Shown here: piece after piece, positions 1-31,774 of the stretch | Position numbering within the stretch: the stretch's first letter is position 1 | Layout: each line of letters starts with the position of its first letter | Source of the DNA: an uncultured Candidatus Saccharibacteria bacterium | Lineage (GTDB): Bacteria > Patescibacteriota > Minisyncoccia > UBA6257 > 2-01-FULL-56-20 | Reading direction: 5' to 3' | Assembly (NCBI GenBank): GCA_964467765.1 | Contig: CAYXSS010000010.1 | Location: 1 to 31,774, forward strand | Length of the DNA: 31,774 bases | Translations under genes and position numbers: made by a program | Notes under the pieces: generated by a model | Databases searched by the model: none | What the model was told of the DNA's origin: nothing | What the model saw: the letters and a program-made list of their open reading frames with translations, nothing else

Positions 1-281
1 AGGGCGCAAACGCAAAAAACACCAACGTTGGTTGGTTTTTTTGTTCGCCCTTGTGAGGAATCGAACCGGGAATGGGGTCGGGAAAACGGAAGTTTTCCCG
101 TGGTGGAAATATTAAAACCGCTGGGTTTAAAAAAAATTGTGCTAGCAAAATTTTGTGAGATTCCCCTGGTTGCCGCATGGCAACTCGCTGGTACACAAAC
201 GCAAAAAACTGCCCCTTGGCGGCTTTTTGCGTTCCATGTTTTTTGAGCGGAGAATCGAACGCCGGAACTCTAAACGCGTTA

Positions 282-310
282 TTGACAAATAACAAAAGGG
301 TTGCTACAAA
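282..310 (+). promoter_or_regulatory. Sigma70-like promoter candidate: TTGACA (282-287), 17-nt spacer, TACAAA (305-310). The -35 box sits inside a small palindrome GTTATTGACAAATAAC.
   Basis: Read directly: consensus -35 TTGACA, 17-nt spacer and a 4/6 -10 box, about 40 nt upstream of the ORF starting at 351. Confidence 0.35.
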
Positions 311-350
311 TCAATCAGCGGTAGCAGATTGGTCTGTATTGGAGTGAACG

Positions 351-842
351 ATGCAGAACATCGGGTGGGGTGCGGAATATTTTCTGTTCGCAGCTGTCTG
401 TTACTACATATTCTATGCCACCGAGGTGGATTTCAATTTCCGCCTCAACGTCCCTTTCAACGAAAATGACGGCTTGTGGCAAAAGGTCGTAGCTCATGAG
501 AAGGGAGTGTTGAAATTGCTTGTCCTTGATTTCTTGAAAATCCACTGCCCGTGGAGTAGAGAAATCAGTACCGAGCATCGAGTTCAAGAAGCGCGCCGGT
601 TGCTTCAGCATATGAGGCACGAGAAGGGCTGGACAATGGCTGATTGCGACAACCCAGCCAACCATGAACAGATAGCGAGGGATTGCTTCCGGTCAAGAAC
701 AAGGTTTTGGCTGGAAGGCATCTTTTTGTTTCTGACATCACCGCTCCGCCTTGTCGTCTTAACGGTAATCCTTGCAATCGCAGCGGTCGTATTGCCGGTA
801 GTGAGCGTGTATCAATGGCTTCTCGGTCTCACAAGGAGATAG
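351..842 (+). CDS. Hypothetical membrane protein, 163 aa, with hydrophobic N- and C-terminal segments.
   Basis: ORF with a promoter-like site upstream. A minus-strand ORF (315-665) overlaps and cannot be excluded. No recognisable domain. Confidence 0.3.
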   Translation: MQNIGWGAEYFLFAAVCYYIFYATEVDFNFRLNVPFNENDGLWQKVVAHEKGVLKLLVLDFLKIHCPWSREISTEHRVQEARRLLQHMRHEKGWTMADCDNPANHEQIARDCFRSRTRFWLEGIFLFLTSPLRLVVLTVILAIAAVVLPVVSVYQWLLGLTRR

Positions 843-1045
843 CAATGTCTCATCGTCACGAGTCCCTCGTGGAGTCCAATTCCGCCTGGGACTCGGTTTT
901 TTCGAAACTGGGAAAATCTCTGCCAATTTCTCAAAGCCTACAGCATTCGGTTCCAATCCAACGCCACACAAGAGCGCGGGCAAAGGAAAACCGGATGTGT
1001 CCGGCTTTTTCATAAAATTTTCCAAAATAATTTATAATTAACTTA

Positions 1046-1279
1046 ATGTCCGGAGCCAACAAAAAAATCGTTTTACAAATCGTTGCCTTGATAATTGTCC
1101 TGATCCTCGGCGCAATTTATTTCTTTAAAAAACCGGAGCCAAAAACCGGTTCCGCTGGAAAAGAAAGACTGCAAACTCCGCAGCCAGCAATATCGCCGTC
1201 GACCACTTCTCCGCTATTCAATGGCCCGGTCGGCACGCCGCACGTCATCGGACCGAAAGCCAACCCGCCGAACTATTAA
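1046..1279 (+). CDS. Small membrane-anchored protein, 77 aa: N-terminal TM helix and a Pro/Ser/Thr-rich tail.
   Basis: ATG at 1046. Strongly hydrophobic segment IVLQIVALIIVLILGAIYFF followed by a low-complexity tail. Confidence 0.35.
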   Translation: MSGANKKIVLQIVALIIVLILGAIYFFKKPEPKTGSAGKERLQTPQPAISPSTTSPLFNGPVGTPHVIGPKANPPNY

Positions 1280-1411
1280 GTTTTCCAAAAAGCGCAGCGG
1301 CATCTTTTTTGACTAATTTCATCCAAAAACTTAATATAAAAACCGGGGCAATAAGCCCTTTTTTAATTGGTAAAATAAAAGTAACTAAAGCCTGGTTTGC
1401 TTCGTTTTCTT

Positions 1412-1945
1412 ATGTTGGATGGCGAAAACAAATTAATAGAGAATGCCATCAGGGGCAGGGCCTCGGCGTTCGGTTCCCTCTATGATTATTACCAACCGAA
1501 AATTTACCGGTTTGTGCTAATCAAGGTGGGCCGGCGTGAGGACGCCGAGGACCTTACCCATCAGGTTTTTCTTTCCGCTTTCCAGAACATCAAAAACTAC
1601 AAAGATCTAGGTTATCCTTTTTCCAGCTGGCTTTATAAGATCGCAAGAAACCAAGTCATTGATTTCTACAGGACGAGAAAACAGGAAGCAAGTCTGGAAA
1701 AAATTGATCCCGAATACTTCGTCGTTCCGGCAACAGCGCACCTCGTGGCCGAGGAGAGAATGGAGATGAACCGCGTTCAGGACGGAATCAAAAAGTTAAA
1801 GCCGGAGTATCAGGATGTGGTCATTATGCGCTTCGTGGAAGATATGTCGATTAAAGATGTCGCCAAGACACTCGACAAGTCCGAAGGAGCGATAAAACTT
1901 TTACAACACAGGGCGATAAAAGAACTAAAGAAAATTTTATCTTAA
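1412..1945 (+). CDS. ECF-type RNA polymerase sigma-70 family factor.
   Basis: Region-2-like segment (DLTHQVFLSAFQNIKNY...SWLYKIARNQVIDFYR) and region-4 HTH (DVVIMRFVEDMSIKDVAKTLDKSEGAIKLLQHRAIKELKK). ATG at 1412; the track ORF begins at a TTG at 1397. Confidence 0.85.
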   Translation: MLDGENKLIENAIRGRASAFGSLYDYYQPKIYRFVLIKVGRREDAEDLTHQVFLSAFQNIKNYKDLGYPFSSWLYKIARNQVIDFYRTRKQEASLEKIDPEYFVVPATAHLVAEERMEMNRVQDGIKKLKPEYQDVVIMRFVEDMSIKDVAKTLDKSEGAIKLLQHRAIKELKKILS

Positions 1946-1946
1946 C

Positions 1947-2411
1947 ATGGACCTCTTCGGGAATCTTAAACAACTTAAAAATATCGAAGCAGGCCGCGAA
2001 TTCACAAAAAAGTCTCGTGGCCTGGTTTTGGCTTCTTTAAATATCGAACCCAGTGCCAATAAAAAAGTTTTTGGAACGCTTTTGAGCGTTTTCGACGTAG
2101 TAGCGTCTCTCGCGCTCGCCGGTTTTCTTATCGTACTTATTTTAGGCGGTGTTTCTTCTTTCAAAGCTTTCCAGCCGCTGCAGATAACGGCGATAGATCC
2201 GGCAAACATAAAAGCCGAAGCCCAAGCCGTGGATTTACAAATCCAACTTGCCAATTTGAATTACAAAGACTCCTCCGTACGCTCCTCCGGCGAATCGACT
2301 GTGCCATCTGGCGCCAAAAAACAGTCGAATACCAAAAACACTAGCAACGAAAAAGTCGCAAATTCAGACCAGCTTTCCATCGACGAGGCCTTACGATTGC
2401 TTTCCGAATAA
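1947..2411 (+). CDS. Single-pass membrane protein immediately downstream of the ECF sigma gene; candidate anti-sigma factor.
   Basis: Starts 1 nt after the sigma stop codon. Has a TM helix (VASLALAGFLIVLILGGVSSF). The anti-sigma assignment rests on gene position only. Confidence 0.45.
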   Translation: MDLFGNLKQLKNIEAGREFTKKSRGLVLASLNIEPSANKKVFGTLLSVFDVVASLALAGFLIVLILGGVSSFKAFQPLQITAIDPANIKAEAQAVDLQIQLANLNYKDSSVRSSGESTVPSGAKKQSNTKNTSNEKVANSDQLSIDEALRLLSE

Positions 2412-2438
2412 AAAAGCAGGACTTTAAAAAATTTGCAT

Positions 2439-2465
2439 TACCGCCAAACGGCGGTATTCTATTTT
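2439..2465 (+). terminator. Rho-independent terminator: TACCGCC-AAAC-GGCGGTA followed by a T-run.
   Basis: 7-bp GC-rich stem plus TTCTATTTTTAT, directly after the sigma/anti-sigma pair. Confidence 0.6.
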
Positions 2466-2466
2466 T

Positions 2467-3222
2467 ATGAATAAATACTTATCTGCTGCCATAATCTCCG
2501 CTATTTTTTTTGGATTCTTTCCAAAAACCTCCGTTCTTGCCGAAAGCGGCTGCAAACTCACGCAGTCAGCTGTAGGGGAACTGGGGAAAATACAAGAAAA
2601 TGCGTCTCTCGACGATTCATATAAAATCAGAGAGGAGCTGCGCATAAGAAAAGCCCTTTTAAACAATGTCGTTGATTGCGCCGCGCAGGAACTGTTGGCT
2701 CTCAAATATAAATTCGAAAATGCCGGCAACGGAAACGAAGAAGTTAGAACGCTGCGTTCCCAATTCTCCCCCTGGTTTTTCGATACGCTCAATTATTATT
2801 CTGCTGAAAAAGCGAGAGTCGACAATCTTGGCATCCAGGGCACGAAAGAGTTTGCTAGAAATTTTCGCCTCTGGCGTGAAGGCAATTTCCAACCGATCTC
2901 AAAATTAATCGCAAATTTCGTAATTTGGTCACAAAACCAAGAGTTAATGAGTGTCGCCAAAATCCGTCTTGAACAAATCAAAAGATCAATAGAATTTTTC
3001 GGACTGACTTTCAATGATAATGTAAGAACCGCTCTTCAAGATGCTGACGGCAGCCTGCAGAAAACATTGGCCTTTAACAGCGCCGCCAAGGAAATTCTAA
3101 GAACCTATGGCTCAGCTGACGACGCCGCCTCTGAAATAAATTTATCCCTGGAAAATCTTTCTCTGACTTATAAAAATATTTTCGAACTGGTGCAAAGAAT
3201 AGCAGAGGAGATTAAAAAATAA
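2467..3222 (+). CDS. Secreted hypothetical protein, 251 aa, with a signal peptide.
   Basis: N-terminus MNKYLSAAIISAIFFGFFPKTSVLAESG looks like a signal peptide. No known domain recognised. Confidence 0.55.
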   Translation: MNKYLSAAIISAIFFGFFPKTSVLAESGCKLTQSAVGELGKIQENASLDDSYKIREELRIRKALLNNVVDCAAQELLALKYKFENAGNGNEEVRTLRSQFSPWFFDTLNYYSAEKARVDNLGIQGTKEFARNFRLWREGNFQPISKLIANFVIWSQNQELMSVAKIRLEQIKRSIEFFGLTFNDNVRTALQDADGSLQKTLAFNSAAKEILRTYGSADDAASEINLSLENLSLTYKNIFELVQRIAEEIKK

Positions 3223-3226
3223 CATA

Positions 3227-3275
3227 TCCCGCGCTTTCGCCCGGGATATATCGGTTCTATATGCCGATTTTTGGC
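3227..3275. terminator. Bidirectional terminator region: hairpin ATATCCCG-N9-CGGGATAT plus hairpin ATCGG-N9-CCGAT, with T-runs on both strands.
   Basis: Lies between the converging genes 2467-3222 (+) and HU 3276-3551 (-). The stems are followed by TTTTTGG on + and TTATTTTTT on -. Confidence 0.55.
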
Positions 3276-3551
3276 TTATTTTACTGCCTCTTTTAAAACC
3301 TTGCCGGCTCTGAATTTCGGCTTAACAGAAGCCGGTATTTGGATTTTTTCTCCCGTTTTGGGGTTCCTCCCTTCTCTCGCGGCGCGTTTCATAACCCTGA
3401 AAGTGCCGAAGCCAGTAATAGCCACTTCTTCGCCGCGGCCCATTGTTTTAACTATCGTATCAAAAACGGCATCCACCGCTTTTTCGGCAGAAGCTTTGGT
3501 TTCTATTCCGGCCGCCTGCATTACGGCTTCGGTCAATTCCGCCTTGTTCAT
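3276..3551 (-). CDS. hup: HU-family nucleoid DNA-binding protein.
   Basis: 91 aa. Classic HU sequence: MNKAELTEAV...FGTFRVMKRAAREGRNPKTGEKIQIPASVKPKFRAGKVLKEAV. Confidence 0.9.
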   Translation of the reverse strand: MNKAELTEAVMQAAGIETKASAEKAVDAVFDTIVKTMGRGEEVAITGFGTFRVMKRAAREGRNPKTGEKIQIPASVKPKFRAGKVLKEAVK

Positions 3552-3582
3552 AAAATTTATTGGTTTCCTGACCGACCTTTAC

Positions 3583-3591
3583 AATATATAT
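3583..3591 (-). promoter_or_regulatory. Extended -10 promoter element (TGTTATAAT) for the HU gene.
   Basis: The minus strand reads GTGTTATAAT about 30 nt upstream of the HU start. Confidence 0.4.
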
Positions 3592-3613
3592 AAATTATAA
3601 CACGTGACGTAAA

Positions 3614-5971
3614 TCAATAAACTATTTTCAAATTGTCCAGAATAGGTTTCAAATTTTCAAATTGCAGACTTTTTTTGAAATCGAAAACTTTTCCAACTTC
3701 CTCAAGTTCGCGCTTTGCATCCTCCAGGCGGCCGGCAAAATAGTAGGCTATGCCCAACTTTGTTCTCGGCTCAAGTTCTGCAGACGCCATTTTGACAGCC
3801 GTTTCATAAAAAACTATTGCCTCTTCCAAATGGCCGGCTTCGGCAAATTGGTTGCCAACCGTAAGCGGTTCGTAAAAACTTGTCCAGCGGCGCCCCAGCT
3901 CCAGAGCGCGCTTGATCTCGCGGTAACCGGTTGCGTAATCATTGGCAGCGAAAGAAATCAAGCCGTAATAAAAATGGGAGTCGGCAACCTGATCGTCCAA
4001 AGAAAGGGCGTAGCGGACAAGCCCTAGAGCCGAGGCATAGTCGTTCTCAAGCGTTTTCGTTTTGGCGAGAGAAAAATAAATTTCCTGCCGCTTGGGGCTA
4101 AGCTTTAAAGCTATCGCCGCTTCGCGCTCGGCCGCCGGAATGAACCTCGACGGATCAATGTCCGAAATCTGATTGTACATATCAACCAAGGCATAATGAT
4201 TGTAGGCGTCGTCCGGGTGTTCGCTCGCAACTTTTTCCATGTCACCTATCGCTTCTAACACAGCATCTTTAGGAATAACTTGCGGATTATAGAAATATGT
4301 TTCCGACATAGAAGCGGCAAAGTCCCTCGCGAAATTCCATGAATATGGGCTCCAGGTGCTTACGGCTGCGCGGAATTCATCAATCCCCTTGGAAAGACGC
4401 GATCTATCCGTATCTATTCCTCGCGCAACGTCATAGAAAGCAAAAAATGTTCTGCGCGAAGCAAGTATTGAGCTTATATTGAAAAAATAGGCAAATAAAA
4501 GAGATGTGGATAGCGCCATTGCGAACAAAGACAACGAAACGCGCGCATCGTTTTTCTTTCTCGTTTGCGGAGCGGTTGCGCCGTTTATGGTCTGCGGCTT
4601 GCGATCCGCCATTTCGGATCTATATGCTCCATCGACAAATCCCGCCAAAACATACAGTAAAAGATTCGAGCCGATCGTGTCGAAAATAAAAAGGTTGGCG
4701 ACTGCGTAGCTTACCGTCGCCGCGACCAAAAATTGACCAAAAAGCTTTTCTTTGTATTTCCATGCTTCGTACAAAAATAAGGCCAGAAATAAAAAGCGCG
4801 CCAAGAAAAGCACGATTCCCCCGCTCGTTAAATCTTCCAAAACAAAATTATGCGGCTTGTCGAAGCGCGTTTCCTGGTAATTAACCCTCAAGGCTTTCGG
4901 ATCGTAATATTTATTGAAAACAATATTGAAATTTTCCGGACCGATGCCGAAGAGAGGCCGCTCCAAAAATCCTTGCCAGGCCGCGCGGGCAGCTATAAGC
5001 CGCGGCTGGAGATCTTCGGCAACAAAAGAAACGTTGCGAAATCTACCCAGTCCGGGGAACTTAGACCAAGTGTCGCTTCCGCGCGTAAACCAAAACACCA
5101 AGCCGGCAAAAATTACAAAAAAAGATATGCCAACATAAATTTTTCTCGAAGAAAGGGTTTCTAAAAATTTATTCCCTGAAAAATTTGGCGGCCGGGCGGC
5201 AAACATCAGAACGAGCGCGAAAAATCCAGCCGCCAGCCCCAAAATATTGCCACGCGTCTGCGTGATAAAAACCAGAGCGTAAGCGTCGAAAATGGCAACG
5301 AAAGCAAACCAAAGCTTTGACGAGAAAAATTTGGAGAAGGATCCGCCGTTTTTCTTACTGTTTCCGTTCGGAGAAAAATTTTCGCCGCTCGCAAAAAAAG
5401 AGCGAAAAAAGAAATAAATCGCCAAGAAAATATTCCAGGAAAGATAACCCGCAAAAAATGTGGGGTTGCCGAAAGTTGCCCCGGACCTTGTAAGCGGCTG
5501 AATTATAAGCAAACTACTGTCGTAGTAAAGTTCTATGCCGGAAAGTATGCCGATAAAAACCGAAGTTATAAGCGATGCGGAAAAAATTCTTTTCCATGGC
5601 AGCTCTTTGTACATCGAGGAAATTACGAGGGTAAGCGCTGCCATATGCAGCAGTCCAAAAACTCCGAAAGCTCTTTCGTAGGTCGAGAAAAAACTGCGCC
5701 AAGGGTCAATTCCCAGAAACGCCGTAAGCACAAGCGCAGCGGCAAATCCTGCAAGAGAAAGAGTAAGCGGTGTTTTTTTTGGACGATATCGTGAATCGAT
5801 TATGGCCAAAACAAGCCAGAGCGCGAAAAGCACTTCGACAATCGTCTGAAAAAACATCGCCTTGTCAAAAAGAAAAGGGTAAATACCTTCTTTCAAGAAA
5901 AACAGCGGAACAAGAATGACAACCGCAAAAACCAGACCGGTGATTATTTTAATAAGAAGACGCGAAGACAT
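3614..5971 (-). CDS. Wzy_C-domain (O-antigen ligase / O-oligosaccharyltransferase-like) polytopic membrane protein with a C-terminal TPR-repeat domain.
   Basis: 785 aa. More than ten TM helices. Shares Wzy_C-like conserved segments with the paralog at 16438-17967 (TQTRGNILGLAAGFFALVLMF / PLFGIGPENFNIVFNKYYD). The C-terminal ~300 aa are TPR-like (e.g. AYYFAGRLEDAKRELEEV). Confidence 0.75.
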   Translation of the reverse strand: MSSRLLIKIITGLVFAVVILVPLFFLKEGIYPFLFDKAMFFQTIVEVLFALWLVLAIIDSRYRPKKTPLTLSLAGFAAALVLTAFLGIDPWRSFFSTYERAFGVFGLLHMAALTLVISSMYKELPWKRIFSASLITSVFIGILSGIELYYDSSLLIIQPLTRSGATFGNPTFFAGYLSWNIFLAIYFFFRSFFASGENFSPNGNSKKNGGSFSKFFSSKLWFAFVAIFDAYALVFITQTRGNILGLAAGFFALVLMFAARPPNFSGNKFLETLSSRKIYVGISFFVIFAGLVFWFTRGSDTWSKFPGLGRFRNVSFVAEDLQPRLIAARAAWQGFLERPLFGIGPENFNIVFNKYYDPKALRVNYQETRFDKPHNFVLEDLTSGGIVLFLARFLFLALFLYEAWKYKEKLFGQFLVAATVSYAVANLFIFDTIGSNLLLYVLAGFVDGAYRSEMADRKPQTINGATAPQTRKKNDARVSLSLFAMALSTSLLFAYFFNISSILASRRTFFAFYDVARGIDTDRSRLSKGIDEFRAAVSTWSPYSWNFARDFAASMSETYFYNPQVIPKDAVLEAIGDMEKVASEHPDDAYNHYALVDMYNQISDIDPSRFIPAAEREAAIALKLSPKRQEIYFSLAKTKTLENDYASALGLVRYALSLDDQVADSHFYYGLISFAANDYATGYREIKRALELGRRWTSFYEPLTVGNQFAEAGHLEEAIVFYETAVKMASAELEPRTKLGIAYYFAGRLEDAKRELEEVGKVFDFKKSLQFENLKPILDNLKIVY

Positions 5972-6037
5972 TTTTATAAATTCCTGATTGCCGGTTACTA
6001 CAAATTAACACGAATTGCCGTTTAATTGCCAATCGGA

Positions 6038-6059
6038 AACCAAAATCCCCCGCCGAAGC
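6038..6059 (-). terminator. Rho-independent terminator: CCCCCGC-CGAA-GCGGGGG with flanking T/A runs.
   Basis: Perfect 7-bp GC stem. The minus strand is followed by ATTTTGGTTT. It lies just downstream of the large surface-protein gene. Confidence 0.65.
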
Positions 6060-6100
6060 GGGGGTTTTGGTAAACAAACTCTTTCCTCAAGTAAGAGCCG

Positions 6101-9100
6101 TTATGTTCCCTGAGCGTAGCTGACAGACTGGATGTTGATCGGCACGACGTAAGACTCAATGTTCACGCTGTTGGCAGCGGAATCAAGCGAGTCGAGCCAA
6201 CTCACATCGGCAACTGCAGCAATCTGCGCAGTCAGAGTCTGTGAAACACCGGACTGGGCGGCAGCCGTACCGTTAGTGGAATCAGCCCTCAAGCGGAAGC
6301 TCTTGGAAGAGCCGCCGGAAAGCTGGTAGTTCGCAAGGTTGAAGGTAAGGGTGTTGGAGCTAGATGCCGTAGCAAAGTAGCTTGAGCCGTTAGCCGTGTC
6401 ATACAGCTTAACTTTACAGCTGGAACAGGTCGTGTAGTCAGCCAAACTGGTGTAGTAGAAGCCAGCGCCGGTCGACGGAGCGGAACCGCTGAAGGTGAGC
6501 TTCACGGAACCGATCTGTACGCCACCGGCCGCGTCCGCGGCAAAGGTGATGTCGGCCAAATCATCAACCGAAGTCTTTGACCTGCCCGAGGTGTTGCCCA
6601 AGGCAGACGCAGTTACGGTAAGTTTTGACCTCAAAACCGTTGCGGTGTTCGCTGTGGCCGCTAAGCCAGAGACCGCAGAAGAAGCGTTCGACGTCGAACC
6701 GAGTGCGACAACAACTTGGTAGCTGTTGCCCAAAGCGTTCGTCGAGGAACCGATCGTCGCAATCTTGAAGACGTGAGTCGTGTTGTCCGTAGCGCCGGAT
6801 GAGGCGTAGGAAGACACGTCGCCTTTCAAAGTAAGCGAGATCGAACCGGCGCGAGGAACCACTACAGGCGAAGCAAAGCTGAACTTGTAGTAGTAACCGT
6901 CACCCGGGTTGGATGTCGTTGTGTTCTGCGTCGCTGCGCCGCCGGAAGCCAAGAGGCTGCCCGCGGACGAGTATACGCCGACGTTGCCGAACGCCGATTT
7001 CACGTTGCTTGCGCTCGAAACCTGATCGAAGACATAGAGATCGGTGATCTTAATGTCTTCCACGTTGGAAGTTTCGGTAAACCTGAAGATTGCCAAAGAG
7101 TTACCTGGAGAACCCATAACAAGCTGTTTGGCAGCCGGGGTGCCCGAGTCGATGGCAATCGTTACGGTTGACTGGCCAGCGAAGGATACAGATTGGCCGT
7201 TAACCGAGCCGCAAGAAATGGACGTTAGGGAAACGGCGCCGGATGCGGAGCATCCTGAAAGGCTCGTTGCCGGAACCACGCTACCGGAAGCTGACGAAAG
7301 CGAGTCGGCGTAGACGTCGACATACTTTGTCTGCCCGGCAGGAATAGTAAACGGCGAGCCGGAGAAGGAATAGGTCGTGCCGGAAGCAACAGTACCTTGC
7401 GTGGTACCGAATTGCACTCCGCCAACCAATACCTTGGCGTTCGCCCAAACGTTGCCGTTAACGATAAAGCTCACGTTGTTAACCGTCACGCCTTCAGCCG
7501 TAGAAGCCGTAAAGGCGTAAGAGCCAACCTTAAGACCAGTCGAGTTCTTGGCCAAGGTCTGGTCGCCTATAGAGGTGTTCTTGCCAACCGTGAGGCTCGC
7601 GGAAGCGAGCGTCAAGGCCGCGCCGGAAACCGACGCCGAAGAAGCAGTCTGGGAAGACGTCAAACCTTGCAAGTTGCTGGTGTTGCCGGTCAATTTGCCC
7701 TGGAGAGTGGTGAAGTTTGCCGTCGACTGAACGTCGCCGCGCAAAGACAAAACTCTCGTGGTGTTCGCCGGAACAACATAGTTGATCGGCGAAGAGCTGT
7801 TGCCGTAACAGTTCGTGTAGCTGTAGTTCGTGCTCGTTGTGTTGGAGTACGCGTTATCCGTACACGTCGCGCTCGTGGAGAGCGTGTTGATGGTCGTGCC
7901 AATCTGATTGCCGGCGTCGTCGACCAGCGCCAAGTTTTTCAAGGCGTCGTCAACGGTGTTGTTGTTGAAGCCGGTGAATGTCAGGCTGACGCCCAACCAT
8001 TTGACTTTTATGGCCTCGCCAGCGGCGTAAACCGTAAACTTGGCCATAGTAATACCGGACTGACCTTTGGCTAAGTTGCCAGTCGGAGTGTCGGTGGCCT
8101 GGGAAACCGTAACGGTTCCGGCCTGAATCGACACTTTCGTACCGGTGTTGGAAGCAGCCGCGATCGGCACGTTGTACTGGGAATCAACCGCCAAAATGTC
8201 GTACGAGTTCAAGATCTCGAACTGGAAGTCATAGCTCGGAGATCCCATGATATCGGCGAAAAGCTGGATGTTGTTTGAACCGGTGTTCAAAACTCCGGGA
8301 TTTGCCGAAATATCGAAGTAAGCATCGCCGCTAGCGGAAACTTGGGCCAGCGATGAGCCGACCTGGTTGCCGTTAACTTTCAAGATGACATTTCTGATGT
8401 CGCTCTTGTTGGCCGAGCCGATAACCCTAAACTTGACCGAGTTCAGCCAGACTTTGCTGTTGGTAGCGGTAAAGTTCCAGGCGCCAACCAAGTTGTTGGT
8501 CGTTCCGGCCGTAACCTGCGTTCCAATTGAGGAAGAGGCGACGGTCAGGGTGGCGAGCGACGGGTTGGAAACCGTGGTCACCGTAAAGACATTTCCGTTG
8601 AACGGAAACGCTCCGGAGGCGACAACGGAATTGCCCGAGGCGTCAACCGCCGTAACATCGGAGGCCGAAGACAAGGCAAAGCTCACTGAATTTCCTGCGG
8701 AAAGGCTCGTTGCCGGGTCAATCGAGAATCTGAATTCTCTTGTCTGACCGGCAGCAATGCTCAAATTCAAGCCGGAGAATACGATCACTCCGCCAGAAAT
8801 AGAGTTGTATTGCGAAAGAACCTGTCCGCTCTCCGTGACATAGGCTCCGGAAATGGAGCTGTCGGAGAGAACTCCAACCTTACGCAGGTTGATTTGGTTG
8901 ATTGTTACACCGGACGCAGTACCGGCTGTGAAATTCACGGCTAAAACCCTGACTCTCGCAGCAGCAGAACTGGTACCGGAAATCAACGCTCCCGCGGAAG
9001 GATTGTCCGCAGCCAAGCTAACCTGCAAGCCGGAAGCCGGAGCAGGAAGCTGGGGAGCGCCACCGCCGGACGGAGCCGGAGAAGGAGCTGCAGCCATCGC

Positions 9101-9499
9101 CGCAAAAGCAGCGCGGCTCTTTGGACCAAAATAACCGGTAGCATTGACGCCAGCGGCTGCTTGCCACTTGGCAACGGCCGCTTTGGTTAAAGAACCGAAG
9201 TAGCCCGTCGGAGCAACGGCAAGATAGCCTTTGCCCTGCAATACGCCTTGAAGGCATTTGACATCGTCTCCCTTAGATCCCACGGTGAGGTCGCGAGAAA
9301 AACTACAGGAGGCAGATACACCGCCTTTTGCGGAAAGCTGGGATTGCAACTGTTGAATCTGAGCCAAGAGCGCAGAAATTTGCGCCTGAAGATCAGAAAC
9401 AGACTGCGCCTGTGCAACCGGAATTAAGGCGCCGGACATGGAAAGCAATGTTGTCCCAGCCAGCGCCAAAGAAACAAATTTTGTTCTTAGTGTGTGCAT
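6101..9499 (-). CDS. Giant secreted or cell-surface protein, 1132 aa: signal peptide, coiled-coil, peptidoglycan-binding-like domain, then long S/T/G/A/N/V-rich repeated modules.
   Basis: N-terminal signal peptide (…LLSMSGALIPVAQAQ). Heptad-like segment LQAQISALLAQIQQLQSQL. PG_binding_1-like motif (KGDDVKCLQGVLQGKGYL…GYFGSLTKAAVAKWQ, with a partial second copy). About 900 aa of low-complexity sequence with recurring module-like segments. Confidence 0.8.
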   Translation of the reverse strand: MHTLRTKFVSLALAGTTLLSMSGALIPVAQAQSVSDLQAQISALLAQIQQLQSQLSAKGGVSASCSFSRDLTVGSKGDDVKCLQGVLQGKGYLAVAPTGYFGSLTKAAVAKWQAAAGVNATGYFGPKSRAAFAAMAAAPSPAPSGGGAPQLPAPASGLQVSLAADNPSAGALISGTSSAAARVRVLAVNFTAGTASGVTINQINLRKVGVLSDSSISGAYVTESGQVLSQYNSISGGVIVFSGLNLSIAAGQTREFRFSIDPATSLSAGNSVSFALSSASDVTAVDASGNSVVASGAFPFNGNVFTVTTVSNPSLATLTVASSSIGTQVTAGTTNNLVGAWNFTATNSKVWLNSVKFRVIGSANKSDIRNVILKVNGNQVGSSLAQVSASGDAYFDISANPGVLNTGSNNIQLFADIMGSPSYDFQFEILNSYDILAVDSQYNVPIAAASNTGTKVSIQAGTVTVSQATDTPTGNLAKGQSGITMAKFTVYAAGEAIKVKWLGVSLTFTGFNNNTVDDALKNLALVDDAGNQIGTTINTLSTSATCTDNAYSNTTSTNYSYTNCYGNSSSPINYVVPANTTRVLSLRGDVQSTANFTTLQGKLTGNTSNLQGLTSSQTASSASVSGAALTLASASLTVGKNTSIGDQTLAKNSTGLKVGSYAFTASTAEGVTVNNVSFIVNGNVWANAKVLVGGVQFGTTQGTVASGTTYSFSGSPFTIPAGQTKYVDVYADSLSSASGSVVPATSLSGCSASGAVSLTSISCGSVNGQSVSFAGQSTVTIAIDSGTPAAKQLVMGSPGNSLAIFRFTETSNVEDIKITDLYVFDQVSSASNVKSAFGNVGVYSSAGSLLASGGAATQNTTTSNPGDGYYYKFSFASPVVVPRAGSISLTLKGDVSSYASSGATDNTTHVFKIATIGSSTNALGNSYQVVVALGSTSNASSAVSGLAATANTATVLRSKLTVTASALGNTSGRSKTSVDDLADITFAADAAGGVQIGSVKLTFSGSAPSTGAGFYYTSLADYTTCSSCKVKLYDTANGSSYFATASSSNTLTFNLANYQLSGGSSKSFRLRADSTNGTAAAQSGVSQTLTAQIAAVADVSWLDSLDSAANSVNIESYVVPINIQSVSYAQGT

Positions 9500-9523
9500 T
9501 AATTAATTTCGACTTTATTTATT

Positions 9524-9543
9524 ATCGACCGATAATAATTTTC
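9524..9543. promoter_or_regulatory. Palindrome TTATTATCG-AC-CGATAATAA, a candidate operator 25 nt upstream of the surface-protein start codon.
   Basis: 9-bp perfect inverted arms, seen directly in the sequence. Confidence 0.3.
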
Positions 9544-9734
9544 TTTTTTGGTCGTCGACCTTTTGCGTCCGAAAAGCGCTTAACGCACCATCCGGACACT
9601 TTTTCCGTAACCCACGATCTTCGTGTCGACCCCCGCATAATCGGTGAGGACGATGCGCGAGGCACAAAGAGACGCAGGCTTAATATCAAAAATAAAAATC
9701 TCGCCTGTCCAAAGCGAGGCTAATTCAATGATGG

Positions 9735-9775
9735 CCCATGACCATAACCCAAACAAAGGTCATTATTTTTTTCAC
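9735..9775 (+). terminator. Terminator-like hairpin on the + strand (ATGACC-N14-GGTCAT followed by TATTTTTTTC) in an intergenic region.
   Basis: No plus-strand gene lies upstream. Could mark the 3' end of a small RNA running antisense to the surface-protein 5' region. Confidence 0.3.
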
Positions 9776-9966
9776 CATCTTGTGCTCGCATCTGCGAGCC
9801 GGTTCAGCCTCACTCTGAACCCCTATGCCAACCGAACCGCAAAAATTTCGTTTCGGAAGGATTAGGTTAAATTTTAGCAAAGCCTAAAAGCTTGATATTG
9901 TGTATAAACACACGAAACTGGCAGCTTTTGGCTAGCATAGTTTAAAACGATATAGCCCTCGGAAGG

Positions 9967-10746
9967 TTACCTTTGCTGATTAATATCGCCGGTGTCGCTA
10001 TTTACCAATTCTTCAGGCCTAAGCTGGTAATGCGTTGCCGGACCTCCGTTGCCGAGCCGCTCTATGGCGCCTCTCTCGAGTAGATTTTGCATATCATAGC
10101 GCAGCGTTCTCTCGCTTACACCGGAAAAAATATCCTGCAAGTCTCTTAATCGGCAAATTCCTTTTTGCCGCATAAAATCTATAATTGCCGATTGCCGCAT
10201 TGCCGCTTTTAATACGCTGTGTCCATTACCATTTTCTAGAGATGTCACATTGTTGTTTTCCAGAGAAGAAGGAAGGTTATTCTCTATAAAAGTATTTTGG
10301 AAAGTATTATTGCCTTCTCTTGTCTTTTCAACTGTTAGGGCCAAAGCTCCTCCTTCTTGACCAACCCGTTGCTCGGAAAATATATTTTCAAGGCTCACTT
10401 CTTTTGCCGAATTGCTTAACTCGGCAATTGCCGAGTTAAGCAATTTTAATTCGTTGATTATTAATTTGGAGTTTGGCGGATAAATAATTCCCAAGTCAGA
10501 TCCTATGCGCAGCAAATACTCCAAAGAAGAGGAGTAGGCGAAAATCTTTCCATAGTTCTTCTCGGCAAAAGACTCCAACAAAAAGAGGCCCTGGTTTTCC
10601 AAGTGTTCAGCGAACGCTTCCTTTTTAATCGAAGCGGCAACTCTGAACACCGCGTAGCATATCTCGTACGCCTTTCTCATAAAAAATTGTTCCCTCTCTT
10701 GGTGTGAAGCAAGATCCATTACTTGAGGAGTATAAATCATCGTCAT
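9967..10746 (-). CDS. Putative transcriptional regulator: helical N-terminal domain plus a C-terminal winged-helix/DeoR-like HTH.
   Basis: 259 aa. C-terminal segment LRDLQDIFSGVSERTLRYDMQNLLERGAIERLG resembles DeoR/WYL-type HTH regions. The N-terminal part is helical, with a low-complexity N/S/E stretch in the middle. Confidence 0.5.
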   Translation of the reverse strand: MTMIYTPQVMDLASHQEREQFFMRKAYEICYAVFRVAASIKKEAFAEHLENQGLFLLESFAEKNYGKIFAYSSSLEYLLRIGSDLGIIYPPNSKLIINELKLLNSAIAELSNSAKEVSLENIFSEQRVGQEGGALALTVEKTREGNNTFQNTFIENNLPSSLENNNVTSLENGNGHSVLKAAMRQSAIIDFMRQKGICRLRDLQDIFSGVSERTLRYDMQNLLERGAIERLGNGGPATHYQLRPEELVNSDTGDINQQR

Positions 10747-10753
10747 CCCGTGT

Positions 10754-10765
10754 CAACCATGGTTG
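10754..10765. promoter_or_regulatory. Perfect 12-bp palindrome CAACCATGGTTG, 8 nt upstream of the regulator gene start.
   Basis: Seen directly. Its position suggests an auto-operator or a ribosome-binding-site-occluding site. Confidence 0.3.
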
Positions 10766-10817
10766 CGCACAGGAATTAAAGTCGTACAGACACTTGGAAT
10801 TTTAAGTAAACGCATTA

Positions 10818-11630
10818 CTACCTCGTTCTGTTTATATTGTTCAAAACCTCTTCGGCCTTCCCAAGATTTTCCAAAGTTCCGCAGTCTAGTCTTCGCCCAT
10901 CGAACTCCCAGCCATATATTTGGCCGCCGGTAATCAATGATATCTGCAGAGCGACTGCCAAAGGAAGAGCGTCATTGGCAATAACCGGCAATGTTTCGGC
11001 AACACTTTTGAGATCGGCAATTATCTTCGGAGTTAAAACATACCCGCCAACAATTGTCAGATTAGACGGAGCTCTGTTTGCCGCAGGCTTCTCCACTATT
11101 TTCACAATGCGGAATAGACGACCGCCTATTTTTCCGGATATGGACATGTGCTTGCCTCTTGTTGCCACAACACCGAATCTGGAAACCAGGATTTTCGGCA
11201 CACGCTCCAAAAGAACGATAGGTTTTTTATATTTATTGAATAATTTCACCAGCGCGCCGGTAACAGGCATTCTGCTCAAAATAACATCGTCGCAAAACCT
11301 GACTATAAACGGCTCCTTGCCAAGTAAATCGTAGGCCTGGGCAATGGCGTGGCCATTGCCTCCGGGCGTAAGCTGTTCCCTGATGTAAAAGCGGAAATTG
11401 AAAATTTTTCTGCCCTTTTTAAGGTATTCTTCGAAGTGTTTTTTATGTTCCGGGTTGACTATCAAGACCACCTCTTTTATGCCGCTTATCTCTGCCTCCT
11501 CGAGAACGTATTCCAAAAGCGGCTTGCCGCAAACCGTTACAAGGTTTTTTGGAATTTTAGACGTAAGGGGCAGCAGGCGTTTGCCAAGTCCGGCAACGGG
11601 TAAAACAAGTTTGGTGATTTTTTGTCTCAT
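10818..11630 (-). CDS. galU: UTP--glucose-1-phosphate uridylyltransferase-like sugar nucleotidyltransferase.
   Basis: N-terminal nucleotidyltransferase signature (KLVLPVAGLGKRLLPLTSKIPKNLVTV…GKPLLEYVLEEAEISGIKEVVLIV). Start taken at the internal ATG (MRQKITK); the track ORF extends 18 codons further. Confidence 0.75.
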   Translation of the reverse strand: MRQKITKLVLPVAGLGKRLLPLTSKIPKNLVTVCGKPLLEYVLEEAEISGIKEVVLIVNPEHKKHFEEYLKKGRKIFNFRFYIREQLTPGGNGHAIAQAYDLLGKEPFIVRFCDDVILSRMPVTGALVKLFNKYKKPIVLLERVPKILVSRFGVVATRGKHMSISGKIGGRLFRIVKIVEKPAANRAPSNLTIVGGYVLTPKIIADLKSVAETLPVIANDALPLAVALQISLITGGQIYGWEFDGRRLDCGTLENLGKAEEVLNNINRTR

Positions 11631-11715
11631 CTGTCGGTTGTTAACTATCAAGTATACAACACTTAAAAACGTATTACATCCCAAGGATTAATAGCGACAA
11701 CGGCCCATTTCTTCC

Positions 11716-12498
11716 TTAAAAACCCCACTGGGCCGAACCTAAAATAATCGACACGAAAATAAAGAAAATGGAAAGATTGAGAAGAATTTTTCTTCTACTC
11801 AAAAGGCCGGCACAATAGTCAGCCGCACACTCCAGAAGTATCAAGGCGAAAACGAAGAAAATTGCCGACTGATATAAAAAATTCAAAGGGGCAAAAGTAA
11901 GTGCTATAAGAAGCTGCATAATCAAGAATGCCGTCACGACAAGCGTAGTATCTCGCCTTCCTTGTTTACAAGCGCGACCATCTTCCTGACCGATAAATAA
12001 TCTGGACAGAAAAAAGATCGGGGTCGCCGCCAGAAAGGCCCAAAAAACAACCCAAAAACTATCCCAGCGGCTAATATTTAAAAAATATTCTATGGACAGA
12101 AGGAAGGAGAGGAGCAAAGACAATGCTTCCGTAGCGGCGCCGCGATTAATTAAAATTAAGTCCTTTATTCCAATAATCAGAAAAAAAATGGCGCCAAATA
12201 AAAATGCAAACAGCGCGGATGGTTCTTCGATGAACGAAAAGAAAATAATTGCGGCGAAAGGCAGCAAAAGCCTCCCTGGTCTAAATAGCGGGACCAAATA
12301 AAAATAAACCGCTGCCAGAAAAAAAATCCAAAACGGCAAATAAAGCCAGGCTAAAGCGAAAATTACAGACTTGACCAAAAGAGAAATAATTGGCGATTTG
12401 AAATTCATATCCGCCAGAAGTCTTTTGGAAAAATCATAACACAAAATCCGCCGCCAAGCTTGGCGGCGGATTTTGTGTAACTTATCTCTTAATTTCAA
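11716..12498 (-). CDS. Polytopic membrane protein of unknown function, 4-nt overlap with clpB (operonic).
   Basis: 260 aa with about 8 hydrophobic helices. No motif recognised. Confidence 0.55.
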   Translation of the reverse strand: MKLRDKLHKIRRQAWRRILCYDFSKRLLADMNFKSPIISLLVKSVIFALAWLYLPFWIFFLAAVYFYLVPLFRPGRLLLPFAAIIFFSFIEEPSALFAFLFGAIFFLIIGIKDLILINRGAATEALSLLLSFLLSIEYFLNISRWDSFWVVFWAFLAATPIFFLSRLFIGQEDGRACKQGRRDTTLVVTAFLIMQLLIALTFAPLNFLYQSAIFFVFALILLECAADYCAGLLSRRKILLNLSIFFIFVSIILGSAQWGF

Positions 12499-15137
12499 GG
12501 CACAAAAACAAGGGAGTTTTCTCTTAAATTAACTTTTATCTTTGAACCGTCCTTGAGTTCGCCGCGGATAATTTTATCCGCCAGCTTGTCGAGAATCACT
12601 TTTTGCAGCAAGCGCTTAAGCGGCCTTGCCCCGAATTCCGGGCTATATCCTTCTTTCACGAGGTATTCTTTCGCGGCAGAAGCAAGAAAAAGTTTTATAT
12701 TTCGACTGGCAAGCCTTTCGCTTATTTGACGAAGTTGAATGTCGACAATTTTCTCTATGTCTTCTTGTGTCAATGGGTTGAAGGTGATTATCTCATCAAT
12801 TCTGTTCAAAAATTCCGGACGGAAATGTTCGCGAAGAGCATCCATGACTTTTTCCTTGTAATGCTCGGCGCTCATCTTTTCCTCGCTTTCTCCGGCGCCA
12901 AATCCCAGGCGCGACATTTCTTTGAAGTACTGGCTGCCGACATTGGAGGTCATGATGATGATCGCGTTTTTGAAATTGACGATCTTTCCCTTGCCGTCCG
13001 TAAGTCGCCCATTATCCAAGATTTGCAATAAAATATTGAAAACTTCGGGGTGCGCTTTTTCTATTTCATCAAAAAGGATAAGACTATAGGGCCTGTGGCG
13101 CACGGTCTCGGTAAGCTGCCCACCTTCTTCGTGTCCTACGTATCCCGGAGGCGACCCTATTAGTCTGCTTGTCGCGTGCCGCTCCATATATTCAGACATA
13201 TCGATTCGGATCAGCGATTTCTCGTCGTTGAACATGAATTCGGCAAGCGCCCGGGCCAATTCCGTCTTGCCGACGCCTGTCGGCCCCAGAAACATAAACG
13301 ATCCCAAGGGCTTGCCCTCGTCGGAGAGTCCGGCGCGCGCGCGCCGCAAGGCGTTGGCCACAGCGGAAATTCCCTCGTCTTGTCCAATAACACGTTCGTG
13401 CAACACCTCTTCGATTCTCTGAAGTTTTTCTCCTTCCGTTTCCAAAATGTTCGTAAGCTGTATCCCTGTCCAGACGGAAACAACTGCCGCCACATCTTCT
13501 TTGTCGACGGCTTCCTTCAAGAATTGCTCGCTGTGGCGCAACTTCGGCGTGCGACTTTTTGCGGCAGAAAAATTTTTCTTCTCGAAAACTTCGAAGTCTT
13601 TTTCCGCCTGTGGCAGCTCGCCGTACAAAATCTGGGCAACGCGCTCGAGATTTCCTTCGCGCTCGGCAACTTCCGCTTCGCGTTTCAAATTCTCGACTTT
13701 CTGCCGTAATTGGTGGAGATTTTCGAATTTTAATTTTTCCGAATGCCACCTCGCAGAGAGTTCTTCGTTTTTTTCTTTGAGAATTTTCAGTTCTTTGTCT
13801 ATTTCTTTTTGCCGAGACGCGCTCTTCTGTCCTTCTTTGGCCAAAGCCTGACGCTCAACTTCCAGGCGCGTTATCGAACGGCGCAAATCATCAAGTTCTT
13901 TCGGCAAGCTTTCTGTTTCGAGCCGCCTCTGGGCGGAGGCCTCGTCTATCAAGTCAATCGCTTTGTCTGGCAAGAATCTGTCGGTGATATAGCGCGCGGA
14001 TAAATTCACTGCGGCTACTATTGCTTCGTCGGAAATACGAAGGCCGTGGTGAATTTCGTATTTTTCTTTGAGGCCGCGGAGGATGGCGATCGAATCTTCG
14101 GCCGACGGCTCTTCGACAATTATCGGCTGGAATCTGCGCTCAAGCGCCGGATCTTTTTCGATATAGCGCTGGTACTCTCTGATAGTAGTTGCTCCTATCG
14201 CTCGCAGTTCTCCGCGTGCCAATGCCGGCTTCAAAAGGTTGGAAGCATCAATCGCGCCTTCAGCCGCGCCAGCGCCGACGATGGTGTGAATTTCATCTAT
14301 AAAAAGGATTACTTGCCCTGCGGAATTTTTGACTTCGTTTACAAAAGCCTTAAGACGATCTTCGAATTCACCGCGGAACTTCGTTCCGGCGATAAGAGCC
14401 CCTAAGTCAAGCATTAAAACTTTTTTGCCTTTCAATGGCTCGGGCACGTCGCCCGAAATGACCCTCTGCGCCAAACCCTCGACAATCGCGGTTTTTCCCA
14501 CTCCCGGCTCGCCGATAAGGCAAGGGTTATTTTTAGTGCGGCGCGAGAGAACCTGCATCACCCTGCGTAATTCTTCTTCTCGGCCGATTACCGGATCAAG
14601 CTTGCCGTCTTTGGCGCGCTCGGTTAAATCGATGGCATATTTGTCGAAAACCTGGAATTTACTCTCGGGTGTCTCGTCCGTAACACGCACCGAACCGCGG
14701 AGTTGGGCCAAGACGCGGAAAACGCTTTCGCGGCGGACGCCGAATTGTTCCAAAATATTTCTCGCAGCCGAGGGAACATCCAAAAGCGCAAGCAATATAT
14801 GCTCGCAGGAAACAAATTCGTCTTTTTGCTGCTGGGCGGTTTTTGCCGACTGATCCAAAACCCTCATCAACTCCTGCGAAAGATAGAGCTGGCCGACGGA
14901 AGAACCGCCGATTATTTTCGGGGTACGACTTAATTCAAAATCAATTTGTTCGGAAAGTTTATCGATGTTCATGCCCAACCGCATCAGAGACGGAACGACA
15001 AGCGACGTGCGATCATCTATCAGAGCAGCCAAAAGATGGAGCGGTTTGAGCTCGCCATGATTTCGCTTGGCCGCAATCTCCTGCGCGTTCTGCAGGGCCT
15101 CCTGCGCTTTGATTGTAAATTTATGGAAATTTGGCAT
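12495..15137 (-). CDS. clpB: ClpB-type AAA+ disaggregase chaperone.
   Basis: 880 aa. Clp N-domain, two AAA modules with Walker A sites (GEPGVGKT and GPTGVGKT), a long coiled-coil middle domain, and a ClpB-like C-terminus. Confidence 0.95.
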
Positions 15138-15297
15138 TTATATGATTTTACAATTTTCCCGCCGATACGGCGAGACACGCTCACGACGACAATTTTCAAT
15201 TTTTAAGTGCGCGATTCACCCGCTTCAGGCGACTAATTTTTAACCGTCTGAAGCGGATGGGGTAACTGTTTAAGAGCTGCCCCGCTATACCATCGAA

Positions 15298-15642
15298 TCA
15301 CTTGTTATCTACAGAACCATAACCGGTTCCGTCTCCGGCCTGATTTTTTCGCTTCGGACGAAGAACTACGAAATATCCTCGATTGGCACCGTAAACACCG
15401 GTGCCGTCTGACACCATCGAAACAAGCTCGAGATCCGGATGGTCGCGAAGAAACTCCGAAAGCTGATTGCCGAAACTCGGTCCCAGGGCATCGAAGTAAT
15501 AAACCCCATTGCCATATTCGACAACCTTAATGTCTGTTGCTGCGCGCACAGCCGAAGGATTGGCGGCCGGGCTGTGAGCGAACCAGAACAGCAGCCCCAT
15601 GAGTGACAGGAAAATAAAAATCGAGACAAAAGTGCTCCTCAT
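15298..15642 (-). CDS. Small secreted protein, 114 aa.
   Basis: Signal-peptide-like N-terminus. Strong own promoter at 15697-15726 and an AGGAG ribosome-binding site. Confidence 0.55.
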   Translation of the reverse strand: MRSTFVSIFIFLSLMGLLFWFAHSPAANPSAVRAATDIKVVEYGNGVYYFDALGPSFGNQLSEFLRDHPDLELVSMVSDGTGVYGANRGYFVVLRPKRKNQAGDGTGYGSVDNK

Positions 15643-15696
15643 CTTGCTTCTCCTTTCAGATCAGAGACCGAAACAGCGCCTCGGAGATCTGCCATG

Positions 15697-15726
15697 ATTA
15701 TAGCATAAATTATTCAACCCTGTCAA
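15697..15726 (-). promoter_or_regulatory. Sigma70 promoter: TTGACA, 18-nt spacer, TATAAT, on the minus strand.
   Basis: The minus strand reads GTTTGACAGGGTTGAATAATTTATGCTATAATCATGG upstream of the 15298-15642 CDS. Confidence 0.6.
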
Positions 15727-15781
15727 ACATTCCTACGCTCTATCGCCTTATCGTCTAATTTGCGTACTTAAAAATCGGTGG

Positions 15782-16432
15782 TTACTTCGCTTTCCCCTGT
15801 TTTGCCCTGTATTCGGCTACCCTTTGCAAAAAGTCGTCAACAGCCAAGCCGGTTCTTTGGTCGTCCGGCCATAACGTAAGAATCCTCCCGGCATAAAACT
15901 TGACGCGCTCCACGTCTCCGGCAATGCGGTAAACGTCGAAAAGTCCGTAAAGCGACTGCGGCCGGTTTGGGCCAAGCTCAACTCCTTTCTCGTAGTACTT
16001 TTTGGATTTCTCCAAATATTCCGGCATGCGGGTTTTGAGGAAAGCCGTCTCGTTAAGCGCTCCCAAAATATAAAGATTTTGGCCAAAGCTCATCCCCGTT
16101 CCTTTGTCGATGATCGGCTTATAGTAGCTTTCGGCCAAGTTGACGAGATTAATTACGGTTTGCGGATCATTGTTGCTGCTGACAAGATTCAAAACCAAAT
16201 TAGTGGAATTGCGCACGAGCTCTTCCTGACCGATGGGCGAAGGCAGGTCAAGGGGCTGCGAGATGTTGCTTTTGAACACTTCGAATGTCGGCACGGCCGA
16301 CCTTAAGTTTCTCAGGGTCGCTATAAAAACCTGGGCCTTAACCATCGGCAAATAAGATCCGTAATAGGCTACAAATCCAAAAATTGCTATGGCGGCAAAA
16401 GCGATTATTTTCTTGGTGATTGCGCTGCTCAT
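15782..16432 (-). CDS. Membrane-anchored protein, 216 aa, directly downstream of the second Wzy_C gene; possibly TPR-like.
   Basis: N-terminal TM helix followed by a helical soluble domain. It sits where the fused TPR domain sits in the 785-aa paralog. Confidence 0.5.
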   Translation of the reverse strand: MSSAITKKIIAFAAIAIFGFVAYYGSYLPMVKAQVFIATLRNLRSAVPTFEVFKSNISQPLDLPSPIGQEELVRNSTNLVLNLVSSNNDPQTVINLVNLAESYYKPIIDKGTGMSFGQNLYILGALNETAFLKTRMPEYLEKSKKYYEKGVELGPNRPQSLYGLFDVYRIAGDVERVKFYAGRILTLWPDDQRTGLAVDDFLQRVAEYRAKQGKAK

Positions 16433-16437
16433 GTTTA

Positions 16438-17967
16438 TTATTTGTTTTTTTGAAGAAGAACCCCGGGTATGGCCGAGTTTCGGTAGAAGTAGAAATTAGA
16501 GAAGGCCATAAACAAGAACAGGTTAATATACATCGGCAAAACTTCGAAAATCGCCGCATTTTGAACCAGATATCCTACGGCAAGCCCAAGTATCAATCCT
16601 CTTATGATTTTTTCTTTGGCTTCCGCGCTGGATGATCCGTTTTCTTGACCCGCATTAGGAGTAAGATCTTTTTTTCTAAATGACCAGAAAAGAGCTACAT
16701 ACATTCCTATATAAGAAAGGAATCCCAGGGCTCCTGATTCGGCAAGATAGTCGAAATAAACGCTGTGTGCGCGATCAAACCAGGTCTCGGTATTCGCGCC
16801 GGGCACGAAATGGCGCTTGTCAAAATATTTGTCGAAAACAGCACTGAAATTCTCCGGACCCCAGCCAAGAATCGGCCGCTCCAAAAATCCTTTGAAAGCC
16901 GATCCCCATGTCCAAGTTCTCGTTTCAAGCTCGTGCGTCTTCAAGGAAATATTGAAAATTCTTCCGCCGGGTAAACTCCTTACAAAATCGGTGTTGCTGA
17001 AATAAATTAAATTCGCTCCCAATAAAACCACGATGGCAAGCGTGATAAGAATTTTCTTGCGCCAAGCGGCAAACGCAACCGCCGAATAAACCAGGAATGC
17101 CACGATGGAAAAAGCCAATCCGACGAACGTAGCCCGCGTTTGACTAAGAAATAAAAAGAGAAGGAAAAAAAGCGCCGAAGCTGCAAAAAATACCTTCTTG
17201 CGAATATTCTCCGAGCGAACGCAAAGATATAAAACATAAAAGATGGCGAAGAGAAGGTAGGGTGCAACATAAGCCGGATTTCCCAAAGAACCCTGAAAGC
17301 GAGCTGTCGAAAGTTTTTGCCACCAACTTAAATTGAGATAGGTTTCCCTGTCACTTGGTCCGGAAAATTGATAGGGGCTGATGAAATTGTTGCCGAGAAA
17401 GAAATTCGCGGCAATGCCGTAGGCAACCATCAAAAACGCGGCAACAGCTGCAACTTTGAAAATTCTTCTCCAATCTTCTTCTTTTTTAAAAAGCAAAACC
17501 GAAAGGAGAAATAACCCGTAATAATGGAGTATTTGGAACGCGCCCTCCCCGCGTTCGAAGTTGGACCAAAAAGCAGCAGCCGGATCGTAAGCGAAAAACG
17601 AAGCCAAAAGAAAAGCCAAAACGAAGGCGGAGGCCGCGAGAAAAATCGGTTTCTTCCACACCTCTTTTATTTCCGCCGCCGCCTCTCCTTCTTTGGCTTC
17701 GAATGCCCACCAAAGCAAATAAAAAACCGCGGCCAACTCTATGGAAATTCTGAAAAAATAGTCTTTCCCGCCGATAAAAGGGAAAAACATCGAGGTCATT
17801 ACGACGGCAACGCTAAAAAGAGACGTACCGAGGAAAAATTTCGCGGCGCGGCGGAAGGTTCCTCGTCCGAACAAAATCCAGCCGATAATACCGGCCACAA
17901 GAACAATAAAAAAGTAATACCAATTATCCAGCAGACTGGCGTAAGAATCAAATAATTGAGTAAACAT
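16438..17967 (-). CDS. Wzy_C-domain (O-antigen ligase/O-OTase-like) polytopic membrane protein, a paralog of 3614-5971 without the TPR fusion.
   Basis: 509 aa. Shares conserved blocks with the 785-aa protein (SQTRATFVGLAFSIVAFLVY; PILGWGPENFSAVFDKYFD). Confidence 0.75.
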   Translation of the reverse strand: MFTQLFDSYASLLDNWYYFFIVLVAGIIGWILFGRGTFRRAAKFFLGTSLFSVAVVMTSMFFPFIGGKDYFFRISIELAAVFYLLWWAFEAKEGEAAAEIKEVWKKPIFLAASAFVLAFLLASFFAYDPAAAFWSNFERGEGAFQILHYYGLFLLSVLLFKKEEDWRRIFKVAAVAAFLMVAYGIAANFFLGNNFISPYQFSGPSDRETYLNLSWWQKLSTARFQGSLGNPAYVAPYLLFAIFYVLYLCVRSENIRKKVFFAASALFFLLFLFLSQTRATFVGLAFSIVAFLVYSAVAFAAWRKKILITLAIVVLLGANLIYFSNTDFVRSLPGGRIFNISLKTHELETRTWTWGSAFKGFLERPILGWGPENFSAVFDKYFDKRHFVPGANTETWFDRAHSVYFDYLAESGALGFLSYIGMYVALFWSFRKKDLTPNAGQENGSSSAEAKEKIIRGLILGLAVGYLVQNAAIFEVLPMYINLFLFMAFSNFYFYRNSAIPGVLLQKNK

Positions 17968-17986
17968 CTGATTTTGTATCTTTTTT

Positions 17987-19516
17987 TTAGCGAGCGTACT
18001 CCACGGCTCTTATTTCTCGGATAACGTTAACTTTTATCTCTCCAGGATATTTTAACTCGGATTGTATCCTAGAAGCAATCTCCCGCGCCATTTCCAATGC
18101 CCGAAAATCGTCTACTTTCTCGGGTATGACAAATACGCGCAATTCCCTGCCGGCCGATATGGCGTAAGCGTTTTTCACGCCCGGGAAATCCATGGCTATT
18201 TTTTCCAGGTCGGCAAGCCGCTTGATGTAATTCTCAATCGTGCCGCGTCTTGCCCCCGGTCGCGCCGCGGATAAAACATCGACGGCCGTAACAACGTACG
18301 CTTCGGGGGTGGCATATGGATAATCCTCGTGGTGCGACTGCATTGCCTCTATGATTTTCTCGTCAATGCCATATTTTTTTAGGAGTTTTCTGCCTAATTC
18401 CACGTGCGTGCCCTCCACCTCGTGGTCGATTGCCTTACCGATGTCGTGCAGCAATGCTCCTTTTTTAGCAACCTCGACGTTAAGCCCTAGTTCGCCGGCA
18501 ATCATTCCTGCCAGGTGCGCCATCTCGATCGAATGCGTTAAAACATTCTGTCCGAAGCTCGTGCGAAAATGAAGCCGGCCCAAAAGCTGAACCAATTCTT
18601 TCGGCAATCCGTAGACACCTACTTCGTCAGCCGCAGCGGCGCCGATTTCCTCCATCCTTTTTTGCAGTTCGGATTTGGCTTCTTCGACTTTCTCTTCTAT
18701 TTTCGCGGGCTGAATCCTGCCGTCTTTAATTAATTTCTCGAGTGCCAGCTTGGCCACTTCGCGCCTGTAGGGGTCAAAGGAGGAAATAATAACTGCGTCC
18801 GGCGTTTCATCGATGACGAACTCCACCCCTGTCGCCCGCTCGAGAGCGCGGATATTCCTGCCTTCGCGGCCGATAATTTTTCCTTTTAATTCTTCGTCGG
18901 GCAGATGGAAAACCGTGGTTGTCAATTCCGAAACATGCGAGCGCGCATAGCGCTGCAGGGCGGTAGTAATGACATCGAGTGATTTTTTTTCCACCTGCTC
19001 TTTGTTTTCTTTATCCAACTTCTGAACGTAGGCTGCCAAATCTTCGCCCCGTTTTTCACGAATTTTCTCAAACAAGCGCTCTTTTGCTTCCGCTTCGCTT
19101 AGATGAGAAATTTTCTCCAGTTCTTTTTCATTCCTCTCTTCCCTTGCCAGCACTTCTTCTTCCTTCTCTTTTAATTTTTCTTCTTTTGTTTTCAGTTCCT
19201 TTATGTCCGCATGCAAAGCCGACATTTTTTTCTCAAATTCTTCTTCGCGGCGCAAAAGACGCGACTCCAGATTGTCGATTTCTTTTTTGCGCTCTTTCTC
19301 CTCTTTTTTGATGTCCGCCAAAACGGAAGCCGCCCGCTCTTCGGCGTCCAAAACTGTTTTTTTCGCTTTTGACTCTGCCTCTCCTAGTTCGCGCCTGATC
19401 CTATCCTCGATCGAACCAAGTTTTTTCGCCGCCCAAAACCTTCGCGCCAAAACCCCTGCGGCAAAGGCAATTGCCGCCAAAACCACGCCCAAAAATGGCG
19501 TTAATCCTCCTTGCAT
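17987..19516 (-). CDS. rny: Ribonuclease Y.
   Basis: N-terminal TM helix, long coiled-coil region, KH domain (IIGREGRNIRALERATGVEFVID) and HD domain (HSIEMAHLAGMIAGELGLNVEVAKKGALLHDIGKA). Confidence 0.9.
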   Translation of the reverse strand: MQGGLTPFLGVVLAAIAFAAGVLARRFWAAKKLGSIEDRIRRELGEAESKAKKTVLDAEERAASVLADIKKEEKERKKEIDNLESRLLRREEEFEKKMSALHADIKELKTKEEKLKEKEEEVLAREERNEKELEKISHLSEAEAKERLFEKIREKRGEDLAAYVQKLDKENKEQVEKKSLDVITTALQRYARSHVSELTTTVFHLPDEELKGKIIGREGRNIRALERATGVEFVIDETPDAVIISSFDPYRREVAKLALEKLIKDGRIQPAKIEEKVEEAKSELQKRMEEIGAAAADEVGVYGLPKELVQLLGRLHFRTSFGQNVLTHSIEMAHLAGMIAGELGLNVEVAKKGALLHDIGKAIDHEVEGTHVELGRKLLKKYGIDEKIIEAMQSHHEDYPYATPEAYVVTAVDVLSAARPGARRGTIENYIKRLADLEKIAMDFPGVKNAYAISAGRELRVFVIPEKVDDFRALEMAREIASRIQSELKYPGEIKVNVIREIRAVEYAR

Positions 19517-19723
19517 GTATTAAGATCCCTAAATTTTTCATTTGCTTGCCCGCCTAAGTTTCCTTTATGTAAGGAGGGTTGGGCGGGGAATTTTTTAGGA
19601 ATTGATGACTCTTTAAGTGGTTATACGCTCATTATATAAAAGTTTTGTTCGGCCGTCAATCCAGGCGCTTCGCCAATGCCGTTAAATGTATGCGCCGGCC
19701 GTCAAATGCCTTAAAATTGAAAT

Positions 19724-21253
19724 ATGCAAAAGCAAGTCGTACTTGTCGTTTTAGACGGCTGGGGCATCGGCCGCCGAGATGAATCGAATCCGATCCACGT
19801 GGTAAAGCCGGAAACTTTCAGCATGCTCGAAGAAAATTATCCGGTAACGAGCCTGCAGGCATCGGGAATTTCCGTGGGACTGCCATGGGGAGAGGTAGGC
19901 AACAGCGAAGTGGGGCATGTCACGCTCGGTGCGGGAAAAGTTCTCTACCAATACTACCCGAAAATCACTATGGCCATACGCGACGGAAGTTTTTTCCAAA
20001 ATCGGGCACTCTTGGCTGCCGCGGAACACGCTCGAAAAAACAATTCGGCCGTCAACCTGGTGGGACTCCTCTCTAAAGGCAACGTTCACGCCTCGCTCGA
20101 ACACCTCGAGGCGCTGATTAAATTGTTCCGCGAAGCCGGCGCGCCGCGAATAAACCTTCACTTTTTCGCCGACGGCAAGGACAGTCCGCCGAAAACGATC
20201 CGCGAATTCATCAAACAGATCCCACGCGACCTTGTCGGCACGATCGTCGGCCGCTATTACGCCATGGACCGCAACCAAAACTGGTCGCTTGTCGAAGGCG
20301 CCTACAACAATATGACAAAAGGCGAAGGGATAAAAACGGAGAATCTCGAGAGTATAATCGAAGCGACTTTCAAAAAAAATCTTACCGAAGAATATCTTCC
20401 CGCTGTCTGCCTTAATCAGGAAAAAATTATAAAAAATAACGATGCCGTTGTCTTTTTCAATTACCGCGAAGACAGCATTCGCGAGCTTGCCGAAGCTTTC
20501 ATTCTAGAAAATTTTGACAAGTTTCCGCGCCAAAAACTGGAAAATATATACTTCGTCACCATGACGCGCTATGAAGAAAAACTCCATGTTCCAGTCGCCT
20601 TCGAAGCCGACAAGGCCGAAATAACGCTTGGCGAGATCTTGAGTGGCGGCGAAAAAACGCAATTGCGAGTGGCCGAAACCTACAAATATGCCCACGTCAC
20701 ATTTTTCTTCAACGGCTACCGCGAAGAGCCGTATAAGAACGAATTCCGCGCCCTTATCCCGTCGCTACAGACCGCCCACCCCGAAGACAATCCGGAACTT
20801 CGCGCCCCTCTCATCACCGACCGCGTGCTTGAGGCGATGCAAGGCAAGTCGTTCGATTTCGTCTTGGCCAACTATTCCAATCCCGATACAATCGCGCACA
20901 CGGCAAGCTACGACGCAAGCATCGAAGCGGTAAAAGTCATCGACAGGGAAATCGGCAGGCTCGTTAAGTCCGTTTCGCCGGAAACGGCCCTTATTATTAC
21001 CTCCGACCACGGCAACGTCGAAGAAGTCTTGAATCCTATGACAGCCATGCCCGAGAGCCAGCACGACGCCAACCCCGTACCTTTTTACCTTGTCGCTCCC
21101 GAATTCAAAAACAAAAAATTCATCAATTGGCGGAACATCGCAAACGAAACACTGGGATCGCTTGCCGACGTTGCCCCGACGATACTTGAACTCATGCAAA
21201 TAAAAAAACCGGAAACCATGACCGGCAGGAGTCTGCTCGAAGGAGTGATATAA
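19724..21253 (+). CDS. gpmI: 2,3-bisphosphoglycerate-independent phosphoglycerate mutase.
   Basis: 509 aa. Metalloenzyme N-terminus VVLVVLDGWGIG, and full-length iPGM-like sequence including the catalytic-Ser region. Confidence 0.9.
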   Translation: MQKQVVLVVLDGWGIGRRDESNPIHVVKPETFSMLEENYPVTSLQASGISVGLPWGEVGNSEVGHVTLGAGKVLYQYYPKITMAIRDGSFFQNRALLAAAEHARKNNSAVNLVGLLSKGNVHASLEHLEALIKLFREAGAPRINLHFFADGKDSPPKTIREFIKQIPRDLVGTIVGRYYAMDRNQNWSLVEGAYNNMTKGEGIKTENLESIIEATFKKNLTEEYLPAVCLNQEKIIKNNDAVVFFNYREDSIRELAEAFILENFDKFPRQKLENIYFVTMTRYEEKLHVPVAFEADKAEITLGEILSGGEKTQLRVAETYKYAHVTFFFNGYREEPYKNEFRALIPSLQTAHPEDNPELRAPLITDRVLEAMQGKSFDFVLANYSNPDTIAHTASYDASIEAVKVIDREIGRLVKSVSPETALIITSDHGNVEEVLNPMTAMPESQHDANPVPFYLVAPEFKNKKFINWRNIANETLGSLADVAPTILELMQIKKPETMTGRSLLEGVI

Positions 21254-21370
21254 AATTTCAAGCGCTCGAATTTGCCGGCGCGGTAAATTCAGTTGATATT
21301 TTCGGCGTTCGGATTGTGCCATGAACGTAAGTCATTGCAAAACAATTTTTGTTTTGCAATAATACAGTCA

Positions 21371-21560
21371 GCTCCCTTGGCAAATCCAAACCCCGAGAGA
21401 AATCGAAGGGCTGCCGAGGCGGACGGAGAAAAAAGGCTAGGGGCCGCAAACCCCGAAAACTCCGGCCGCAAGCTCGGAGCGCCTTGGGCCGCAAGTCCCG
21501 AAACCGTCTGGCTTACGCAAACGCGGGCCAAACTGCCGCTCGCGGCGCAACCGCGCACGG
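21371..21560 (+). repeat. GC-rich leader with degenerate direct repeats (GGCCGCAA[A/G][C/T]CCCGAAAAC at 21432-21450 and 21477-21494, plus a partial copy at 21371-21395), upstream of a strong RBS.
   Basis: Seen directly. Composition is atypical for the locus. Followed by AAGGAGG and the ATG at 21582. Confidence 0.35.
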
Positions 21561-21581
21561 CGGAAAAAAGGAGGGGCAATA

Positions 21582-22316
21582 ATGAAATTTACGATCTACC
21601 CTTCATCTCCGAAACGGGCGGCAATCGCCCATCGCGCAAGTTGCTTTGTTTTTGGCGCCGGGAGTTTTATTTCTTTATTATTTGTATCATTATTTGCATC
21701 CTATTCCGATTCATATGGCAACCATCATGCAATACGTAATATCTTTGTAACTTCTTTTCTTCTTAGTATTTTCGGCGCCCTTATCGCAGGACTAGCAAGC
21801 CTCTTCAACCTTGAGTCCTTTTTGGCACTACACTCATCCGACATCTTCCGCTGGCGGCGCCTCACTGGCAAAAAAATGGATTCCTTCCCGGAGAACTCCG
21901 TGGAGTGTCTGGCCTACAGAAACGATTACCTGCTTCCGGAGCTTGAAAGAAGAGCTAAAAATGCGAGTTTTTGGTTTAAAGAGCGCGACAGGGCACAAAA
22001 CCGATTGGACCATCTATTGAACAATAAGCCGCAATACACGATTGAAACGAAAATTACGGATAAAATCGATATTGAAGAATTCCGCAAAAAATATGCCGAC
22101 GAAATTAAGAGAAAAGAAAAAGACGTAAATATGTGCATGTGCATAGTAAATGATTTTTCGGCAAATGCGAAGCGGGCGCAAAAGAAATTTCTCGCCTGGT
22201 GGGACATGGTAAAAACACTCGGAGAAATTTATGTAATAGACATGCTGCCTGACGATCCTGAAACGGAAAAAATGTATGATGACCCGAACAAATACCGCCT
22301 CGATCTGGAAAAATAA
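21582..22316 (+). CDS. Hypothetical membrane protein, 244 aa, first of a tandem paralog pair.
   Basis: Two or three N-terminal TM helices, then a charged domain. The segment GKKMDSFPENSVECLAYRNDYLLPELERRAKNA aligns with GKSLDFFPQDANKFAAHKKIYLLKELEKRKREA in the next gene. Confidence 0.55.
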   Translation: MKFTIYPSSPKRAAIAHRASCFVFGAGSFISLLFVSLFASYSDSYGNHHAIRNIFVTSFLLSIFGALIAGLASLFNLESFLALHSSDIFRWRRLTGKKMDSFPENSVECLAYRNDYLLPELERRAKNASFWFKERDRAQNRLDHLLNNKPQYTIETKITDKIDIEEFRKKYADEIKRKEKDVNMCMCIVNDFSANAKRAQKKFLAWWDMVKTLGEIYVIDMLPDDPETEKMYDDPNKYRLDLEK

Positions 22317-22367
22317 AAACCGCAAGATAGAAACGAAATCATCAATGACATCATCGGCAACGTGGTT

Positions 22368-22396
22368 TAAATTGCAACGGCTGCGCAAATGCGCGG
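22368..22396 (+). terminator. Rho-independent terminator: CGGCTGCGC-AAAT-GCGCGGCCG followed by TTTTTTGTT.
   Basis: 9-bp stem (one G·U pair) plus a T-run, between the two paralogs. Confidence 0.65.
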
Positions 22397-22445
22397 CCGT
22401 TTTTTGTTACAATCAAACCAGAAGACTCGAAAACGCGAGGTGAAA

Positions 22446-22937
22446 ATGCGTCTTAAAGCCGTCCTTTGGGCGCACAGGATTTTCGTTGCCTGTTTCTGCG
22501 CGTCACTCCTTGCGGTAATCGCCGCCATACTTTTTTCTCCGATAAAAATTTTCGCGTTTAATCTTGCTCTATCCTTCCTTGCGCTCGGGGCAAGTTTTGC
22601 CGGTGTCTTAATCTCCGAAAAACGCGGCGCCTGGATCGCCAAAGAATGGATTAAAGTAACCGGAAAATCTCTCGACTTCTTCCCGCAAGATGCAAATAAA
22701 TTCGCCGCCCACAAAAAAATTTATTTGCTTAAAGAACTGGAGAAGCGCAAAAGAGAAGCGGAATGTGCCGCGAAAAAACCGCAAAATCCCGATTCCGCTG
22801 CAGGCAAAAAATTTTTAAGCGGCGCCTCGGATGCCGAGATGGCGCGTAAGCGGTACGAAGAGTGGCTTGCCCTCGTCGAAGACCTGGAAAAATATTTTTC
22901 TGGAAACAAAAAAACCTCGCTATTGGCGAGGTTTTAA
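22446..22937 (+). CDS. Hypothetical membrane protein, paralog of 21582-22316.
   Basis: ATG at 22446 preceded by GAGGTG. TM N-terminus plus a homologous charged domain. Confidence 0.5.
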   Translation: MRLKAVLWAHRIFVACFCASLLAVIAAILFSPIKIFAFNLALSFLALGASFAGVLISEKRGAWIAKEWIKVTGKSLDFFPQDANKFAAHKKIYLLKELEKRKREAECAAKKPQNPDSAAGKKFLSGASDAEMARKRYEEWLALVEDLEKYFSGNKKTSLLARF

Positions 22938-22950
22938 GCTTTTTTTATTT
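22914..22950 (+). terminator. Terminator hairpin AACCTCGC-TATTG-GCGAGGTT plus a T-run, overlapping the stop codon.
   Basis: 8-bp stem followed by TTAAGCTTTTTTTATTTT. Confidence 0.5.
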
Positions 22951-23056
22951 TCCGATCAATCCGAAACTTTCCGTTTTTGAGAAGCTATCGGTTGTAATAA
23001 TTTATATTTCCAGCCAGCGGAGGTTTCCTTTTTACGAGAAGCTCTCGGAGCGCTCT

Positions 23057-23065
23057 TGTTATAAT
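23057..23065 (+). promoter_or_regulatory. Extended -10 element (TGTTATAAT), 7 nt upstream of the holin-like gene ATG.
   Basis: Seen directly. Its closeness to the ATG implies a leaderless or very short-leader mRNA. Confidence 0.4.
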
Positions 23066-23071
23066 CAAAGC

Positions 23072-23425
23072 ATGAGGTTCCTGGCTAAATTGGTTCTTAT
23101 TGTCGGCGCCAACACCGCCGCCATTTGGGCCGCAGGAAAATATATTGACGGGTTTCACATTGCGGGCAATCTCTATGAGATCGCTTCCATTGCGGTCATA
23201 CTCATAGCGCTCAATTTTTTCCTCAAACCCCTGCTTAAAATGGTTCTGGGGCCGATTATAGTGCTTACTCTCGGACTCGGACTGATTTTGGTAAATGCCA
23301 TCGTGCTTTACGTACTCGACCTGTTCTCCAAAAACCTCGCGATCGACGGCGTCCGTCCTCTTTTTTATGCGACAATTTTGATCTCGGCAGTAAATTTCGT
23401 GGTACACCTCGCAACAAAAAAATAA
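23072..23425 (+). CDS. Holin-family-4/DUF360 (YvlD-like) four-helix small membrane protein.
   Basis: 117 aa. Pattern MRFLAKLVLIVGANTAAIWAAGKYIDGFHI…GPIIVLTLGLGLILVNAIVLYVLD typical of the 'phage holin family 4'/mycobacterial 4TM family. Start taken at the internal ATG 23072. Confidence 0.6.
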   Translation: MRFLAKLVLIVGANTAAIWAAGKYIDGFHIAGNLYEIASIAVILIALNFFLKPLLKMVLGPIIVLTLGLGLILVNAIVLYVLDLFSKNLAIDGVRPLFYATILISAVNFVVHLATKK

Positions 23426-23426
23426 T

Positions 23427-24719
23427 ATGAAAGGGTTTTCTAAAAGACAGCTTGTTATGATCGGGGTCGGTATTTTCGCGCTTCTTGTCGCCGGCATCAT
23501 CGTAGCTTTCAACCTGCGCCAAGGCATCGGTCCGCAAGTAACGCTGACGGTTTGGGGAACAGACGACCCAAGCGTCTGGGACGGAACAATCCAAGGATAT
23601 AAACTTGTACGCCGCAACGCGGAAGTTGACTACAGAAAAATAGATGCGGGAAATTACAGATCCGAGCTCCTCGACGCTCTGGCCTCCGGCAAAGGTCCGG
23701 ATATTTTCTTTATCGGCAACCGCGATCTTTGGGCCGACAAAGAAAAAATCGCCACCTCGAGCCCGTCCCAATTCGGCCTCTCGGCCTTGCGCCAGTTTTT
23801 TCCAACGGTTGTCGAGCAAGATTTCACGATTGACGGACAAGTTTTTGCCTTGCCGCTCTATATCGACACCATGGCCATGCTTGTGAACCGCGACCTTTTC
23901 GACCAGGCGGGCATAGCGACAATTCCAACAAGCTGGGAGGAGTTTCTTCGCGACATTCCCAAACTCCGCAGTATCAGTTCCGAAAACCAAATTTTAAGGG
24001 CGGCCGCGGCTATCGGAGGGTCGGAGGCTACGGTTGACGCAGGCACGGATCTCTTGCAGCTACTTTTAATGCAAAACGGCGCAAAAATGAACGACGAAAG
24101 CAAAGCTTCTGCCAGTTTCGCTTCGGAATCGGGATATGCCGGCTTCCGAGCCTTCGATTTCTATCTGCAATTCGCCAATGCCGGCTCGCCTTATTTCACC
24201 TGGAACGACGGGCAGCGGAATTCCGTTGAAGCTTTCGCCGGCGGTAAAATTGCGGCGATTTTCGACTATGCATCCGCGCTTGCTAGAATTAAAAAGATCG
24301 GTCCGTTCCTGAATGTCCGCGCAGCGCAGATGCTCCAGCCGCTGGGTGCAAGCCAAGCAGTGAATTTCGCCCGTTACGAAGGACTTGCCGTCTCACGGCA
24401 AAGCAGAATTCCGGGGTGGGCATGGGACTTCGTGACTTTTGCCGCGACAGACCAGTCCGCCGCCAAATCATATTCCGATGCCACCTCCCGCCCGCCAGCG
24501 CTTCTTTCTTTAATATCGAGAAAATCCGGCGATCCAGATCTCGAAGTTTTCGCGGGGCAGGCTCTCACCGCACGCTCGTGGGTCGTACCGTCCGATGCCG
24601 GCGTGCGCGACATTCTAAACCGCGCCATCCAAGACACGCTCGGCGGCAAAACCGATTCGCCGACGGCTCTAAGCCAAGCCGAGGGACAAATCAATCAATT
24701 GTTTATAAAAAATAGGTGA
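23427..24719 (+). CDS. Extracellular solute-binding protein (ABC family-1-like), orphan: no permease or ATPase genes adjacent.
   Basis: 430 aa. N-terminal TM anchor, then TLTVWGTDDPSVWDGTIQGYK… with SBP-like length and composition. Start 2 nt after the holin-like stop; its end overlaps pilin P1. Confidence 0.7.
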   Translation: MKGFSKRQLVMIGVGIFALLVAGIIVAFNLRQGIGPQVTLTVWGTDDPSVWDGTIQGYKLVRRNAEVDYRKIDAGNYRSELLDALASGKGPDIFFIGNRDLWADKEKIATSSPSQFGLSALRQFFPTVVEQDFTIDGQVFALPLYIDTMAMLVNRDLFDQAGIATIPTSWEEFLRDIPKLRSISSENQILRAAAAIGGSEATVDAGTDLLQLLLMQNGAKMNDESKASASFASESGYAGFRAFDFYLQFANAGSPYFTWNDGQRNSVEAFAGGKIAAIFDYASALARIKKIGPFLNVRAAQMLQPLGASQAVNFARYEGLAVSRQSRIPGWAWDFVTFAATDQSAAKSYSDATSRPPALLSLISRKSGDPDLEVFAGQALTARSWVVPSDAGVRDILNRAIQDTLGGKTDSPTALSQAEGQINQLFIKNR

Positions 24720-25258
24720 GGAAATTGAACTCAAGATTTATGACACAAGATTCAGGATTCAAGGTTATTATTTTGATTTTAGCTCTGGCGGCGGGAGTTT
24801 TATTGATTTTGCCGCAAAAAAGTTTCGCATTAACAACCACTGGTTGTGATGTCGGCGAAGCCACCAGCATCCCTTTTTGGGGACCGTTTGTTTCTTGCAG
24901 TGGCCCGCAATACATCAACTGCGACTCTTCTGGTAAGTGTCAGGAAAACCGCTGCGCCTGCAAACCGTTCGACCAGGGCGGCAAGGCACAGTTAATACAG
25001 ACTTTCATCAACGTCGTCTATTTCGGCATGACCGTCGCCCTTTTCGTCCTTGCGCCCATCCTTTTCGCCTGGGGAGGAATACTTATCATGATCGGGGCGT
25101 CGAGCATCGAAGAAATCGGCGGCAAAAAAGCGAGCATCAGCAAAGGCAGGTCCGTCATCACCGGCACCTTCGTCGGCGTTTTAATCGTCCTTGTCGCCTA
25201 CGTGCTCGTGAAAACTTTCATAAACGTCCTCGGCATCGGCGGCGTGGGAGGGTTTTAG
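24716..25258 (+). CDS. T4SS-type (TrbC/VirB2-like) pilin paralog P1 with an N-terminal Cys-rich insert.
   Basis: 180 aa. Signal/TM segment, 7 Cys in the following ~45 aa, then the two-helix pilin core (FINVVYFGMTVALFVLAPILFAWGGILIMIGASS … TGTFVGVLIVLVAYVLVKTFINVLG). 4-nt overlap with the SBP gene. Confidence 0.6.
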   Translation: MRKLNSRFMTQDSGFKVIILILALAAGVLLILPQKSFALTTTGCDVGEATSIPFWGPFVSCSGPQYINCDSSGKCQENRCACKPFDQGGKAQLIQTFINVVYFGMTVALFVLAPILFAWGGILIMIGASSIEEIGGKKASISKGRSVITGTFVGVLIVLVAYVLVKTFINVLGIGGVGGF

Positions 25259-25377
25259 AAAATTTCATCACAAGACAAATGACAACGGCCACAAACCAAC
25301 GACGCGCAAGTGTTTTGCGGGAACTTGCGGAGCGCGGCGGCGCGAGCGTGAGGAATTTTTCAGTAAGAAAAATATCC

Positions 25378-26238
25378 GTGCCCCGAAAAATATTTGCGCG
25401 TCGCGGTATATTCATAAAACTTTTACCGGCAACGATTCTTTTCTCTCTGCCGGCGCTCGCCCTGGCGCAACAGCCGGAAAGCCCCGTCTCCTACGTGCAA
25501 AGTTTTTATAATTTCGCCTTGGCCATCGGCGGCATTTTGGCTTTCGGCGCGATAGTCTACGGAGGCGTAATTTATACTTTCGCCGCGGGAAATCCCTCAA
25601 AGCAAGATGAAGGAAAAAAATGGATCTGGGGCGCGCTTTTGGGCCTCCTCCTTCTTGCCGGAGCATATCTGGTTCTCTACACAATCAACCCCAAGCTTGT
25701 GGAACTTTCTCTTACTGGACTGCCTGGTCTTCCACCGGGTGGGGGCGGCGGAACGGGACAAGATATAAAACTTACGAATTGCACATCGAAGGCGCCTTCC
25801 TACGAAACGGGGTATGCAAATACGTCCGGCATGGTAAGTCCCGGTGTGGCCGCTATCGAAAGCTGTGTCAGAAATAATTCCAAATTTAGCGGCATCGGCA
25901 ACATTACAACTTGGCAGGGCGAACACACCTGTAATGCCGTATCCGGTTCCTCAAATTACGGCTCGGAGTCTTGTCATTTTGGGGGAAAATTCTGCGGGGA
26001 CGGATCTCACGCCATCGATTTCGGCAAAAATGGCCTGCCTGCCGGCGCCACTCTTAAGGATGTATACGACTATGCCAGTAACAAAAATGGCCAGTGCGGC
26101 CCGCATTCGGTACAATGCTTTTACGAAATAGGAGATTACAGACTGCCCGATCAAAGCAATCCGGGTAACGCCGATCACGTTCACTGCAATGTTGATACGG
26201 ACGGCACCAATGAACCGCAAGGATGCGGCTGTAAGTGA
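25378..26238 (+). CDS. T4SS-type pilin paralog P2 with a ~190-aa C-terminal Cys/His-rich extracellular domain. Start uncertain: GTG 25378, or ATG 25279 giving a long leader.
   Basis: Signal peptide KLLPATILFSLPALALAQQ. Pilin core FYNFALAIGGILAFGAIVYGGVIYTFAAGNPSKQDEGKKWIWGALLGLLLLAGAYLVLYTINPKLV. C-terminal domain with more than 12 Cys, ending GCGCK. Confidence 0.65.
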   Translation: MPRKIFARRGIFIKLLPATILFSLPALALAQQPESPVSYVQSFYNFALAIGGILAFGAIVYGGVIYTFAAGNPSKQDEGKKWIWGALLGLLLLAGAYLVLYTINPKLVELSLTGLPGLPPGGGGGTGQDIKLTNCTSKAPSYETGYANTSGMVSPGVAAIESCVRNNSKFSGIGNITTWQGEHTCNAVSGSSNYGSESCHFGGKFCGDGSHAIDFGKNGLPAGATLKDVYDYASNKNGQCGPHSVQCFYEIGDYRLPDQSNPGNADHVHCNVDTDGTNEPQGCGCK

Positions 26239-26284
26239 CGGCATTTGCAAAATCATTTGGCAAATAGTTCAATTATAAAAACGT

Positions 26285-26656
26285 ATGAGAAACAAATTAT
26301 TTTCAATTTTGTCGTTCGCGTTTGCGTTTCCGTTCGCAAGTATTGAACGGGCCTTGGCGCAAGGACAAGCCGGCGACGCGGGCAGCGTGCCCAAGCTTAC
26401 CAATCCCCTCTGCGGCGGCAATCCCAATTGCACCTTGGCCGACATAGCCGACAAAATCATCACGTTTCTTTTTGACGTTTCCCTTCCCATTGTTTCCATT
26501 ATGGTTTTAATCGGCGGTTTTCAAATGCTCACGGCCGGCGGCAACGCGGAAAAATTCGGCGCGGGCAAAAAAACGGTTGCCTACGCGGCGATCGGCTTTG
26601 CCGTTATAAGCGTCGCTCGCGGCATCACTTCCATTATCAAAAGTATCACCGGCTAA
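26285..26656 (+). CDS. T4SS-type pilin paralog P3.
   Basis: 123 aa. Signal peptide, short Cys pair, then core SLPIVSIMVLIGGFQMLTAGGNAEKFGAGKKTVAYAAIGFAVISVARGITSII. Confidence 0.7.
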   Translation: MRNKLFSILSFAFAFPFASIERALAQGQAGDAGSVPKLTNPLCGGNPNCTLADIADKIITFLFDVSLPIVSIMVLIGGFQMLTAGGNAEKFGAGKKTVAYAAIGFAVISVARGITSIIKSITG

Positions 26657-26676
26657 ATAATGAAACCGTTTTTTCT

Positions 26677-26705
26677 TGAAGAAAAATGGGGGTTTTGCTA
26701 TAATA
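26677..26705 (+). promoter_or_regulatory. Promoter TTGAAG, 17-nt spacer, extended TGCTATAAT, for pilin P4.
   Basis: Seen directly, about 55 nt upstream of the ATG at 26764. Confidence 0.5.
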
Positions 26706-26763
26706 AAACGTAAGATTCAAGCAATCGAAAAGGTCGAGGTTTTTAGAAATAGGTTTTCGATAA

Positions 26764-27138
26764 ATGAAACAAGCACTAAAAATCGCGGCGGCCTCCGGCT
26801 CAATCGCTCTTGTGTCCCTTGTCCCCTTCTTTGCTTTCGCGCAGGTTAACATCAATCCTGTTCCGCCTCCGCCATACCAAGGACCATCCGGCCTGCAGCA
26901 GGTAAGCGGATGGCTGAACTTATTGCGGGCAATTCTTACATGGGTGGCCATCGCTTTCTGGATTTTCGCAACAATCTTCATCATCCTCGCCGCTTTCAGC
27001 TACCTTACGGCCGCGGGAGATCCGGAAAAGGTAAAAGGCGCCTCGAGCAAGCTGCTTTATGCCGTCATCGCCATCGCCATCGGGCTTTTGGCCTACGGCA
27101 TTCCGGCTATCGTCCAGAGCTTTTTACAAAGGCAGTAA
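26764..27138 (+). CDS. T4SS-type pilin paralog P4.
   Basis: 124 aa. Signal peptide, Pro-rich linker, then core WIAIAFWIFATIFIILAAFSYLTAAGDPEKVKGASSKLLYAVIAIAIGLLAYGIPAIVQSF. Closely similar to P5. Confidence 0.7.
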   Translation: MKQALKIAAASGSIALVSLVPFFAFAQVNINPVPPPPYQGPSGLQQVSGWLNLLRAILTWVAIAFWIFATIFIILAAFSYLTAAGDPEKVKGASSKLLYAVIAIAIGLLAYGIPAIVQSFLQRQ

Positions 27139-27166
27139 TAACTTGTTGGCTGCCGTTGGTCTCTTA

Positions 27167-27200
27167 CCCCGCCCCATACTGGGGCGGGGTTGCCGTTTGT
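27167..27200 (+). terminator. Terminator: CCCCGCCCC-ATACT-GGGGCGGGG followed by a T-rich tract.
   Basis: 9-bp all-GC stem plus TTGCCGTTTGTT, after P4. The extended -10 TGTTATAAT of P5 (27198-27206) follows immediately. Confidence 0.65.
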
Positions 27201-27206
27201 TATAAT
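27198..27206 (+). promoter_or_regulatory. Extended -10 element (TGTTATAAT) for pilin P5.
   Basis: Seen directly, 43 nt upstream of the ATG at 27249. Confidence 0.45.
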
Positions 27207-27248
27207 GATTTGTACATACTAAAAGGTCTCAAAAAACACACGGCCAAA

Positions 27249-27569
27249 ATGAAAAAAATTAAAATTTCTTTGACATCGCTTCTGCTGCCCGTGTCCGTGT
27301 TGGCGCAAAACAACCAATCTCCGATAAATTCCGCGAAGGATATTATCGAACTTTTTAAAAAATTTCTTTACTGGATTGCGACGGCGTTTTGGATTTGGGC
27401 CGTCATCGCCATAATCTACGCCGGGTTTCTGTATCTCACCGCGGCGGGAGATTCCGAAAAACTGGACAAGGCCAAAAAACAGCTTCTTTATTCCGTCATC
27501 GCCGTAGCGATAGGACTCGTGGCTTACGGAGTTCCGGCGATTGTAAACAGTATTTTGAACAGGCAATAA
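27249..27569 (+). CDS. T4SS-type pilin paralog P5.
   Basis: 106 aa. Start taken at the internal ATG (MKKIKISLTSLLLPVSVLAQ). Core WIATAFWIWAVIAIIYAGFLYLTAAGDSEKLDKAKKQLLYSVIAVAIGLVAYGVPAIVNSI. Confidence 0.7.
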   Translation: MKKIKISLTSLLLPVSVLAQNNQSPINSAKDIIELFKKFLYWIATAFWIWAVIAIIYAGFLYLTAAGDSEKLDKAKKQLLYSVIAVAIGLVAYGVPAIVNSILNRQ

Positions 27570-27600
27570 AAAAGAGTCCGGACGAAAAGGAAATGAAAGT

Positions 27601-27633
27601 CCCCACACCGATTCGATGTGGGGATTCTGTTTC
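27601..27633. terminator. Bidirectional terminator hairpin CCCCACA-N9-TGTGGGG between converging genes.
   Basis: 7-bp stem with T-rich sequence on both sides. Sits between the P5 end and the end of the minus-strand gene 27632-28141. Confidence 0.5.
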
Positions 27634-28141
27634 AGTTGAGGTAGATGGTTATGGGAATGTTTCTACCGGAATTGTTTTTGAAACGCATTCCGGTAAGAAA
27701 CCTGTTTCCGTCCGCAGGCCTGTACGTCCGCAAAAGCGGATTGAGCTCAATCGGATCCTCTTTTGTGCCGTCTGAATAGGCGAATTGAATGTCGATCTTC
27801 TCTTTTCCTTCGGCAAGAAATCTGTTTGCGCCGACAGGCCTCGCCTGCCAATCTGTCCAACAGTCGCCGGACGAGATGACAAGCTCCACCTTATTTGCGT
27901 TCGGCAGAATGCTGTAACCGTTGCCGCAGCCGATTGTCGGAGCCGAAGAACTGGACTGAATGTGCCCGCCGATCCACTTCTTGGCCGCGGCAATCCGATC
28001 GTTCTTCATCGCCCAAAAAATCGCGCCGGCAAGCAAAGCGGTGAAAAACAGGAGTTTGCTTATACTGCCCACATTTTTCGAGATCCTATCGGCAGTCTGC
28101 TCGGAAATTACCGGCTCCGTCTTCTTCACTCCGATATTCAC
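27632..28141 (-). CDS. Membrane-anchored secreted protein, 169 aa, co-operonic with the SPFH protein (4-nt overlap); possible NfeD-like partner.
   Basis: N-terminal TM helix LLFFTALLAGAIFWA plus a beta-rich C-terminal domain. The NfeD-like call rests only on architecture and adjacency to an SPFH gene. Confidence 0.45.
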   Translation of the reverse strand: MNIGVKKTEPVISEQTADRISKNVGSISKLLFFTALLAGAIFWAMKNDRIAAAKKWIGGHIQSSSSAPTIGCGNGYSILPNANKVELVISSGDCWTDWQARPVGANRFLAEGKEKIDIQFAYSDGTKEDPIELNPLLRTYRPADGNRFLTGMRFKNNSGRNIPITIYLN

Positions 28142-29280
28142 TGGCGGCCTCCTTTCTTGTTCTTGCGTCCGTCATCGTTGTTCCGAGGACCTCCTCCGAA
28201 AATGCCCTGCATGCCCAAAAAGACGTTCGCGCGGCTTCCGTTCGGAGCGTAAATTTGGGCCTGGTTGGGCACTATCCGCCTGTCGTTTTCGGCCTGAACA
28301 ATGGACCAGGCAAAATCTGGACTTGCGCCCGTGCCGATTATGGCCCCGGCTGCTTCAACTTTCTTTTCCATCGACCTTTCAAGGAGGCTCGCTCTGCGCT
28401 CCGCTTCCCGGGCTTCTTTTGTCTCGCCGGTCCAGTCGATTTTGGAAATAGTCACCAGCTCGACATCAATGCCGTAAAGCTCTTCGATCATCGATCTGTC
28501 GGAGGAAGTAACCGCGCCGTCGATAAGGTCTTTCGTCTTGGAGTGGTTCGTTCTCAGGAAATCCAGGAGTCCGCCCACTTTGATATTCTCTTGGAACTGC
28601 GGCTGATATTTGCTGCTCCGCTTCAACCAGCACTCCAGAAGATCGGAAAGGGCGTGCACGTGCTTGCGAAGCTTGTCTGCCGGGATCAGGTTGGCATTGG
28701 CCATAATCTTTTCCTGCGACGCCTTGAGGATGCCCTCGTTGATCGTCTCTTTTGAATTTTCCACGCAAATACTGCGTCCCTCTCTCCGAACTCCGGGGTC
28801 GAGGCGGTACTGTACTTCCACGTCGCCCTTCATCCACTCGCCGTCTTTCGAGGTAAACTCCACCTCGAACGGAATGGAGATAAGCTCGTTCGGAACGGAA
28901 AATATCTCATCAACCCAAGGCAGGGTCAAACGCCAGCCTTCGCCAACCACTTCTCCGGTCGGTTTGCCAAGGCGATAAACGATGCCCATATACCCCTTGG
29001 GCACGTCCCAGATCATCTTCCGGACGACGAAAAGAACGAGTCTCGTAAGTCTCGGCGTAAGGAACAAACCCGCGAGAGCAAACGCAACGAGCCACTTCGT
29101 TCCGCCAATCGCGTACAGGCCAAAAAGTGCCACCGCGGCAATCACTAAGACGAAAACGACAACACAAGTAACGTGAGCGCCTCGGTTCGCAAAAACATTG
29201 CCGAGCGAACTCTCTACAGCACCGCCGAATTTCTTCAAAACCTCGCGCGCTCTATCGAGCATTTCAAAAAATCTTTTCAT
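28138..29280 (-). CDS. SPFH/band-7 (stomatin/prohibitin/HflC-like) membrane protein.
   Basis: 380 aa. N-terminal TM helices followed by a band-7-like core (MGIVYRLGKPTGEVVGEGWRLTLPWVDEIFSVPNELISIPFEVEFTSKDGEWMKGDVEVQYRL) and a C-terminal coiled/charged tail. Confidence 0.7.
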   Translation of the reverse strand: MKRFFEMLDRAREVLKKFGGAVESSLGNVFANRGAHVTCVVVFVLVIAAVALFGLYAIGGTKWLVAFALAGLFLTPRLTRLVLFVVRKMIWDVPKGYMGIVYRLGKPTGEVVGEGWRLTLPWVDEIFSVPNELISIPFEVEFTSKDGEWMKGDVEVQYRLDPGVRREGRSICVENSKETINEGILKASQEKIMANANLIPADKLRKHVHALSDLLECWLKRSSKYQPQFQENIKVGGLLDFLRTNHSKTKDLIDGAVTSSDRSMIEELYGIDVELVTISKIDWTGETKEAREAERRASLLERSMEKKVEAAGAIIGTGASPDFAWSIVQAENDRRIVPNQAQIYAPNGSRANVFLGMQGIFGGGPRNNDDGRKNKKGGRQ

Positions 29281-29394
29281 TTGCCCACCTACCTTTCTTT
29301 CTTTGTTTTGTGAATTTGATGCTGCCTAGATACTACCATAAAATGGCCTATTTGTCAAAATAGCCGGCGGACGATAGGATTTAAGCTGGAATGC

Positions 29395-29476
29395 GGGCGG
29401 GTGGCGGAATTGGCATACGCGCAGCGCTTAGAACGCTGTCCCGAAAGGGTTGTGGGTTCAAATCCCACCCCGCCCA
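29395..29476 (+). tRNA. tRNA-Leu, anticodon UAG, type II with a long variable arm; CCA not encoded.
   Basis: Folded by hand. Acceptor GGGCGGG/CCCGCCC; 3-bp D-stem; anticodon stem CAGCG/CGCTG with loop CTTAGAA; variable hairpin CCC-GAAA-GGG; T-arm GTGGG-TTCAAAT-CCCAC; discriminator A. Confidence 0.8.
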
Positions 29477-29619
29477 CGAAAATGCGGGATTTGAACGCCG
29501 GAGCAAAGATTTTCAGCAGAAAATTTTTGCGAGGCGGTGCCCAGACCAAACGCGAGCGACGGCGAGTATTTGAGTCGCGGGCAAATCCCACCCCGCCCAC
29601 GAAAATGCGGGATTTGAAC
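29477..29619 (+). repeat. tRNA-3'-associated element, copy 1. Layout: 20-nt spacer; ~86-nt core (29497-29582) containing a perfect 12-bp hairpin GCAAAGATTTTC-AGCA-GAAAATTTTTGC; then a 37-nt direct duplicate of the tRNA-Leu 3' end plus spacer (29583-29619 duplicates 29460-29496).
   Basis: Seen directly. The core recurs reverse-complemented at 31226-31310 with only 3 substitutions over ~85 nt. Confidence 0.75.
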
Positions 29620-29656
29620 AGGGAGAAGTGGGCAAGCCTTTCTTATAGATAAAAAG

Positions 29657-29681
29657 AAGCCTCGCCGTTGCCGCGAGGCTT
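29657..29681 (-). terminator. Terminator hairpin AAGCCTCGC-N7-GCGAGGCTT with a U-run on the minus strand, for the gene 29711-30031.
   Basis: 9-bp stem. The minus strand is followed by CTTCTTTTTATCTAT. Confidence 0.55.
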
Positions 29682-29710
29682 GCCAGCACTAGAATGCTGG
29701 GCTTTGTGGA

Positions 29711-30031
29711 TTAGTCGAGACCCTCTTCTCTCGCCGTCGCGATCTCTTCGACGTAGGATTGGCGGAGCTCCGCGAATGATGGCCGCTCAAACGGCTCGAA
29801 GGATACGAGACAATCAACCACGAAATTCACGTACGGGTCGTCCGTCGCCTTGGGGAAATCGGAGCCATCGCCAATGGCTTCCTCAATCTTCCGAAGCTGT
29901 TCTTCCGAGAGCTCGTGCGTCACCCGAGGATAGCGTTTCCGCCCCTCATTCTGGTTGTCGTGCGCGAAAGGTACTAATGGTTTTTGGCAGCCTTTCAGAC
30001 GCCGCGCCAAATCTGCTGTTGAAATCCGCAT
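29711..30031 (-). CDS. Hypothetical protein, 106 aa, on the islet; GC-richer than its neighbours.
   Basis: ATG at 30031 preceded by a strong SD (GGAGAAAGGAGGAAGATAAAT). Noticeably higher GC than flanking genes. No recognised domain. Confidence 0.45.
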   Translation of the reverse strand: MRISTADLARRLKGCQKPLVPFAHDNQNEGRKRYPRVTHELSEEQLRKIEEAIGDGSDFPKATDDPYVNFVVDCLVSFEPFERPSFAELRQSYVEEIATAREEGLD

Positions 30032-30228
30032 ATTTATCTTCCTCCTTTCTCCTTGGTAGATTACAGCATATCCAGTAATCACTTGTCAAACGCTCGTAAT
30101 GGCTTGGTAGTTTGGAATGTCGGACAAGCAAGAACCCTTGGAAATCTACGACTTGGCAAAATAATGTGCACGCCTCACGGCAAATAAATAAAATTATCCC
30201 GCGCCTTACGGTGCGGGATGAAAATTTT

Positions 30229-30921
30229 TTACTTGCTTTTCCTTTTGAGGACAATCTGATAATCCAGAGTGTCTTGCTTCAAAGTCTTGTCGCTTCGTTT
30301 CAACATCACTTCTTGGTGACCAACCACGACACCGCCATCGTCAACTACTTCTACAAGGCGGGTGTAATAAGGCGTGTCATAACAGTCGCCGCTCTTCAAA
30401 ATTTGCGCAGCTTCGTAGGAGGTGTTTACGCGTCTTTTGTATTCATCTTTGACGTCTTCAAATACACCGCTTACTCCGATTTTCAAAGACTCTGTTTTTG
30501 CGGAAGCGCTCGTTAACGCCTCAACGGTAGCGGCATAAAGCCAGTAGCGAATTTCGTCTTTCCATTCTTTTCTTTCCACTTTTATCTGCGGAACGCGCTG
30601 GATAAACCTAGTGATGGAATAATTCAGTTCTCCGAGAAATGCACCTTCGTAACCATAGCTTTTGCCAAGCTCATAAATTGTCGATGCTAGCTGGGACTCC
30701 GGACTAACTGATACCGGGTCGAATTTTGAAATAACCAACGAATTAAGAAGGTTGTGCAGCCTGATTCCGATTCCGACAAAAATCTGGTTGTAAAAAAAGA
30801 TCAATGACAGATTGTTTGTTATCTTTCCGGCCGCTTCTTTTGCCAAAACTTCAATCGCATCATCAAGAACATTTCTATCCTGCGATTTTCCATCTGTTTT
30901 TTCGCTAGGAACGTATGGCAT
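30229..30921 (-). CDS. Hypothetical protein, 230 aa, on the islet.
   Basis: Long ORF, soluble, no recognised motif. Confidence 0.5.
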   Translation of the reverse strand: MPYVPSEKTDGKSQDRNVLDDAIEVLAKEAAGKITNNLSLIFFYNQIFVGIGIRLHNLLNSLVISKFDPVSVSPESQLASTIYELGKSYGYEGAFLGELNYSITRFIQRVPQIKVERKEWKDEIRYWLYAATVEALTSASAKTESLKIGVSGVFEDVKDEYKRRVNTSYEAAQILKSGDCYDTPYYTRLVEVVDDGGVVVGHQEVMLKRSDKTLKQDTLDYQIVLKRKSK

Positions 30922-31005
30922 ATTTCCCTCTTTTTGGTTTAATTACCTGCTTTCAAAATACCCCCCCCGATGCGTCTGTCAAGCACGGTACGTGGCCATA
31001 CAAGG

Positions 31006-31079
31006 CAAGTGTTTTTCGGAGACTTGCGGAGCGCAACAGCGCGAGTATAAGAAATTTTTCAGTAAAAAAACTATGCCCA
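31006..31079 (+). repeat. Orphan copy, about 75% identical, of the segment at 25307-25383 (the pilin P2 5' leader region).
   Basis: Hand alignment: CAAGTGTTTT(G/T)CGG(GA/AG)ACTTGCGGAGCGC…GCGCGAG…AATTTTTCAGTAA…. The reading frame is preserved for 27 codons with conservative substitutions, then the similarity ends. Confidence 0.6.
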
Positions 31080-31187
31080 GCAAAACGCCTACCCGACGCC
31101 AACTGGCGAACTCCTGTTTTCCAACACGGTGAGAGATTGGCATTTCTCCCTGACCCCTTCTAAGGTTCAATTCCTCCCAATAAAAAA

Positions 31188-31202
31188 CCACACAGAGTGT
31201 GG
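31188..31202 (-). terminator. Terminator of the minus-strand tRNA operon: CCACAC-UCU-GUGUGG followed by UUUUUUAUU.
   Basis: The minus strand reads CCACACTCTGTGTGGTTTTTTATT immediately after the duplicated tRNA-Lys 3' end. Confidence 0.6.
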
Positions 31203-31203
31203 C

Positions 31204-31337
31204 TTGGTGCGGGCGGAGGGAATCGCCCGCGACTCAAACGCTCGCCGTCGCTCGCATTTGGTCTGGGCACCGCCTCGCAAAAATTTTCTGCTGAAAATCT
31301 TTGCTCCGGCGTTCGATTCCAGTTCTTTTGGAAAAGC
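31204..31337 (-). repeat. tRNA-3'-associated element, copy 2, on the minus strand. Layout: 27-nt spacer; ~85-nt core (31226-31310, reverse-complement of the copy-1 core); then a 22-24-nt direct duplicate of the tRNA-Lys 3' end including CCA (31204-31225 duplicates 31338-31359).
   Basis: Seen directly. Same order relative to its tRNA as copy 1: tRNA, spacer, core, tRNA-3' duplicate. Confidence 0.75.
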
Positions 31338-31338
31338 T

Positions 31339-31414
31339 TGGTGCGGGCGGAGGGAATCGAACCCCCAACTTACGGGTTAAAGGCCCGTTACTCTACCGAT
31401 TGAGTTACACCCGC
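31339..31414 (-). tRNA. tRNA-Lys, anticodon UUU, CCA encoded.
   Basis: Hand fold: acceptor GCGGGTG/CGCCCGC (one G·U pair); D-arm ACTC-AATCGGTA-GAGT; anticodon stem ACGGG/CCCGT with loop CCTTTAA (C at position 33 is atypical); T-arm GGGGG-TTCGATT-CCCTC; discriminator A; CCA. Confidence 0.7.
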
Positions 31415-31435
31415 ACCCTGTTTAAACCTGTCGAA

Positions 31436-31512
31436 TGGCAGAGGCGGCAGGATTCGAACCTGCAACCCTCGGCTTAGAAGGCCGATGCTCTGGTCCCTTG
31501 AGCTACGCCTCC
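31436..31512 (-). tRNA. tRNA-Arg, anticodon UCU, CCA encoded.
   Basis: Hand fold: acceptor GGAGGCG/CGCCTCT; D-arm GCTC…GAGC; anticodon stem TCGGC/GCCGA with loop CTTCTAA; T-arm GCAGG-TTCGAAT-CCTGC; discriminator G. Confidence 0.75.
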
Positions 31513-31521
31513 GCAAGTTTT

Positions 31522-31598
31522 TGGTGGGCCCACTCGGACTCGAACCGAGGACCAGCCGATTATGAGTCGGGTGCTCTAACCGCCTGAGCTATGAGCCC
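31522..31598 (-). tRNA. tRNA with CAU anticodon, either elongator Met or Ile2/lysidine type; not an initiator (1:72 is G-C).
   Basis: Hand fold: acceptor GGGCTCA/TGGGCCC; D-arm GCTC-AGGCGGTTA-GAGC; anticodon loop CTCATAA; T-arm CTCGG-TTCGAGT-CCGAG; CCA encoded. Confidence 0.7.
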
Positions 31599-31620
31599 AC
31601 CGTTTGCCAAGACTGCCAGT

Positions 31621-31649
31621 ATTATAACACCGAAAAAATTTTATGTCAA
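31621..31649 (-). promoter_or_regulatory. Consensus promoter of the tRNA operon: TTGACA, 17-nt spacer, extended TGTTATAAT.
   Basis: The minus strand reads GTTTGACATAAAATTTTTTCGGTGTTATAATACTGG, about 20 nt upstream of the tRNA-Met 5' end. Confidence 0.65.
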
Positions 31650-31673
31650 ACGAATCGGCTAGGTGGCAGCTGG

Positions 31674-31774
31674 CTATTTTCTTCTCCTTGAATGGAACGC
31701 TTTATGCACTTCCCGCAGCTCTTTGTTCGTAAGGTGCGTGTAAATTTGGGTTGTCGAAATATTAGAGTGGCCAA
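31674..31774 (-). CDS. C-terminal fragment of a tyrosine recombinase (XerC/XerD/integrase family); the gene continues beyond the window.
   Basis: Minus-strand translation ends …IYTHLTNKELREVHKAFHSRRRK*. This matches the conserved C-terminal Tyr-containing motif (…YTHV…L…V…HP) of tyrosine recombinases. Confidence 0.5.
   Translation of the reverse strand, partial: GHSNISTTQIYTHLTNKELREVHKAFHSRRRK

Follow-up and report, generated by a model that had tools for sequence, protein, structure and literature searches.

The 31.8-kb stretch of DNA analysed here (the window), from an uncultured bacterium of the Parcubacteria/Paceibacteria group (CPR), encodes, side by side on its reverse strand, a 1,132-aa surface protein and a 785-aa membrane enzyme in which a Wzy_C domain is joined to a TPR domain. 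In our best reading, to which we assign a probability of about 0.45, the former is most likely an S-layer protein, with a transcription unit of its own preceded by a structured leader, and the latter O-glycosylates it. This reading builds on the architecture, fold, conserved catalytic residues and topology pattern of the enzyme and on the conserved linkage of the two genes, from which we infer the protein acceptor, the glycosylation site, the glycan and the formation of an S-layer lattice. A preliminary description of the same DNA had also proposed protein O-glycosylation; its surface protein, transferase family and gene linkage are borne out by the present data. The sequence does not establish the enzyme as an O-oligosaccharyltransferase, and the lack of glycan-assembly genes in the window, the lack of an enriched sequon and the terminator between the two genes weigh against this reading.

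A Wzy_C–TPR membrane enzyme

The gene at 3614–5971 (−) encodes a 785-aa membrane enzyme of the WaaL/PglL fold, as assigned from Pfam, AlphaFold, Foldseek and profile searches. The combination of Wzy_C with C-terminal TPRs reported earlier holds: the Wzy_C match (PF04932) scores 53.6 bits against a Pfam gathering score of 31.7 and recurs in 14 of 14 relatives, and searches of NCBIfam returned TPR matches only. The Wzy_C domain comprises 12 TM helices (aa 1–457; 5971–4601 (−)) and is followed by a basic cytoplasmic loop, a 13th TM helix (aa 480–505; 4534–4457 (−)) and a 265-aa TPR domain (aa 520–785; 4414–3617 (−)) that is extracytoplasmic in the predicted topology, in which alternating Lys/Arg-rich loops (a positive-inside pattern) would place the TPR domain as well as the catalytic loop outside. 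The AlphaFold model (pLDDT 89, pTM 0.88) matched WaaL in Foldseek (7tpg_B, TM 0.64 on target). The best match among solved structures by sequence profile was 9rmk_A, an 'Oligosaccharyltransferase' with PglL-like numbering (1.5e-11, 47 bits), nearly level with WaaL (5.6e-10, 42 bits), so the profile comparison suggested in the preliminary description establishes Wzy_C membership and does not separate the PglL and WaaL families.

The catalytic-site equivalents R240 (5254–5252 (−)), R324 (5002–5000 (−)) and H374 (4852–4850 (−)) are invariant among relatives of the enzyme and align with R224, R298 and H349 of PglL, and the likewise invariant P339 and G342/G344 correspond to PglL P313 and G316/G318; these equivalences are based on the PglL numbering in PMC3643930, which the numbering of 9rmk_A fits. 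The enzyme thus has the Arg/Arg/His triad and the P-x-x-G-x-G motif in common with Neisseria PglL, whereas PglL Q178/N180 is replaced in the present family by N169 and Thr or Ala (Thr171 in the window protein). Unlike PglL, the family has a 13th TM helix and a large TPR array and lacks PglL_A (PF15864) and Wzy_C_2, neither of which was matched even at E ≤ 10 in the 14 family members or in the two Wzy_C proteins of the window; the present organism also differs in having no outer membrane or periplasm. WaaL (7TPG) shares the 12-TM fold and the catalytic residues, but has neither the 13th TM helix nor a TPR domain. Neither a match to the NCBIfam WaaL equivalog nor any LPS gene was found in the window, in keeping with the earlier preference for a putative glycosylated S-layer or fibril system over LPS ligation. 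CPR cells are not expected to offer a lipid A–core acceptor. Judged by sequence, these data support a member of the WaaL/PglL superfamily of lipid-linked-glycan transferases with intact catalytic residues; the same features would fit an O-oligosaccharyltransferase, a ligase or a polymerase alike.

The second, 509-aa Wzy_C protein of the preliminary description is present at 16438–17967 (−). It scores higher with the Pfam Wzy_C model (63.8 bits against the cutoff of 31.7), has no TPR domain and gives weak, sub-cutoff NCBIfam matches to PEP_O_lig_1 (the exosortase-associated 'O-glycosylation ligase'), IctB and a repeat-unit polymerase. The 216-aa product of the gene at 15782–16432 (−) combines a TM anchor at its N-terminus with a TPR-like helical domain and is a homologue of residues about 482–661 of the 785-aa enzyme (hhalign 91% over 170 columns). 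Taken together, the 509-aa and 216-aa proteins make up the fused enzyme in split form. In other lineages such a pair adjoins the surface-protein gene; in five related loci, orthologues of the 509-aa protein are encoded divergently upstream of the surface-protein gene.

Both forms have counterparts in Gram-positive bacteria, in which S-layer glycosylation of this type is already known. WsfB of Paenibacillus alvei, an S-layer O-oligosaccharyltransferase encoded in an slg cluster, consists of Wzy_C and a C-terminal TPR, and the slg cluster of Geobacillus stearothermophilus encodes the Wzy_C enzyme WsaB with a separate small TPR protein, WsaA (PMC2943079). Likened by their described architecture, these systems are the closest precedent for the fused (785 aa) and split (509 aa plus 216 aa) forms of the window, and the present locus would resemble them further: no outer membrane surrounds the cell, and a Wzy_C gene lies near the gene for the surface or S-layer protein. 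Unlike the slg clusters, the window contains only a GalU-like gene and no glycosyltransferases, WsaP-like initiator, ABC transporter or Wzx, and the surface protein carries PG_binding_1 for anchoring, as against the SLH/SCWP binding of the WsfB and WsaB systems.

The outward TPR domain of 265 aa, whether fused or on a separate TM–TPR protein, is the feature noted for WsfB and WsaB/WsaA, and it argues against the somewhat unlikely alternative that the 785-aa enzyme makes a cell-wall polysaccharide, either as a Wzy- or TuaE-like glycopolymer polymerase/ligase or as a ligase with a lipid or wall acceptor, and that the adjacency reflects a shared envelope function, for example a polymer under the surface layer. 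A polymerase or ligase would be consistent with a Wzy_C domain, which is common to polymerases, ligases and O-oligosaccharyltransferases, with a WaaL fold and profile match about equal to that of PglL, with the absence of PglL-specific domains and with the weak resemblance of the 509-aa paralogue to repeat-unit polymerase and 'O-glycosylation ligase' families; the presence of two Wzy_C paralogues within 32 kb would likewise suit a polymerase paired with a ligase. However, no glycosyltransferase, Wzx or Wzz gene accompanies the enzyme in the 31.8-kb window, which also contains no initiating phosphoglycosyl transferase or flippase, and with PG_binding_1 attaching the surface protein to peptidoglycan directly, a secondary polymer would not be needed.

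A peptidoglycan-anchored surface protein

Domain calls, an AlphaFold model and homologues identify the product of the gene at 6101–9499 (−) as a 1,132-aa secreted, peptidoglycan-anchored surface (probable S-layer) protein. A Sec-type signal peptide (aa 1–31; 9499–9407 (−)) is followed by a conserved amphipathic helix (aa 34–56), which might support oligomerization, a PG_binding_1 domain scoring 44.6 bits (aa 77–129; 9271–9113 (−)), a disordered A/P/S/G linker (aa 137–157; 9091–9029 (−)) and six β-sandwich modules (aa 158–1132; 9028–6104 (−)), which profile–profile comparison relates to one another with a probability of up to 97%. The export signal, PG-binding domain and repeated module-like segments seen in the preliminary description were thereby recovered. 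The S/T/G/A/N-rich composition was also correct (S 15.3, A 13.1, T 10.2, G 9.6 and N 6.4%), but the protein is not mucin-like: in the model (mean pLDDT 83.9) the S/T-rich body is predicted with confidence to be folded (pLDDT about 85–95), and the linker (aa 138–157) is the sole disordered low-complexity stretch. In 50 homologues, S/T/P/G/A residues make up a mean fraction of 0.83 of this hypervariable linker, which resembles the flexible Ser/Ala/Pro-rich segments that PglL modifies (PMC3643930). Neither N-x-S/T, D-S/T-hydrophobic or GT motifs nor any known O- or N-glycosylation sequon was enriched in the surface-protein family.

Searches retrieved 654 homologues, mostly full length, among Parcubacteria proteins, and full-length members occur in genomes named as Liptonbacteria, Kaiserbacteria and Paceibacteria. 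Because full-length conservation extends over more than 600 Parcubacteria proteins, and no DNA tandem repeats were found, the mis-assembled or low-complexity artefact considered earlier is excluded. Abundance of the protein is suggested by the GC3 of its gene (0.64, the highest in the window, tied with one other gene), by the terminator described below and by the literature, in which PG-binding-domain proteins are among the top-expressed secreted genes of three Paceibacteria (Kuroda et al. 2024, PMC10936435). Patescibacteria S-layer candidates of 1,131–1,274 aa have been predicted in the supplement of a preprint (bioRxiv 10.1101/2024.05.28.596244). Likened by description, the published proteins share with the present one the phylum, the size class, PG-binding and Ig-like domains and secretion; searches of these two studies found neither an associated Wzy_C enzyme nor glycosylation mentioned.

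In our best reading, the 1,132-aa protein is the main wall-anchored surface-array protein of the cell, most likely its S-layer protein, which would be expected to form a lattice. The family is very uniform in length (about 1,100–1,170 aa) and in architecture over hundreds of genomes, whereas adhesins usually vary in repeat number, which argues against the rather improbable alternative that the protein is a wall-anchored adhesin or fibril for host-cell attachment, glycosylated or not, that forms no S-layer lattice. Such a role would agree with a predicted pI near 8, with the Foldseek matches, which are to generic Ig-like arrays only, among them the adhesin PrgB and domains of streptococcal adhesins, and with the interpretation by Kuroda et al. 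(PMC10936435) that the highly expressed PG-binding proteins serve to attach to the host; the conserved N-terminal helix, however, could aid oligomerization, and patescibacterial proteins of like size are predicted to form hexagonal lattices (supplement of bioRxiv 10.1101/2024.05.28.596244).

Conserved linkage of the two genes

In 93 related loci that could be evaluated, all 53 Wzy_C ORFs found are no more than 5 kb from the surface-protein gene; the 511 kb of flank beyond contain none. Counted by locus, a Wzy_C gene this close is present in 15 of 44 evaluable loci of one set and 29 of 49 of another, and an adjacent one is absent in about 40–65%, by set; in LiPW_15, the surface-protein gene is followed by a small GIY-YIG gene and HU, without a Wzy_C gene. 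The entire ClpB-to-ECF-sigma block, with the conserved order ClpB, membrane protein, NTP transferase, HTH and surface protein, is syntenic in close relatives, and part of the linkage can thus be put down to inheritance. The pairing is nevertheless kept down to about 25–35% surface-protein identity, even where other gene order is gone, and is still seen in distant loci lacking ClpB/HU synteny, those of Azambacteria and Kaiserbacteria included; in four loci, other PG_binding_1 surface paralogues also adjoin a Wzy_C gene. A similar association is known for pglL genes, 21 of 31 of which adjoin pilin targets, often in the same orientation (PMC3643930). That the pairing of surface protein and Wzy_C enzyme recurs in many relatives makes it plausible, if unproven, that the surface protein is glycosylated.

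It is improbable that the enzyme is an O-oligosaccharyltransferase with another main target, general or pilin-directed, and that the adjacency is inherited gene order, as the classical modification of pilins by PglL/TfpO-type enzymes, the general and target-unlinked PglL of Neisseria, the three T4SS-pilin-domain proteins of the window, the syntenic ClpB-to-sigma block of close relatives and the separate transcription units of the two genes might suggest, since the linkage outlives loss of the block in distant lineages, with 53 of 53 Wzy_C ORFs within 5 kb, and extends to the PG_binding_1 paralogues.

The architecture and linkage described here allow us to propose how S-layer O-glycosylation might proceed. 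The surface protein would be exported through Sec and held to peptidoglycan by its N-terminal PG_binding_1 domain, with the flexible P/S/T/G/A linker and then the six Ig-like β-sandwich modules pointing outward. We suggest that the 785-aa enzyme transfers en bloc a glycan built on undecaprenyl pyrophosphate, acting at the outer face of the cell's membrane, and that its outward TPR domain most likely recruits the protein acceptor. The best candidate acceptor would be the adjacent surface protein, and the likeliest site Ser/Thr in the disordered linker; the outcome would parallel the O-glycosylation of S-layer proteins that WsfB or WsaB/WsaA carries out in Gram-positive bacteria.

The NTP transferase of the block is a GalU-like sugar-1-phosphate nucleotidylyltransferase (NTP_transferase, 97.1 bits), and its link to glycosylation is generic. 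The preliminary description had called it galU and ended it at 11630; the ORF runs from 10818 to 11684 (−), and its score with the GalU equivalog TIGR01099 of NCBIfam (159.7 bits) is far below the cutoff of 326.8, which leaves a GalU-like protein of putative specificity. Elsewhere, at 24937–27569, the window encodes three T4SS-pilin-domain proteins.

Terminator and structured leader

Between the surface-protein and Wzy_C–TPR genes lies a GC-rich hairpin resembling an intrinsic terminator (CCCCCGC-TTCG-GCGGGGG, 7 GC pairs, with a T-rich tail; 6047–6064 (−)), and 79 of 83 related loci have a comparable hairpin no more than 160 nt past the surface-protein stop codon. The surface-protein gene is therefore a strongly terminated transcription unit of its own with a structured leader ahead; the two genes have the strand and position given earlier, but, with a terminator between them, do not form one unit, and to speak of a module overstates the case.

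The conserved leader (9500–9966 (−)) contains a DnaA-box-like TTATACACA (9907–9899 (−)), hairpin 1 with the invariant loop G-GUGAGGC (9821–9801 (−)), a terminator-like hairpin with a T-run (9718–9700 (−)), hairpin 2 with the loop UCCUCAC, complementary to loop 1 (9658–9634 (−)), and GTCGA repeats (9630–9626, 9559–9555, 9529–9525 and 9513–9509 (−)). The hairpins are conserved and covary, and an Rfam search with the leader gave no match. The palindrome earlier taken as an operator candidate exists near 9519–9538 and belongs to these repeats; the conserved unit is the GGTCGA motif, which occurs four times in the 135 nt upstream of the surface-protein ATG. The possible antisense small RNA with a terminator, placed at 9735–9775, gains no support, as that stretch is non-conserved and the conserved terminator-like hairpin (9700–9718) is on the strand of the surface-protein gene.

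A wider reading that joins these elements is doubtful as a whole: a Paceibacteria-wide Wzy_C–TM–TPR enzyme, fused or split, would be the S-layer O-oligosaccharyltransferase, its TPR array would recognize the helix/PG-binding/linker module of the surface protein and PG_binding_1 paralogues, and the leader would govern surface-protein expression, with the invariant, complementary GUGAGG/CCUCAC loops around the terminator acting as a kissing-loop or sRNA-target switch. If true, CPR bacteria would thereby gain their first defined system of envelope maturation and regulation, with a previously undescribed leader.

Upstream of the leader, the gene at 9967–10746 (−) encodes a 259-aa protein with an uncharacterized N-terminal part and a DeoR-type HTH at aa 184–234. 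As its HTH_DeoR is C-terminal and no sensor domain was found in it, the protein departs from the DeoR-family layout of N-terminal HTH and C-terminal sensor. It is a candidate regulator, and its gene is more constant than any other upstream of the surface-protein gene.

Proposed role of the gene pair

From gene context and analogy with known systems, we give a probability of roughly 45% to the reading that the large protein encoded at 6101–9499(-) is a peptidoglycan (PG)-anchored surface-array or S-layer protein, and that its neighbour, encoded at 3614–5971(-), is an Und-PP-glycan transferase that O-glycosylates it. The surface protein would be anchored to PG and form a surface array or S-layer, the 785-aa enzyme would transfer the Und-PP-linked glycan, and the outward TPR domain of the enzyme would recruit the surface protein for O-glycosylation. 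Both open reading frames exist exactly as claimed in the preliminary description, which had read them from sequence alone as a protein O-glycosylation module; its observation was largely correct, and its O-glycosylation interpretation is plausible and partly supported. Little work has been done on the envelopes of the CPR (Patescibacteria), yet these cells are host-attached and it is through their surface that they meet the host. The conserved pairing of the dominant wall-anchored surface protein with a glycan-transferring enzyme offers a concrete hypothesis on surface decoration, which is testable because Paceibacteria co-cultures now exist.

The Wzy_C–TPR enzyme and its split counterpart

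The 785-aa enzyme combines a Wzy_C domain (53.6 bits) with C-terminal TPRs. Its AlphaFold model (pLDDT 89, pTM 0.88) contains 12 transmembrane (TM) helices, a disordered Lys/Arg-rich loop (aa 458–479), a thirteenth TM helix (aa 480–505) and a TPR superhelix (aa 520–785), and the WaaL ligase 7TPG (TM 0.64) is the one membrane protein that it matches in fold. Sequence searches of PDB chains with this protein and with the second Wzy_C protein of the window (509 aa, 16438–17967(-)) gave TPR matches only, or nothing; matches beyond the TPRs required a profile of the TM domain built from 14 diverse relatives. This profile matched 9rmk_A, a 610-residue chain deposited as 'Oligosaccharyltransferase' (E = 1.5e-11, 47 bits), and WaaL 7tpg (E = 5.6e-10, 41.9 bits). 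The 9rmk_A residue numbers in the alignment coincide with the published Neisseria PglL numbering, and R240, R324, P339, G342, G344 and H374 of the enzyme, all invariant within the family, align with PglL R224, R298, P313, G316, G318 and H349; the counterparts of PglL R224, R298 and H349 in E. coli WaaL are R215, R288 and H338. The enzyme thus has the Arg/Arg/His and P-x-x-G-x-G residues in common with PglL but differs from it in the absence of PglL_A, which, like Wzy_C_2, was undetectable in 14/14 family members even at E ≤ 10. NCBIfam gave no match to a WaaL equivalog. Neither a confident classification of the enzyme as WaaL nor an LPS gene set in the window, which would have spoken against the first reading, was obtained. 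A rival reading, in which the enzyme ligates or polymerises a glycopolymer, we consider rather unlikely.

Lys/Arg-rich loops alternate along the enzyme (aa 59–67, 120–127, 195–210, 260–275, 405–409 and 458–479). By the positive-inside rule and the WaaL topology, the catalytic loop (aa 297–375) and the TPR domain would both face outside, the latter being placed there by the thirteenth TM helix.

The gene for the 509-aa protein is followed by one encoding a 216-aa protein (15782–16432(-)) with one TM anchor and a TPR-like domain. As a single sequence, the 216-aa protein matched the Wzy_C–TPR alignment weakly (26%); it took a four-sequence profile to make the match convincing, and this profile aligned with about residues 482–661 of the fused enzyme (91% probability, 170 columns), and an iterative search from the 216-aa protein converged on fused Wzy_C–TPR enzymes. 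Judged by this alignment and convergence, the 509-aa and 216-aa proteins are a split form of the 785-aa enzyme, so that the window carries both fused and split Wzy_C–TM–TPR forms. In L008, L009, L012, L015, L037 and L123 (L-numbers denote collected loci around surface-protein homologues), the counterpart of the split pair is a fusion or sits divergently 5′ of the surface-protein gene. Small TM–TPR ORFs 3′ of the surface-protein gene in L018, L019 and L026 match the generic TPR region only and were discounted. The same relation between two forms is known from S-layer glycosylation clusters of Gram-positive bacteria, where WsfB is a Wzy_C+TPR protein and WsaB is accompanied by WsaA, a small TPR protein (PMC2943079). 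Since Gram-positive bacteria are already known to glycosylate S-layer proteins with Wzy_C+TPR enzymes, the gain here is one of taxonomic reach, not of concept; in the literature searched, we found no description of Wzy_C+TPR S-layer O-glycosylation in CPR bacteria.

The surface protein

The 1,132-aa surface protein begins with a Sec-type signal peptide ending in AQA, followed by a helix (aa 34–56) with heptad-like residues that hardly vary across 50 homologues, a PG_binding_1 domain (aa 77–129, 44.6 bits) that is the only part matching solved structures, a disordered linker of A/P/S/G (aa 138–157, from about 137) and an all-beta body. The AlphaFold model (50-sequence alignment) has a mean pLDDT of 83.9 and shows a folded body, with values of about 85–95; Foldseek comparison of the model with the PDB retrieved only generic Ig-like arrays (PrgB, integrin legs and complement MG domains). 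Comparison of profiles from six modules of the body identified them as diverged copies of a single beta-sandwich module (97% probability for D2–D4 and D3–D5, 95% for D4–D5 and 93% for D1–D6), which bears out the module-like repeats noticed at first reading. There are 654 homologues, mostly full length and 47–72% identical, whose names place the window, a complete 31,774-bp contig, in a Parcubacteria/Paceibacteria bacterium (Liptonbacteria/Kaiserbacteria-like); a separate homology search seeded with a Kaiserbacteria homologue revealed a further large Kaiserbacteria branch. As no DNA tandem repeats were found in the window and most of these homologues are full length, a mis-assembled low-complexity artefact is excluded.

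The S/T-rich stretch of about 900 aa had been regarded as an ideal O-glycan substrate. Because that body is folded, it is the disordered linker that suggests itself as a realistic PglL-like acceptor: in the 50 homologues it spans 11–39 hypervariable residues, is 83% S/T/P/G/A and is at times pure poly-Thr.

Patescibacterial S-layer candidates of the size of the surface protein have been predicted (bioRxiv 10.1101/2024.05.28.596244), and in Paceibacteria the secreted genes with the highest expression include those for PG-binding-domain proteins (PMC10936435). Likened to our protein by size and domain description, both support the S-layer reading; the accessions of the published candidates were not visibly recovered in the search seeded with the Kaiserbacteria homologue. 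We consider it unlikely that the protein is an adhesin and not a lattice protein, a reading that does not exclude the others.

The surface-protein gene has a GC content of 0.55 (GC3 0.64), markedly above its neighbours at 0.40–0.50, which is consistent both with the Ala/Gly/Ser/Thr-rich composition and with high-expression codon bias. Paralogues with the signal peptide, helix, PG_binding_1 domain and linker in common, and with different bodies (fn3, beta-helix), cluster beside the main surface-protein gene and the Wzy_C gene in L001 (13624–20380), L022, L027–L033, L035 and L042.

Gene neighbourhood and linkage

Taking one genome per species, we assembled 52 loci, to which we added 80 from metagenomes, and scanned all ORFs with profiles. 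In close relatives (46–65% identity) the entire block is syntenic, in the order ClpB, membrane protein, GalU-like, HTH protein, surface protein, Wzy_C–TPR, HU, 251-aa protein, anti-sigma and ECF sigma; adjacency there is therefore partly inherited. The Wzy_C–TPR gene is missing between the surface-protein gene and HU in L098, L100, L107–109, L116, L121, L133 and L135. In distant lineages (25–40% identity; Azambacteria, Kaiserbacteria and others) the block is lost, but a Wzy_C gene still lies 3′ of the surface-protein gene in L010, L011, L016, L017, L022, L025, L028 and L042, or divergently upstream of it in L008, L009, L012, L013, L015 and L037. Overall, a Wzy_C gene was found ≤5 kb from the surface-protein gene in 15/44 and 29/49 evaluable loci, and all Wzy_C ORFs (53/53) fell within 5 kb (759 kb of sequence), with none in the 511 kb beyond, a contrast that is inflated by phylogenetic non-independence; the pattern is not due to chance.

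The neighbour found most constantly beside the surface-protein gene across Paceibacteria is the upstream gene for a 259-aa protein (9967–10746(-)) with a DeoR-type HTH at its C terminus and an uncharacterised 180-aa N-terminal region; this protein may be a dedicated regulator. In the syntenic block, ClpB and the GalU-like gene are always separated by a gene for a conserved 260-aa polytopic membrane protein (11716–12498(-)), which had no family match.

Five observations argue against calling the surface-protein and Wzy_C–TPR genes a module. First, a hairpin of seven GC pairs with a T-tract (6047–6064) lies between them, and a similar one follows the surface-protein gene in 79/83 loci, whatever gene comes next; the surface-protein gene is therefore its own transcription unit. 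Second, the 31,774-bp window contains no glycosyltransferase, initiating phosphoglycosyl transferase, flippase or ABC exporter. Third, the supposed galU, thought to supply UDP-glucose, does encode a GalU-like nucleotidyltransferase, but one far below the equivalog cutoff that supplies a generic precursor. Fourth, N-x-S/T, D-S/T-[AILVMT], GT-x and S/T-A/P sequons were unenriched relative to composition-matched shuffles. Fifth, the S/T-rich body of the surface protein is folded, which leaves the linker as the realistic acceptor. The enzyme could also be an O-oligosaccharyltransferase with other targets, such as pilins, for which three consecutive T4SS-pilin-domain proteins (433, 123 and 219 aa; 24937–27569(+)) are possible substrates, a reading that we consider improbable.

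A conserved leader of the surface-protein gene

A conserved, structured leader precedes the surface-protein gene and may prove more original than the gene pair itself. On the coding strand, at 9634–9821(-), it comprises hairpin 1, a terminator-like hairpin and hairpin 2. Hairpin 1 (9821–9801(-)) has an invariant loop, G-GUGAGGC, and compensatory changes at 6/6 stem pairs (40 distinct sequences), with 96.7% paired; these values were reached by 0/500 shuffles, and slid controls collapsed. The terminator-like hairpin (9718–9700(-)), CUCGC-loop-GCGAG with a U-run, is present in 48/62 loci. Hairpin 2 (9658–9634(-)) exposes the loop (N)CCUCAC, the exact complement of loop 1, and each of its apical four pairs shows 9–10 double changes; RNAalifold recovered these 4 bp only, missing the longer stem because indels spoil the alignment. 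Since loop 1 could also base-pair with GCCUCGC, the 5′ arm of the terminator, the leader is possibly an attenuator, or else an sRNA targeting the neighbouring mRNA.

A scan of 3.75 Mb, covering the collected loci and the window on both strands, found the composite motif 48 times, always directly upstream of a surface-protein gene and on the same strand, and the leader lies at the same position in L001, L003, L005, L007, L014, L023 and about 40 metagenome loci. Rfam searches of the window at the gathering score and of the leader at a permissive E-value returned tRNAs and noise only. We regard the leader as a candidate new cis-regulatory RNA or sRNA–target pair. The antisense small RNA with a terminator suggested at 9735–9775 falls in a non-conserved part of the intergenic region and is not upheld.

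Within 135 nt of the ATG, four GTCGA copies, mostly (A)AGGTCGA, were observed (9509–9630(-)) where about 0.2 are expected; relatives hold 2–5 copies, and AAAGGTCGA is invariant. Counted as GGTCGA, the conserved pattern has three to five copies. The palindrome first proposed as an operator is present among these copies, but the conserved unit is the repeated GGTCGA motif, which the adjacent HTH protein, or an RNA-binding factor, may recognise. Last, a DnaA-box-like 9-mer (TTATACACA in the window at 9899–9907(-); consensus TTATCCACA) has a perfect copy about 60–90 nt upstream of hairpin 1 in 17/62 loci, including L001, L005, L007, L014, L023 and L029.

Follow-up and report, generated by a model that had tools for sequence, protein, structure and literature searches.

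Elements of about 90 nt downstream of tRNA genes in Patescibacteria suggest a possible new way of inserting DNA

The two repeats that lie beside tRNA-Leu and tRNA-Lys in a contig of Candidatus Saccharibacteria belong to a large family of ~90-nt elements located after tRNA genes in Patescibacteria, which is apparently previously undescribed. A stem that copies the T-arm of the adjacent tRNA closes each of them, which suggests a still unknown route for DNA insertion at tRNA genes. The explanation that we prefer, with somewhat less than even confidence, is a miniature integrative element anchored at the T-loop, for which a folded single strand would act as the recombination site. The window referred to below is the whole stretch analyzed, 31,774 nt of contig CAYXSS010000010.1 (GCA_964467765.1), positions 1-31,774.

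Two copies at tRNA-Leu and tRNA-Lys

Read on the tRNA strand, the units have the order a1, trailer, (hp0 region), a', core, and a2. The a1 segment is the tRNA 3' part from the T-loop on, which completes the gene, and it is followed by a short trailer that usually has its own terminator and often continues into a segment complementary to the acceptor 3' strand and into a hairpin, hp0. The a' segment is an 11- to 13-nt complement of the T-stem 3' strand and T-loop, the family core is a conserved three-way junction of 85 to 90 nt, and a2 is the displaced original 3' part of the tRNA, often followed by a terminator-like hairpin. In the window, the two copies and their tRNA genes are arranged as follows.

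29395-29477, + strand: tRNA-Leu(UAG), or Leu(tag), by ARAGORN and Rfam; intact, T-loop TTCAAAT, CCA not encoded
29459-29496, + strand: direct repeat 1 of Leu; tRNA positions 56-73, trailer CGAAAAT, and antisense T-arm segment
29484-29496, + strand: a' of the Leu copy, GCGGGATTTGAAC; reverse complement of T-loop and T-stem 3' strand with 1 mismatch
29497-29581, + strand: conserved core of the Leu copy, a three-way junction; 87.2 bits
29582-29619, + strand: direct repeat 2 (a2) of Leu; 3' part of the tRNA starting at T-loop position 56, with the trailer and another a'
31185-31205, - strand: intrinsic-terminator-like hairpin and T run, ending the tRNA unit beyond the Lys element
31202-31225, - strand: direct repeat 2 (a2) of Lys; exact repeat
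31226-31310, - strand: conserved core of the Lys copy; 89.9 bits
31311-31320, - strand: a' of the Lys copy, GGAATCGAAC; reverse complement of the T-loop plus 2-3 nt
31311-31335, - strand: Lys spacer and a'; mini-hairpin CTTTTCCAAAAG, then a'
31336-31359, - strand: direct repeat 1 of Lys; tRNA positions 56-76 plus AGC
31339-31414, - strand: tRNA-Lys(UUU), or Lys(ttt), by ARAGORN and Rfam; T-loop TTCGATT, CCA encoded
31436-31512, - strand: tRNA-Arg, by ARAGORN and Rfam
31522-31598, - strand: tRNA-Met, by ARAGORN and Rfam

The tRNA-Lys gene is the final one of a Met-Arg-Lys unit. The original prediction of a core of ~85 nt with three substitutions between the copies was confirmed, and each core is indeed followed by a copy of the 3' end of its own tRNA, with both direct repeats beginning at T-loop position 56. 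The Leu repeats (29459-29496 and 29582-29619) are identical over 38 nt rather than the 37 first proposed, while the Lys repeats (31202-31225 and 31336-31359) are identical over 24 nt, CCA plus AGC included, in agreement with the proposed 22-24 nt. The distance from tRNA end to core start is 20 nt for Leu and 28 nt for Lys, the latter just outside the predicted 20-27 nt, and the supposedly perfect 12-bp hairpin is a hairpin of 11 Watson-Crick pairs and one G-T. The helices of the Leu core are P2/hp1, with loop AGCA, and P3/hp2, with loop GACG. The units measure 123-134 bp, and the inverted arms at 29487-29603 and 31204-31320 are 117 nt long with a complementarity of 90%.

An independent Logan contig (L063) matches window positions 29590-31286 with 1 mismatch, runs across the border of Lys repeat and core, and stops where both cores turn identical. 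As it crosses this border, the copies are not an assembly artefact, a risk that had been raised when they were first noticed. They are not a product of chance either, since a model made solely from copies of other genomes scores both at 87-90 bits (E ~1e-19).

The two ORFs of unknown function bracketed by the copies, described at first as a 1.6-kb islet, are not cargo and turned out to be DUF6899 and a small partner, an ordinary conserved pair found in housekeeping contexts of Parcubacteria, where DUF6899 has 781 homologues with 55-68% identity. In two other loci (L060 and L061), the same small partner follows DUF6899 in a housekeeping neighbourhood without repeats, and in a third (L062), the pair lies beside an element-free tRNA-Leu(tag). 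The inverted arrangement of the window copies results from two convergent tRNA units. We also considered the two ORFs as the mobilising enzyme and rejected them, as they have no PHROG or PADLOC match and are conserved housekeeping genes.

Distribution, fold, and tRNA-derived flanks of the family

An exact core 20-mer was found at 57 loci, in genomes labelled as Patescibacteria or unclassified metagenome genomes, where ~1 would be expected by chance in 596 Gb. A covariation model detects 72 copies. Most of them (52/72) have a tRNA or tmRNA gene on their own strand no more than 250 nt upstream, and for 11 of the other 20, the upstream tRNA would be invisible because the copy is cut by the end of the stored locus or lies ~300 nt or less from it. 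The idea of a discrete miniature element is supported, and its proposed location 3' of different tRNAs, on the tRNA strand and with a copy of the 3' part of that tRNA behind it, applies across the 72 copies, at ~20 tRNA types (among them Leu, Lys, Gly, Arg, Ser, Pro, Met, Val, Thr, Asn, Tyr, Phe, Ile, Glu, Asp, Cys, and Trp) and one tmRNA. Patescibacteria have tiny, streamlined genomes, and in some of them, the element is present at all tRNA genes examined within a locus (5/5 in L007). Many tRNAs are free of it, both in element-bearing loci and in relatives.

In Rfam 15, whose families include YrlA, ribozymes, and omega RNAs, searches of the window at permissive thresholds brought only tRNAs to the gathering threshold, the best match overlapping the element being tmRNA_permuted (18.7 bits against a threshold of 47), and those of 15 other loci at gathering thresholds returned tRNA and tmRNA only. 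The full-text literature searched on Patescibacteria/CPR contained no description of the element, and the one related paper deals with group I introns in anticodon loops.

(i) Core fold. The core fold is under selection on the tRNA-sense strand. Changes on both sides occur in 36 of 37 pairs, 92.7% of the cells are paired, none of 500 shuffles attains the observed values, and the covariation score is 0.543, compared to at most 0.108 in slid controls. Regarding the strand, core helices contain 43 G-U pairs versus 14 A-C mismatches, and the summed hairpin energy is -1004 kcal/mol for the sense strand and -850 for the antisense. The unpaired nucleotides are conserved phylum-wide, and the core has tandem G-A motifs. 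DNA and RNA folding parameters did not separate the hypotheses discussed below. Known self-cleaving ribozymes were discarded, as their conserved cores are absent and there is no Rfam match.

(ii) Flanks. The exact reverse complement of the 7-nt T-loop of the neighbour tRNA precedes the core in 44 of 51 copies and tracks the variants TTCAAAT, TTCGATT, TCCGATT, TTCGAGT, and TTCAAGC. With this segment 5' of the core and the copy of the tRNA 3' part after it, antisense and sense T-arm copies clamp the core, and the resulting P1 (a' with the sense copy) is 86% paired. The start of the direct copy is always within the T-loop, while its length varies from 7 to >50 nt; in the main family, it comes without T54 and T55 and often with an A replacing C56. 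The hp0 hairpin is located exactly at the acceptor-stem/T-stem junction, and the layout of the tRNA 5' strand is mimicked in some copies by the series of acceptor complement, hp0, and T-stem complement. The motif TTCGAA, present in many T-loops, is its own reverse complement, and long palindromes centred on terminators were found in three loci (L033, L003, and L021) and at window positions 1-66. A T-loop intron or split tRNA does not fit, as the upstream tRNA is complete and copies without an adjacent tRNA have no 5' half before them, nor does a tRNA gene on the opposite strand, for which ARAGORN found no candidate and the stems fail to pair.

(iii) Arrays and turnover. Tandem or mixed arrays occur in L047, L055, L045, L033, L053, and the present window, and in those compared (L053, L002, and both window loci), the tRNA-adjacent copy is intact and the outer ones are decayed. 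Unrelated cores (X2, X3, and X4) use the same T-loop junctions. Some a2 copies match a tRNA located 2-5 kb upstream, and the intervening genes are a set for copper resistance, an alcohol dehydrogenase, and an IS transposase. Core subtype does not track tRNA identity. Nearly identical cores occur at different tRNAs of different genomes, such as those of L010 (Val) and L033 (Gly) with 97% identity. Homogenisation within genomes was rejected as a general rule, as cores have the same mean identity, 0.743, within genomes and between them. The orthologous copies of L011 and L034 have diverged with compensating changes, which indicates that elements persist vertically under constraint.

Apart from the two intact copies, the window contains the following related sequences.

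46-215, + strand: X3-type element after a tRNA whose final 8 nt are window positions 1-8; core start CGGGAATGGGGTCGGG
249-268, + strand: truncated main-family copy; a'-like GGAGAATCGAAC plus first 8 core nt GCCGGAAC
29620-29638, + strand: core-like stub AGGGAGAAGTGGGCAAGCC; resembles an X3-type core start, judged by eye
30985-31184, - strand: X3-type element, older and lying outside the Lys element; begins with the decayed antisense T-arm GGGAGGAATTGAAC, followed by CTTAGAAGGGGTCAGGGAG

Positions 46-66 are perfectly complementary to the 3' end of the tRNA that ends at position 8. A 16-nt border motif had been reported to recur at 252-268; it does recur, with the exact match being the 15-mer GAATCGAACGCCGGA at 252-266, and this site is the truncated copy, in which a complement of the T-loop is joined to the initial 8 nt of the core. 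By its resemblance, AGGGAGAAGTGGGCAAGCC is probably what is left of an older element to which the new core was joined; a tool alignment of the two right flanks left the stretches containing it unpaired. We infer that both window tRNA loci had older X3-type elements beforehand. The other core families, two of which are present in the window, had been overlooked in the original prediction, as had the antisense T-loop copy, the covarying structure, and the phylum-wide spread.

Insertion models and their rivals

One reading of direct repeats of a tRNA 3' end around inserted DNA, with copies inverted around two ORFs, would be the decayed attL/attR scar of a tRNA-integrating prophage or island, or a composite transposon with the 1.6-kb islet inside. 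This is already contradicted and highly unlikely, given the identical boundaries of the 85-nt core at all of those tRNA types, the 0 matches of the core 20-mer in the viral contigs searched, the housekeeping nature of the islet genes elsewhere, and inverted "terminal repeats" that are tRNA-specific at their ends.

In the T-loop-anchored integrative element that we tentatively prefer, the unit would move as a single-stranded form of 120-200 nt, a double-stranded circle being impossible at such a size. In this form, a' would pair with the sense T-arm copy to give a double-stranded T-arm-like site beside the core, and a recombinase acting in trans, for which a Xer-like tyrosine recombinase is plausible, would swap strands with the T-loop of the tRNA gene. 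New units would enter beside the tRNA and push older ones outward, where they would decay. The arrays, the gene-carrying versions, and the decayed outer copies are consistent with insertions that recur at the tRNA. Between tRNA and core, 31 of 47 copies have a terminator-like hairpin and T run, and 19 of 47 have a terminator-like hairpin after a2, as would be expected if the element rebuilds the gene into which it inserts. The near-identical window cores, inverted and 1.6 kb apart, would have arisen by local copying or by gene conversion limited to the core, as suggested by only three differences in 85 nt despite tRNA-specific flanks.

Several observations count against this integrative element. 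An integrase-mobilised non-autonomous element had been one of the two options proposed at first, but no linked cognate integrase is evident: the Xer-like C-terminus at window positions 31674-31772, suggested as a candidate, lies outside the element, and 443 kb of element-bearing loci hold only 2 tyrosine-recombinase ORFs. Our searches found neither a free or circular form nor a strictly orthologous empty site, which also weighs against it. The element-free tRNA-Leu(tag) loci obtained (L059 and L062) are both distant, and a metagenome scan with the tRNA-Leu body gave one match, a distant element-free tRNA. Exact-protein look-ups with the SPFH neighbour and DUF6899 returned only short SRR5161795 contigs with 0-1 mismatches to the window, the homologue search with the SPFH protein returned only itself, and the collections searched contained no close relative of the source genome. 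The model gives no account of how a1 and a' come to match the new tRNA upon a change of target, or of the position of hp0, and a post-core copy without T54 and T55 and often with A at C56 is unexpected for a conserved crossover region. Finally, the vertical persistence of the L011 and L034 copies counts against it, and phylum-wide conservation of unpaired bases together with tandem G-A motifs is a pattern seen more often in functional RNAs than in att sites.

A serious rival, to which we give a clearly smaller but real chance, is a cis-acting structured RNA in the tRNA 3' trailer that serves the host. It might have a role in the processing of tRNA 3' ends or in stability, or be a tRNA-like minihelix on which RNase P, RNase Z, or the CCA enzyme acts. 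Its antisense part would base-pair either with the tRNA T-arm or with the sense copy, and copies would be inherited with the tRNA, their cores sometimes homogenised by gene conversion. Very strong covariation, conserved unpaired nucleotides, and a favoured sense strand agree with such an RNA, as do the invariable location on the tRNA strand, the mimicry of the tRNA 5' strand in some copies, the compensating changes between L011 and L034, and the copies at all five tRNAs of L007. Cotranscription with the tRNAs, as predicted for the Lys operon, is plausible for the window copies, neither of which has a terminator ahead of the core (the nearest hairpin beyond the Leu copy, at 29657-29681, was called on the opposite strand). 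As a general rule, however, it fails with the hairpin that precedes most cores, and no conserved promoter was seen. Moreover, the element is missing from many tRNAs of the same loci and of relatives, outer array copies decay, unrelated cores occupy the same position, and core subtype does not track tRNA identity. Function alone does not account for tRNA-specific flanks around a common core.

A more radical proposal, which we consider unlikely but worth stating, is a new class of mobile nucleic acid in which the core is a scaffold and the antisense 5' and sense 3' arms are rewritten from the target at each insertion. This would be a self-reprogramming, T-loop-directed insertion, RNA-guided or by folded single-stranded DNA, run by a Patescibacteria enzyme.

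A SINE-like retroelement, in which the core RNA would be read through from the tRNA promoter and reverse-transcribed from a nick in the T-loop, seems improbable to us. It predicts a 3' junction that is precise, duplications of the target that vary in length, and inverted target copies made by snap-back, and we do see a right junction fixed in the T-loop, direct repeats of variable length, and an orientation bound to the tRNA. The conserved RNA-like structure could be a recognition feature for reverse transcriptase, and the terminator-centred palindromes fit self-priming terminated transcripts. However, there is no reverse transcriptase within the window, and group II introns have been reported to be absent from Patescibacteria (PMC13011429). 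The terminators before most cores would restrict transcription, hp0 breaks the supposed snap-back copy, and mature tRNA was not the source of the duplicated 3' parts, which extend into genomic trailer.

The elements could also have arisen with no dedicated enzyme, by template switching or gene conversion through shared T-loop homology, with quasi-palindrome correction shaping the inverted flank. In its favour, the Leu copy reads as the core plus a 38-nt repeat whose limits are exactly T-loop position 56 and the end of an a' that was already there, the Lys copy would be an inverted donor 1.6 kb off, and the TTCGAA of many T-loops is self-complementary. We regard this origin as very doubtful. 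It leaves unexplained why the core is conserved and covaries across the phylum, why the antisense segment is a consistent 11 nt with conserved sequence at its borders, and why unrelated cores have the same junctions.

Comparison with known systems

If the elements are mobile, they represent a T-loop-directed insertion route that reaches many tRNAs with no need of a linked integrase, appears to carry gene cargo such as copper resistance, and leaves an undescribed signature, a direct and an inverted target copy around a folded core. If they are RNAs, they are a widespread new class linked to tRNA genes. Either way, they break assemblies and mimic att sites and tRNA fragments, and the covariation model is ready for annotating Patescibacteria genomes.

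The closest parallels are the integrative elements and CIMEs that target tRNA genes, among which a T-loop crossover class of tyrosine integrases has reportedly been described, by Williams in 2002 and Pavlovic in 2004. The shared features are insertion into the 3' portion of tRNA or tmRNA genes, a gene rebuilt by the element-borne 3' end, a displaced 3' end that stays as a direct repeat starting in the T-loop, and tandem accretion at one tRNA. Unlike them, the element described here has only 120-200 bp and no linked integrase, one core family is found at ~20 tRNAs instead of a single fixed attB, and the core is a conserved covarying three-way junction with an antisense copy of T-loop and T-stem.

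Folded single-stranded recombination sites are known from integron attC and from the attP(+) hairpin of CTX phage (XerCD, IMEX). As in these, two inverted half-sites ~90 nt apart would pair on one strand into a double-stranded site, and the integrated order is an inverted site, a spacer, and a hybrid site joined to target DNA. The inverted repeats around a structured center are strand biased here too (P1 pairing and G-U over A-C), arrays form in both, and strand-specific function and a recombinase in trans would be common to both. However, a tRNA T-arm takes the place of attI or dif as the target, the spacer is structured and strongly conserved, and the paired arms are target specific. With the attC R-box consensus, RYYYAAC/GTTRRRY, the element agrees only at AAC/GTT, which coincides with the T-loop.

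Two groups of structured RNAs offer partial likenesses. Guide RNAs that take their guide from flanking DNA, such as the omega RNAs of TnpB/IscB (IS200/IS605) and the bridge RNAs of IS110, also combine a conserved scaffold with short segments that are specific to the locus and match the site of insertion, which in our element holds for both strands. In contrast to them, the two segments are mutually complementary, target duplications are present, and we found no TnpB, IscB, or IS110 gene among the ORFs scanned in the window and three other loci and no Rfam match. Functional tRNA trailers and tRNA-like processing signals, such as the 3'ETS-leuZ sponge and mascRNA, are likewise structured RNAs downstream of a tRNA in the same transcription unit, and the core does have a secondary structure backed by covariation, with acceptor and T stems mimicked in some copies; but most copies lie past a terminator, the T-loop is fully paired and not folded as a T-loop, and the element is multicopy and turns over.

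Last, the elements resemble MITEs and REP/BIME in being small, noncoding, multicopy, hairpin forming, and intergenic and in breaking short-read assemblies. They differ from both in an inverted repeat that comes from the target and not from the element, in a duplication of variable length with a fixed T-loop start, and in a position and orientation strictly tied to tRNA genes.

Direct repeats at the two tRNA loci and the genes between them

The tRNA-Leu(UAG) and tRNA-Lys(UUU) genes are each followed by a repeat of their own 3' end, and an 85-nt core shared by both loci lies within each pair of repeats.

Features of the Leu and Lys loci
29395-29477, plus strand: tRNA-Leu(UAG) (ARAGORN and Rfam)
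29459-29496 and 29582-29619: exact direct repeat of 38 nt, Leu locus (repeat finder)
29497-29581 and 31226-31310: shared core of 85 nt, three positions differing between the copies; 3' end ..GAGTCGCGGG
29487-29603 and 31204-31320: inverted pair of 117 nt, 90% complementary (repeat finder)
29711-30921, minus strand: DUF6899 gene (230 aa) and small gene, a conserved pair
31202-31225 and 31336-31359: exact direct repeat of 24 nt, Lys locus (repeat finder)
31339-31414, minus strand: tRNA-Lys(UUU), part of a Met-Arg-Lys unit (ARAGORN and Rfam)

The tRNA genes and paired repeats of the original prediction are borne out by ARAGORN, Rfam and the repeat finder. An independent Logan contig (L063) is identical to window positions 29590-31286 except for one mismatch and stops inside the Lys core, while a second contig (L058) stops inside tRNA-Leu, so the repeats are real and act as repeats in assembly. 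The Leu repeat begins precisely at T-loop position 56 and stops precisely where an antisense arm ends that also precedes the presumed older stub, which indicates that the new material at Leu is the core alone. The cores of the window are nearly identical whereas their flanks differ, and local copying or gene conversion confined to the core is the best explanation. Template switching without an enzyme, at T-loop microhomology, would fit the Leu copy, but it would leave the conserved core unexplained, and we consider it quite improbable.

The region between the copies had been regarded as a bracketed islet, a view that did not hold up. DUF6899 has 781 homologs with 55 to 68% identity across Parcubacteria lineages, the same small gene follows it in two outside loci (L060 and L061) among tsaD, dnaG, and similar genes, and in another (L062) DUF6899 lies directly after an element-free tRNA-Leu(UAG). 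Neither open reading frame (ORF) matched phage or defense families. Ordinary genes end up between the two copies because this is where two tRNA units converge, and the surroundings are ordinary chromosome of a Parcubacteria-type organism, coding for ClpB, RNase Y, phosphoglycerate mutase, type IV secretion pilin-like and O-antigen-ligase-like proteins. The partner of DUF6899 encodes a small acidic protein in the window, L060 and L061. Scars of a classical integrase, or a composite transposon, are extremely improbable, as this reading is contradicted by these ordinary genes, by the spread of the family and by the other cores and arrays described below.

Distribution, layout and fold of the family

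A 20-mer from the core (GAGGCGGTGCCCAGACCAAA) matched 57 loci in a set of one genome per species (185,579 species), where about 1 was expected by chance. All 57 are in metagenome genomes labeled Patescibacteria, its subgroups, or unclassified, and no match was found among viral contigs. A covariance model built from 14 copies, all from other genomes, retrieved 72 copies in 58 sequences, including the window pair at 87 to 90 bits. Most of them (52/72) are on the same strand as a tRNA or transfer-messenger RNA (tmRNA) gene and no more than 250 nt downstream of it; among the other 20, 11 are cut by the end of the locus sequence or within about 300 nt of it, where an upstream tRNA would not be visible. 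The tRNA that matches the flanking copy is 2 to 5 kb upstream in L002, L018, L025 and L052. In one locus (L007) all five tRNAs carry a copy. No family in Rfam 15 matches the elements, and we found no description of them in the literature searched.

On the tRNA strand, the consensus unit starts with the tRNA and a trailer that usually holds a terminator-like hairpin, often followed by the complement of the acceptor 3' strand, a hairpin (hp0) and (C)GU. Then come 4 nt that can pair with the T-stem 3' strand and 7 nt that can pair with the T-loop, followed by the core (C-GCC-GGA-[hp1, loop AGCA/AGUA]-GA-GGCG-GU-GCCC-A-GAC-CAAA-[hp2, loop GACG]-UUUG-A-GUC-GC-GGG-(C/A)) and by a tRNA sense copy of variable length, which starts at about position 57. 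This sense copy was already part of the original prediction, while the antisense T-loop copy 5' of the core is a new observation. Of the 51 copies that have a tRNA upstream, 44 carry its T-loop, exactly reverse-complemented, in the 7 nt preceding the core, and the match holds through the variants TTCAAAT, TTCGATT, TCCGATT, TTCGAGT and TTCAAGC. The antisense and sense copies are predicted to pair, which would close the core into a three-way junction. In one case (L024:2667-3192 with L032:1-64), the element follows a tmRNA gene and has copied the tmRNA T-arm, so the T-arm rather than tRNA identity seems decisive.

The fold is under selection, on the tRNA-sense strand. In the 72-copy alignment, both partners have changed in 36 of 37 pairs, pairing extends to 92.7% of cells, none of 500 shuffles reached the observed values, and the covariation score is 0.543 compared to at most 0.108 with slid partners; the alignment was fitted to the model, which favors structure, but the margin is nonetheless very large. 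The core helices contain 43 G-U pairs versus 14 A-C mismatches, with C-G replaced by U-G pairs in helix P2, and the summed hairpin energies favor the sense strand (-1004 versus -850 kcal/mol for the antisense). Orthologous copies after tRNA-Gly-CCC (L011 and L034) differ by compensating changes. Such a sense-strand fold fits either RNA or folded single-stranded DNA. Wherever a tRNA gene points in the direction of replication, its sense strand serves as the template for the lagging strand. A cis-acting trailer RNA of the host would be the best account of this conservation; against it stand the terminators upstream, the patchy presence and turnover of the elements, and the interchangeable cores, and we find it doubtful.

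Terminators, arrays and other cores

In 31 of 47 copies, tRNA and core are separated by a terminator-like hairpin with a T run, and in 19 of 47 one follows the sense copy. Both window copies lack the terminator before the core and belong to a minority type within the family. Unrelated cores fill the identical frame, from an antisense T-arm ending in ..TCGAA to a sense T-arm copy.

Other cores and older elements
X2 core: L002, L033, L045, L053
X3 core: L035 and two in the window
X4 core: L013
Further cores in the T-arm frame: L029, L040, L021
1-215, plus strand: last 8 nt of a tRNA (AGGGCGCA), then terminator hairpin
46-66, plus strand: 21-nt perfect complement of the 3' end of this tRNA, then X3-type core (CGGGAATGGGGTCGGG...)
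249-268, plus strand: truncated main-family copy, GGAGAATCGAAC plus GCCGGAAC only
29620-29638, plus strand: possible X3-like stub after the Leu repeat, seen by eye; the tool alignment of the two flanks is without it
30985-31184, minus strand: older X3-type element with decayed antisense arm, beyond the Lys core, sense copy and terminator

The layout at 1-215 is that of the main family with a different core. A second terminator (about 196-236) precedes the truncated copy, and its start (CAAACGCAAAAAAC) repeats the terminator start at 8-21. Arrays are present in L047, L055, L045, L033 and L053, and wherever they were compared copy by copy (L053, L002 and the window) the tRNA-adjacent copy is intact and the outer ones decayed. 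The older X3 remains at Lys and the possible stub at Leu point to successive insertions, each displacing the earlier ones outward.

Core subtype does not track tRNA type or genome. Mean core identity is 0.743 both within and between genomes, and cores from a Val (L010) and a Gly (L033) locus are 97% identical. Some loci carry cargo between the tRNA and a distal core with its sense copy, namely, CsoR, a copper ATPase, DsbD/HMA and a cupredoxin (L052), an alcohol dehydrogenase (L018), or an rve transposase (L025).

Possible mode of insertion

Insertion at tRNA 3' ends is a known phenomenon, and we rate the elements as a variation on it. They are plausibly miniature integrative elements anchored at the T-loop, a reading that we favor tentatively over the others. 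The unit (tRNA 3' part, trailer with terminator, antisense arm and core) would enter at the T-loop and rebuild the tRNA gene with its own 3' part and terminator, leaving the original 3' part after the core. With 120 to 200 nt, it would be too small for a double-stranded circle; as a single strand, its antisense arm could pair with the sense T-arm and recreate a double-stranded site beside the core. We infer this single-stranded form, together with an enzyme and retargeting, whereas the sequences themselves show the family, its fold, the source of the flanks, where the terminators sit, and the arrays with their decay. Across 443 kb of element loci, we counted only two ORFs for tyrosine recombinases.

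Integron attC sites and the CTX-phage attP(+) hairpin are folded single strands used by recombinases supplied in trans, and their integrated order (inverted site, spacer, hybrid site joined to the target) is the order seen in the elements. In their apparent way of working, the elements are similar to tRNA-integrating elements and to folded single-strand att sites, but by tests of membership they fall outside integrase-bearing elements and MITEs, and they probably fall outside attC sites too, as they match the R-box consensus only at AAC/GTT. A new class, with target-matching arms rewritten at each insertion, appears rather unlikely. A SINE-like retroelement primed at a T-loop nick would account for the right junction being fixed, for the repeats of variable length and for the palindromes centered on terminators, but it is decidedly unlikely, as the window shows no reverse transcriptase and the phylum is reported to lack group II introns (PMC13011429).

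Several minor observations accompany the element loci. At tRNA-Asp (L052:749-5736, L018:5541-7661 and L043), the genes found between the tRNA and a distal element vary, with a copper-resistance set in L052 and an alcohol dehydrogenase in L018. Conserved motifs border these sets on the left (TTTTCCAGTTCCCACCGAC) and on the right (TGGTATATAAATAT...CAGTTCCCACTTCG plus acceptor strand), and the sets may be a separate family of tRNA-Asp cassettes. Upstream of elements in L057, L015 and L013, a conserved GTTCNAAC-ATCCTCCAC... motif is fused to the acceptor 3' strand of the local tRNA; it stands away from any detectable tRNA and may be the right end of another T-loop-inserting family. In L056:2729-2801, ARAGORN calls a tRNA with a four-base anticodon (cgcc) and assigns it no identity. 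Last, an 18-nt palindrome (CCTGCCTGCGCAGRCAGG) recurs in L047 (about 2850) and L013 (about 2660 and about 7560), at the T-loop/T-stem boundary inside sense tRNA copies.
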